From the NCBI GenBank assembly GCA_944363595.1, contig CALVUN010000006.1, positions 1 through 47,701 of the forward strand: a stretch of 47,701 bases of DNA. The letters run 5' to 3'. Positions within the stretch are counted from its first letter, which is position 1, and each line of letters begins with the position of its first letter. This stretch comes from an uncultured Bacilli bacterium (GTDB lineage Bacteria; Bacillota_I; Bacilli_A; RF39; UBA660). This document shows positions 1 to 47,701 of the stretch, in pieces. The position numbers and the translations under genes were made by a program. The notes under the pieces were generated by a model, which was not told the origin of the DNA, ran no database searches, and saw nothing but the letters and a program-made list of their open reading frames with translations.

Positions 1-419
1 CCTCCCGATAGTTGACTAGGATAAAAATCTTTTTTATCCTTTAAATCGATTGATTCAAGTAAAGAAATAGCTTTCTTCTTAGCTTCCTCATCACTCATTA
101 TCTTAAGTTTCGTTGGAGCCAAAATCATATTTTCTAAAACCGTCAAATGAGGAAACAAATTAAATTGCTGGAAAACCATTCCCATTTTCATTCTAATTTT
201 ATTAATATCAACTCTACTATCACTAAGATCTCTTCCCTCAAATAAAACTTTTCCTTTATTAGGTTTTTCAATATAATTAAGACATCTAAGTAAAGTCGAT
301 TTTCCACATCCAGATGGACCAATAATAACTAACCTTTCCCCTTCTTCAACTGTCAAACTAATATTTTTTAAAACCAAATTTTTACCAAAAGATTTAGAAA
401 TATTCTTAGCCTCTAACAT
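1..419 (-). CDS. glnQ: Polar amino acid ABC transporter ATP-binding protein (5' part; runs off the window)
   Basis: Read manually: ATG at 419, MLEAKNISKSFGKNLVLKNISLTVEEGERLVIIGPSGCGKSTLLRCLN...GMVFQQFNLFPHLTVLEN; Walker A and Q-loop present; overlaps the permease stop. Confidence 0.9.
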   Translation of the reverse strand, partial: MLEAKNISKSFGKNLVLKNISLTVEEGERLVIIGPSGCGKSTLLRCLNYIEKPNKGKVLFEGRDLSDSRVDINKIRMKMGMVFQQFNLFPHLTVLENMILAPTKLKIMSDEEAKKKAISLLESIDLKDKKDFYPSQLSG

Positions 420-1096
420 TCCTTACCAAGCTTCCTTTCCATTAATCCCACTAATTTTGATAACCCTAATGTCATTATCAAATAAATAAGCGCAACGATG
501 ATAAGTGGGAAAAAATAATCATAAGTTCTAGAAGCAATAATATCTGATGCCTTTGTTAATTCAATAATGCCAATATAAGCTCCTACTGATGTCTCCTTAA
601 GTAAAGTAATAAATTCATTACCTAATGCTGGCAAAATATTTTTAATCGCTTGTGGTAAAATAATATACCTCATTGTTTTACTGTAAGAAAGGCCTAAAGA
701 ATAACCAGCTTCCATCTGACCCTTATCGATTGACTCAATTCCTGCTCTAATAATTTCTGCAACATAAGCTCCCGAATTAATACCAAAAGCAAGAACTCCA
801 ACTAGGACAATACTAATGTCGACACTTTTAAAAATAACATAATAAATAATCATAAGCTGTAAAACAACTGGTGTTCCTCTAATAACATTAACATATATTT
901 TACCTAACATATTAAGTAATTTAAGCTTACCACTATTATCGTGATAATTTCTAACAATTGCTACTAATACACCAATAACTATTCCTAAAATAACCGCAAA
1001 AAAAGCAATAATAATTGTATTAAGTAAGCCTTCTAAAATATACATATAACGATTATCATAAATAACTGTATTATAAAAACTTTCCCATATACCCAT
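413..1096 (-). CDS. glnP: Polar amino acid ABC transporter permease
   Basis: RGTP motif and EAA loop (SGAYVAEIIRAGIESIDKGQMEAGYSLGLS); lies between the binding-protein and ATPase genes. Confidence 0.92.
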   Translation of the reverse strand: MGIWESFYNTVIYDNRYMYILEGLLNTIIIAFFAVILGIVIGVLVAIVRNYHDNSGKLKLLNMLGKIYVNVIRGTPVVLQLMIIYYVIFKSVDISIVLVGVLAFGINSGAYVAEIIRAGIESIDKGQMEAGYSLGLSYSKTMRYIILPQAIKNILPALGNEFITLLKETSVGAYIGIIELTKASDIIASRTYDYFFPLIIVALIYLIMTLGLSKLVGLMERKLGKEC

Positions 1097-1109
1097 ATTA
1101 CTACTACTC

Positions 1110-1829
1110 CTATTCTGTTGTATGATTAATCATAAATTCCTCAATTTTTCCTTCATTTTGCAGTCTTGTTAAAACATCATTAATTGTATTAAGTAATTCT
1201 GTATTACCTTTTTTAACGACCATTCCATAAGAATCCGTAAATAATTCTTCATCCAAAATAACTAAACCATCATTAGTCTTAAGAATTTCTTGTGCTGGCA
1301 ACTCATCCATGACAATTAAATCTACTTTTGCTGACTTAAGATCCTGAACTGCTGCCAAATATTTCTTTTGTCTAACTATTTCAGCATTAGGATAATTTTC
1401 TGTCACATACATATCACCTGTACTTCCAAGTTGAACAGCAATTTTTTGATTACTAATCTTATCGATATCATCAATACTGCTTCCCTCTCTTACTACAACA
1501 ACTTGCTTTGAAGTTGCATAATTAATTGTAAAATCAATTTGCTTAGCTCTTTCTTCATCATAACTAATTCCAGCTGCACCAAAATCAGCTTTACCACTAT
1601 TAACTTCATTAATAATTGAATCAAAAGCTACATCTTTAATAACTAATTCTTTTCCCATTTCTTTAGCTATTTCTTTAGCAATATCAACATCAACTCCAAC
1701 AATTTCACCATCCTCATAATATTCATAAGGTGCAAAACCTGCTTCTGTTACCATAACAAGCTCATTTTCATTTTTACCACAGCTTGTACACAAAAATAAA
1801 ACTAAAACTAATAAAAATAATTTCTTCAT
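1110..1829 (-). CDS. Amino acid ABC transporter substrate-binding lipoprotein (family 3)
   Basis: Lipobox-like LCTSC; TEAGFAPYEY...GVDVDIA motif of family 3 binding proteins. Confidence 0.9.
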   Translation of the reverse strand: MKKLFLLVLVLFLCTSCGKNENELVMVTEAGFAPYEYYEDGEIVGVDVDIAKEIAKEMGKELVIKDVAFDSIINEVNSGKADFGAAGISYDEERAKQIDFTINYATSKQVVVVREGSSIDDIDKISNQKIAVQLGSTGDMYVTENYPNAEIVRQKKYLAAVQDLKSAKVDLIVMDELPAQEILKTNDGLVILDEELFTDSYGMVVKKGNTELLNTINDVLTRLQNEGKIEEFMINHTTE

Positions 1830-1913
1830 ACTACACCTACCTTACTAACATAATTATAACACCAAAAGAAAAAAAAACAACTCCTAAAAATTTAAATCAA
1901 GATAAAAGAAAAA

Positions 1914-1942
1914 GCTATTAACAAATCATTATTGTTAATAGC
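1914..1942 (-). terminator. Rho-independent terminator
   Basis: 11-bp stem GCTATTAACAA/TTGTTAATAGC with a minus-strand U-tract, just after the 1959 stop. Confidence 0.75.
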
Positions 1943-1958
1943 CCAAAATTAATTACTA

Positions 1959-2894
1959 CTAATTATTAACTTTTTTTCTTAATTTCATTGCTACAACTAT
2001 AAAAGCAATTGAACCCATAGCTACTAAAGCAATTGAACTATAAATACCATCAAAAGTATTAGGATTAGTAACTTCTTCTGGTTCTGTAGGTTCTGTCACC
2101 GGAGGTGTTGTTGTTCCTGGATCGGTAGGTTCTTCAATTGTTTTAAGTTCATAACCATAAGCAAAAGTATTATCTTGATTAGCAGTTACAACATTAGCAC
2201 TTACTGATTGATATTCTTTACTACTAGCAGCACTTACTGTCATAGTATTAACACCACTGATAATCTTTTCCATAGCTATATCATAATCAGTATATAAAGC
2301 ACCATTTTTATTAAGTGTAAATACTACATCATTGCTAACATTAGTACCCGTTGTACCATAAATAACAAATTTTGAAAAAACATTAGTCGTACCTGTTCCT
2401 GTGTAATAACCTTTACTTCTAAGTTCTACAGCACCATTTACATTAATTGTACCATTATTAATTATAGTACCTGTTTCTGTACTTGGAATAATAACTGTAC
2501 CATCGATAGTAAAAATATCATCTTCATTTAACACTAAAGAGAAACCTTCAATATTTTGTTGTTGTGCAACTGTACCTAAAGCATCAGGCACTTTAATAAA
2601 GAAATTCTCTCCTTCGTTTAAAGTAACATCTCCATCGATTGTCATTAAAATTCTTTTCGCACCAGTTGATTCATCTAAAGAAAAAGTAACACTACCATCA
2701 TTAATCGTAAATGCTCCATTTTCTCCAATATAAACATCTCCTGCAACTGTTAAAGTATCATCTTTAGTTATTGGTGTAGAACCTGCAATAAGCGTTAAGA
2801 AATCAGCATCTGTATATTCTTTAGCGCTTACATTTTCCATACCACATAAACCAACCATCAAGACACCAAATGTTAAACACATTTTCTTAAACAT
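1959..2894 (-). CDS. Secreted/surface protein with C-terminal NPxTxD-TM-basic tail
   Basis: Signal peptide, Pro/Thr/Glu linker, NPNTFD, hydrophobic helix, then KLRKK. Start placed at ATG 2894 from the AAGGAG RBS (ORF track opens at 2948). Confidence 0.75.
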   Translation of the reverse strand: MFKKMCLTFGVLMVGLCGMENVSAKEYTDADFLTLIAGSTPITKDDTLTVAGDVYIGENGAFTINDGSVTFSLDESTGAKRILMTIDGDVTLNEGENFFIKVPDALGTVAQQQNIEGFSLVLNEDDIFTIDGTVIIPSTETGTIINNGTINVNGAVELRSKGYYTGTGTTNVFSKFVIYGTTGTNVSNDVVFTLNKNGALYTDYDIAMEKIISGVNTMTVSAASSKEYQSVSANVVTANQDNTFAYGYELKTIEEPTDPGTTTPPVTEPTEPEEVTNPNTFDGIYSSIALVAMGSIAFIVVAMKLRKKVNN

Positions 2895-3035
2895 ATCATC
2901 CATTCTCCTTTCTATCATCATTATATAACAATATTTTAAATAACACAATAAATTATTGACAATTTATCAAAACTAAATTACAAAGCACAATCTAAATTTA
3001 AAATAAATTGTAAACTAAGTGTCTACCCATGACCA

Positions 3036-3064
3036 TTAACACTTTTAAAAACGACGAATATAAT
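3036..3064 (+). promoter_or_regulatory. Promoter of the ytlACD-like operon
   Basis: TTAACA-N17-TATAAT (sigma-A-like). The same bases also fit AC-N16-AATAnnnTA (sigma-K-like, one mismatch). AAGGAGG RBS follows. Confidence 0.55.
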
Positions 3065-3087
3065 AAATTGTATGAAAAGGAGGAAAT

Positions 3088-3521
3088 ATGAAAAAAACTA
3101 TCATAGGTATTATTACCTTAGTTGTCATTTTAGGTATAGCTATCTTTGCTATTTTTAAAGATGACTCTAAAGCCAAATTACAAAAAATCACTTTAGCAGA
3201 AGTAACCCATAGTATCTTTTATGCCCCACAATATGCCGCTATTAGTGAAGGATACTTTGAAGATGAAGGTCTTGAAATTGAATTAGTCTTAACACCAGGT
3301 GCCGATGCCGTTATGGCAGCCGTACTATCAGGTGATGTTGACATTGGTTTCTCTGGAACTGAAGCAACCATCTACGTCTATAATGGTGGCGAAAAAGATT
3401 ACGTCCAAACATTCGCTGGTTTAACACAAAAAGATGGGTCATTCTTAGTATCGAGAGAACCATATGAAAACTTTACCCTTGAAGACTTAAAAGGAAAGTA
3501 TGTCATTGGTGGAAGAAAAGG
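3088..3521 (+). CDS. ytlA: NitT/TauT ABC substrate-binding protein, 5' half of a split gene
   Basis: AEVTHSIFYAPQY motif; ends ...IGGRKG, then reads HRM* in element DNA (stop at 3534). Confidence 0.85.
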
Positions 3522-3543
3522 ACATCGGATGTAAAACTTATAA
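3502..3543. repeat. Left attachment site of element 1
   Basis: GTCATT-N12-GG-a-CATCGGATGTAAAACTTATAA. Confidence 0.85.
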
Positions 3544-3570
3544 CATTTTTTTAAACTAAAAGAAACCTTA

Positions 3571-4761
3571 TTAGGCTTCTTCAATTATTTTCTTTAATCT
3601 ATTTATTTGTCTATTTAAAAGAACACATAATCTATATATTCTTTTATCAGATATTTTAGTAATACTTTGATACTTATGTAATAACTTATCAAATTCTTCA
3701 GGTATATCAGATAGTTTTTCTACATCTATTCTTTTAATATTATGAACTACTTTAATAATTTCATCAAATGGTTTTACCTCGTAAAAAAATCTTCCATGTC
3801 CTGATATGATTACTTCTTCTTCATCATAATATGGAATATTTAAAGCCATACCATTATCAAATATAGGAGTAACATCTAACCATTTTAGAGTATTAACATC
3901 TCTTATAATACCAAAGTTATTTAAGTGTCTATCTTCATTCATGATAAGAAAATCTAAAATATACATATTTTCTACTTTTTCTCTAGCATTAAAAATATCG
4001 TTTTTCTCAAGACATTTAATATATTCTTCATAATCTTCTTCACTATCATATCTTTTCATATCATTTCTTATTTGATAGGCTGTAATAAGTTCTGTATCTT
4101 TAGTTATAAAACAAGGACATTTAGATACTACGGTATCTTTATAAACATCTAAAGTATAAGGAACATGATTAAAACCTAATCTATCACATATCATAGATGC
4201 TAAAACTTCATTGAATGGTTGTAATATTTCATTTTTATAACCACCTTTTAATAGGTATCTTGTACCATCTTCAATAATCCATGCTTTTTTTAACATACCA
4301 TCAGTGGTATTATTAGGTGTTATAAGAGAAGTTTCTTTTTTTACTATCTTACTATTAAGTGAAAGTGAGGCTTCTAAAAACTCAGCATAATCAAAATCAT
4401 TATCAAAAAAATTAATATCATCATACTTTATATTACTGTTAAAGGGTTTTAACCAATATTGATCCGATAAAGATAAACCGAAAGCTTTATCTAATAATTC
4501 AGTTGGAGCACTTATATCTAGACGATGTAATAATAAATCTAATTTGTCTCTCCAAGAAGGAATACCTCTTCCTCTAAACCACTCCGACAAATTTGTTCTA
4601 AAAAATGTATCATTTATATCATCTTTAATATAAAAACTCTTTAAAATATAGGGAGCATAATCAATATTCTTAACTTCTATAATTCTATCAAAAAATTTAG
4701 AAACTGTATTATATTCTGCAACTAATACTTCTGTATTTTTATTCATTAAAATACATTTCAT
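3571..4761 (-). CDS. HipA-like Ser/Thr kinase domain protein
   Basis: DGMLKKAW...YLLK, NEDRHLNNFG and PIFDNG kinase motifs; AAGGTG RBS before ATG 4761 (ORF track 4767). Confidence 0.8.
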   Translation of the reverse strand: MKCILMNKNTEVLVAEYNTVSKFFDRIIEVKNIDYAPYILKSFYIKDDINDTFFRTNLSEWFRGRGIPSWRDKLDLLLHRLDISAPTELLDKAFGLSLSDQYWLKPFNSNIKYDDINFFDNDFDYAEFLEASLSLNSKIVKKETSLITPNNTTDGMLKKAWIIEDGTRYLLKGGYKNEILQPFNEVLASMICDRLGFNHVPYTLDVYKDTVVSKCPCFITKDTELITAYQIRNDMKRYDSEEDYEEYIKCLEKNDIFNAREKVENMYILDFLIMNEDRHLNNFGIIRDVNTLKWLDVTPIFDNGMALNIPYYDEEEVIISGHGRFFYEVKPFDEIIKVVHNIKRIDVEKLSDIPEEFDKLLHKYQSITKISDKRIYRLCVLLNRQINRLKKIIEEA

Positions 4762-4821
4762 AACCACACCTTCTTCCTAATGTAATATGTATTATTATAC
4801 CATATTTGCCTATATTTTTCA

Positions 4822-6384
4822 TTAATATAGTTTGAATTTATAGTGGATTTCTATAGTTTTATCTTCACTTATAAGTATCTTATCAATTAGATTTACTAAT
4901 AAATTTCTACTTGGCTTTTCAAAAAATAAATATTCGTTTATCTTTTTTAATATTTCACCCTTTTCATTATTATCATTTACCAAATCAATATTTTTAAGTT
5001 CATCTTCTAATTCTTTTTTTCTACTTTTCAACTGTTCTATCTCATCTTTATATTTGCTAGTTAAACGTTTAAACATTGCCATATCAATATTACCATTTAA
5101 CCTATCTTCATATATTTTATCTATATATGAGTTATTAGTTCTAATTTTATTATCTAATATATTGATTTCCTTTTGTTTTTTTATTTTTATATTATTTTTC
5201 TTTCTTACCTCTTCTAACTTATAAAAAAATAAACTACTATCTACATACTCCTTACACATTTTTTTAATTTCTTCTAACACAAGGTTTTCCAATTTTTTAT
5301 AATTACAACTGTGTGGAGTACATAAACCATATTTAGAATGAGATATATAGTAAGTACAACAACAGTAATATCTTTTACCATCACTACTTTTATTTATCCC
5401 TATTGCGTGTCCACATTCTTTACATACCATAAAGCCAGAAAGTAATTGAATATTATTACCAGTAGGTTTATTTTTGTTTTTTTTTAACAATTCCCCTACT
5501 GTATCAAATATTTTTTTATCAATTATTGCCTCATGAGTATTTTCTGTAATTATCCACTCATCTTTAGATGTTCTAATTTCTTTTTTTGACTTATAATTTA
5601 ACTTTTTTCTTCTACCTTGAGTTAAATTTCCAATATAAGTTTCATTAGTAAGCATTTCTTCAATAGTTCTAGGGCACCATAAACCATAAGCTGTAGATTT
5701 CATACCTCTATTAAGATTTGCATAAACACTTGGAGTAGGAATATGCTCATCAGAGAATATATTAGCAATTTGTCTTGGACTTTTACCCTCAATTACTAAA
5801 TTAAACATTCGCTCAATAATAGGTCTAATTTCCTCATCAACAATAATTTTATATTTATCATTAGGATCTTTTTTATAGCCATATACTGCTTTCCAACCCA
5901 AAAACTGTCCCTGTTCTTTTTTTGATCTCACGACTTTTCTAATTTTTTTAGATGTATCTTTTAAATAGTAATCATTAAACATTAATTTAAATTGTAAAAA
6001 CTCTAAACCTGGTGTTTCATGTAATGTATCAATATCATCATTTATAGCAATATATCTTATACCTCGTTCAGGAAATATTCTCTCTATATATTCCCCCATT
6101 GAAATATAATCCCTACCCATACGAGATAAATCTTTGGTAATTATAGTATTAACTTTACCACTATCAATATCTGCCATTAGTCTTTTCCAAGAAGGTCTAT
6201 CAAAATTAGAACCAGTAAAACCATCATCGACATACTCATCAATATATTGTAATTTTTCTTTTGTTTTCTCTAAGAATAAATGTAATAAATCTCTTTGATT
6301 TGTAATACTCTCACTTTCCATATTATCGCCATCTTCACGAGATAACCTAATATAAAGAGCAACATTAAATGTCTTACCATTCAT
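4822..6384 (-). CDS. Large serine recombinase (element 1)
   Basis: YIRLS catalytic Ser, DDGFTGSNFDRP, KDLSRMGR, recombinase domain, CKEC...C...C zinc ribbon, coiled coil; intact 520 aa. Confidence 0.95.
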   Translation of the reverse strand: MNGKTFNVALYIRLSREDGDNMESESITNQRDLLHLFLEKTKEKLQYIDEYVDDGFTGSNFDRPSWKRLMADIDSGKVNTIITKDLSRMGRDYISMGEYIERIFPERGIRYIAINDDIDTLHETPGLEFLQFKLMFNDYYLKDTSKKIRKVVRSKKEQGQFLGWKAVYGYKKDPNDKYKIIVDEEIRPIIERMFNLVIEGKSPRQIANIFSDEHIPTPSVYANLNRGMKSTAYGLWCPRTIEEMLTNETYIGNLTQGRRKKLNYKSKKEIRTSKDEWIITENTHEAIIDKKIFDTVGELLKKNKNKPTGNNIQLLSGFMVCKECGHAIGINKSSDGKRYYCCCTYYISHSKYGLCTPHSCNYKKLENLVLEEIKKMCKEYVDSSLFFYKLEEVRKKNNIKIKKQKEINILDNKIRTNNSYIDKIYEDRLNGNIDMAMFKRLTSKYKDEIEQLKSRKKELEDELKNIDLVNDNNEKGEILKKINEYLFFEKPSRNLLVNLIDKILISEDKTIEIHYKFKLY

Positions 6385-6419
6385 CTTTTAACTCCATTTC
6401 ATAATAAATAAAAAACATC

Positions 6420-6524
6420 TTATTTTTTAAAAGAAGTAATATCCAAGCAATAATCAATCAAAAAAAACTCAATAATATCTTGAAGAGTTTTACCTTTTTC
6501 ATTAAAGACATTAACAATTTTCAT
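6420..6524 (-). CDS. 34-aa small ORF upstream of recombinase 1 (candidate RDF)
   Basis: GGGTGG RBS; MKIVNVFNEKGKTLQDIIEFFLIDYCLDITSFKK*; below the ORF-track size cutoff. Confidence 0.55.
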   Translation of the reverse strand: MKIVNVFNEKGKTLQDIIEFFLIDYCLDITSFKK

Positions 6525-6622
6525 AGAACCACCCAATTAAATTTATGATTTAATTAAAATTTATAATACTAAGAATTAAAATAAAACTATTTAATTACCA
6601 TAAATATCCCAAAAAAATTACA

Positions 6623-6664
6623 TTATAAGTTTTGTATCCGATGGGGTGGTATGCCCGAAATGAC
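6623..6664. repeat. Right attachment site of element 1
   Basis: TTATAAGTTTTGTATCCGATG-g-GG-N12-AATGAC. Confidence 0.85.
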
Positions 6665-7211
6665 TTTTGAATGGGCACTTAGAGAAAATAATATTGACCC
6701 CAATAAAGATTTAACTATCGATACATCCATTGATTTTGCCGCAATGCAAGGAGCATTCATTGGAGGAACAGGTGATTTTGTTACTTTGTTTGAACCTAAT
6801 GCTTTAGCTGTCGAACAAGCAGGATATGGTCATGTTGTTGCCTATATTGGCGATTTAGCGGGCGTTGTTCCATATACAGCATACAATGCCAGAAAAAGTT
6901 ATATTGAAAACAATCCCGAAATAATAGAAAAATTCACTAGAGCTGTTAATCGCGGTTTAGAATACGTTAAAAACAATGATGCCTTTACTATAGCCACTTC
7001 CATTGTTAACTTCTTTCCCGATACATCAATTGATGACTTAACCAAAATGATTGAAAGATATAAAGAAGGTGGAGCTTGGAAAGACAATATTACTATTAAT
7101 GAAGAAGAATGGAATCATATTCAAGACATTGTAATTGCCGCAGGAGAATTAGAAGAAAAAGTTCCATTCGAAGACTTAATTTATACTAAATACTTTAATG
7201 AATATGAATGA
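6647..7211 (+). CDS. ytlA: NitT/TauT ABC substrate-binding protein, 3' half of a split gene
   Basis: GMPEMTFEW...LFEP...VPYTAY; joined to 3088-3521 it gives 999 bp, 332 aa. Confidence 0.85.
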
Positions 7212-7622
7212 TATCTTAAAAATAGAAAAGCTCCATAAAAAATATTATACAAAACAAGGTGAAATAACCGCAATTAAGGAAATATCTCTCAATATTAAAG
7301 AAGGAGAATTTGTATCCATTGTAGGACCATCAGGATGTGGAAAGTCAACTCTTCTATCTATATTATGCGGTTTAACAGAAAAAACAAATGGTCAAATAAC
7401 ATTCCCTAATCCAAATAAAAAAAAATTAGGATATATGCTCCAACAAGATTGTCTTTTTCCTTGGTTAACAATTCTAGATAACTGTCTTTTAGGACTAAAA
7501 GTAGAAAAAAAACTAACTAAAGAAAAAAAAGAACAAGTTATAAACCTGTTAACAACATATGGACTAAAAGATTTTATATATAAATATCCCAAAAGCTTAT
7601 CAGGAGGTATGCGTCAAAGAGT
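7198..7622 (+). CDS. ytlC: NitT/TauT ABC ATPase, 5' part of a split gene
   Basis: Walker A GPSGCGKST and LSGGMRQRV signature, then element-derived TGA at 7627-7629; start may be ATG 7204. Confidence 0.88.
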
Positions 7623-7647
7623 TGCTTGAATATAATATAGACACAAA
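7614..7647. repeat. Left attachment site of element 2
   Basis: TCAAAGAGTTGCTT core continuing into GAATATAATATAGACACAAA. Confidence 0.85.
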
Positions 7648-7736
7648 GTAATGATTAAGAAAAGTTGCTTATAACTTATAAAATAAGAAAAAAAAGTAAA
7701 ATATGTTGTTAGATAAAAGTAATTGATTTATTAAAT

Positions 7737-8072
7737 ATGTTTGATAATTTAAAGAATAAAAATAAGGCTAGACTTGCAATATATCTATTAGAAAATAAAA
7801 ACTTTGATATTAATTTTAATATTAAAGATAAAAATATAATTATTCTTTTAAAAGAAGTATTAAATAAATTAGATCCAAATTATAGTAAAACTATTGTTAA
7901 TTTTACTAAATATAAGAACTTATTATTTATTTCAGCCAAGTATTTAGAACTAAGTGAAAAAGAAAAGAAAAACTTTTCAATAATATCTTTAAAACTGATT
8001 TTAAGGATAACATTATCAATAAAGAGTTTAATAAACATCTATGTGTATATGATTATTGTTATGCCGTTTTAA
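7737..8072 (+). CDS. Hypothetical protein (possibly a decayed remnant)
   Basis: 111-aa AT-rich ORF with no clear RBS or motif. Confidence 0.3.
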   Translation: MFDNLKNKNKARLAIYLLENKNFDINFNIKDKNIIILLKEVLNKLDPNYSKTIVNFTKYKNLLFISAKYLELSEKEKKNFSIISLKLILRITLSIKSLINIYVYMIIVMPF

Positions 8073-8087
8073 ATAAAAAAATAAAAT

Positions 8088-8113
8088 CCTAGTAGTCTTT
8101 AATGACTATTAGG
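8088..8113. terminator. Bidirectional terminator-like hairpin
   Basis: CCTAGTAGTC-N6-GACTATTAGG flanked by A- and T-tracts, between convergent ORFs. Confidence 0.6.
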
Positions 8114-8114
8114 G

Positions 8115-9074
8115 TTATTTTTTTAGTCTGCTACTTTCCTGCATGCTTAAATCAAAATCATTAGGTATAATATCGCCAGCTGTATAGCCCATATCTCTTG
8201 CTTTTTTTTGAATCAAATCATACATTATATCTATTTCAAAAAAAGATATACCTTTGCTAGCAATAGTTCCTTATATTGCAATTCCGTATTCACTTGTCAT
8301 ATTAGGATTATCATAAGGATTCGTTCCATTAGTAATTGAAACATCAAATGCTTTTAATAATTGTTCAAAATTATGCAAATTATCTAATTTTGATTTCAAC
8401 TCTTCACCACTTAATTTTCCATCTCTTAATCCTTCAACATCACCGAAACTTGCTTTATTATTTAAAACATTTTCAAATGGTATTAAATAAATTCTATTTT
8501 TTCCATTACAAAAATTACTTGCTAATCTTTTTGCTCTAGCTAATGCTTCACTTCTTCTTTCCATTGGAAAATTATCAAATTGAGAGATTTGATAATCTAA
8601 AACTCTACAATAAAAGTCAGATTCGTTTTCGCCAACAATTGGTTGGATTGGCAAACTATGATTAGAGGAGCATTGAAAAACATCTTCTAAAATACCTGTG
8701 GAAAAAGTTTGCATACCATAATTAAATTCAGTAGTTCCTAAAAGTGTTGTATATAAAATTGATAAATGGTTATCTGAATAATTAATTGTTTTTCCAAAAC
8801 ATTAAGCGATATATTTTGCATCTTCAATATCTTGTGCAGAAAATTTTAAGTTTGATAAACCATTTGTATTAACTTAATTATTAAAATAACTACTCATTCC
8901 ACTTGCTAAAAAAGGCATTGATTATGATAAATTATATTTTTGTAATAACATAAGCATTTCATAATACTCATTTGATTCATATAATTGTTGTAATTGTGTG
9001 TTTAATTCCACTGCTTTGTTTGAAACTCTTAAAAATTTTGCAATAATTGTTTTTATATAATCCACATTAAACAT
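8115..9074 (-). pseudogene. Pseudogene of an approximately 319-aa hypothetical protein
   Basis: AGGAG RBS and ATG at 9074; a single frame runs to TAA at 8115-8117 with four internal TAA (8922-24, 8874-76, 8802-04, 8271-73); includes track ORF 8271..8714. Confidence 0.7.
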
Positions 9075-9170
9075 ACTCCTAAATATTGATATACTTCATA
9101 TTTATTTAATACTATTAATAATTTTTTTATATTAACATGAAAAAGGGAATATTCTCTTTTAAACTTAACA

Positions 9171-10520
9171 TTATTTTATACTATATGTTCTAATTTCTTC
9201 ATTTTCCAATTTATTTAATGCAATCTTTTTATCACTAAATTCCCAATCAATTTGATAATCAGGTAGCAATTTGGATTTAATAGGGTTAATTCTTAGAATT
9301 AAAATAACTGCTTCAAATTTATTTAATAATTTTAAATCTTCAACAGTAATTAGTGGTTCAATTCCTTTTTCAGTTTGTTGATTTCCACATAGTTTAGATA
9401 TATCTTCTAGTGTTTCAGTATCGTTTGCTAATAAGTAAACAATATTTCCAAACACCATTTTTAATATTTCAGTTCCCTCTGCACCATAAGTATTTCTTAA
9501 TTCTAATATACTTCTTATAAAAATACTAAACTTAATATTAAAACTTCTTGCAAGTGTAAGCATATTATCGAAATCCTTAATAGGAATTAAGTTTTCAAAA
9601 TCATCAATTAAAACATTTAATCTACGAGTTTTATCATTAGTATATGTTGCAGCATAATAACATTCTTCAATTATTAAAGGAATTAATCTTCTAGAAGTTG
9701 ATTTGTTATTACTTATAATAAATAATGCAGTTTTATCTTTTTGGATATTTATCATATCAAAGTTAGATGAAGATAACATTTTTAATAATTTTTCTCTTGA
9801 TAAAAATAATCTCATATTTTGAATAAATAATGATAGAATACCACCTTTTGTTTCGTTTGGCGCTAATATAATATTGGAAAGATTAATATATGTAGGAGAA
9901 GTCTTATCATATTTTTTTACTTCTTCTGATAATTTATCAAATTCAGATACTAGATTTAATAAACTACTAATATTTACTTCTTCCTCTTTTGCATTGTCAA
10001 ATAGATATAGTGAAAGTCCTATAAATAAAGAGGTAGCAGAATTATTCCAAAATGGATCAAAGCTTGCATTAAATGTTTCCTTGCAACAAAAATAATAACC
10101 TACATTTTCTAGTAACTCTATTGCTTTATCTTTTTGACCATTTTTATATAATTCATAAGGTAAACTTAATGGATTATAATTATTACCAAGAGTAGGATTG
10201 TCTAAATTGATTACGATAGTATTGTATTTTTGCTTTTTTAATTCTCCTGATAAAATATCATAAATTTCTCCTTTTACATCATGAACGATAAATGACTCTT
10301 GTGCTTTAATTGCAAGTCTTAATTGTGGTAGTAATATTAATTGAGTCTTACCACTACCAGTTGAGCCGATAACCATTGTATGAGCTTCATCATCTTTAAT
10401 ATAAAGATTATTTTCATCATACATCATAGGTATTCCTGATTTTTTAATTTCAGAATCATAACTGATTTGGGTTAGTTTTGATTTCAATTCTTCAACTGTT
10501 GCCCATCTTGAATATGCCAT
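9171..10520 (-). CDS. VirD4/TraG-like coupling-protein ATPase without an N-terminal membrane anchor
   Basis: HTMVIGSTGSGKT, IVHDVKGE, DPFWNNSA, degenerate Walker B LIDDFENL, ARSFNI. Confidence 0.8.
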   Translation of the reverse strand: MAYSRWATVEELKSKLTQISYDSEIKKSGIPMMYDENNLYIKDDEAHTMVIGSTGSGKTQLILLPQLRLAIKAQESFIVHDVKGEIYDILSGELKKQKYNTIVINLDNPTLGNNYNPLSLPYELYKNGQKDKAIELLENVGYYFCCKETFNASFDPFWNNSATSLFIGLSLYLFDNAKEEEVNISSLLNLVSEFDKLSEEVKKYDKTSPTYINLSNIILAPNETKGGILSLFIQNMRLFLSREKLLKMLSSSNFDMINIQKDKTALFIISNNKSTSRRLIPLIIEECYYAATYTNDKTRRLNVLIDDFENLIPIKDFDNMLTLARSFNIKFSIFIRSILELRNTYGAEGTEILKMVFGNIVYLLANDTETLEDISKLCGNQQTEKGIEPLITVEDLKLLNKFEAVILILRINPIKSKLLPDYQIDWEFSDKKIALNKLENEEIRTYSIK

Positions 10521-10630
10521 GCATATCACTTCCTTTCAATAACATTATATCATCTACAATTTATTGCACTTAAACAAAAATGGCTTTTTATAAATATTCG
10601 TGATATAATATAAATTATGTGGGTGATAAT

Positions 10631-11095
10631 ATGTTTTCAAATGATTTAGTTTGTAATATAATTGAATACATAAACAATAATATAAATAAAGAAATTACCA
10701 TTGATGAATTGAGTATACTATTTTATTTCAACAAAACATATATAATGAAAAAATTTAAAAAAGAATTAAAAATATCTATACACGAATATATAAATATAAT
10801 GAGAATATATAATAGCTTGCCATATTTTAAGGATGATAATTATATTCTAAGTATCGCATTTAAAAACGGCTTTAATTCGTTAGAATACTTTTCTGAAATA
10901 TTCAAAAAAAATATGGGTGTTAGTCCAAAGGTTTATAAAAAATATTCAAATTATAAAAACATTACTGATGAAGAACAAGAAAAAATCCTAAATAATTTAT
11001 CTAGAATTATTAACATCAAAACAAGTGTTTTAAACTATTTAAATCATAGAAAACCTGTTGTTAGTAACTATGTTAAAAAATTTGAACTTAAATAA
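10631..11095 (+). CDS. AraC-family HTH regulator (DNA-binding domain only)
   Basis: IAFKNGFNSLEYFSEIFKKNMGVSPKVY AraC signature; GGTGA RBS before ATG 10631. Confidence 0.85.
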   Translation: MFSNDLVCNIIEYINNNINKEITIDELSILFYFNKTYIMKKFKKELKISIHEYINIMRIYNSLPYFKDDNYILSIAFKNGFNSLEYFSEIFKKNMGVSPKVYKKYSNYKNITDEEQEKILNNLSRIINIKTSVLNYLNHRKPVVSNYVKKFELK

Positions 11096-11100
11096 TATTA

Positions 11101-11350
11101 TTATTCTTTGAAAATTACGTCAACATCTCTTGCTAGTTTAATTTCAACTACTTTTTCAAGATATGGAACAATATCAGTATCATAATTACAAATTGTATTT
11201 AATTGAAATATACTGAAATTATCAGAATTATTAGTATAATCATCATTTTCTTCGCCAGAGAAAAGCCTCCAACCACTATCAATTTCATTAGTATAGTTTT
11301 ATCTATACATATAACCAACTTTTTGTCCATCAATAGTAATTTGCTATACA
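11101..11350 (-). pseudogene. DUF2185/Imm33-like immunity protein remnant
   Basis: Manual translation ITIDGQKVGYMYR*NYTNEIDSGWRLFSGEENDDY...LNTICNYDTDIVPYL; internal TAA at 11299-11301; 5' end broken. Confidence 0.7.
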
Positions 11351-11769
11351 ACCATTTTTAGAAGCAGGTATAAACGATTCTAAACCTATCTGTGCAACTT
11401 TAAATAGTACAGTTTCAAGTAATGCATCATTATTTATATTTCTAGTATTAATTTCATTTATAAGATTTGATAAAAACATTTGCATGCTTTTGAAAGTTAA
11501 AGTAAAGTATGAATGATTACTATTTTTTCTAACCCAACAAAATAATTATTATTGGTATTCTTTGCGACCATTCCATTCACCATTCAATGCATATCTTTTC
11601 GTATTGCTTCATATAATTTTGTTATTGTTTCAATTGTTTTTTTTAAATTCTTCAAGTGTTTTAGGATATGCTTTTGCATTTGAATTGAAACGTCTTTCAT
11701 GATTTGTTATGTTTTATTTATATATTTGTATCAGAACACAATCAAACCAAGAACTTATCAAATAAAAGA

Positions 11770-11811
11770 AAAAAATATCTTAACTATGCTTGAACATAAT
11801 ATAGACACAAA
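11770..11811. repeat. Internal degenerate attP-like junction of element 2
   Basis: 11787-11811 matches 7623-7647 at 24/25; the preceding AAAAAATATCTTAACTA resembles the right arm AAAAAGTGTCTTAACCA; about 12 bp of core is missing. Confidence 0.75.
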
Positions 11812-11820
11812 ATAGAAAAG

Positions 11821-12027
11821 TCATCTAATAACAATAAAACCCAAATCTTCTATTTTATCAATTACTTCATTAATAACCTTATCTTTTTTAACTTCAATAA
11901 CTAATTTCTTACTTTCAAAGGAAATATCATAACTAATTATCCCCTTAACTGTGGATAAAACATTCTTAATACGATTAATACATCCATCACAATGTATACC
12001 ATCTATCAACAATTCATATCTTTTCAT
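11821..12027 (-). CDS. copZ: Heavy-metal chaperone (HMA domain)
   Basis: 68 aa with GIHCDGC motif, downstream of the Cu ATPase. Confidence 0.85.
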   Translation of the reverse strand: MKRYELLIDGIHCDGCINRIKNVLSTVKGIISYDISFESKKLVIEVKKDKVINEVIDKIEDLGFIVIR

Positions 12028-14204
12028 TATTTCACTCTCCTTAACCTTAAAGAATTTAAGACCACTGTCAAACTACTTATTGTCATAGCAATACTACCAA
12101 ACATAGGACTCATATTGATTCCAAAACTACTAAAAAATCCCATAGCAATAGGTATCATACATATATTATAAAAGAAAGCCCAAAACATATTTTGCTTAAT
12201 TATTTTATAAGATTTCTTACTAATATATATTAAATCCAAAATATTACCCATATCATTATTCATAAGAATAACTTTAGCACTGTCCATAGCAACATCAGTT
12301 CCATCATTAACACTAACCCCAATTGTGGCATTAACCAAAGATGGTGCATCATTAATACCATCCCCAACCATAATAACCTTTTTACCATCATCGACTAAAG
12401 ACTTAATAAATTGAGCTTTCTCTTTAGGAATAACATCAGCCTTAACATTAGTAATCCCAAGTTCCTTTGCTACAATTAAAGCTGTCTTTTCATTATCACC
12501 TGTTAACATAATAACATCAATATTTTGTTTTGTAAACTTATTTATTACATTCTTCATATTCTTTCTAACAATATCTTTAACACCAAATAATCCAATAATA
12601 CTACTATTTTCCGCTATAAATATAATACTACAACCACTCTCTAACAAATTTTGATAATCATCATCATTAACATTACTAATTTTCAATTTCTTAAGCATTC
12701 TATCATTACCTAAATAATATTTATTACCACTAATTTCACCATAAATTCCCATTCCATCTAAATTCTTAAAATTAATAACATTTACTTTTTTCTTAATTTC
12801 AAAAGCACTACTAATAGGATGTGTTGATATTTTTTCAATATTAGCAACTAAATTAACAAGTTCACTATCCGTATATTTACTATAATTATATATTTTAAAC
12901 AATTTTAACTTACCATAAGTTAAAGTACCCGTTTTATCAAAAACAACCGTATCAATATTTCTAGCTTTTTCAATTACCTCACCATCTCGCAAAAATAAAC
13001 CTTTCTTAGCACAAATACCATTACTAACAACGACCACTAAAGGAACAGCCAGCCCAATAGCACAAGGACAAGCTACAACTAATACCGTAACCATATGAAT
13101 TAAAGAATCATTAAAATTAGTGCCCAATAATAAATGAACAATCAAAGTCAACACTGCAAGTAACAATATAATAGGTACAAAATATCCACTTATTTTATCC
13201 GCAAGTCTTTGAATTTTATTTTTCCCATTAGTGGCATTAACTACTAATTTTACTATCTCAGAAATAGTAGAATCCCGTCCTATTTTTTTAGCCTTATATT
13301 CAATATAACCATTATAACTAATTGAACCAGCAATTACTTTACTATCAATATCTTTTAAAACTGGTTCACTTTCTCCTGTAATAAAACTTTCATCAACATA
13401 AGATTTTCCCTTTACAACAATACCATCACAAGCTACTTTATCACCTGCTCTACATACTAAAACATCATCAATTTTAACTTCATCAATACCTATTTCTTTA
13501 ATTTCATTGCCATCCTTAAGCAATGCTTTCTGTGGTGTAATTTGTACCAATTGTTTAATTGCATCTTTAGTCTTATCCTTACTTATACTCTCAATATAGC
13601 GACCCAATTTAACAAAATAAATCACCATACAAGAAGCATCAAAATATAAATTATGTAAATAACTAATATCACCTAATAAAATATTAATATAACCATATAA
13701 ACTATATAAAAAGCTAAATGTAACACTAAATGTAACTAAAGTATCCATATTAGGCATTAAATGATATAAATTTTTAATTCCACTTTTAATTATATCTAAG
13801 CCATACCAAATAAACACCATAGTAACTATCAACATAAAAGAAGATAAAACAATAGGATTTTCATGATTAATCAAATATATACTAGGTAATCCTAACATAT
13901 ATCCCATCGATACATACATCAAAAAAATAATTAAAAGACCCAATAAAACTAATTTAACAATATCTTTACTATTAGTCTCACTATCCATTACCCCTTTAAA
14001 TTCCCCTAAACTATTAAATCCAGCATCTCTAACATATTTTTCAATATCTTTGATTTTAATACCATCATACAATACTGAAGCCGTACTTAAAACTAAATTA
14101 ACATTAGCCTCTTTAATACCCTTTTGCTTATTAAGATATTTTTCTAATCCCGATGAACAAGCACTACAAGTCATACCACCAATCTTTAAAGTAATTTTTT
14201 TCAT
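12027..14204 (-). CDS. copA: Copper-type P1B ATPase
   Basis: GMTCSAC, TGES, ACPC, DKTGT, HP, GDGINDAP, YN and MxxSS motifs. Confidence 0.92.
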   Translation of the reverse strand: MKKITLKIGGMTCSACSSGLEKYLNKQKGIKEANVNLVLSTASVLYDGIKIKDIEKYVRDAGFNSLGEFKGVMDSETNSKDIVKLVLLGLLIIFLMYVSMGYMLGLPSIYLINHENPIVLSSFMLIVTMVFIWYGLDIIKSGIKNLYHLMPNMDTLVTFSVTFSFLYSLYGYINILLGDISYLHNLYFDASCMVIYFVKLGRYIESISKDKTKDAIKQLVQITPQKALLKDGNEIKEIGIDEVKIDDVLVCRAGDKVACDGIVVKGKSYVDESFITGESEPVLKDIDSKVIAGSISYNGYIEYKAKKIGRDSTISEIVKLVVNATNGKNKIQRLADKISGYFVPIILLLAVLTLIVHLLLGTNFNDSLIHMVTVLVVACPCAIGLAVPLVVVVSNGICAKKGLFLRDGEVIEKARNIDTVVFDKTGTLTYGKLKLFKIYNYSKYTDSELVNLVANIEKISTHPISSAFEIKKKVNVINFKNLDGMGIYGEISGNKYYLGNDRMLKKLKISNVNDDDYQNLLESGCSIIFIAENSSIIGLFGVKDIVRKNMKNVINKFTKQNIDVIMLTGDNEKTALIVAKELGITNVKADVIPKEKAQFIKSLVDDGKKVIMVGDGINDAPSLVNATIGVSVNDGTDVAMDSAKVILMNNDMGNILDLIYISKKSYKIIKQNMFWAFFYNICMIPIAMGFFSSFGINMSPMFGSIAMTISSLTVVLNSLRLRRVK

Positions 14205-14210
14205 AATATT

Positions 14211-16064
14211 TTACTCCCTAACACCTAAAATTCTAAAAGCATTTAAAATAGCTATAACTGAAACCCCAACATCAGCAAAAACCGCAGCCCACATACTAGT
14301 AACCCCAATTGCACTCAATATTAAAACTAAAACTTTTACCACTATTGCAAAAACAATATTTTCTCTTACAATCATCATTGTTTTTCTAGATATATTAATA
14401 GCACTTGCAACCTTAGAAGGTTCATCAGTCATAATAACTATATCAGCAGCTTCAATCGCTGCATCACTACCTAATCCTCCCATAGCAATACCTATATCAG
14501 ATAAAGCCAAAACAGGAGCATCATTAATACCATCACCAATAAAGACCAATTTACCCTTTTCACTTTTTTGTTGCATAAACTTTTGAACTAAATTAACCTT
14601 ATCCTGTGGTAACAACTCCGCATAATATTCATTCAAATCTAATTTCTTAGCAACTTCCTTACTAATACTTTCTATATCACCAGTTAACATAATTATCTTT
14701 TTAACACCATTTTCTCTAAATAATTTAACAGCTAAAAAAGCATCATCCTTAATTTTATCTGCAATAACAATATTACCAGCATATTCACCATCTATTGCCA
14801 CATAAACAACCGTACCCATATCATTACACTCTTCATATTTAATCTTATATGCTTTCATTAATTTATCATTACCAACAAGAACATCTTTTTTAAAAACAGA
14901 TGCATAAATACCCTTACCAGATACTTCTTTAGTTTTAGTAATAACTTTATTATTAATATTTTTACCATAAGCATCCTTCAAAGATAAAGCAATAGGATGA
15001 TTAGAAAATTTTTCCGCATAAGCAGCATATTTTAATAAATCATCTTTACTATATTTATTAACATTAACCTTTTGTACCTTAAACACCCCTTCAGTTAAAG
15101 TACCCGTTTTATCACAAACAACAATTTCTGTTTCCGATAAAGCCTCTAAATAATTACTACCTTTTATCAAAACTCCATTTTTAGATGATGCTCCAATTCC
15201 TCCAAAAAAACTTAAAGGAATCGATATAACCAAAGCACAAGGACAAGATACAACTAAAAAAGATAAAGCACGATATATCCACTCACTAAAAGAAGTATTT
15301 TCTATTAATAAAGGAGGAATAAATGCCAAAAACAAAGCAATAATTACTACGATTGGAGTATAATATTTAGCAAATTTACTAATAAAATTCTCCGATTTTG
15401 CTTTTCTACTACTAGCATTTTCAACTAAATCTAAAATTTTACTAACAGTAGATTCACCAAATTCCTTTTTTACCCTAATTTTCAAAGTACCATCATTGTT
15501 AATACAACCACTTAATACCTCATCTAAAACTTTTACTCTTCTTGGTAGAGATTCACCCGTTAAAGCAACCGTATTTAACATTGCCACACCATCTACAACA
15601 ACACCATCCAAAGGAATTTTTTCTCCTGGCTTAACTAAAATAATATCATCAATACCAACTTCATCAGGTGAAACTTTAACTACTTCATCACCACGATAAA
15701 CATTAGCATAATCAGGACGAATATCCATAAGTTTAGCTACCGATTTCCTTGACTTATCAACAGCATAACTCTGAAACAATTCACCAACTTGATAAAATAA
15801 CATTACTGCAACAGCTTCCGTATATTCACTGATAAAAAAAGCTCCAACAGTAGCAATACTCATCAAAAAATTCTCATCAAATACTTTACCACGAATAATA
15901 TTTCTTATAGCTTTTAACATAATGTCATATCCAACAATTATATATGCAATCACATATAAAATAATATTAATTAAATTATTATCAAAATTAATTAACAAAA
16001 GCAATAAAACTAAAAAGAAAGATATAATAATTCTAATTAACTTATTAATCATCTTCTTATCCAC
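14211..16064 (-). CDS. cadA: Cd/Zn/Pb-type P1B ATPase lacking an N-terminal metal-binding domain
   Basis: SCPC, DKTGT, GDGINDAP, TM Lys and ADVG motifs; GGAGG RBS before GTG 16064 (track opens at 16088). Confidence 0.9.
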   Translation of the reverse strand: MDKKMINKLIRIIISFFLVLLLLLINFDNNLINIILYVIAYIIVGYDIMLKAIRNIIRGKVFDENFLMSIATVGAFFISEYTEAVAVMLFYQVGELFQSYAVDKSRKSVAKLMDIRPDYANVYRGDEVVKVSPDEVGIDDIILVKPGEKIPLDGVVVDGVAMLNTVALTGESLPRRVKVLDEVLSGCINNDGTLKIRVKKEFGESTVSKILDLVENASSRKAKSENFISKFAKYYTPIVVIIALFLAFIPPLLIENTSFSEWIYRALSFLVVSCPCALVISIPLSFFGGIGASSKNGVLIKGSNYLEALSETEIVVCDKTGTLTEGVFKVQKVNVNKYSKDDLLKYAAYAEKFSNHPIALSLKDAYGKNINNKVITKTKEVSGKGIYASVFKKDVLVGNDKLMKAYKIKYEECNDMGTVVYVAIDGEYAGNIVIADKIKDDAFLAVKLFRENGVKKIIMLTGDIESISKEVAKKLDLNEYYAELLPQDKVNLVQKFMQQKSEKGKLVFIGDGINDAPVLALSDIGIAMGGLGSDAAIEAADIVIMTDEPSKVASAINISRKTMMIVRENIVFAIVVKVLVLILSAIGVTSMWAAVFADVGVSVIAILNAFRILGVRE

Positions 16065-16065
16065 A

Positions 16066-16299
16066 CTATACCTCCTCAATAGTAACATCTGGTTCTTCTT
16101 TTTTTATTACTTTTTTAATACTTTCTAAAGCTATATTCTTATTCTCTTTATCACACTCAAAAATTAGTTTTCCCGTAATAAAACTAATACTTACATTATT
16201 AATAATATCTATTTTACTTAAAGAATTTTCTAATTCAATTGCACAATTAACACAATCTAATCCCTTAATATTACATTTAATTTTCTTCACATTAAACAC
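16066..16299 (-). CDS. Stand-alone HMA-domain protein
   Basis: GLDCVNCA motif; probable start GTG 16290; resembles the detached N-domain of CadA. Confidence 0.8.
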   Translation of the reverse strand: MFNVKKIKCNIKGLDCVNCAIELENSLSKIDIINNVSISFITGKLIFECDKENKNIALESIKKVIKKEEPDVTIEEV

Positions 16300-16657
16300 C
16301 TCTTTCTTTAATATGTTCTAAACCAATTTCAAATAATTTAAAAATATGATCATCATCTAAAGTATAATAAACTTCCTTACCACTTTTACGGCATCTAACA
16401 ATACCACTTCTCCTAAGTACCGCTAGTTGATGTGAAACAGAAGATTTAGTCATATTCAAAACATTAGACAAATCACATACACACATTTCCCTCTGATCAA
16501 GAGCAAATAATATGCGACACCTAGTAGTATCACCAATCAATTTAAACAAATCAGCAAGATGATTAAAAATATTTTCATTAGGCATTTTCCCCAACACATC
16601 ATAAACAGCATCTTCATGAATAATATTACAATCACAACTAAATTCATTACGAGCCAT
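16292..16657 (-). CDS. cadC: ArsR/SmtB (CadC-like) metal-sensing repressor
   Basis: EMCVCDL, SVSHQLAVLR, YYTLDDDHI...LEHI; first gene of the metal operon. Confidence 0.85.
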   Translation of the reverse strand: MARNEFSCDCNIIHEDAVYDVLGKMPNENIFNHLADLFKLIGDTTRCRILFALDQREMCVCDLSNVLNMTKSSVSHQLAVLRRSGIVRCRKSGKEVYYTLDDDHIFKLFEIGLEHIKERGV

Positions 16658-16684
16658 ATAAACACCTCCTTAAATATCTAAAAC

Positions 16685-16740
16685 AATTGAACAACTACTC
16701 AACTATAAACATTATAATTGAAAAAGCATTCAATTGTCAA
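16685..16740 (-). promoter_or_regulatory. Metal-operon promoter with two ArsR/SmtB operator boxes
   Basis: TTGACA (16735-40)-N18-TATAAT (16711-16); perfect AATTGAA-N6-TTCAATT at 16716-16735 and an imperfect copy at 16685-16704. Confidence 0.8.
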
Positions 16741-16939
16741 TACCTATTTTAACTTTTATAATAAATATAATTGTAAATTATTACATCAGTTATTATATAC
16801 AAAGTTATTTACATTTTATAAAATAAACAATCATATAAATCAACAACTTATGTAAGTTTTAATTATTATAGTTTCAATAATTTTTACTACATTTTTTTAT
16901 TTTATTGTAATATATTTTAATAAAGAAAAGAGGTAACTT

Positions 16940-17068
16940 ATGCAATACAATATAGTTAATATTATAGATAAAAGCATATCTGAAAAACAATTAAAAAAAA
17001 TAATTAACCAAAAATTATACAAAATTATTACATTATTAGAATTTAATAATAATACACAAAATTATTAA
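16940..17068 (+). CDS. 42-aa small ORF upstream of recombinase 2 (candidate RDF)
   Basis: AAGAGGT RBS; MQYNIVNIIDKSISEKQLKKIINQKLYKIITLLEFNNNTQNY*; ends 17 bp before the recombinase ATG. Confidence 0.6.
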   Translation: MQYNIVNIIDKSISEKQLKKIINQKLYKIITLLEFNNNTQNY

Positions 17069-17085
17069 TTATAGTGAGGTAATAT

Positions 17086-18684
17086 ATGAATAATAATGAA
17101 AAAAAATTAAAAGTAGGTATTTATTTAAGATTATCTAATGAAGATAAAGATAAAAACAATAAAAAAGATGATAGTGAATCTATCAAAAACCAAAGAAATA
17201 TGCTTATTCAATATATAAATAAATACCCTAATTTTATTTTAATAGATGAATATTGTGATGAAGATTTATCAGGCGCAGGAACATATCGACCTGAATTTGA
17301 AAGGTTAATAAAAGATTGTGAAAAACATAAACTAGACATTGTTTTATGTAAAAGTCAATCTAGATTTTCAAGAGATATGGAAATAGTAGAAAAATATATA
17401 AATAATAAATTTAAAGAATGGAATATAAGATTTATAAGTTTATCTGACAATGCTGACACTGAAATATTAGGAAATAAAAAATCAAGACAAATAAATGGAC
17501 TTGTCAATGAATGGTATTTAGAAGACGTTTCAAATAATATAAGAAGTGCTTTTAATTCCAAAATGAAACAAGGAGAATTAATATCACCATTTGCCCCCTT
17601 TGGTTATGAAATATCCCCAAATAATAATAATAAATTAATAGTAGATCCCATTGCCAAAGAAATTGTTAAAAAAATATATAATTTATATTTAACAGGTTTA
17701 GGATATACATCCATTGCCAAATATTTAAATAAATATCAAATCCCTTGCCCTTCTCTTTATAAATACCAAAAGGGCATTAAATTAAATATAAATAGTAATA
17801 AACCACGCGAAAAAATAAAATGGAATACTAACGCAATTAAAACAATTTTAACAAATGAAGTATATATAGGTAATTTAATCCAAGGAAAAAGAACCACTGT
17901 TAGTTATAAAAACCATAAAATTAAAATTAAAGATAAAAAAGATTGGATAAAAATTAAAAACACCCATGAAGCAATTATTGATGAAGAAACATTTAATAAA
18001 GTACAATTTACAATAAAACAAAGAACTAAGCCTAATAAAAAAACAGGTATAGTTCATTTTTTCTCTGGAAAAGCATATTGTCTAGAATGCAATCATTATA
18101 TGCGAAAAAAGAATTCTTCTAAACATGAATATTTAGTATGTTCTAATAATCGTGATGGATATAACGATTGTTTAAATAAAACTTCCATTAGATATGATGT
18201 ATTAGCAAATCTAGTATTAGGGGCAATAAATAATAAAATTGAAAAATTTTATGACGAAGAAGAATTAGAAAATTTAGATTCAAAAAAACTTGATAACAGA
18301 TTCAAGAAAAAAATTAAATCTTTAGTGGCTCTTAGAACTGATATTGAAAATAAAATATCTAAAACTAAAAATTATTTAAAAAATATTTATGAAGATAAAG
18401 TAAATGGTATTATTACACTAAAACAATTTAAAGATTTAATTACCAATTATAATAAAGACGAAGATAATTATAAAGATCAAATTAAATTAATAAATAATGA
18501 AATATCCCATTATAGAATGAAAGAAGAATCTGGGAAAAAAAATAAAGAAATATTCAAAAAATACCAAAAATTAGAAGAATTAAATAGAGTTGTTGTTGAT
18601 GAATTTATTGATAAAATTTATATTGGTAAATTAAACGAAGAAACAAATACTAGAGATATTCAAATTAAATGGAATTTTGAATAA
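17086..18684 (+). CDS. Large serine recombinase (element 2)
   Basis: YLRLS, DEDLSGAGTYRP, KSQSRFSR, CLEC...C...C zinc ribbon, coiled coil; intact 532 aa. Confidence 0.95.
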   Translation: MNNNEKKLKVGIYLRLSNEDKDKNNKKDDSESIKNQRNMLIQYINKYPNFILIDEYCDEDLSGAGTYRPEFERLIKDCEKHKLDIVLCKSQSRFSRDMEIVEKYINNKFKEWNIRFISLSDNADTEILGNKKSRQINGLVNEWYLEDVSNNIRSAFNSKMKQGELISPFAPFGYEISPNNNNKLIVDPIAKEIVKKIYNLYLTGLGYTSIAKYLNKYQIPCPSLYKYQKGIKLNINSNKPREKIKWNTNAIKTILTNEVYIGNLIQGKRTTVSYKNHKIKIKDKKDWIKIKNTHEAIIDEETFNKVQFTIKQRTKPNKKTGIVHFFSGKAYCLECNHYMRKKNSSKHEYLVCSNNRDGYNDCLNKTSIRYDVLANLVLGAINNKIEKFYDEEELENLDSKKLDNRFKKKIKSLVALRTDIENKISKTKNYLKNIYEDKVNGIITLKQFKDLITNYNKDEDNYKDQIKLINNEISHYRMKEESGKKNKEIFKKYQKLEELNRVVVDEFIDKIYIGKLNEETNTRDIQIKWNFE

Positions 18685-18804
18685 ATTTCAAAAGAAAAAA
18701 AGAAATTGAAATTTTTTGCAGAATAATATAAGTGAGAAGTTATATACATCTATAACCTTTTGCTTAATACATATTAAAAATAAACAGTAAAGGACGGTGA
18801 AAAA

Positions 18805-28689: not shown

Positions 28690-30243
28690 CTACTTAGCTT
28701 CTTCCGTAGCTCTTGTTTCTCTAATAACAGTAACTTTTATTGTACCAGGATATTGCATTTCATTTTCAATTCTATCTTTAATATCTCTAGCTATCTTAAA
28801 TGATGTAATATCATCAACTTCATCAGGTTTAACAATAACTCTAAGTTCACGTCCCGCTTGAACAGCATAAGTCTTATCGACACCTTTAATATCATTACCT
28901 ATCTTTTCAAGTTGTTCTAAACGTTGAAAATAATTTTCTGATGAGTCGTTGCGCGCACCAGGTCTAGATGCCGAAATAGTATCAGCAATAGCTACCAAAG
29001 ATGCAATAACACTAGTAGGTTCAGTATCACCATGATGTGAAGCAATAGCGTTAATAACGACATCTGATTCACCATATTTTTTAGCTAAATCAACACCTAT
29101 TTGGACATGACTACCTTCCATTTCAAAGTCAATAGCCTTCCCGATATCATGAAGTAACCCTGCTCTTTTAGCTAAATTAATATTCTCTCCAAGCTCACCC
29201 GCTAGTAATCCAGCAATATTAGCAACTTCTATAGAATGAAGTAAAGCATTTTGACCATAACTACTTCTAAAATGTAATTTACCAATAATTTCAAGTAATT
29301 CAGGATCGATGCGTGATAAACCTAAAGAATACATTGCATCACGTCCATAATCCTTAATCTGTTGATTAACTTGATTACACATCTTATCATATACTTCTTC
29401 AATTCTTGCAGGATGAATTCTTCCATCCTTGATCAAACTATCCAAAGTAAGTTTAGCAATTTCCCTACGCAATGGATCAAAACTAGAAATAACAATAGCC
29501 TCCGGTGTATCATCAATAATAAGATCGACACCAGTAACAGACTCAATCGTCCTAACATTACGACCCTCTCTACCAATAATACGACCTTTCATCTCATCAT
29601 TAGGTAAACTAATTACAGAAACAGTCTGTTCATTAGTAACATCAGCAGCATACTTTTGCATACAACTAATAAGCATTGCTTTAGCCTTACCATCAACTTC
29701 AATTTTAGCATCAGCTTCCTGTTCTCTAATATATAAAGCAATCTCCTTAGCCATATCATCTTCAACCTTTTTCATAATTGTATCATGTGCTTGCTCTTTC
29801 GTATACCCCCCAATTTCTTCTAACAAATCTAATTGTTGTTTCTTAATTTCTTCCATTTTATCTTTTTCTTCTTGAATTTCTTTTTGTTTATTAACTAAAC
29901 CATTTTCTCTTTCCTCTAAAGAATTCTCCCTATTTTGCAAAGCAATATCACGACGATCAATATTACTCTCTCTTTGTAATAAACGCTCTTCAGAGTCCTT
30001 AATTTCACTTTTTTTCTCCTTAATTTCACGTTCCGTTTCAATTTTCAATCTATTAATTTCTTCTTTAGTTTCCAAAAGAGAATCCCTTTTTAACTTATCA
30101 GCTTCCTTTTTAGCCTTATCAATTACCGATTCCGCTTTTTTATCATCACTTTTACGTTTAATATGCAAAATAACAAAGAAAATAACAATTCCTGCTATAA
30201 ATCCAAGAATAAACATTAAAATGGAGAATAATAAATCACTCAT
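28690..30243 (-). CDS. rny: Ribonuclease Y
   Basis: N-terminal TM, coiled coil, KH domain ([11 protein letters not shown]), HD domain (LLHDIGK). Confidence 0.97.
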
Positions 30244-30390
30244 AATATACCTCCATTATCTATATAATTTATCAAAATAACTTAATCTAAACTATATATA
30301 TAATTGTAACGATAAATTTAAAGATTGTCAAGAAATTTAACAATAAGAACTATAAGGCCCAAAACAAAAAAAGTAGAATTAATAATATAT

Positions 30391-31428
30391 CTACTTTTCC
30401 AATTCCTTATTATCCTTTTTTTTATTTTTTTTCTTACCAATACCATAAAATTCTCTTACTTTATCCTCTATTTCCTGTGCTAATTCTGGTGTATTTTTAA
30501 GTAAAGCTTTAACATTTTCTCTACCTTGCCCAATCTTTTCACCATTATATGAATACCAAGCACCACTTTTTTCAATAATATTAGCGTCCGTTCCCAAATC
30601 AACAAGTTCGCCTTCATGAGAAACGCCCTCACCATACATAATATCGACAGAAGCCGTCTTAAATGGTGGAGCCACTTTATTTTTAACAACTTTAATATTA
30701 GTCTTATTACCAATAATATCCGTTCCTTGTTTAATTTGTTCACCACGTCTAATATCTAATCTAACAGAAGAATAATATTTAAGTGCCTTTCCTCCAGGTG
30801 TAGTCTCAGGATTACCAAACATAACCCCCACTTTTTCTCTTAACTGATTAATAAAAACTACAATAGTATTAGTCTTATTAACAGAACCAGATAATTTCCT
30901 TAATGCTTGGCTCATCAAACGAGCTTGAAGTCCAACATGAGAATCACCCATTTCACCATCGATCTCCGCTTGTGGAACTAAAGCCGCCACAGAATCAATA
31001 ACAATAATACTAATTGCTTCACTTTTAACAAGAGCATCACAAATTTCAAGTGCTTGTTCACCAGTATCCGGTTGTGATAACAAAAGCTCATCAATATTAA
31101 CACCTAAATGACTAGCATAAATAGGATCTAAAGAATGTTCAGCATCAATGAATGCCGCCCTACCACCTTCCTTTTGAACTGACGCAATAGCATGTAATGC
31201 AAATGTCGTCTTTCCTGAAGACTCAGGACCATATATTTCAATAATTCTACCTTTAGGATAACCACCAGCTCCTAAAGCTATATCTAAAGAAATAGACCCA
31301 CTAGGAACTACTTCAATATTAACATCCTCCTGTTCTCCCAATTTCATTATTGCCCCTTTACCAAATTGTTTTTCAATATCCGCAAGTACTTGGGATAACG
31401 CTTTATCTTTTTCAATAGTTTTACTCAT
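30391..31428 (-). CDS. recA: RecA
   Basis: [35 protein letters not shown]. Confidence 0.99.
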
Positions 31429-31464
31429 TATAATTTATCCTCCTCTAATCTATTGCACAAATAA

Positions 31465-31515
31465 ATTATATAATACCCAAAATCATTTGTCAATAGTTTT
31501 TCGTACATTTGTTTG
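31465..31515 (-). promoter_or_regulatory. recA promoter with a probable LexA (Cheo) box
   Basis: TTGACA (31488-93)-N17-TATAAT (31465-70); CGTAC-ATTT-GTTTG at 31502-31515 matches CGAAC-N4-GTTCG at 8/10. Confidence 0.7.
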
Positions 31516-31632
31516 TAAAAATAATATCTTTTCCCCTTTATCTATATTATTCTAAGAAAAAAGCAAATTTCCTTTAATTAAAATAAAAATTTTCAACATT
31601 TCTGTTGAAAACCAATTAAAATATAATAAAAT

Positions 31633-32226
31633 TTATTTTTCCTTAAAATAAGGTTTAGCCATCATATAATACTTAATACCAGATACTACTGATAAAACTG
31701 CAGCAACTACTAATAAGAAATCAGAAACTCTAATATCAATAAGTTCAAATGGCAAATTATAAAACAAAGTAAGAGCAATACCAACCATCAAAGTAGCTGT
31801 CTTAACTTTTGCCACATAGATAGCGCCAACTGCCGAACTTTTACTACCAATAACCATCTTTAAAGAATCGACGATAATATCTCTAGCAATTATAACTACA
31901 GGAATAACAGGACTAATCAAGTTATTACAAGCAAGTATAATCAATAAAGGATTAGTAAGAAGTTTATCAGAAATAGCATCGATAGTTTTACCAAAATCTG
32001 TAACAATATTTTCTTTTCGAGCAATATAACCATCTAGAAAATCAGTAATAGAGGCAATAATAAAGATAACACCTGCAATAACATATCTAATATCGACAAC
32101 AACATTATTACCCACTAAAAAAGTAGGAACCTCAATACCTAATTGATAAAAAGGAAACAATAAAATAAACATAATAATAACTGATAAAACAATTCTACTC
32201 ATTGTTATCTTATTAGCTTTATTCAT
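31633..32226 (-). CDS. pgsA: Phosphatidylglycerophosphate synthase
   Basis: MNKANKITMSR; DFLDGYIARK...FGKTIDAISDK; GGAGG RBS before ATG 32226. Confidence 0.93.
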   Translation of the reverse strand: MNKANKITMSRIVLSVIIMFILLFPFYQLGIEVPTFLVGNNVVVDIRYVIAGVIFIIASITDFLDGYIARKENIVTDFGKTIDAISDKLLTNPLLIILACNNLISPVIPVVIIARDIIVDSLKMVIGSKSSAVGAIYVAKVKTATLMVGIALTLFYNLPFELIDIRVSDFLLVVAAVLSVVSGIKYYMMAKPYFKEK

Positions 32227-32701
32227 AAACATTACCTCCAATAGCATAAGTAATATCATTACTACTAAAATCATCACTCTTAGTTAAAGTAGTAACCAAA
32301 AAATAAACAGCTACAACCAAAACAATAATAACAATAGCAATAATAATATATTTGACGAAGCCAAAGTTTTTATCTTTAAAACTAGTATAAGGTGAAACAA
32401 TAACTTTTTCATCCTTTTTATTTTTCTTAGCTTCTTCAATCGCATCGACAGGTATTTTTGAAGTATAATCAAATAAAAATTCATTAAACTTATCGACCAT
32501 CTGCTCACTATCCAATCCTAAATATTTAGAATAATCTCTTATCAAATATTTAAGAAACAAAACATCTTTAAAATCATCTTTTCTCCCAGCTTCTAAAGAA
32601 GCAATTTGACTTGGTCTAACCTTAAGATCAGTCGCGGCCTCATCTACCGAGACACCATTTTCTTCTCTTTTTTCCTTTAATCTTAAACCTATTTCATTCA
32701 T
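32219..32701 (-). CDS. rodZ: RodZ-like HTH membrane protein (short)
   Basis: IGLRLKEKREE HTH, YSKYLGLD, single TM; rodZ-pgsA-recA-rny synteny. Confidence 0.75.
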   Translation of the reverse strand: MNEIGLRLKEKREENGVSVDEAATDLKVRPSQIASLEAGRKDDFKDVLFLKYLIRDYSKYLGLDSEQMVDKFNEFLFDYTSKIPVDAIEEAKKNKKDEKVIVSPYTSFKDKNFGFVKYIIIAIVIIVLVVAVYFLVTTLTKSDDFSSNDITYAIGGNVYE

Positions 32702-32725
32702 ATAATCATTCCTTTATAAAACAAT

Positions 32726-33072
32726 AATAATCTTATAAGCCACGTTCTGTACCTAAAAAGGCGGCAAACATTTATCTATACCTAAGTATCTACTCGCAAA
32801 TTCATATTCTCCTTGAGTAGTTCCCCTACCAAAATTTGGGTTTCTCGCTTGTGGGGTTTACCCCGTTTCACTCTATTCATTTCTAAATAGCATCGTCACT
32901 GTGGCACTTTTACATTCAATTAATCATAGCAATAACCTTAGATTAATCAAAAGCCGTCAACTAAAAAGTTGCCTTAGGTTATTAATTCCCTAAGCACAAA
33001 CACTACTATCATCGCAGATAGTGCGAGCGTGGACTTTCCTCTACAAAAAATGCAGCGTTTGCCCAGATTATT
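32726..33072 (-). ncRNA. rnpB: RNase P RNA (type B)
   Basis: GAGGAAAGTCCACGCTCGCAC near the 5' end and ACAGAACGTGGCTTAT near the 3' end; P1 AATAATCT/AGATTATT; directly after gpsB. Confidence 0.95.
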
Positions 33073-33394
33073 GTTGTTCTTTTCCTAAAATTATCTTCTC
33101 AAGTTGTGAAATACGTCGCAATAAATCAACATTAGTAATTTCCTTCTCACCATACTTAGCAGCCTCAATACTAGACTTCAAATTACGAATTTCCTGCTTA
33201 AGTTCATGATTCTCTTGAGTAAGAACTCTTCTTTCCTTTTCCAAAGCCTTAATAATATTATTAAATTCATTATAATCCCTTATAATAACATCTAAAAACT
33301 TATCAACTTCTTGAAGGCGATAACCACGAGCATCGATTTTAAAATCTTTCTCTAAAATATCCTGAATCGTCAAAGCAATTCTATCCTTATACAT
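33068..33394 (-). CDS. gpsB: GpsB/DivIVA-domain protein
   Basis: ILEKDFKIDARGYRLQEVDKFLD and TNVDLLRRISQLEK; GAGGTG RBS before ATG 33394. Confidence 0.9.
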   Translation of the reverse strand: MYKDRIALTIQDILEKDFKIDARGYRLQEVDKFLDVIIRDYNEFNNIIKALEKERRVLTQENHELKQEIRNLKSSIEAAKYGEKEITNVDLLRRISQLEKIILGKEQQ

Positions 33395-33413
33395 CTTACT
33401 CACCTCTATTATT

Positions 33414-33508
33414 ATTTTAGAGGAAAAATCACTATTTGTCAATTTAATTAATAAAATTTTAAAACCAAAAAGCACTCATATTTTAACACATAAAAATCCC
33501 CCTGTCAA
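33414..33508 (-). promoter_or_regulatory. Tandem sigma-A promoters for gpsB-rnpB
   Basis: Two TTGACA-N17-TAAAAT elements at 33480-33508 and 33414-33442. Confidence 0.7.
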
Positions 33509-33591
33509 ATTACCATTTTATATAACCCCACAGGGGCCCAAAGAAATAAGATAAATTCCCATTAAAATAAAAAAAGTAATAAATAACAATA

Positions 33592-35253
33592 TTACTTTTC
33601 AAAATAACTATCACCAATAAATTCCCTAAGTAAAGATAAATTAGGAATATCCTCACTAGGAATTGGTAAAACATACTTAAATAAATCAAGTAATCTAATT
33701 GCTGTCAAATACTCAGGATCATCATCCTTAATTGAATATAATAAAGGTTCAGCATAAGGTTTCATTACTCCAAGTTCATAAGCTAAAGAAGAATTAAATA
33801 CAACATCAGCTTGATCTTGAAAAGGAAAAACATATTTCTCTTCACCCAATCTAACTGAAGACCAATTAGCTAAAGTTTTTGAAGGAGAATATCCCCTTGT
33901 TCTATTATCTCTAACCATTCTTCTAATTAATCTAATATCTGTCATACTTATCCTATTATCATCATCAACATTTAAAAAAGCAAGAGGACTAATATATATC
34001 TTAAATTTCTTCTCATCATCAATATTCTTAAGTAAATCCGTATTCAAAGCATGTAATCCCTCGATTATCAAAATATCATTATCTTTCATTTCAATAGTCC
34101 GATTAAACACCTTTTTACCCGTGATAAAATCAAAAGTAGGCGTAACAACTTTAATACCTTTAAGTAACTTTTGCATTTGCGAATTAAACAATTTAATATC
34201 AATTGCTTTTAAACTCTCAAAATCAGGTTTACCATCTTCTCCCAAAGGCGTATCCTCTCTCTCCAAAAAATAATCATCCAAAGACAAATGATAAGGATTA
34301 ATACCTAAAGTCTTCAAATACAAATAAAGTTTCTTTGAAGTAGTTGTCTTTCCTGATGAAGAAGGTCCAGACATCAAAACAATTTTAATTTTATTCTTAT
34401 TTAAAGCAATCTTTTCTGCAATACTTAATAACTTATAATTCTGAATAATTTCTGATAACTGAACAATTTCTCCAGCATTATTATTAATAATGGCCTCATT
34501 AAGTTCTCCTAAATTACTAATATTAAGTAAATCTCCCCATTCATTATATTCCTCTAAAGAATTAAAATACTTCTCATGATGTGTATACTTAACAACTTTA
34601 CCATTATCATAAATAGAAGGAAAACGTAAAACAATCCCTTTACCATCAATTAAAGTTAAATCAAAATATTTAAAAATACTACTATCATTAGGCAAATCAC
34701 CAATTACATAATCATATACCCCATCAAAGCGATATAAAGTAACAAAATTAGAAGTATTATAAAATAAAGTCTTAACTTTATCATCCCTTTTAATTTTCTT
34801 AAAATAATTAATCGCTTCAACCCTAGAAGTCTCAATCCTATCAAAAGAAAGAACCTTTTTAACCTTATCTTTCATTAAAGACTTAATATTATTAACATCA
34901 TCCTGATTAATTTTTTTAGAAATAGCACAAAAAACACCACGATCAATTGAATACTTAACTTTAACTCGAACTTTATTACCTAAAACTTCATTAACACAAA
35001 CTTTAAACAAAAAAAGTAAACCCTTTTCATAAATCTTATTACCCTGTTTAGTATTAATATCATAAAGTACCAAGTTACCATTTTTAACAATCGCATCATC
35101 ATAACCAATCATTTGATTATTAAACATTCCCGCGATAATATCAAAATTAATTTTATCACGTATATCATCAATAATATCTCTAAATTTAATACCCTTAATA
35201 TATTCTTTCTTTTTACCATTTTCAAAAGTAACAATAACTGTATCCATCATCAT
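33592..35253 (-). CDS. Long-form nucleoside (uridine) kinase with ThrRS-like N-terminal domain
   Basis: GPSSSGKTT, SLDDYF, IIEGLHALN, RLIRRMVRD. Confidence 0.88.
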   Translation of the reverse strand: MMMDTVIVTFENGKKKEYIKGIKFRDIIDDIRDKINFDIIAGMFNNQMIGYDDAIVKNGNLVLYDINTKQGNKIYEKGLLFLFKVCVNEVLGNKVRVKVKYSIDRGVFCAISKKINQDDVNNIKSLMKDKVKKVLSFDRIETSRVEAINYFKKIKRDDKVKTLFYNTSNFVTLYRFDGVYDYVIGDLPNDSSIFKYFDLTLIDGKGIVLRFPSIYDNGKVVKYTHHEKYFNSLEEYNEWGDLLNISNLGELNEAIINNNAGEIVQLSEIIQNYKLLSIAEKIALNKNKIKIVLMSGPSSSGKTTTSKKLYLYLKTLGINPYHLSLDDYFLEREDTPLGEDGKPDFESLKAIDIKLFNSQMQKLLKGIKVVTPTFDFITGKKVFNRTIEMKDNDILIIEGLHALNTDLLKNIDDEKKFKIYISPLAFLNVDDDNRISMTDIRLIRRMVRDNRTRGYSPSKTLANWSSVRLGEEKYVFPFQDQADVVFNSSLAYELGVMKPYAEPLLYSIKDDDPEYLTAIRLLDLFKYVLPIPSEDIPNLSLLREFIGDSYFEK

Positions 35254-35383
35254 CCCTCTTTCTATTCAACATAATATATTATACTATATTTTTAAATTAA
35301 ATAAAACAATTTTAAAAAAAATGTCATCAAAATAAAAGAATAAAATATAAAACATATAACTAAAATAATAACAGGTGATAAAT

Positions 35384-35965
35384 ATGAACTTAGTTCCAAC
35401 AATAATTGAAAAATCCCATAGTGGAGAAAGAGCCTATGACATATATTCAAGACTCTTAAAAGACCGTATTATCATTTTAAATGGCGAAATAGATGATAAC
35501 AGTGCCAATATCATCGTTGCCCAATTATTATACTTAGATAGTCTAAATAATGACGACATAAGCCTATATATCAATTCACCAGGAGGAAGTATAACTGCTG
35601 GTATGGCTATCTATGACACCATGAATTTCATTAAAAGTGACGTATCGACAATATGTATTGGAATTGCCGCATCAATGGCCGCCTTCCTATTAGCAAGTGG
35701 AAGTAAAAACAAACGTTATAGTTTACCAAATTCCGAAATAATGATTCATCAACCACTAGGAGGAGCTAAAGGACAGGCAACTGAAATACAAATAGCGGCA
35801 GAAAGAATAATAAAATTAAAAAATAAATTAAATCGTATCCTATCCGAAAAAACCAAACAACCTCTAAATAAAATTAGTGATGATACTGAACGAGATAAAT
35901 TTATGGATAGTAAAGAAGCTCTTGAATACGGTTTAATAGATAAAATAATAACAAATAAAGAATAA
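35384..35965 (+). CDS. clpP: Clp protease proteolytic subunit
   Basis: [28 protein letters not shown]. Confidence 0.97.
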
Positions 35966-35996
35966 AAAACATATTCATTTTACGAATATGTTTTTC
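35965..35996. terminator. Bidirectional terminator
   Basis: AAAAACATATTC...GAATATGTTTTT between convergent genes. Confidence 0.7.
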
Positions 35997-35999
35997 TAA

Positions 36000-37085
36000 T
36001 TACATTTCTTTATTCTTTTTATAATACTTATTAAAGTAATATACAGAATATCCTAAAGCACCAGCTCCAATAGCCCATACTATATAAATAGGAATATCAG
36101 AAGTCGTAGGGTTCTCTTTAATCTCTTCTTCGGCAGGTGTTGACACTAATCTATAATAACAATTAGATTTACCATCAGCACCATTAATCGTAACACTAGT
36201 ATTAGCATTACTAACTAATCTATAACTACCAATAGAGGCAGGACAAGCAATACTATAAGTCTTACCATCTTCATAATTGCTACCAATAAGCTTAGAACCT
36301 TGAATAGTCTCACCAGTATCTTGATCGTAATAATATTGTGTTATAGAAAATAATGGAACCTCTTCATCAGGAACAGTATAAGTTAAATAATATAAAGCAG
36401 GAGCAAATGCCCAATCAGCAGTAACATCATCATTAGTAGTAGCAGTTAGTGGAGTTTGCCATGCATCAATATTTGGTGTACTACTATCAGCATATCTTTG
36501 AATAGTAACACTTATTAATTTAGCACTACGATCAATATCAACTGTTGTTGAATCATCCACTTCAGGAAGAACTGAAGCATTAACTAAACCACTCAAACTA
36601 GCATTTGAAACATCTAATTGATCAGCTATTTCAAAATATCTTCCATTAGCAGTCCAACCACCATGTAATTGATAATGATAATTAGGATCATTATCAGGTG
36701 TATACACTCCTCTACCTTCAGTAGAAGTTAATGCTTTATAAGCTCCCTGATACATAGACCAAAATTTTCTAATATCCCATTCAGTAGTAGAATGACCACT
36801 ATCATCACCACCATTGACAAGTTCAACCCATCCTTGACCAGTAATAGTAGCATTACCAGGAATATCATAAGAGAAATCATTAGTAGTATGTGGATCATCA
36901 ACTATATACTCTATAAGTTTCTCCTGATTTATATCTTCTGTTATTGTAAATGCATCACTAAAAAAATAAAAATTAGTATATGTCTCTGCTGCTTTTACAT
37001 TATCAATTTTAACCATAAATGGCACAACCATTGCCAAAGTAGATAATAAAAGAACACTTGCCTTCTTACCTATATTCTTCTTCAT
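36000..37085 (-). CDS. Surface protein with MucBP-like domain and NPTTSD-TM-basic tail
   Basis: Signal peptide from ATG 37085 (AAGGA RBS); paralog of the neighbouring gene. Confidence 0.75.
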   Translation of the reverse strand: MKKNIGKKASVLLLSTLAMVVPFMVKIDNVKAAETYTNFYFFSDAFTITEDINQEKLIEYIVDDPHTTNDFSYDIPGNATITGQGWVELVNGGDDSGHSTTEWDIRKFWSMYQGAYKALTSTEGRGVYTPDNDPNYHYQLHGGWTANGRYFEIADQLDVSNASLSGLVNASVLPEVDDSTTVDIDRSAKLISVTIQRYADSSTPNIDAWQTPLTATTNDDVTADWAFAPALYYLTYTVPDEEVPLFSITQYYYDQDTGETIQGSKLIGSNYEDGKTYSIACPASIGSYRLVSNANTSVTINGADGKSNCYYRLVSTPAEEEIKENPTTSDIPIYIVWAIGAGALGYSVYYFNKYYKKNKEM

Positions 37086-37201
37086 TTTTTCCTTCCTTTC
37101 CAGTACTCTGTACCCTTCTACTATATTCATAATATCACAACAATAAAAAAAATGCAATACAATTTGCATTTCTTTTTTAAATAATTTTTCACTTTCTAAA
37201 A

Positions 37202-38272
37202 TTAACTTCTTTTAGGTTTCTTAACAAATTTAACTAAATAGTAAATTGCAAAGATAAACGCACCAACACCAACTATAACGACAATACTCATAGGTAAATC
37301 CCATGTTTGAGGATTACTTACATTAGTCGTAGGATTAGATGGCGTTGTAGGAGTATTATCAGTAGGCACAATAGTAGGTAATTTATAAATACAATCAACA
37401 TCAACATCGCTACCATCAATTACTCCAGAAGCATTAGAACTTGTCTTACTTAAAGTATAGTTTTTACCATTAACACTTAATGACGTAGGACAAACAACAT
37501 TATAAGAAGATCCATCTCTTAAATTAGTAAAAAGTCCCATTACAGAATCTTGAATCTTATTACCATCTTCATCCTTAAAGTGTTCATTAACTTGATAAGT
37601 ATTTTCATTCTCTTCACATACTTCATATTGAATATAATATAAAGCAGGCATTACATAAGAAGTATTACCATTATCAAATGATAAAGGTTCACTTCCAACA
37701 TCATCACCATCTTCCGTATAAGTTCTACTAACACTACCTATTAAACCATTAGGATTAGTATCAACAGTACCAAAACTTATATAAGCAGTAGTACTAGTAG
37801 GTAAAACAGAAGCATTAACTAATTGATAATTAGTAAAACCAGTAATAATTACATGATTATTACTTTCAGGTTGTCCCTCTAAATACCAAGCATCATGACC
37901 TACAAAATAAACATCACCATCATTATAATAACCATCACTATCAGCTTGTAATTCCTTAAAATGAGACCAGAAATTACTTAAAGACCATTCAGAAGTATTC
38001 ATAGAAGAACCACTTCTAGTCAAACTAACTTGATCTTGACTAATAATTCTAGCATCTTCTGGAATAATACTAGCAAATTCTCTTGAAGTATGATTACGAG
38101 TATTACCAACCATTACCTTTTCATAATTATCAACACTAGCAATATCACTGAAGAAATAATAATTAGTATATGTTTTACAACTATCAGAAGCTTCAACCTT
38201 ACTATCATTAAAGATAAATGGTAAACTTAACAATAGTGAAAATAAAACAAGTCCAACAATTTTCTTTTTCAT
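37202..38272 (-). CDS. Surface protein with MucBP-like domain and NPQTWD-TM-basic tail
   Basis: Signal peptide; VNEHFKDEDGNKI MucBP-like start; Pro/Thr linker. Confidence 0.78.
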   Translation of the reverse strand: MKKKIVGLVLFSLLLSLPFIFNDSKVEASDSCKTYTNYYFFSDIASVDNYEKVMVGNTRNHTSREFASIIPEDARIISQDQVSLTRSGSSMNTSEWSLSNFWSHFKELQADSDGYYNDGDVYFVGHDAWYLEGQPESNNHVIITGFTNYQLVNASVLPTSTTAYISFGTVDTNPNGLIGSVSRTYTEDGDDVGSEPLSFDNGNTSYVMPALYYIQYEVCEENENTYQVNEHFKDEDGNKIQDSVMGLFTNLRDGSSYNVVCPTSLSVNGKNYTLSKTSSNASGVIDGSDVDVDCIYKLPTIVPTDNTPTTPSNPTTNVSNPQTWDLPMSIVVIVGVGAFIFAIYYLVKFVKKPKRS

Positions 38273-38369
38273 ATAAAACCCTCCCTTTCAAGATGCCATT
38301 ATAATATCACAAAATACAAACATTTGCAAGTATTTTTTAAAATATCCAAAAAAAAGAACCAAAGTCCTT

Positions 38370-40112
38370 TTATCTAATCTTTATATGAAGTTCTCTTAAT
38401 TGTTGTTCTGTTAATTCAGATGGACATCCCATCATACTATCGATCCCATTAGGGGCAATAGGAAATGCTTGTACTTCTCTTAAATTAGGTTCATCTTTAA
38501 GTAACATAATAATTCTATCAATACCAGGAGCCATTCCTGCATGAGGAGGTGCTCCATATTGAAAGGCTGTATATAAAGATCTAAATCTCGTCTTAACATC
38601 ATCTTCTGTATAACCCGCTAAAGAGAAAGCTTTCTTCATAATTTCAATATCATGATTACGTACAGCACCACTAGCCATTTCATTACCATTACATACAAAA
38701 TCATATTGAATCGCCGTAATTTCCTCTAAATTAGGATTATTAAGCCCTTCCATACCACCCTTAGGCATATTAAACGGATTATGCGTAAAAACATATCCAC
38801 CCATATCCTCATCATATTCATACATAGGAAAATCAGTAATAATACAAAATTCATATCTATTCTTATCAATAAGACCCATCTTATTACCCAAATAAGTTCT
38901 AATCATACCAGCATTTTTAGCACACTTATTACTATCCTTATCAGCAATAAAGAAAATAACACTATTATTTTTAACATCGCACTTATCAATAAGAACCTTT
39001 CGATCATCATCTGTTAAAAACTTATCAATAGGTCCCTTAAAAGAACCATCATCTAACATCGATAAATATCCAATACCGGGCATACCAATACTCTTAGCAT
39101 AATCAACAATATCATTAAACCAAGAATTAGAATTACTAGCAATACCATCTACCGTAATAGATCTAACTGTAACACCTCTAAAAGGCTTAAAATCACTATT
39201 AACAAAAACTTCACTAATATCTCTAATAACTAAAGGATTACGCAAATCAGGCTTATCAGTACCATATAATAACATAGAATCTTTATAAGTAATTCTTTTA
39301 AAAGGATAAGGGCTCACTTCCCTATCACTAAATTCCTTAAAAATATTATAAAAAATCTTTTCACCAACTGCAAAAACATCCTCTTCATTAGCAAAAGCCA
39401 TCTCAAAATCAAGTTGATAAAACTCTAAACTACGATCAGCTCTCGTATCCTCATCTCTAAAACAAGGAGCAATCTGATAATACTTATCAAATCCACTTGT
39501 CATAAGTAATTGTTTAAAAATCTGTGGTGCCTGAGGTAAAGCATAAAACTTACCATGATATTTTCTTGATGGAATAACAAAATCCCTAGCACCTTCAGGA
39601 GAAGATACCGTAATAATAGGGGTCTGTACTTCCGTAAAGCCCATTTCATCCATCATATTACGCATATATTTAAGTACTTTACTTCTAAGTACAATATTAT
39701 CATGTACCTTCTTATTTCTTAAATCAAGATAACGATATTTAAGACGAATATCCTCACTAACCTCATGTGAAGTCTTAACTTCAAAAGGAAGAACATTTAA
39801 AGCTTTACTTAAAACTTCAAGTTCACTTACAAGTATCTCTATTGTTCCCGTATCAATATTAGGATTATAATCATCTTCATCCCTTTTTCTAACTTTACCT
39901 ATAACTTTCAATACTGATTCTTTTGTCAAATGTAAAAACAAAGAAGAATCATTGCTAACAAGTTGTACTGTTCCTGTTTCATCTCTTAAATCAACAAAAA
40001 TAACTCCTCCATGATCACGAATATTCTCAACCCAACCAGATACCTTAATATCCTTACCAATATCCTTTTCACTAACTTTACCACAATAATTAGTTCTATA
40101 AAGATTATTCAT
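38370..40112 (-). CDS. aspS: Aspartyl-tRNA synthetase (probably non-discriminating)
   Basis: RDHGGVIFVDLRD, EGARDF, CFRDED, YGAPPHAG; co-operonic with gatCAB. Confidence 0.97.
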   Translation of the reverse strand: MNNLYRTNYCGKVSEKDIGKDIKVSGWVENIRDHGGVIFVDLRDETGTVQLVSNDSSLFLHLTKESVLKVIGKVRKRDEDDYNPNIDTGTIEILVSELEVLSKALNVLPFEVKTSHEVSEDIRLKYRYLDLRNKKVHDNIVLRSKVLKYMRNMMDEMGFTEVQTPIITVSSPEGARDFVIPSRKYHGKFYALPQAPQIFKQLLMTSGFDKYYQIAPCFRDEDTRADRSLEFYQLDFEMAFANEEDVFAVGEKIFYNIFKEFSDREVSPYPFKRITYKDSMLLYGTDKPDLRNPLVIRDISEVFVNSDFKPFRGVTVRSITVDGIASNSNSWFNDIVDYAKSIGMPGIGYLSMLDDGSFKGPIDKFLTDDDRKVLIDKCDVKNNSVIFFIADKDSNKCAKNAGMIRTYLGNKMGLIDKNRYEFCIITDFPMYEYDEDMGGYVFTHNPFNMPKGGMEGLNNPNLEEITAIQYDFVCNGNEMASGAVRNHDIEIMKKAFSLAGYTEDDVKTRFRSLYTAFQYGAPPHAGMAPGIDRIIMLLKDEPNLREVQAFPIAPNGIDSMMGCPSELTEQQLRELHIKIR

Positions 40113-40126
40113 ACCATTATCCTCTC

Positions 40127-41548
40127 CTATCTCTTATCCAATTCTTCTCTAAGTATCCTAGCGGTAGTACTAGGATTAGCTCTACCCTTTGTCTTCTTCA
40201 TAACCTGACCAACAAAATAATCAAAAACTTTCTTACCAGCTTTATAATCACCAATTAAATGACTATTCTCATCAATTACTTCTAAAACAATTACTCTAAT
40301 CTCACTATCATCACCAATTTGACTAATACCTAATTCATCGACCAACTTAACAGGATCCTTTTCTTCTTCTAAAGCCTTATATAAAACCTCTTTAGCCTGT
40401 TTAATAGATATCTTACCAGCATCCAATACCTTAATAAGTTCCATAAGCATTTTAGGAGTCAAATAAATCTTATCAATACCAATTTCAAACTTATTCAAAT
40501 GACCCATAATAATACTTACAATCCAATTAGCTAAAGTCTTAGGATTACCCCCCTCTTTAATACCATCTTCAAAATATTCCGCAATAGCCTTATCCTTAAC
40601 AAGTGTCGTCGCATCTTTTCTAGAAATACCATACTCATTCATATAAAGATTAATTCTCTCATACTGTAACATAGGAATTTCCCTTTTAATTTCCTCTAAC
40701 CACTCACTAGTAACTTTAACTGGAGGAATATTAGGCTCAACAAAATACTTATAATCGATCGCATCAACTTTTTGTCTCATCGAATAAGTCTTCTTATCCT
40801 CATCATCATATCTTCTTGTCTCTTGAATAACTTTACCACCAGATTCAAGTATCTCTGTCTGTCTCTTAATCTCATATTCAATAGCCTCTTTAACATTATT
40901 AAAAGAGTTAATATTTTTCATTTCAACCTTAGTACCAAGTTCCTTAGCATCTTCTTTCATTAAAGATATATTAACATCACATCTCATCTGTCCCTTATCA
41001 CTTCTAGCTTCACTAGTATCACAGTATAAAAACATACTTCTAAGTGTTTCCAAAAAAGCAATAGCCTCTTTCGCGGAATTCAAACAAGGCTCCGTAACAG
41101 TCTCCAAAAGAGGAATACCACTACGATTATAATCGATCAAAGAATAATTACCAAAATGATCCAAACTAGCTGTATCCTCTTCCAAATGCGTATCATGAAT
41201 CAAAACTTTCTTATCAACTCCATCTACATTAATCATAACATAACCATTAATTCCAACAGGCTTATGCATCTGTGTAATTTGATAACCCTTAGGTAAATCA
41301 GGATAAAAATAATTCTTTCTATCAAAAGTAATAATATCAGGTGTTTCACAGTTCAAAGCTAAAGCCATTTTTAAAGCTTTCTTAACAGCTTCCTTATTAA
41401 CAACAGGAAGAATACCAGGAAAACCTAAATCAACGGTAGCAACATTACTATTAGGTAAACTAGAATACTCATTTCTAGAACCAGAAAAATTCTTACTTAC
41501 TGTCTTAAGTTCACAATGCACTTCCAAACCAATAACAACTTTATACAT
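40127..41548 (-). CDS. gatB: Asp/Glu-tRNA amidotransferase subunit B
   Basis: IGLEVH, FDRKNYFYPDLPKGYQITQ, RCDVNIS. Confidence 0.97.
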   Translation of the reverse strand: MYKVVIGLEVHCELKTVSKNFSGSRNEYSSLPNSNVATVDLGFPGILPVVNKEAVKKALKMALALNCETPDIITFDRKNYFYPDLPKGYQITQMHKPVGINGYVMINVDGVDKKVLIHDTHLEEDTASLDHFGNYSLIDYNRSGIPLLETVTEPCLNSAKEAIAFLETLRSMFLYCDTSEARSDKGQMRCDVNISLMKEDAKELGTKVEMKNINSFNNVKEAIEYEIKRQTEILESGGKVIQETRRYDDEDKKTYSMRQKVDAIDYKYFVEPNIPPVKVTSEWLEEIKREIPMLQYERINLYMNEYGISRKDATTLVKDKAIAEYFEDGIKEGGNPKTLANWIVSIIMGHLNKFEIGIDKIYLTPKMLMELIKVLDAGKISIKQAKEVLYKALEEEKDPVKLVDELGISQIGDDSEIRVIVLEVIDENSHLIGDYKAGKKVFDYFVGQVMKKTKGRANPSTTARILREELDKR

Positions 41549-43007
41549 CCTTTTCACCTACCTTAGCCACAATATTCTTATATCCCATCACACTTTCAAT
41601 CTTATTAGCCATATTCAAAACAACATCATCTTCCATTACTCTACCAGTAATATTAATACTAATAGGCATATCATTAACAAAACCACTAGGTAAAGAAATA
41701 CTAGGAAAGCCACCAAAATTACCAATAGCCAAATGATTTTCCAATATCAAATACCTATCAGATAACTGATCACTCTTAGTACCAAATAAAGGAGCAATAC
41801 CACCAGAAGAAGGCATAATAAGACCATCATATTCCTTAAATAAATCATTCATCTTATTAACAATCAATCTTCTAACTCTACCAGCATTCAAAAACAACTT
41901 CTCTTGATTTTCCTTTTGTAAAATATAACTACCCAAGATAAATCTTCTTTTAATAAGTTCCGAAAAACCCTGTGTTCTAGCATTAAACATAATATCATTA
42001 ATTGAACTACCTTCCGCTCTTGGACCAAACAAAATACCTGTTAAATTAGCATTATTAGAAGTAGCTTCAGCACAAGAAATAGTCATATAAGCAGGATAAA
42101 TAGCATTAAGAAGTTCTTTATCAAAAGAAACACCCTCTACTACAATACCTAAACTACGAATTTTATCCAAATTCTCATGAAATTTCTTTAAAGTTTCCAA
42201 TAATTCATCATCATTACTATCCTTATAATTTTCAATATCACAAGCTTCTTTTATATAAAATAACTTTCTTCCCTTAACATCATTATCAATTAAAGAAGCA
42301 TATACCTTACCATCATCTTCTAAACTAGTCATATCCTTCTCATCCTGTCCCTTTAAAACATCCGTAACATATGCTGCATCCCTTACACATCTAGTAAAAC
42401 AGCCAACATGATCCAAAGATGATGCAAAAGCAAATAAACCATATCTAGAAATACGACCATAAGTAGGTTTAAATCCCACAACGCCACCAAAAGCCGCAGG
42501 TTTTCTAATAGAATCACCCGTATCACTACCAATTGCAAAAGGCACAATACCAAGAGCAACAGCACAAGCACTACCAGCAGAACTACCCCCTATTAATCTA
42601 TCTTTATTCCAAGGATTTCTAACAACTCCCGTATGCCCAGTAGTACCAGTACCTCCCATTGCAAGTTCATCAAGTACTGTTTTTCCCATCAAAACAGCAC
42701 CACTTTCCTTTAATTTAGTATAAACAGTAGAATCAAATACAGGTACATAATCCTTTAAAATATTTGAAGATGCCGTCGTAAGAATACCCTTAGTAGAAAA
42801 ATTATCCTTTAAAGCATAAGGAATTCCCCTTAAAATACTCTTACCATCACTTTCCTCTTTCTTATCCATAATAGTAACAAAAGCATTATATTCATCCTGA
42901 TATTTATGAGCCATATCTAAAGAAGCATCAAATAAATCCTGACTACTAACCTCATTACTATCAAGTTTTTCTCTAATATCATCAATATTAAGTTTTAAAA
43001 TATCCAT
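41541..43007 (-). CDS. gatA: Asp/Glu-tRNA amidotransferase subunit A
   Basis: Amidase signature GGSSAGSA...GSDTGDSIRKPA; start ATG 43007. Confidence 0.96.
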   Translation of the reverse strand: MDILKLNIDDIREKLDSNEVSSQDLFDASLDMAHKYQDEYNAFVTIMDKKEESDGKSILRGIPYALKDNFSTKGILTTASSNILKDYVPVFDSTVYTKLKESGAVLMGKTVLDELAMGGTGTTGHTGVVRNPWNKDRLIGGSSAGSACAVALGIVPFAIGSDTGDSIRKPAAFGGVVGFKPTYGRISRYGLFAFASSLDHVGCFTRCVRDAAYVTDVLKGQDEKDMTSLEDDGKVYASLIDNDVKGRKLFYIKEACDIENYKDSNDDELLETLKKFHENLDKIRSLGIVVEGVSFDKELLNAIYPAYMTISCAEATSNNANLTGILFGPRAEGSSINDIMFNARTQGFSELIKRRFILGSYILQKENQEKLFLNAGRVRRLIVNKMNDLFKEYDGLIMPSSGGIAPLFGTKSDQLSDRYLILENHLAIGNFGGFPSISLPSGFVNDMPISINITGRVMEDDVVLNMANKIESVMGYKNIVAKVGEKDV

Positions 43008-43008
43008 C

Positions 43009-43299
43009 TTATTCCACCACCTTTGGTACTCTAACCTGATTTCTATCAACTTGCTTAGCATTAGCAAGAGCTTCTTCTGTTGTCAAAGTATTATTAATAA
43101 CATCCTCACGTAACTTAGCTTTATAAGTAACAAAAGGAAAAGTCATAGGTTCAACATCACTAATATTAGGAATCTTACCAATCAAATCCATTTGTTTTAA
43201 AATAACTTCAAACTCTTCTTGTAAAGTCTCATACTCACTATCTTCCATCCTAAACATAAGCTTAGAAGCATAATCCTCTAATTTCTCTTTACTAATCAT
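43009..43299 (-). CDS. gatC: Asp/Glu-tRNA amidotransferase subunit C
   Basis: LRED...EALANA...VPKVV; AAGGAGG RBS. Confidence 0.92.
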   Translation of the reverse strand: MISKEKLEDYASKLMFRMEDSEYETLQEEFEVILKQMDLIGKIPNISDVEPMTFPFVTYKAKLREDVINNTLTTEEALANAKQVDRNQVRVPKVVE

Positions 43300-43317
43300 C
43301 AATATTCCTCCTTTAAA

Positions 43318-43557
43318 ATAAAAACAGTAACTCAAAATCCCCATAAAGGGACGAATTACTGTATATCCGCGGTACCACCCTATTTATTGTAAAAACAATC
43401 ACTCATAACCCATAACGTAGGTAACGCGGCTTAAACTACTATCATTTCATATAAGCAACTCCAAAGTGTTCTTCAAATAATCTTATTATCCTAGCTCTCA
43501 CCATACCTAGGTCGCTTTATAACAGTCATTATCCTACTCTCTTCTTCTCCGTCGATA
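43318..43557 (-). promoter_or_regulatory. T-box riboswitch, Asn (AAC) specifier
   Basis: AGTA...GGTGAGA...GAAG-AAC-A (AAC at 43468-70), T-box AGGGTGGTACCGCG, terminator stem ACAGTAAT...GTTACTGT with U-tract; promoter TTGACT-N17-TATAAT at 43563-43591. Confidence 0.92.
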
Positions 43558-43636
43558 TCAAGATTATATATCAATTTAAAAAACAAGTCAATACTTTTTC
43601 CCTATTATTATAAGCAAAAACAAGCAAAATATACAA

Positions 43637-43673
43637 GGTAATAATATTAACAATACTGGTAATAATATTAACA
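43637..43673. repeat. 16-bp direct repeat (possible operator)
   Basis: GGTAATAATATTAACA at 43637-52 and 43658-73 (21-bp period), upstream of the XRE gene. Confidence 0.7.
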
Positions 43674-43747
43674 TATAATTGTTCCATAACACAGAAAATT
43701 TTATAATTATGATATGCATAAAGCCATATATTCAAAGGAGTGATAAG

Positions 43748-44092
43748 ATGAGTATTGGTGAAAAAATCAAATATTTAAGAAAAGTAAAAGGAATATCTCA
43801 AGAAGAATTAGCACAAAAACTAAATATAAATCGTAACTTTCTATCTAGAATAGAAACCGAAAAATCAGAGCCAACTGCCACCATATTAAAACATATAGCA
43901 CAAATATTTAGTATAAGTATTGATTCCTTATTAGATATAAAAGAACAAGATATATCTATCGATGATAAAATAAAACAATTAACAAATAATATCAAATATC
44001 TACCAAATAAAGATTTAGACTTCTTAATAAGAATAACAACTATCATGAAAGAAGAATACGTAAAAAATAAAAATAATGGAACTGAGAAATAA
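43748..44092 (+). CDS. XRE-family HTH regulator
   Basis: IGEKIKYLRKVKGISQEELA...SRIE...EP; AAGGAG RBS. Confidence 0.9.
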   Translation: MSIGEKIKYLRKVKGISQEELAQKLNINRNFLSRIETEKSEPTATILKHIAQIFSISIDSLLDIKEQDISIDDKIKQLTNNIKYLPNKDLDFLIRITTIMKEEYVKNKNNGTEK

Positions 44093-44489
44093 TATTTCTC
44101 ATTTTTTTATATACTATAATATGAATGAAGACCAAAAAGAAAAATTAAAACAAATAAATATAGATATTATTTTCTTTTTTCTTCTCATAGTAGTATCCAT
44201 AATATCATTTTATATCATTATTGAAAAGAAAAAAACAATATATAATATAAATAATCTAAATAAAAAACAACTAAATAAATTATTCAAATTCAATAGATAT
44301 CTAATTATCTTAATAGATCTATATTTTGTAATTAATGCCTACAAATCATTAATAAATTATATAAATAACGAAGAAGATATTGAGACCATAAAAGAACAAT
44401 TAATATTACTAATATCCAATACTATCTTATTACTAGGTTCTATACTATATATACCCCTAACTAATAGTGATTCCATAATAACAAGATAA
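44076..44489 (+). CDS. Hypothetical membrane protein
   Basis: About three hydrophobic segments; start uncertain (44076 or 44121). Confidence 0.6.
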   Translation: MELRNNISHFFIYYNMNEDQKEKLKQINIDIIFFFLLIVVSIISFYIIIEKKKTIYNINNLNKKQLNKLFKFNRYLIILIDLYFVINAYKSLINYINNEEDIETIKEQLILLISNTILLLGSILYIPLTNSDSIITR

Positions 44490-44538
44490 TATTTTACTTA
44501 TTAAAATATAAATGATATAATTACAAAGAGGTGCAAAA

Positions 44539-45408
44539 ATGATAAATATAAGTAATAATTGGCAAGATTATGAATGCTTAGCCACTGGTGATGGAGAAAA
44601 ATTAGAAAGATATAAAAATATCATCTTAAATAGACCAGATCCCCAAATAATATGGCCTAAAACAAATAATAACATATGGAATAAAGAAGATGCCCACTAC
44701 TATAGAAGTAATAAAGGAGGAGGACATTGGGAATATAAAAAGAAAATACCCAATATGTGGCAAATAAACTATAAACATCTAACATTTAAAATAAGTCCAA
44801 CTAACTTCAAACATACAGGAATATTCCCTGAACAAGCAACTAATTGGGACTATATTATGGATAAAATAAAAGAATACAAAAAAGATCATGAAGAAGTAAG
44901 AATATTAAATCTATTTGCCTATACAGGATGTGCAACTATGGCTGCATCAAGTGCAGGAGCAACTGAAGTAGTCCATGTCGATGCGAGTAAAGGAATGACC
45001 GAATGGGCCAAAGAAAATATGCATTTATGTCATTTAGAAAATAATAAAATAAGATTTATAGTAGATGATGTAATCAAATTCCTAGAAAGAGAAAAAAGAA
45101 GAGGAAGAACATATCACGGAATAATAATGGATCCTCCTAGTTTTGGTCATGGGCCTAATAAAGAAGTATGGCGTTTAGAAGATAATATCCAAGAACTATT
45201 AATAAAAAGTAAAGAAGTATTAGATAAAGATTTCTCTTTCTTACTAATAAATTCCTATACAACAGGACTATCACCCATATCATTAAATAATATCCTATCA
45301 TTAATATTTCCAAATACCAAAATAGAAACAGGAGAAATTGGTTTACCCGTAACAGAAAATAACCTAATATTACCATGTGGTATCTATGGAAAAATTACCA
45401 AAAATTAA
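44539..45408 (+). CDS. SAM-dependent methyltransferase (RlmI/RlmK-like)
   Basis: TGIFPEQ, LNLFAYTG, HVDAS, IIMDPPSF. Confidence 0.9.
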   Translation: MINISNNWQDYECLATGDGEKLERYKNIILNRPDPQIIWPKTNNNIWNKEDAHYYRSNKGGGHWEYKKKIPNMWQINYKHLTFKISPTNFKHTGIFPEQATNWDYIMDKIKEYKKDHEEVRILNLFAYTGCATMAASSAGATEVVHVDASKGMTEWAKENMHLCHLENNKIRFIVDDVIKFLEREKRRGRTYHGIIMDPPSFGHGPNKEVWRLEDNIQELLIKSKEVLDKDFSFLLINSYTTGLSPISLNNILSLIFPNTKIETGEIGLPVTENNLILPCGIYGKITKN

Positions 45409-46060
45409 TATAATATATGAAGATAACCATATCATAGTAGTAGAAAAACCAATAAATATCCCTGTACAAAAAGATAATAGTAAAGATATAGATTTATTAA
45501 CTATAATAAAACAATATCGTAAAGAAAAAGAAAATAAACAAGGAAATGTCTACTTAGGATTAGTACATCGATTAGATAGACCAGTCGGAGGAATAATGGT
45601 CTTTGCCAAAACATCAAAAGCAGCATCAAGACTATCTAAAGAAATACAAGAAAATAAATTTCATAAAACATATTATGCTGTTGTAAAAGGAATAACCAAA
45701 GATAAAGAAGAACTAAAAGATTACTTAATAAAAGATCATAAAACTAATATAACCCATATAACAAATAAAAAAGAAGGAAAATTAGCCCTTCTAAACTATG
45801 AAACAATAAAAACCAAAAATAACTTATCCCTAGTAAAAATAAATCTAATAACAGGAAGATCTCACCAAATAAGAGTACAATTCTCATCACGTAATCACCC
45901 CTTAGTAGGAGATCAAAAATATGATAAAAATCCCACACCCAATACCAATATAGCCTTATTTGCTCAAAGTATAACCTTTACCCATCCCACGACTAAAGAA
46001 CAACTAACATTCACATTAGATCTCCCCAATAAATACCCATTCAATATATTTAATCAATAA
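45386..46060 (+). CDS. RluA-family pseudouridine synthase
   Basis: HRLDRPVGG, TGRSHQIR, GDQKY. Confidence 0.92.
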   Translation: MEKLPKINIIYEDNHIIVVEKPINIPVQKDNSKDIDLLTIIKQYRKEKENKQGNVYLGLVHRLDRPVGGIMVFAKTSKAASRLSKEIQENKFHKTYYAVVKGITKDKEELKDYLIKDHKTNITHITNKKEGKLALLNYETIKTKNNLSLVKINLITGRSHQIRVQFSSRNHPLVGDQKYDKNPTPNTNIALFAQSITFTHPTTKEQLTFTLDLPNKYPFNIFNQ

Positions 46061-46090
46061 TCTAATTTTATACTTATCTATAATATAAAG

Positions 46091-46118
46091 AATATAGAAG
46101 ACCAACATCTTCTATATT
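46091..46118. terminator. Hairpin between convergent genes
   Basis: AATATAGAAGA-CCAACA-TCTTCTATATT followed by a T-tract. Confidence 0.7.
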
Positions 46119-46133
46119 TTTATTTTATTCCTC

Positions 46134-47633
46134 TTAAATTCCAAGAGTGAATGGACTACTTGAACTGCCATCTCCTCCAGTTATCTTAACATCTGATTTT
46201 AGATATATGACCGGGCGAGAAGCGTAAGAATACGCAACGTGGTTGTAGTCGACATAGCCAGAGGTATACACAATAAAAACGCGATTCGAATAACCGGAGT
46301 AAGGCATAAGGGTCCATTGAGTTGAACCATTAAATAAATAATCATTGTTTTTACAATCACTATAACTTGAATCCTTCCAATTATATATTGCTGTTGCTAA
46401 ACAAGACGCTCTATTAGTAGTACTTCCTCCACTTGTGGCATATCCATAATCTGATGGATACATTAATCCTATTTTTCCTACCCAATATGTTGGTCTTCCA
46501 CTATATACTGTTGTTCCTCTTTCTCTTTCATAAAACATACTTGCTGTTACATCATTATAAGTTGATGAACCCCCTAAATTCCATACCGCATCCCCTATTA
46601 ATAACTGAGATTCAGAAGATAAAGTATTATAATAATCACCATTTAAGTAATTTTGTAATGAAGCAGTAGACCAGTTGTTAAAACCTTTACCATAACCAGC
46701 ATCGGGTGCCAAAAACATTACATAATAATCCTTACTTGATGCAGACATACCACTACTAGTACTTCCATCATCCCATAGATAACTACCTATTGACTCATCT
46801 CTTATTATCTTAAGTCTCTTTTCTGTTGGACCACCATTTGTTGTTGCTACATCAAATACCCCAATTATACGCCATAATTCATTATTAAATGATACATAAT
46901 TATTTGGATCAGCTCCCATATATCTTATATTACCATCTGGATCATCATTATTCATAGTATTAGGATTATCCACTAATAATGATTCTATATATCCACTAGC
47001 TGTAGGTACACTATTTTCCCCTGTATTACATACACAAAATAATTTCCATTCACCATTAACTTGTCTACTTTCACATTCATCAGTACATTCTACAGTAGAA
47101 GTACAACTATCATTACCAGCTTCTTCACTAGTTTGAAAACTAGTAATGGGTATCTCACCATCATTATAGATAATATCATCTACTCCTTGACTATCTGTAT
47201 AATATCCTGTTCTAACACCTATTTCTACGGTTATATCACTATCACTAGTATTCTTTATTACCATAGGTACTGTTTTACTAGTATTACTATCTAATGTCCC
47301 TTTAGCAAGCATGGTAAGATCATCTGATACTTGTGCTATTATTACTCCACTAGGTAAGTTACTAGGACTAATCATTTTATAATACATTCCATATGATATA
47401 GTACCACTCATATCATTCTCTACTACAGCATTAAATCTAAGTTTAGATCCTGCACTTACTTTAAGTTCTTGTGTACCATTAATTTTAAATTTATATGTCA
47501 TACTAGTATCTATATCTACCATATTAGTTTCTACACTAGATGTAAACATAGCATAAGTTCCATATATTGAAGCTCCTACTAAAGTTATTATTAGTAATAA
47601 TAATAAATAATATTTCTTTATAAATTTCATCAC
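46134..47633 (-). CDS. Membrane-anchored surface protein with DUF6273-like C-terminal domain; candidate DGR target
   Basis: N-terminal TM; YMGADPNNYVSFNNELWRIIG, KIGLMYPSDY and WTLMP...RPVIYL motifs. Confidence 0.8.
   Translation of the reverse strand: MMKFIKKYYLLLLLIITLVGASIYGTYAMFTSSVETNMVDIDTSMTYKFKINGTQELKVSAGSKLRFNAVVENDMSGTISYGMYYKMISPSNLPSGVIIAQVSDDLTMLAKGTLDSNTSKTVPMVIKNTSDSDITVEIGVRTGYYTDSQGVDDIIYNDGEIPITSFQTSEEAGNDSCTSTVECTDECESRQVNGEWKLFCVCNTGENSVPTASGYIESLLVDNPNTMNNDDPDGNIRYMGADPNNYVSFNNELWRIIGVFDVATTNGGPTEKRLKIIRDESIGSYLWDDGSTSSGMSASSKDYYVMFLAPDAGYGKGFNNWSTASLQNYLNGDYYNTLSSESQLLIGDAVWNLGGSSTYNDVTASMFYERERGTTVYSGRPTYWVGKIGLMYPSDYGYATSGGSTTNRASCLATAIYNWKDSSYSDCKNNDYLFNGSTQWTLMPYSGYSNRVFIVYTSGYVDYNHVAYSYASRPVIYLKSDVKITGGDGSSSSPFTLGI
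46209..46316 (-). other. Putative DGR variable region
   Basis: 36 consecutive codons with none ending in A; 52/108 G+C by hand count, in an AT-rich gene; mostly NNY codons. Confidence 0.7.
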
Positions 47634-47701
47634 TAACTTCCTCCCTATTCTATAAATAGTAAAACATTACCTATATATATTTTCTTACAATATTAATATT
47701 A

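Follow-up and report, generated by a model that had tools for sequence, protein, structure and literature searches.

The window, that is the whole stretch of 47,701 nucleotides analysed here, derives from a genome bin of 1.25 Mb with 27% G+C, and close matches to it occur in four chicken-gut metagenome runs of one study. The relatives compared, designated by G for the genome and by L for the locus within the comparison set, are uncultured Bacilli, Candidatus Faecisoma, Scybalousia and Onthousia, which we take to belong to the order RF39. An ABC importer operon, consisting of an NMT1/THI5-like binding protein, an ATPase and a permease, is split in the window at two places. The larger interruption is a 12.06-kb insert in the ATPase gene, lying between GT 7621-7622 and GT 19683-19684. 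The 5' half of this putative ytlC (7198-7622, plus strand; PF00005) has the crossover GT 7621-7622 as its 3' end, while the 3' half (19685-20018, plus strand) is homologous to the intact genes of G025, G004 and G035; when the insert is removed in silico, the two halves form an open frame of 252 aa, so that excision would restore the gene. In some relatives the 3' half has a further break or insertion, about 52-58 codons past the GT in L029 (G027), L030 (G003), L095 and L124, and about 22 codons past it in L113, L173 and L174; the extra insert in the ATPase gene of G027 holds LSR-like sequence. Just 3' of the permease gene, ISL3 transposase fragments are found in the window at 20821-21537. The second interruption is a separate element of 3.1 kb (3522-6646), identified by Pfam, with genes for a large serine recombinase (LSR) and a HipA-like protein; it splits the binding-protein gene, has a 520-aa LSR, inverted arms and a GG crossover, and the gene halves around it rejoin to 332 aa. 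Its LSR is 34% identical to that of the 12-kb insert, and this operon seems to be a hotspot targeted by LSRs of several specificities.

The right-hand part of the 12-kb insert starts with a metal cargo on the minus strand (11821-16657; Pfam matches, with TIGR01511 and TIGR01512 above cut-off), comprising a CopZ-like chaperone, a Cu-type and a Cd/Zn-type P1B ATPase, an HMA protein and an ArsR regulator. An LSR of 532 aa follows on the plus strand (17086-18684); it has an open frame with the Resolvase, Recombinase and Zn-ribbon domains that define an LSR element, together with DUF4368. Its best match among plasmids is 37% identical and uninformative. Between the LSR and attR lies a Bro-N family gene (18828-19612, plus strand), which is broken by one stop and one frameshift; a Bro-N gene in this position recurs in several of the elements examined. 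No directionality factor was identified in the element, and the Bro-N protein, broken in the window, is a candidate for a regulator or a directionality factor.

Elements of this family enter the ATPase gene at the same codon, where 47 P' arms and 54 P arms, all distinct, were collected among 212 loci. The family attP is symmetric, with outer motifs 17 bp on either side of the GT; in the B' arm the same outer motif lies 5 bp nearer the centre, while the B arm is without a clear shifted motif. The geometry expected for an LSR element, a symmetric attP with the motif nearer the centre in attB, is thus present with the shift in B' alone. Both outer sites of the window are intact: the P' arm of attL at 7623-7647 (plus strand; matrix score 27.1, consensus from 47 distinct arms) and the P arm of attR with its GT crossover 19683-19684 at 19656-19684 (plus strand; matrix score 25.4). 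Since attL, attR and the LSR are all intact, the recombinase is predicted to be able to excise the whole 12 kb and to rejoin the gene. Excision joints, partial or whole, are absent from the matches listed (15 of 156 contigs), which counts neither way, and the intact-attP pattern gave 0 matches in viral contigs. Outside the ABC ATPase gene, secondary targets are seen in L163 (2488 and 12591), L075, L103 and L199 (G290), both element ends of L163 lying within another gene. At L102:5825 and L119:17935 the element ends meet the 5' gene half in inverted orientation, which is unexpected with a non-palindromic GT core.

Between attL and the metal cargo lies a left module (7648-11769), a decayed, CIME-like mosaic that lacks a recombinase and whose left end is that of the ytlC elements of G030, G401, G425 and G427; in particular, complete elements of G030, G401 and others have 7623-8135 as their left end. 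A tblastn search with the LSR against 7648-11786 gave no match, Pfam scanning of the module ORFs was also without a recombinase, and no LSR remnant was found in the module. The absence of its own recombinase agrees with the definition of a CIME; the retention of both att sites does not, attL being intact and the right-hand site truncated, and the module is better termed a remnant because of this truncation. A VirD4-like coupling-protein gene (9171-10529, minus strand; PF02534, with NF045973 below cut-off) and an AraC-family regulator (10619-11095, plus strand; PF00165, PF12833) form a block with homologs of 79-89% in other genomes, where no att arm was found within the fetched stretch; a relaxase was not found among the ORFs scanned with Pfam, the VirD4-like gene being present. 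In L242, L243 and L244 (G273, G294 and G224) the block (window 9016-11360, 88-89%) adjoins the 3' third of LSR genes that are 83-87% identical to that of the window, and this adjacency suggests that the block travels with the LSR family. The match to Bro-N in the left module is weak (E 0.36). Further to the right lies a pseudogene (11351-11710, minus strand), the remnant of a 661-aa gene that G425 retains intact in its left module; tblastn shows 58% identity and 4 stops. It is followed by a likely remnant of an element right end (11720-11769, plus strand), which aligns weakly to the right ends of relatives: its top score, 50, was also reached by the highest of 1,540 shuffles, and an nhmmer profile of 20 right ends matches 11725-11771 in register, weakly, at E 1.4. 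From these alignments, 11720-11769 is likely to be a right-end terminus that was fused to the pseudogene through a deletion.

The two modules meet at 11770-11811, where the remnant of a P arm is fused to a copy of the left att arm and the GT crossover is lost. The outer part of the P arm (11770-11786, plus strand) has an altered G at -20, and the inner 10 bp and the GT are deleted; the internal P' arm (11787-11811, plus strand) starts right after the missing GT position and forms the left terminus of the metal module. Several details put forward in the initial annotation hold true: 11787-11811 is identical to 7623-7647 at 24 of 25 positions; the site lies between the decayed left module and the stop of copZ, which starts 9 bp past the arm (11821); and about 12 bp including the GT are missing, as the gapped alignment that best fits the att arms of the element itself gives a 12-bp deletion, with an end point ambiguous by 1 bp. 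Only two places in the genome (1.25 Mb, both strands) lie within 1 mismatch of the arm, 7623-7647 and 11787-11811, and the next best has 6. The P remnant is weak by itself, a 17-nt attR probe having 17 genome sites within 3 mismatches; a matrix of the outer arm, derived from 6 attR arms that include the window's own, gives scores as high at only 8 of 2,493,362 genome positions, of which the one in the scar adjoins the P' copy. The three transitions that had been reported relative to the attR arm are present, but two of them are normal alleles of the family, an A at -22 being found in 10 of the 54 P arms and a T at -12 in 36 of them. The third, G to A at -20, affects an invariant base (G in 54/54 P arms), and the lone change in the P' copy hits a base kept in 46 of 47 arms; therefore, the decay of the scar goes beyond the 12-bp deletion. 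The possibility that the window's own attR arm is the closest to the P remnant was considered and rejected, since three other arms of the family are nearer (2 mismatches versus 3). With the GT gone and the outer P motif 12 bp too near the centre, the scar is predicted to be inactive. The chimeric internal site, its core deleted, is oriented like attL and attR, as in a tandem composite, and the evidence supports its description as a third, attP-like junction between two separable modules.

It is highly improbable that such a junction is a chance match or a misassembly. The bin is a low-coverage metagenome bin and, among the contigs listed, only one, from run X4, bridges the junction, with 31 letters on its left side; this contig, covering 11739-11985, has 0 differences from the window, a result that can be read only as a check of the assembly because X4 may be the source sample. 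Against an artefact stand this agreement, the uniqueness of the arm copy in the genome and the homologs of both module ends, with the same boundaries, in other genomes.

The relatives were compared through 136 LSR-anchored loci, the best 80 of 115 from genomes plus 56 from metagenomes, in which attL is present in 46 cases, attR in 84 and both in 37. An intact internal P-GT-P' site, which the initial annotation had proposed to seek in relatives, was found in four of these 136 loci (genomic ones being the best 80 of 115), namely L095, L106, L126 and L181. The arrangement with the right module alone, also proposed there, is found as well, the metal module lying directly at attL in two relatives: in G001, of the same genus, attL is followed by a homolog of 11787-16757 at 81%, and in L139 the metal genes follow attL inside a single LSR element of 8.5 kb. 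Together with the homologous left module of G425, these loci indicate that the modules are separable and have other partners; among the relatives compared, no strain was found with exactly the left module alone or with the window's array and an intact core. In L095, a single-contig chromosome of 1.31 Mb, the order is attL, LSR, Bro-N, intact site, metal genes, split LSR and attR; its arm-pair test (9 versus 10 mismatches) does not separate site-specific from homologous joining. In G425 (L126/L238), a module without LSR follows attL, and an intact site comes next; to the right of this site lie a cation-ATPase module and an LSR with 68% identity to that of the window. The left module shares window 7585-7915 and 11307-11720. 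Its outer P' and inner P match the arm pair of a single element within 1 mismatch, as opposed to 6 under a model of homologous recombination, and site-specific joining is therefore favoured in G425. Three of the intact-site loci have attR in view, and in these the internal P arm differs from the terminal one, as do the flanks; co-assembly of a circle with its integrated copy thus does not account for these arrays. Damaged internal sites were also found, so that three of seven are damaged, the window included: that of G010 (L022/L209, G010:C11) is a full-length P-P' with an altered, near-palindromic core, 6 bp from the attL arm, and that of G153, located at a contig start, has a 1-bp deletion. 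Weak internal matches in L104 and L123 were judged to be due to chance. A search of 401 family genomes, an even sample, for P and P' separated by a gap of 0-26 bp gave 8 matches against 2 in the control, and none of the 8 resembled an att site when its letters were inspected; this pattern is blind to the damaged sites of the window, G010 and G153. Undamaged internal sites are therefore rare in this sample, and arrays uncommon.

The claim of tandem accretion at the right junction of an earlier element is supported by G001, L139 and the four intact internal sites. In our judgement the scar is probably the damaged junction of two tandem LSR islands, where the metal island joined the right side of an older one devoid of recombinase, and the loss of 12 bp was not selected. 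A resident island without recombinase would have been decaying inside the ABC ATPase gene when the metal island, with its LSR, integrated at the right junction of the resident, giving a hybrid P-P' joint; this joint would have lost 12 bp either at the joining or by later decay. The left module is likely to have arrived before the metal module, since the homologous left module of G425 has a right partner other than that of the window. The metal half begins at what we take to be the top-strand cut position of a serine recombinase; this start hints at the repair of an aborted recombination, a reading that, with one case, is suggestive only. The integrase of phiC31 gives almost no recombination of attP with attL or attR (PMC2475636), and the proposed joining step is thus non-canonical.

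The similarity of the arms fits this sequence of events less well. The two P' arms of the window differ at 1 of 25 positions, whereas those of four other arrays differ at 6, 7, 9 and 11; of the 1,081 pairs that the distinct P' arms of the family form, only 6 are as alike, and two independent islands do not readily explain such near-identity. Either co-circulating elements in the host share arms or the arm was copied at the joining. In an alternative that we consider unlikely, homology-driven recombination or repair at the P' arm brought in the left module or rebuilt it, and the same event copied the resident arm and clipped the incoming attP. It would account for the 25-bp direct repeat made by the two arms and for the fact that the attL arm of the window has its nearest match, with 2 mismatches, in the metal-type arm of G001, the P' arms of several elements sharing its left end being 5 mismatches away, and it needs no non-canonical pairing by an LSR. 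However, 25 bp is short for homologous recombination, G425 contains a homologous left module in a clean site-specific hybrid, and co-circulating elements of one host lineage may share arms, the sampling being one genome per species. A further, tentative possibility is that the LSR family has a relaxed site selectivity, so that circles enter occupied attL or attR sites and build P-P' arrays, and that these pairings often abort and leave scars; nonetheless, the attP and the B' arm of the family follow the pattern of phage integrases.

The initial annotation had seen in the deletion of the core a lock-in, selected for gene restoration, by which the whole 12 kb must leave as one unit. In this scheme the deletion was favoured because an intact internal site let the half bearing the LSR leave, stranding the island without LSR in the gene; the proposed benefit may be gene restoration or the keeping of the metal genes. 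The outer att sites and the LSR are indeed intact, the ATPase halves rejoin in frame, and the 3' half is open in 32 of the 37 loci with both ends in view (among the best 80 of 115 genomic loci and 56 metagenomic ones). Moreover, the three damaged internal sites are affected at or beside the core, truncated att sites stabilise some composite islands according to PMC8978831, and L095 is weakened as a counter-example, its ATPase 3' half breaking after 58 codons. Selection is, nevertheless, quite unlikely and finds no support in the comparison, as intact sites persist in four relatives, in G425 beside a homologous left module without LSR, and decay is general, with arm bases and neighbouring genes affected as well: two near-invariant arm bases, a pseudogene with 4 stops, large deletions and a broken Bro-N gene are found near the scar. 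Canonical LSRs would seldom pair P-P' with attL or attR and, given that phiC31 integrase barely recombines such sites, there was perhaps little partial excision to block. The operon is split again upstream, and restoration of the transporter needs a second excision; in addition, one lesion in one genome cannot demonstrate selection. Departure as one unit would not be obligatory either, since the 25-bp direct repeat could allow the left module to be dropped by homology. The lock-in logic applies solely to departure of the LSR-bearing right module; loss of the left module would leave an ordinary element of the G001 type. As internal sites of this kind are preserved intact in relatives, the scar is likely the product of ordinary decay of a composite island.

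A single scar has little weight, and its value lies in pointing to natural LSR arrays, with at least seven internal sites, intact or damaged. These arrays would permit a direct test of whether the LSR accepts attL or attR as a target, a property that bears on LSR directionality and on the use of this recombinase for repeated integration. What remains of interest is that an LSR with att geometry of the phage type forms tandem arrays at all. If relaxed selectivity were true, the family would offer a natural series in which to study loosened LSR directionality; a selected lock-in, if shown, would neatly illustrate how a host or an element can stabilise a composite, although the comparative data lean against it.

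Tandem accretion of CIMEs with ICEs or IMEs in streptococci is reportedly the subject of work by Pavlovic (2004) and Bellanger (2011). Two reviews (PMC5704250, PMC7563491) describe a decayed CIME in tandem with an incoming element, the two being joined through a chimeric internal site, and propose for streptococci the order of a resident element, its decay and a new integration at attR; such tandems are reported also in Streptococcus suis and Faecalibacterium (PMC7168690, PMC12084326). The window resembles these cases in the presence of an integrase-less, decayed element beside an active one and of a chimeric internal att site, while the streptococcal examples given there have tyrosine integrases and lie at gene ends; here an LSR is found and a coding gene is split, and no relaxase gene was found among the ORFs scanned. 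A search of open-access papers retrieved neither a paper on this element family nor one on internal LSR sites with a deleted core.

In staphylococcal SCC, LSR-driven composites with internal att boundaries are common (bioRxiv 10.64898/2026.03.31.715619). Tandem LSR cassettes, internal att boundaries, crossover at a central dinucleotide and islands without recombinase are shared with these CcrAB/CcrC systems in that account; conversely, the LSR of the window scores about 90 bits against Ccr models having a cut-off of 700-900, and it splits an ABC ATPase gene instead of occupying the 3' end of rlmH, so that the element is not an SCC. With the integrases of phiC31 and LI/A118 the family shares (PMC2475636, PMC3783163) the domain set, the symmetric attP and the shift of the B' motif, the outer motif of phage serine integrases being 5 bp nearer the centre in the attB arm (PMC3783163). 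Differently from these phages, the window element has no phage genes and, differently from phiC31, whose integrase does not perform such reactions productively, the arrays of the relatives would need pairing of attP with attL or attR, or of attP with attP. As with SPbeta in spsM and skin in sigK (PMC4191935, PMC5025042), the insert lies within a gene and its excision would rejoin the frame; unlike for those two elements, nothing here points to regulated excision, to a directionality factor or to the restored gene being needed. Stabilisation of some composite islands by truncated att sites is mentioned in PMC8978831, which cites Bellanger 2014. Thus, both tandem accretion and stabilisation through truncated att sites are already known, and the window is a further case of that kind.

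Follow-up and report, generated by a model that had tools for sequence, protein, structure and literature searches.

How does a gene in a genome of 27.0% G+C come to end in a stretch that avoids A at every third codon position, and what wrote that stretch? The question arises at one edge of a window of 47,701 nucleotides (the whole of the DNA analysed here, positions 1 to 47,701 of contig CALVUN010000006.1 from an uncultured RF39 bacterium). A first-pass annotation, made from the letters alone, had pointed to 36 consecutive minus-strand codons at 46209-46316 without an A-ending codon and with 48% G+C, and both observations were reproduced exactly. The score is 0 of 36, with T at 16, C at 14 and G at 6 of the third positions, against 183 A-ending codons among the 463 in the rest of the target gene (39.5%). 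A run of this length has a probability of 1.4e-8 at any single start, or 6.4e-6 once the 464 possible starts are allowed for; the runner-up A-free run in the gene is 11 codons long. C-ending codons account for 14 of the 36 codons within the run and for 13 of the 463 elsewhere in the gene (Fisher 7.6e-11). A-ending codons adjoin the run on both sides, CAA at the 5′ and ATA at the 3′ end. Over the 108 nt the G+C content is 48.1%, and 48% is reached by just 0.25% of the 108-nt segments of the genome (3138 of 1,238,962, in 53 clusters). At least 9 of these 53 G+C-rich clusters lie at the same position in paralogous genes.

The features of the target locus, all on the minus strand, are as follows, VR being the variable region of a putative diversity-generating retroelement (DGR).

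46134..47630: target gene, an open reading frame with an ATG start (498 aa), or to 47633 with a GTG start (499 aa)
46965..47585: N-terminal module (about aa 17-223), common to surface-protein paralogues
46137..46850: modelled C-terminal domain, 238 aa (AlphaFold2), predicted DUF6273, C-type-lectin-like fold
46209..46316: A-free run, comprising the VR core, three codons 5′ of it and two codons 3′ of it
46214..46308: VR core of 95 nt, with homology to a 98-nt template at positions 1127-1224 of contig C8 in the same assembly (about 81% identity)
46177..46213: candidate homing signal (IMH), 37 nt directly 3′ of the VR, with the same sequence in a paralogue on contig C23
46092..46117: inverted repeat of 10 bp around a 6-nt loop, then a T-rich tail, 17 nt beyond the stop codon

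The encoded protein begins with a hydrophobic signal or anchor, followed by the N-terminal module and, after a Cys-rich linker, by the DUF6273-like domain at its C-terminus. By tblastn the module recurs on contigs C76, C59 and C5 at 82%, 93% and 69% identity, and at least 11 DNA copies of it are present in the genome of a sister species (G001). The 498-aa form is a singleton cluster in the protein collection, and a cluster look-up there returned no near-identical alleles. The inverted repeat is probably the terminator of the gene, judging by its form; a consensus terminator scan of 45900-47701 gave 0 sites, missing the repeat because its stem has just two G-C pairs. A poly-G leader switch was rejected for this gene, as its 968 upstream nucleotides contain no run of 7 or more G or C.

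What kind of domain does the anomalous stretch belong to? The Pfam DUF6273 model scores 27.6 bits on the target (cut-off 23.5), with residues 318-347 only as its best stretch, and an NCBIfam scan of the target protein and of a small ORF in the cassette described below gave no family. AlphaFold2, run with 75 sequences, models the C-terminal domain confidently as a DUF6273 domain of C-type-lectin-like fold (mean pLDDT 90.3, pTM 0.85), in which the VR forms the last beta-strands (model residues about 179-216) and ends 75 nt (25 codons) ahead of the stop codon. In VIA-align the model reaches Z 14.9 to residues 60-304 of 9qa6 (184 residues aligned, rmsd 3.1, 18% identity), Z 6.3 to 8q4e (Lcl-CTD) and Z 4.7 to 2y3c, the TvpA structure (134 residues aligned, rmsd 6.2). 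Many C-type lectin domains at Z 4-5.5 dominate the fold list, although each single Z is middling; the assignment draws its weight from the number of these lectin matches, and from the fact that DUF6273 has been called C-lec-like by others (PMC10743442). The C-type-lectin-like fold and the xRP motif that the first-pass annotation expected here fit these results: the protein reads ...ASRPV, and the model resembles DUF6273 and C-type lectin domain structures.

The same annotation proposed that the run is a likely DGR target acted on in trans, or from a cassette beyond base 47701, with its template and reverse transcriptase (RT) outside the window. We detected no RT on contig C6, which holds the target, or on C61, which overlaps the end of C6, and any cassette must therefore be 18 kb or more away from the target on the 5′ side and 46 kb or more away on the 3′ side. 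Elsewhere in the assembly (G000: 1.25 Mb, 83 contigs, 91.6% complete) there are three RT genes and three DGR cassettes, on contigs C8, C26 and C51, together with at least 9 VR-like paralogue ends. The suggestion of a dispersed system for diversifying surface proteins fits this arrangement of three cassettes and several VR-like paralogues, and the cassette that concerns the window is the one on C8. Its order is a MutS_I-like gene, a small ORF, the template, a second MutS_I-like gene, Avd and RT.

C8:464-847: MutS_I-like gene 1 (MutS_I 32.3 bits, cut-off 20.6)
C8:1127-1224: template repeat, 98 nt, non-coding
C8:1333-1740: MutS_I-like gene 2 (MutS_I 16 bits, below cut-off)
C8:1733-2071: Avd gene, 112 aa (Pfam bAvd 40.4 bits, cut-off 40)
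C8:2068-3111: reverse transcriptase gene, 347 aa (RVT_1 42.2-42.5 bits, cut-off 29.6)

The MutS-like, Avd and RT reading frames of this cassette are intact. The RT carries YVDD; its gene shares the strand of the template and lies 844 nt further downstream. Its best solved relative is 8ub7 (E 2e-13), ahead of a group II maturase (3e-7) and of retron RTs; we take the 328-aa chain of 8ub7 to be the bRT of BPP-1. The hallmark motif of the DGR clade of RTs is I/LGxxxSQ, which reads IGSVVNQ in C8, IGSMTNQ in C26 and IGSLTSQ in the 8ub7 chain, N replacing S in both cassettes. In NCBIfam the RTs match group II RT and Drt3a models, far below cut-offs, and the sole match of Avd is DivGenRetAVD at 33.8 bits, below the cut-off of 80; against solved structures Avd gave nothing meaningful (E about 1). 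No HRDC match occurred among the seven cassette proteins scanned, and Rfam at gathering thresholds returned 0 families for the C8 cassette, the C26 cassette and the window end. C8 begins 51 nt from the end of an HTH gene; the adjacent target expected of such a cassette is absent from the assembly and present in G001.

The comparison of template and VR is the core of the argument. The reading proposed from the letters had been tied to a non-coding copy that differs at adenines and lies near an RT gene, and a BLAST-type check located one in the C8 template: the VR is changed at 12 of the 26 template adenines compared and at 4 of the 69 other template bases (Fisher 1.6e-5). With three flanking columns added, the changes fall at 14 of 28 adenines and 5 of 70 other bases (Fisher 6e-6). 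Hence template repeat, RT and adenine-specific variation, on whose absence the proposal would have foundered, all exist in this genome, and the VR in the window is a copy of the C8 template changed mainly at adenines. Of the originally proposed span, the A-free run stands at its full 46209-46316, and the template-homologous part is narrower, 46214-46308. The template has the orientation of the cassette genes and matches the VR coding strand. In the frame of the target its 28 adenines fall 16 and 12 in codon positions 1 and 2, and 0 in position 3. It also contains a run of five AAC codons; the VR is without one of these, the alignment having a 3-nt gap inside the run. The four non-adenine differences are clustered within 12 nt (template positions 34-45), and in the outer parts of the VR, 33 nt at the 5′ end and 51 nt at the 3′ end, every difference from the template is at an adenine. 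Template and VR cease to be homologous at a shared G+C-rich point; in G000 the homology is broken there by a 4-nt difference, and in G001 the likeness runs imperfectly, with a few mismatches, for about 20 nt beyond that point.

Other pairs behave in a similar way. In the C26 cassette, which serves as a control, template and VR differ by 13 changes in a 77-nt homologous stretch, all at adenines. The C23 paralogue (C23:21407-21510) matches the C8 template with changes at 12 of 30 adenines and 8 of 71 other bases. The sister species has a syntenic cassette whose adjacent VR is changed at 17 of 32 template adenines against 2 of 74 other bases, and two remote VRs with 14 of 32 against 4 of 74, and 20 of 32 against 2 of 74; in each of the remote copies there are codon indels at AAC runs. 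In a closed relative (G061) one template matches the VR beside it and another 63 kb away. The related genomes as a group are described as metagenome-assembled genomes from the chicken, human and mouse gut.

Taking these results together, we give a probability of about 0.6 to the reading that 46214-46308 is the VR of a DGR target serviced in trans from the C8 cassette on another contig. By the established DGR mechanism of mutagenic retrohoming, the template would be transcribed, and a complex of RT and Avd would copy the template RNA into cDNA, misincorporating opposite adenines. This cDNA would then replace the homologous stretch of the target, so that roughly twelve surface positions in the final strands of the domain are recoded. 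The domain itself would be a C-type-lectin-like, DUF6273-type ligand-binding one at the end of a protein that is secreted or anchored in the membrane. The loss of one AAC codon and the cluster of four non-adenine differences may be non-canonical DGR output, through slippage in the AAC run, or template drift since the last homing, or both. Whether the target copy is still being rewritten is a separate matter, for which we consider the odds about even.

This last point leads to the alternative that survives best, although we regard it as unlikely: the target may be a relic, written by an earlier template of the C8 lineage and no longer rewritten, and the window would then hold one frozen allele. 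The clustered non-adenine differences and the difference in codon length from the present template would follow naturally. Compared with the template of the sister species, that of C8 also looks derived; it has lost adenines at the non-adenine cluster, gained one more AAC and undergone the 4-nt change at its 3′ boundary, and on the face of the sequence these changes could impair homing. In the C51 cassette, where a MutS_I-like part is fused to the RT, the template is dead, so that decay does occur in this genome. Nevertheless, the G+C spike and the adenine depletion of the target are still sharp in a 27% G+C genome, which argues against long neglect, and the open reading frames of the cassette remain intact. 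The spacer of roughly 110 nt after the template is nearly identical between G000 and G001, while the templates themselves are only about 85% alike. Furthermore, Wu et al. 2018 (PMC5758913) describe non-adenine changes (up to 11 per target) and AAC-linked 3-nt indels in DGRs that are considered functional.

Metagenome data bear on the relic explanation in both directions. We surveyed variants in four runs, using Logan contigs of depth 3-5, in which no record spans the whole stretch; among the individual differences listed, none falls inside 46214-46308. A 318-nt contig from X1, possibly the source sample, is identical to the target over 46134-46451, and a 164-nt contig from X5, labelled a synthetic metagenome, is identical over 46241-46404, as a frozen allele would be; within-sample variation was not seen in these low-depth contigs. 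In X2, however, a 121-nt contig covers 46195-46315 with 17 substitutions and no gap. This variant fits no assembled paralogue, as an alignment with C23 takes 6 gap columns and the copies in G001 show 30-35 differing sites, and it may count against a target that is no longer rewritten. A search of metagenome contigs with the exact 30-nt string that follows the VR gave 0 matches. Depth peaks at 46391-46546 and 46859-46936 were rejected as signal from the target locus, as they reflect conserved parts of a large paralogue family.

It is improbable, in our view, that the true parent is another template, missing from the assembly, of which C8 is merely a relative. The strict adenine-only scan, which tolerates no more than 3 non-adenine mismatches in any ungapped 54-nt segment, yields no template for the window VR, nor for the C23 or C5-type ends, and did find the C26 pair. 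In addition, the VR has the length of the sister template, with 4 codons in the AAC run against 5 in C8, and the assembly lacks DGR parts, namely the adjacent target of C8 and a full template for one VR-like family. On the other hand, the genome has only three RT genes and their templates are accounted for; the sister template fits the VR worse than C8 does (12 non-adenine changes in 65 sites); and the two outer segments of the VR match C8 with adenine-only differences. An origin by chance, by import of DNA or by selection on the peptide or RNA is scarcely credible: G+C-rich islands do exist elsewhere in the genome (the 53 clusters), but at least 9 of them fall at the same position of paralogous genes, the run has a corrected probability of 6e-6, its non-coding near-copy adjoins an RT and differs preferentially at adenines, and no Rfam family matches.

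Returning to a target serviced in trans from C8, it is tempting to ask how far such a system extends. A doubtful picture is that of a genome-wide network in which the three cassettes, within 1.25 Mb, would feed a dozen or more dispersed lectin-tipped paralogues, with AAC slippage that would make loops differ in length besides sequence, with erosion and overwriting of templates, and with templates from outside or regained. Two sets of observations touch on it. A distant target on C22 appears to have received the defective C51 template without mutation and to have been broken by it. In G001 a VR-like subfamily of at least 17 genes is without an assembled template or matching RT, and templates may therefore come from outside the chromosome, or be lost and regained. 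For the C5-type VR-like ends there is no full template in G000 or among the best 16 of 22 G001 matches, and no DNA match in the closed genome G061; an exact 20-nt string from the second VR-like subfamily had 0 matches in viral contigs. If the network is real, DGRs would also be switches that retire surface genes, beyond diversifying them.

How does the element compare with known systems? The DGR prototype, that of Bordetella phage BPP-1 (Mtd, bRT, Avd), shares with it an RT and Avd, an adenine-specific pair of template and VR, an AAC-rich template and a VR that lies C-terminally in a C-type-lectin fold, but is phage-borne, has a single adjacent target and is without a MutS-like gene. In Treponema denticola the target domain is of the FGE-sulfatase type, in contrast to DUF6273 here. 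The Treponema system (TvpA) is nonetheless similar in that one template serves dispersed chromosomal genes that end in a variable domain of C-type-lectin fold. Wu et al. 2018 (PMC5758913) cite seven non-adjacent targets for it and let its cassette stand for an HRDC-containing architecture, unlike the MSL plus Avd arrangement here.

Also among the closest known systems are the MSL-type DGRs, which the sections of Wu et al. 2018 (PMC5758913) devoted to them class as Architecture D (n=16, including the Legionella DGR). As depicted there, they resemble C8 in having one or more small MutS-like genes and avd adjoining the template and RT, without HRDC, and in being chromosomal with no sign of phage. 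The paper thus already covers targets at a distance, MutS-like accessory genes, changes outside adenines and codon indels linked to AAC; for the related lineage it reports, as seen here, targets that are not adjacent, substitutions at bases other than adenine and AAC runs with 3-nt indels. We had considered the length differences in AAC codons as a new feature, and rejected this on the strength of that account. The present element differs in that two, perhaps three, MutS_I-like small ORFs flank the template, in the fusion found in C51, and in its host, a gut Bacilli lineage with a genome of about 1.25 Mb.

DUF6273 targets are familiar from gut phages. For the tentaclins and tgt2, the passages of PMC10743442 that concern them give a modelled C-type-lectin fold with the VR as surface strands or hairpin, as here; they are, however, phage receptor-binding proteins inside DGR cassettes, and the tentaclin domain is N-terminal, whereas our target is a cellular secreted protein with a C-terminal domain far from its cassette. 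Far ahead of every other solved fold in similarity, 9qa6 is the N-terminal DUF6273 domain of the IgA peptidase of Thomasclavelia ramosa, also a gut member of the Bacillota. That protein differs in being fused to an M64 peptidase; the passages of PMC12402451 that concern the domain give neither a DGR nor a ligand, and hence provide no functional lead. We found no literature joining diversity-generating retroelements with RF39.

The system is of a known kind, probably a trans-acting DGR, in a little-studied lineage of gut bacteria with small genomes; trans-acting DGRs, MutS-like accessory genes and AAC slippage are already described biology. What is useful is that a composition cue alone, the lack of A-ending codons together with a G+C spike where the genome is otherwise A+T-rich, can point to a DGR target far from its retroelement. 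Among homologous genes in related genomes the spike is present in 60 of 80, and an RT lies within the examined flank in just 6 of those 60, so that tools which depend on proximity to an RT would miss most targets in this lineage. DGRs with remote targets are thereby documented in small-genome gut Bacilli, and the members of this protein family become candidates for adaptive adhesins or receptors in bacteria whose life is probably dependent on a host or partner.

Near the end of the target gene, the 95 nucleotides at 46214-46308 (minus strand) form the variable region of a DGR, for which the template and reverse transcriptase (RT) are located elsewhere in the genome. The first-pass annotation had drawn attention to 46209-46316, and the minus-strand sequence that it quoted is borne out on direct reading. 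As it stated, A-ending codons are absent from the run of 36; they make up 183 of 463 (39.5%) in the rest of the gene, and the neighbouring codons at either side are A-ending. A run like this has a probability of 1.4e-8, which a correction for the 464 possible starts raises to 6.4e-6; the second-longest in the gene is 11 codons. C-ending codons make up 14 of the 36 within the run and 13 of the 463 elsewhere. The G+C content, given as 48%, measures 48.1% against 27.0% for the genome, a level that 0.25% of the genome's 108-nt windows reach. There are 53 G+C-rich 108-nt clusters in this genome, nine of which are paralogue ends that resemble variable regions, including those on contigs C6 (the window), C23 and C26.

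The window is the entire contig C6 of a 1.25-Mb assembly in 83 contigs, with 91.6% completeness. When this genome was searched with the end of the target gene, three kinds of match were found. A paralogue on C23 shares 83% identity over 267 nt, another on C80 matches only outside the G+C-rich part, and a non-coding copy on C8 is restricted to the G+C-rich part.

Target gene and C8 cassette
46134-47633 of the window, minus strand: target ORF, with the G+C-rich stretch near its end
C8:464-847, same contig as the template and before it: MutS_I-like ORF (Pfam MutS_I)
C8:798-1103, before the template: small ORF
C8:1127-1224, non-coding: template repeat (98-nt match)
C8:1333-1740, template's strand, after it: MutS_I-like ORF (Pfam MutS_I)
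C8:1733-2071, template's strand, after it: Avd ORF (Pfam bAvd, 40.4 bits)
C8:2068-3111, template's strand, after it: reverse transcriptase, 347 aa (Pfam RVT_1, 42.2 bits)

The two MutS_I-like ORFs score 32.3 and 16 bits, and the sole NCBIfam match of the Avd ORF is the DGR Avd model, at 33.8 bits, below the cut-off. The best solved relative of the RT is 8ub7 (E 2e-13), followed by RTs from group II introns, retrons and Cas1 fusions; we take 8ub7 to be the DGR enzyme of the Bordetella phage.

The template and variable region were aligned with one 3-nt gap, set within the template's run of five AACs, the variable region being one codon shorter. Of the 26 adenines compared, 12 are changed, as are 4 of the 69 other sites (Fisher 1.6e-5), and every one of the 28 template adenines lies at the first or second codon position of the target frame. 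This combination is the DGR signature. The first-pass annotation had proposed a DGR target with its template and RT outside the window, and the finding of both on C8, with adenine-biased differences, upholds this. The four non-adenine differences all lie within 12 nt. The C23 paralogue, which is one codon longer, differs from the template at 12 of 30 adenines against 8 of 71 other sites. To test the method, the comparison was repeated for a second cassette, on C26, where all 13 changes in a 77-nt homologous stretch are at adenines.

The cassette is remote from its target. The window's last 127 nt (47575-47701) are identical to one end of contig C61, so C6 and C61 join there. Since RT genes occur in this genome on C8, C26 and C51 only, no RT lies within 46 kb of the variable region on its 3' side or within 18 kb on its 5' side.

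The target gene has an ATG at 47630 that gives a 498-aa form, a singleton cluster in the protein collection. A divergent gene adjoins its upstream region, and a pseudouridine-synthase-like gene is convergent with its 3' end. Over the 968 nt upstream of the target gene, runs of G or C stay shorter than 7. The protein consists of a hydrophobic N-terminal signal or anchor, a module (about aa 17-223) common to several paralogues, with at least 11 copies in the sister species G001, a Cys-rich linker and a 238-aa C-terminal domain. The model of this domain (75 homologues, pLDDT 90.3) has as its nearest solved fold the DUF6273 domain at the N-terminus of the IgA peptidase from Thomasclavelia ramosa (Z 14.9, 184 residues, rmsd 3.1). 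The C-terminal domain of Legionella Lcl ranks second (Z 6.3), ahead of about forty C-type lectin domains with Z 4-5.5, among them Treponema TvpA. In the protein, the variable region corresponds to the last beta-strands, which precede a conserved ...RPV.YLKSD... segment. In an account of gut phages, DUF6273 is described as a C-lec-like DGR target (PMC10743442).

Among public runs, the locus occurs in chicken-gut metagenomes as low-depth contigs. The sequences in X1, possibly the source sample, and X5, which is labelled synthetic, are identical to the window's. A 121-nt contig in X2 spans the variable region (46195-46315) with no gaps but 17 substitutions; no match to it was found among the assembled paralogues of either species, and it may represent a different allele here or a paralogue absent from the assemblies. 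Other collections, scanned for exact strings, yielded no matches.

The only other genome of the genus, G001, also has a C8-type cassette, with an RT that is 84% identical. Here a target gene with a variable region at its end is followed by an HTH gene on the opposite strand and then the cassette, whereas C8 lacks the adjacent target seen directly upstream in G001. Between the G001 template and the variable region next to it, 17 of 32 adenines and 2 of 74 other sites are changed; for the variable regions on two other contigs the counts are 14 of 32 against 4 of 74 and 20 of 32 against 2 of 74. Both remote variable regions have extra codons at AAC runs. When C8:1127-1240 is compared with L013:1480-1740 of G001, five adenines of the G001 template prove to be lost from the C8 template, all of them in the 12-nt cluster. 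The C8 template also has one AAC codon more and differs by 4 nt at the 3' boundary; the spacer of about 110 nt that follows is nearly unchanged. The C8 template itself appears to have undergone some adenine mutagenesis or conversion from a variable region.

The second cassette, C26:4050-7174, is a canonical DGR with a MutS-like gene, Avd and an RT of 370 aa.

C26 template and target
C26:5250-5326: template of the second cassette
C26:3771-4838: target, 355 aa, its variable region differing from the template at adenines only

A small ORF lies between this template and target. This conserved ORF of about 100 aa occurs in both cassettes (C8:798-1103 and C26:4825-5145), starts with a common motif and by eye is like the beginning of MutS domain I, without a significant Pfam hit (MSV199, E 0.08). 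Possibly it is an additional accessory gene.

The more unusual DGR material, also outside the window, includes a second subfamily of variable ends and a third cassette. In this larger subfamily, the paralogous C-termini carry variable stretches of NNC type that are rich in G+C and poor in A, with a conserved G+C-rich 3' boundary.

Second-subfamily ends resembling variable regions
C5:25650-25859
C5:45242-45418
C44:40017-40223
C35:482-664
C78:7790-7999

A full template for these was not found in the source genome. G001 has at least 17 copies; the best 16 of 22 DNA matches there are all coding, with no A-rich copy among them, and its assembly has no C51-type RT. That RT (C51:3583-5373, 596 aa) belongs to a third cassette with an Avd-like ORF (C51:3180-3635). 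It has YMDD and a MutS_I-like C-terminal extension, and is 42% identical to the C8 RT. A template-like element (C51:3051-3106) keeps both ends of the second-subfamily variable regions, with a 31-nt A-poor filler containing in-frame stop codons in place of the variable part. A broken target on C22 (L132:723-879) carries an identical copy of 54-56 nt, the identity not reaching beyond the boundaries of the template. It appears that a defective template was written without mutation into a distant target and broke it; the identity could also stem from an assembly artefact.

The gene at the syntenic place in G001 (L023:1489-3114, contig G001:C20), with the same neighbours, combines the N-terminal module of the window gene with a C-terminal domain from the other subfamily, so variable ends seem to swap between loci as modules. 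More widely, 121 genomes of the family were sampled, and 34 of them, the source genome included, have RTs of the kind found here. In the closed 1.5-Mb genome of the relative G061, a single template matches an adjacent variable region and a second one 63 kb away. A G+C spike of 0.10 or more marks the corresponding C-terminal place in 60 of 80 homologous loci of related MAGs, only six of these 60 with an RT within the available flank; where the flank is at least 3 kb on both sides, 31 of 39 are spiked, four with an RT. By itself the spike is a hint of a variable region, not proof.

Among the 372 DGRs surveyed by Wu et al. (2018, PMC5758913), targets are non-adjacent in 45 and lie more than 100 kb away in ten, and in 25 the template and its variable region are of unequal length. 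The survey also describes a MutS-like accessory gene (MSL) together with avd in 16 DGRs, a MutS_I-like C-terminal extension on three RTs, and non-adenine substitutions in 23% of DGRs, with a maximum of 11 in one target. It reports that 74% of indels adjoin AAC, which it ascribes to slippage, and that in-frame indels are concentrated in a lineage that also has remote targets. All irregular features of this DGR thus have precedents in that survey. We found no paper joining DGRs with RF39, though large catalogues, e.g. PMC8144416, may well contain these elements. The window's DGR target belongs to a kind of system that has already been described.
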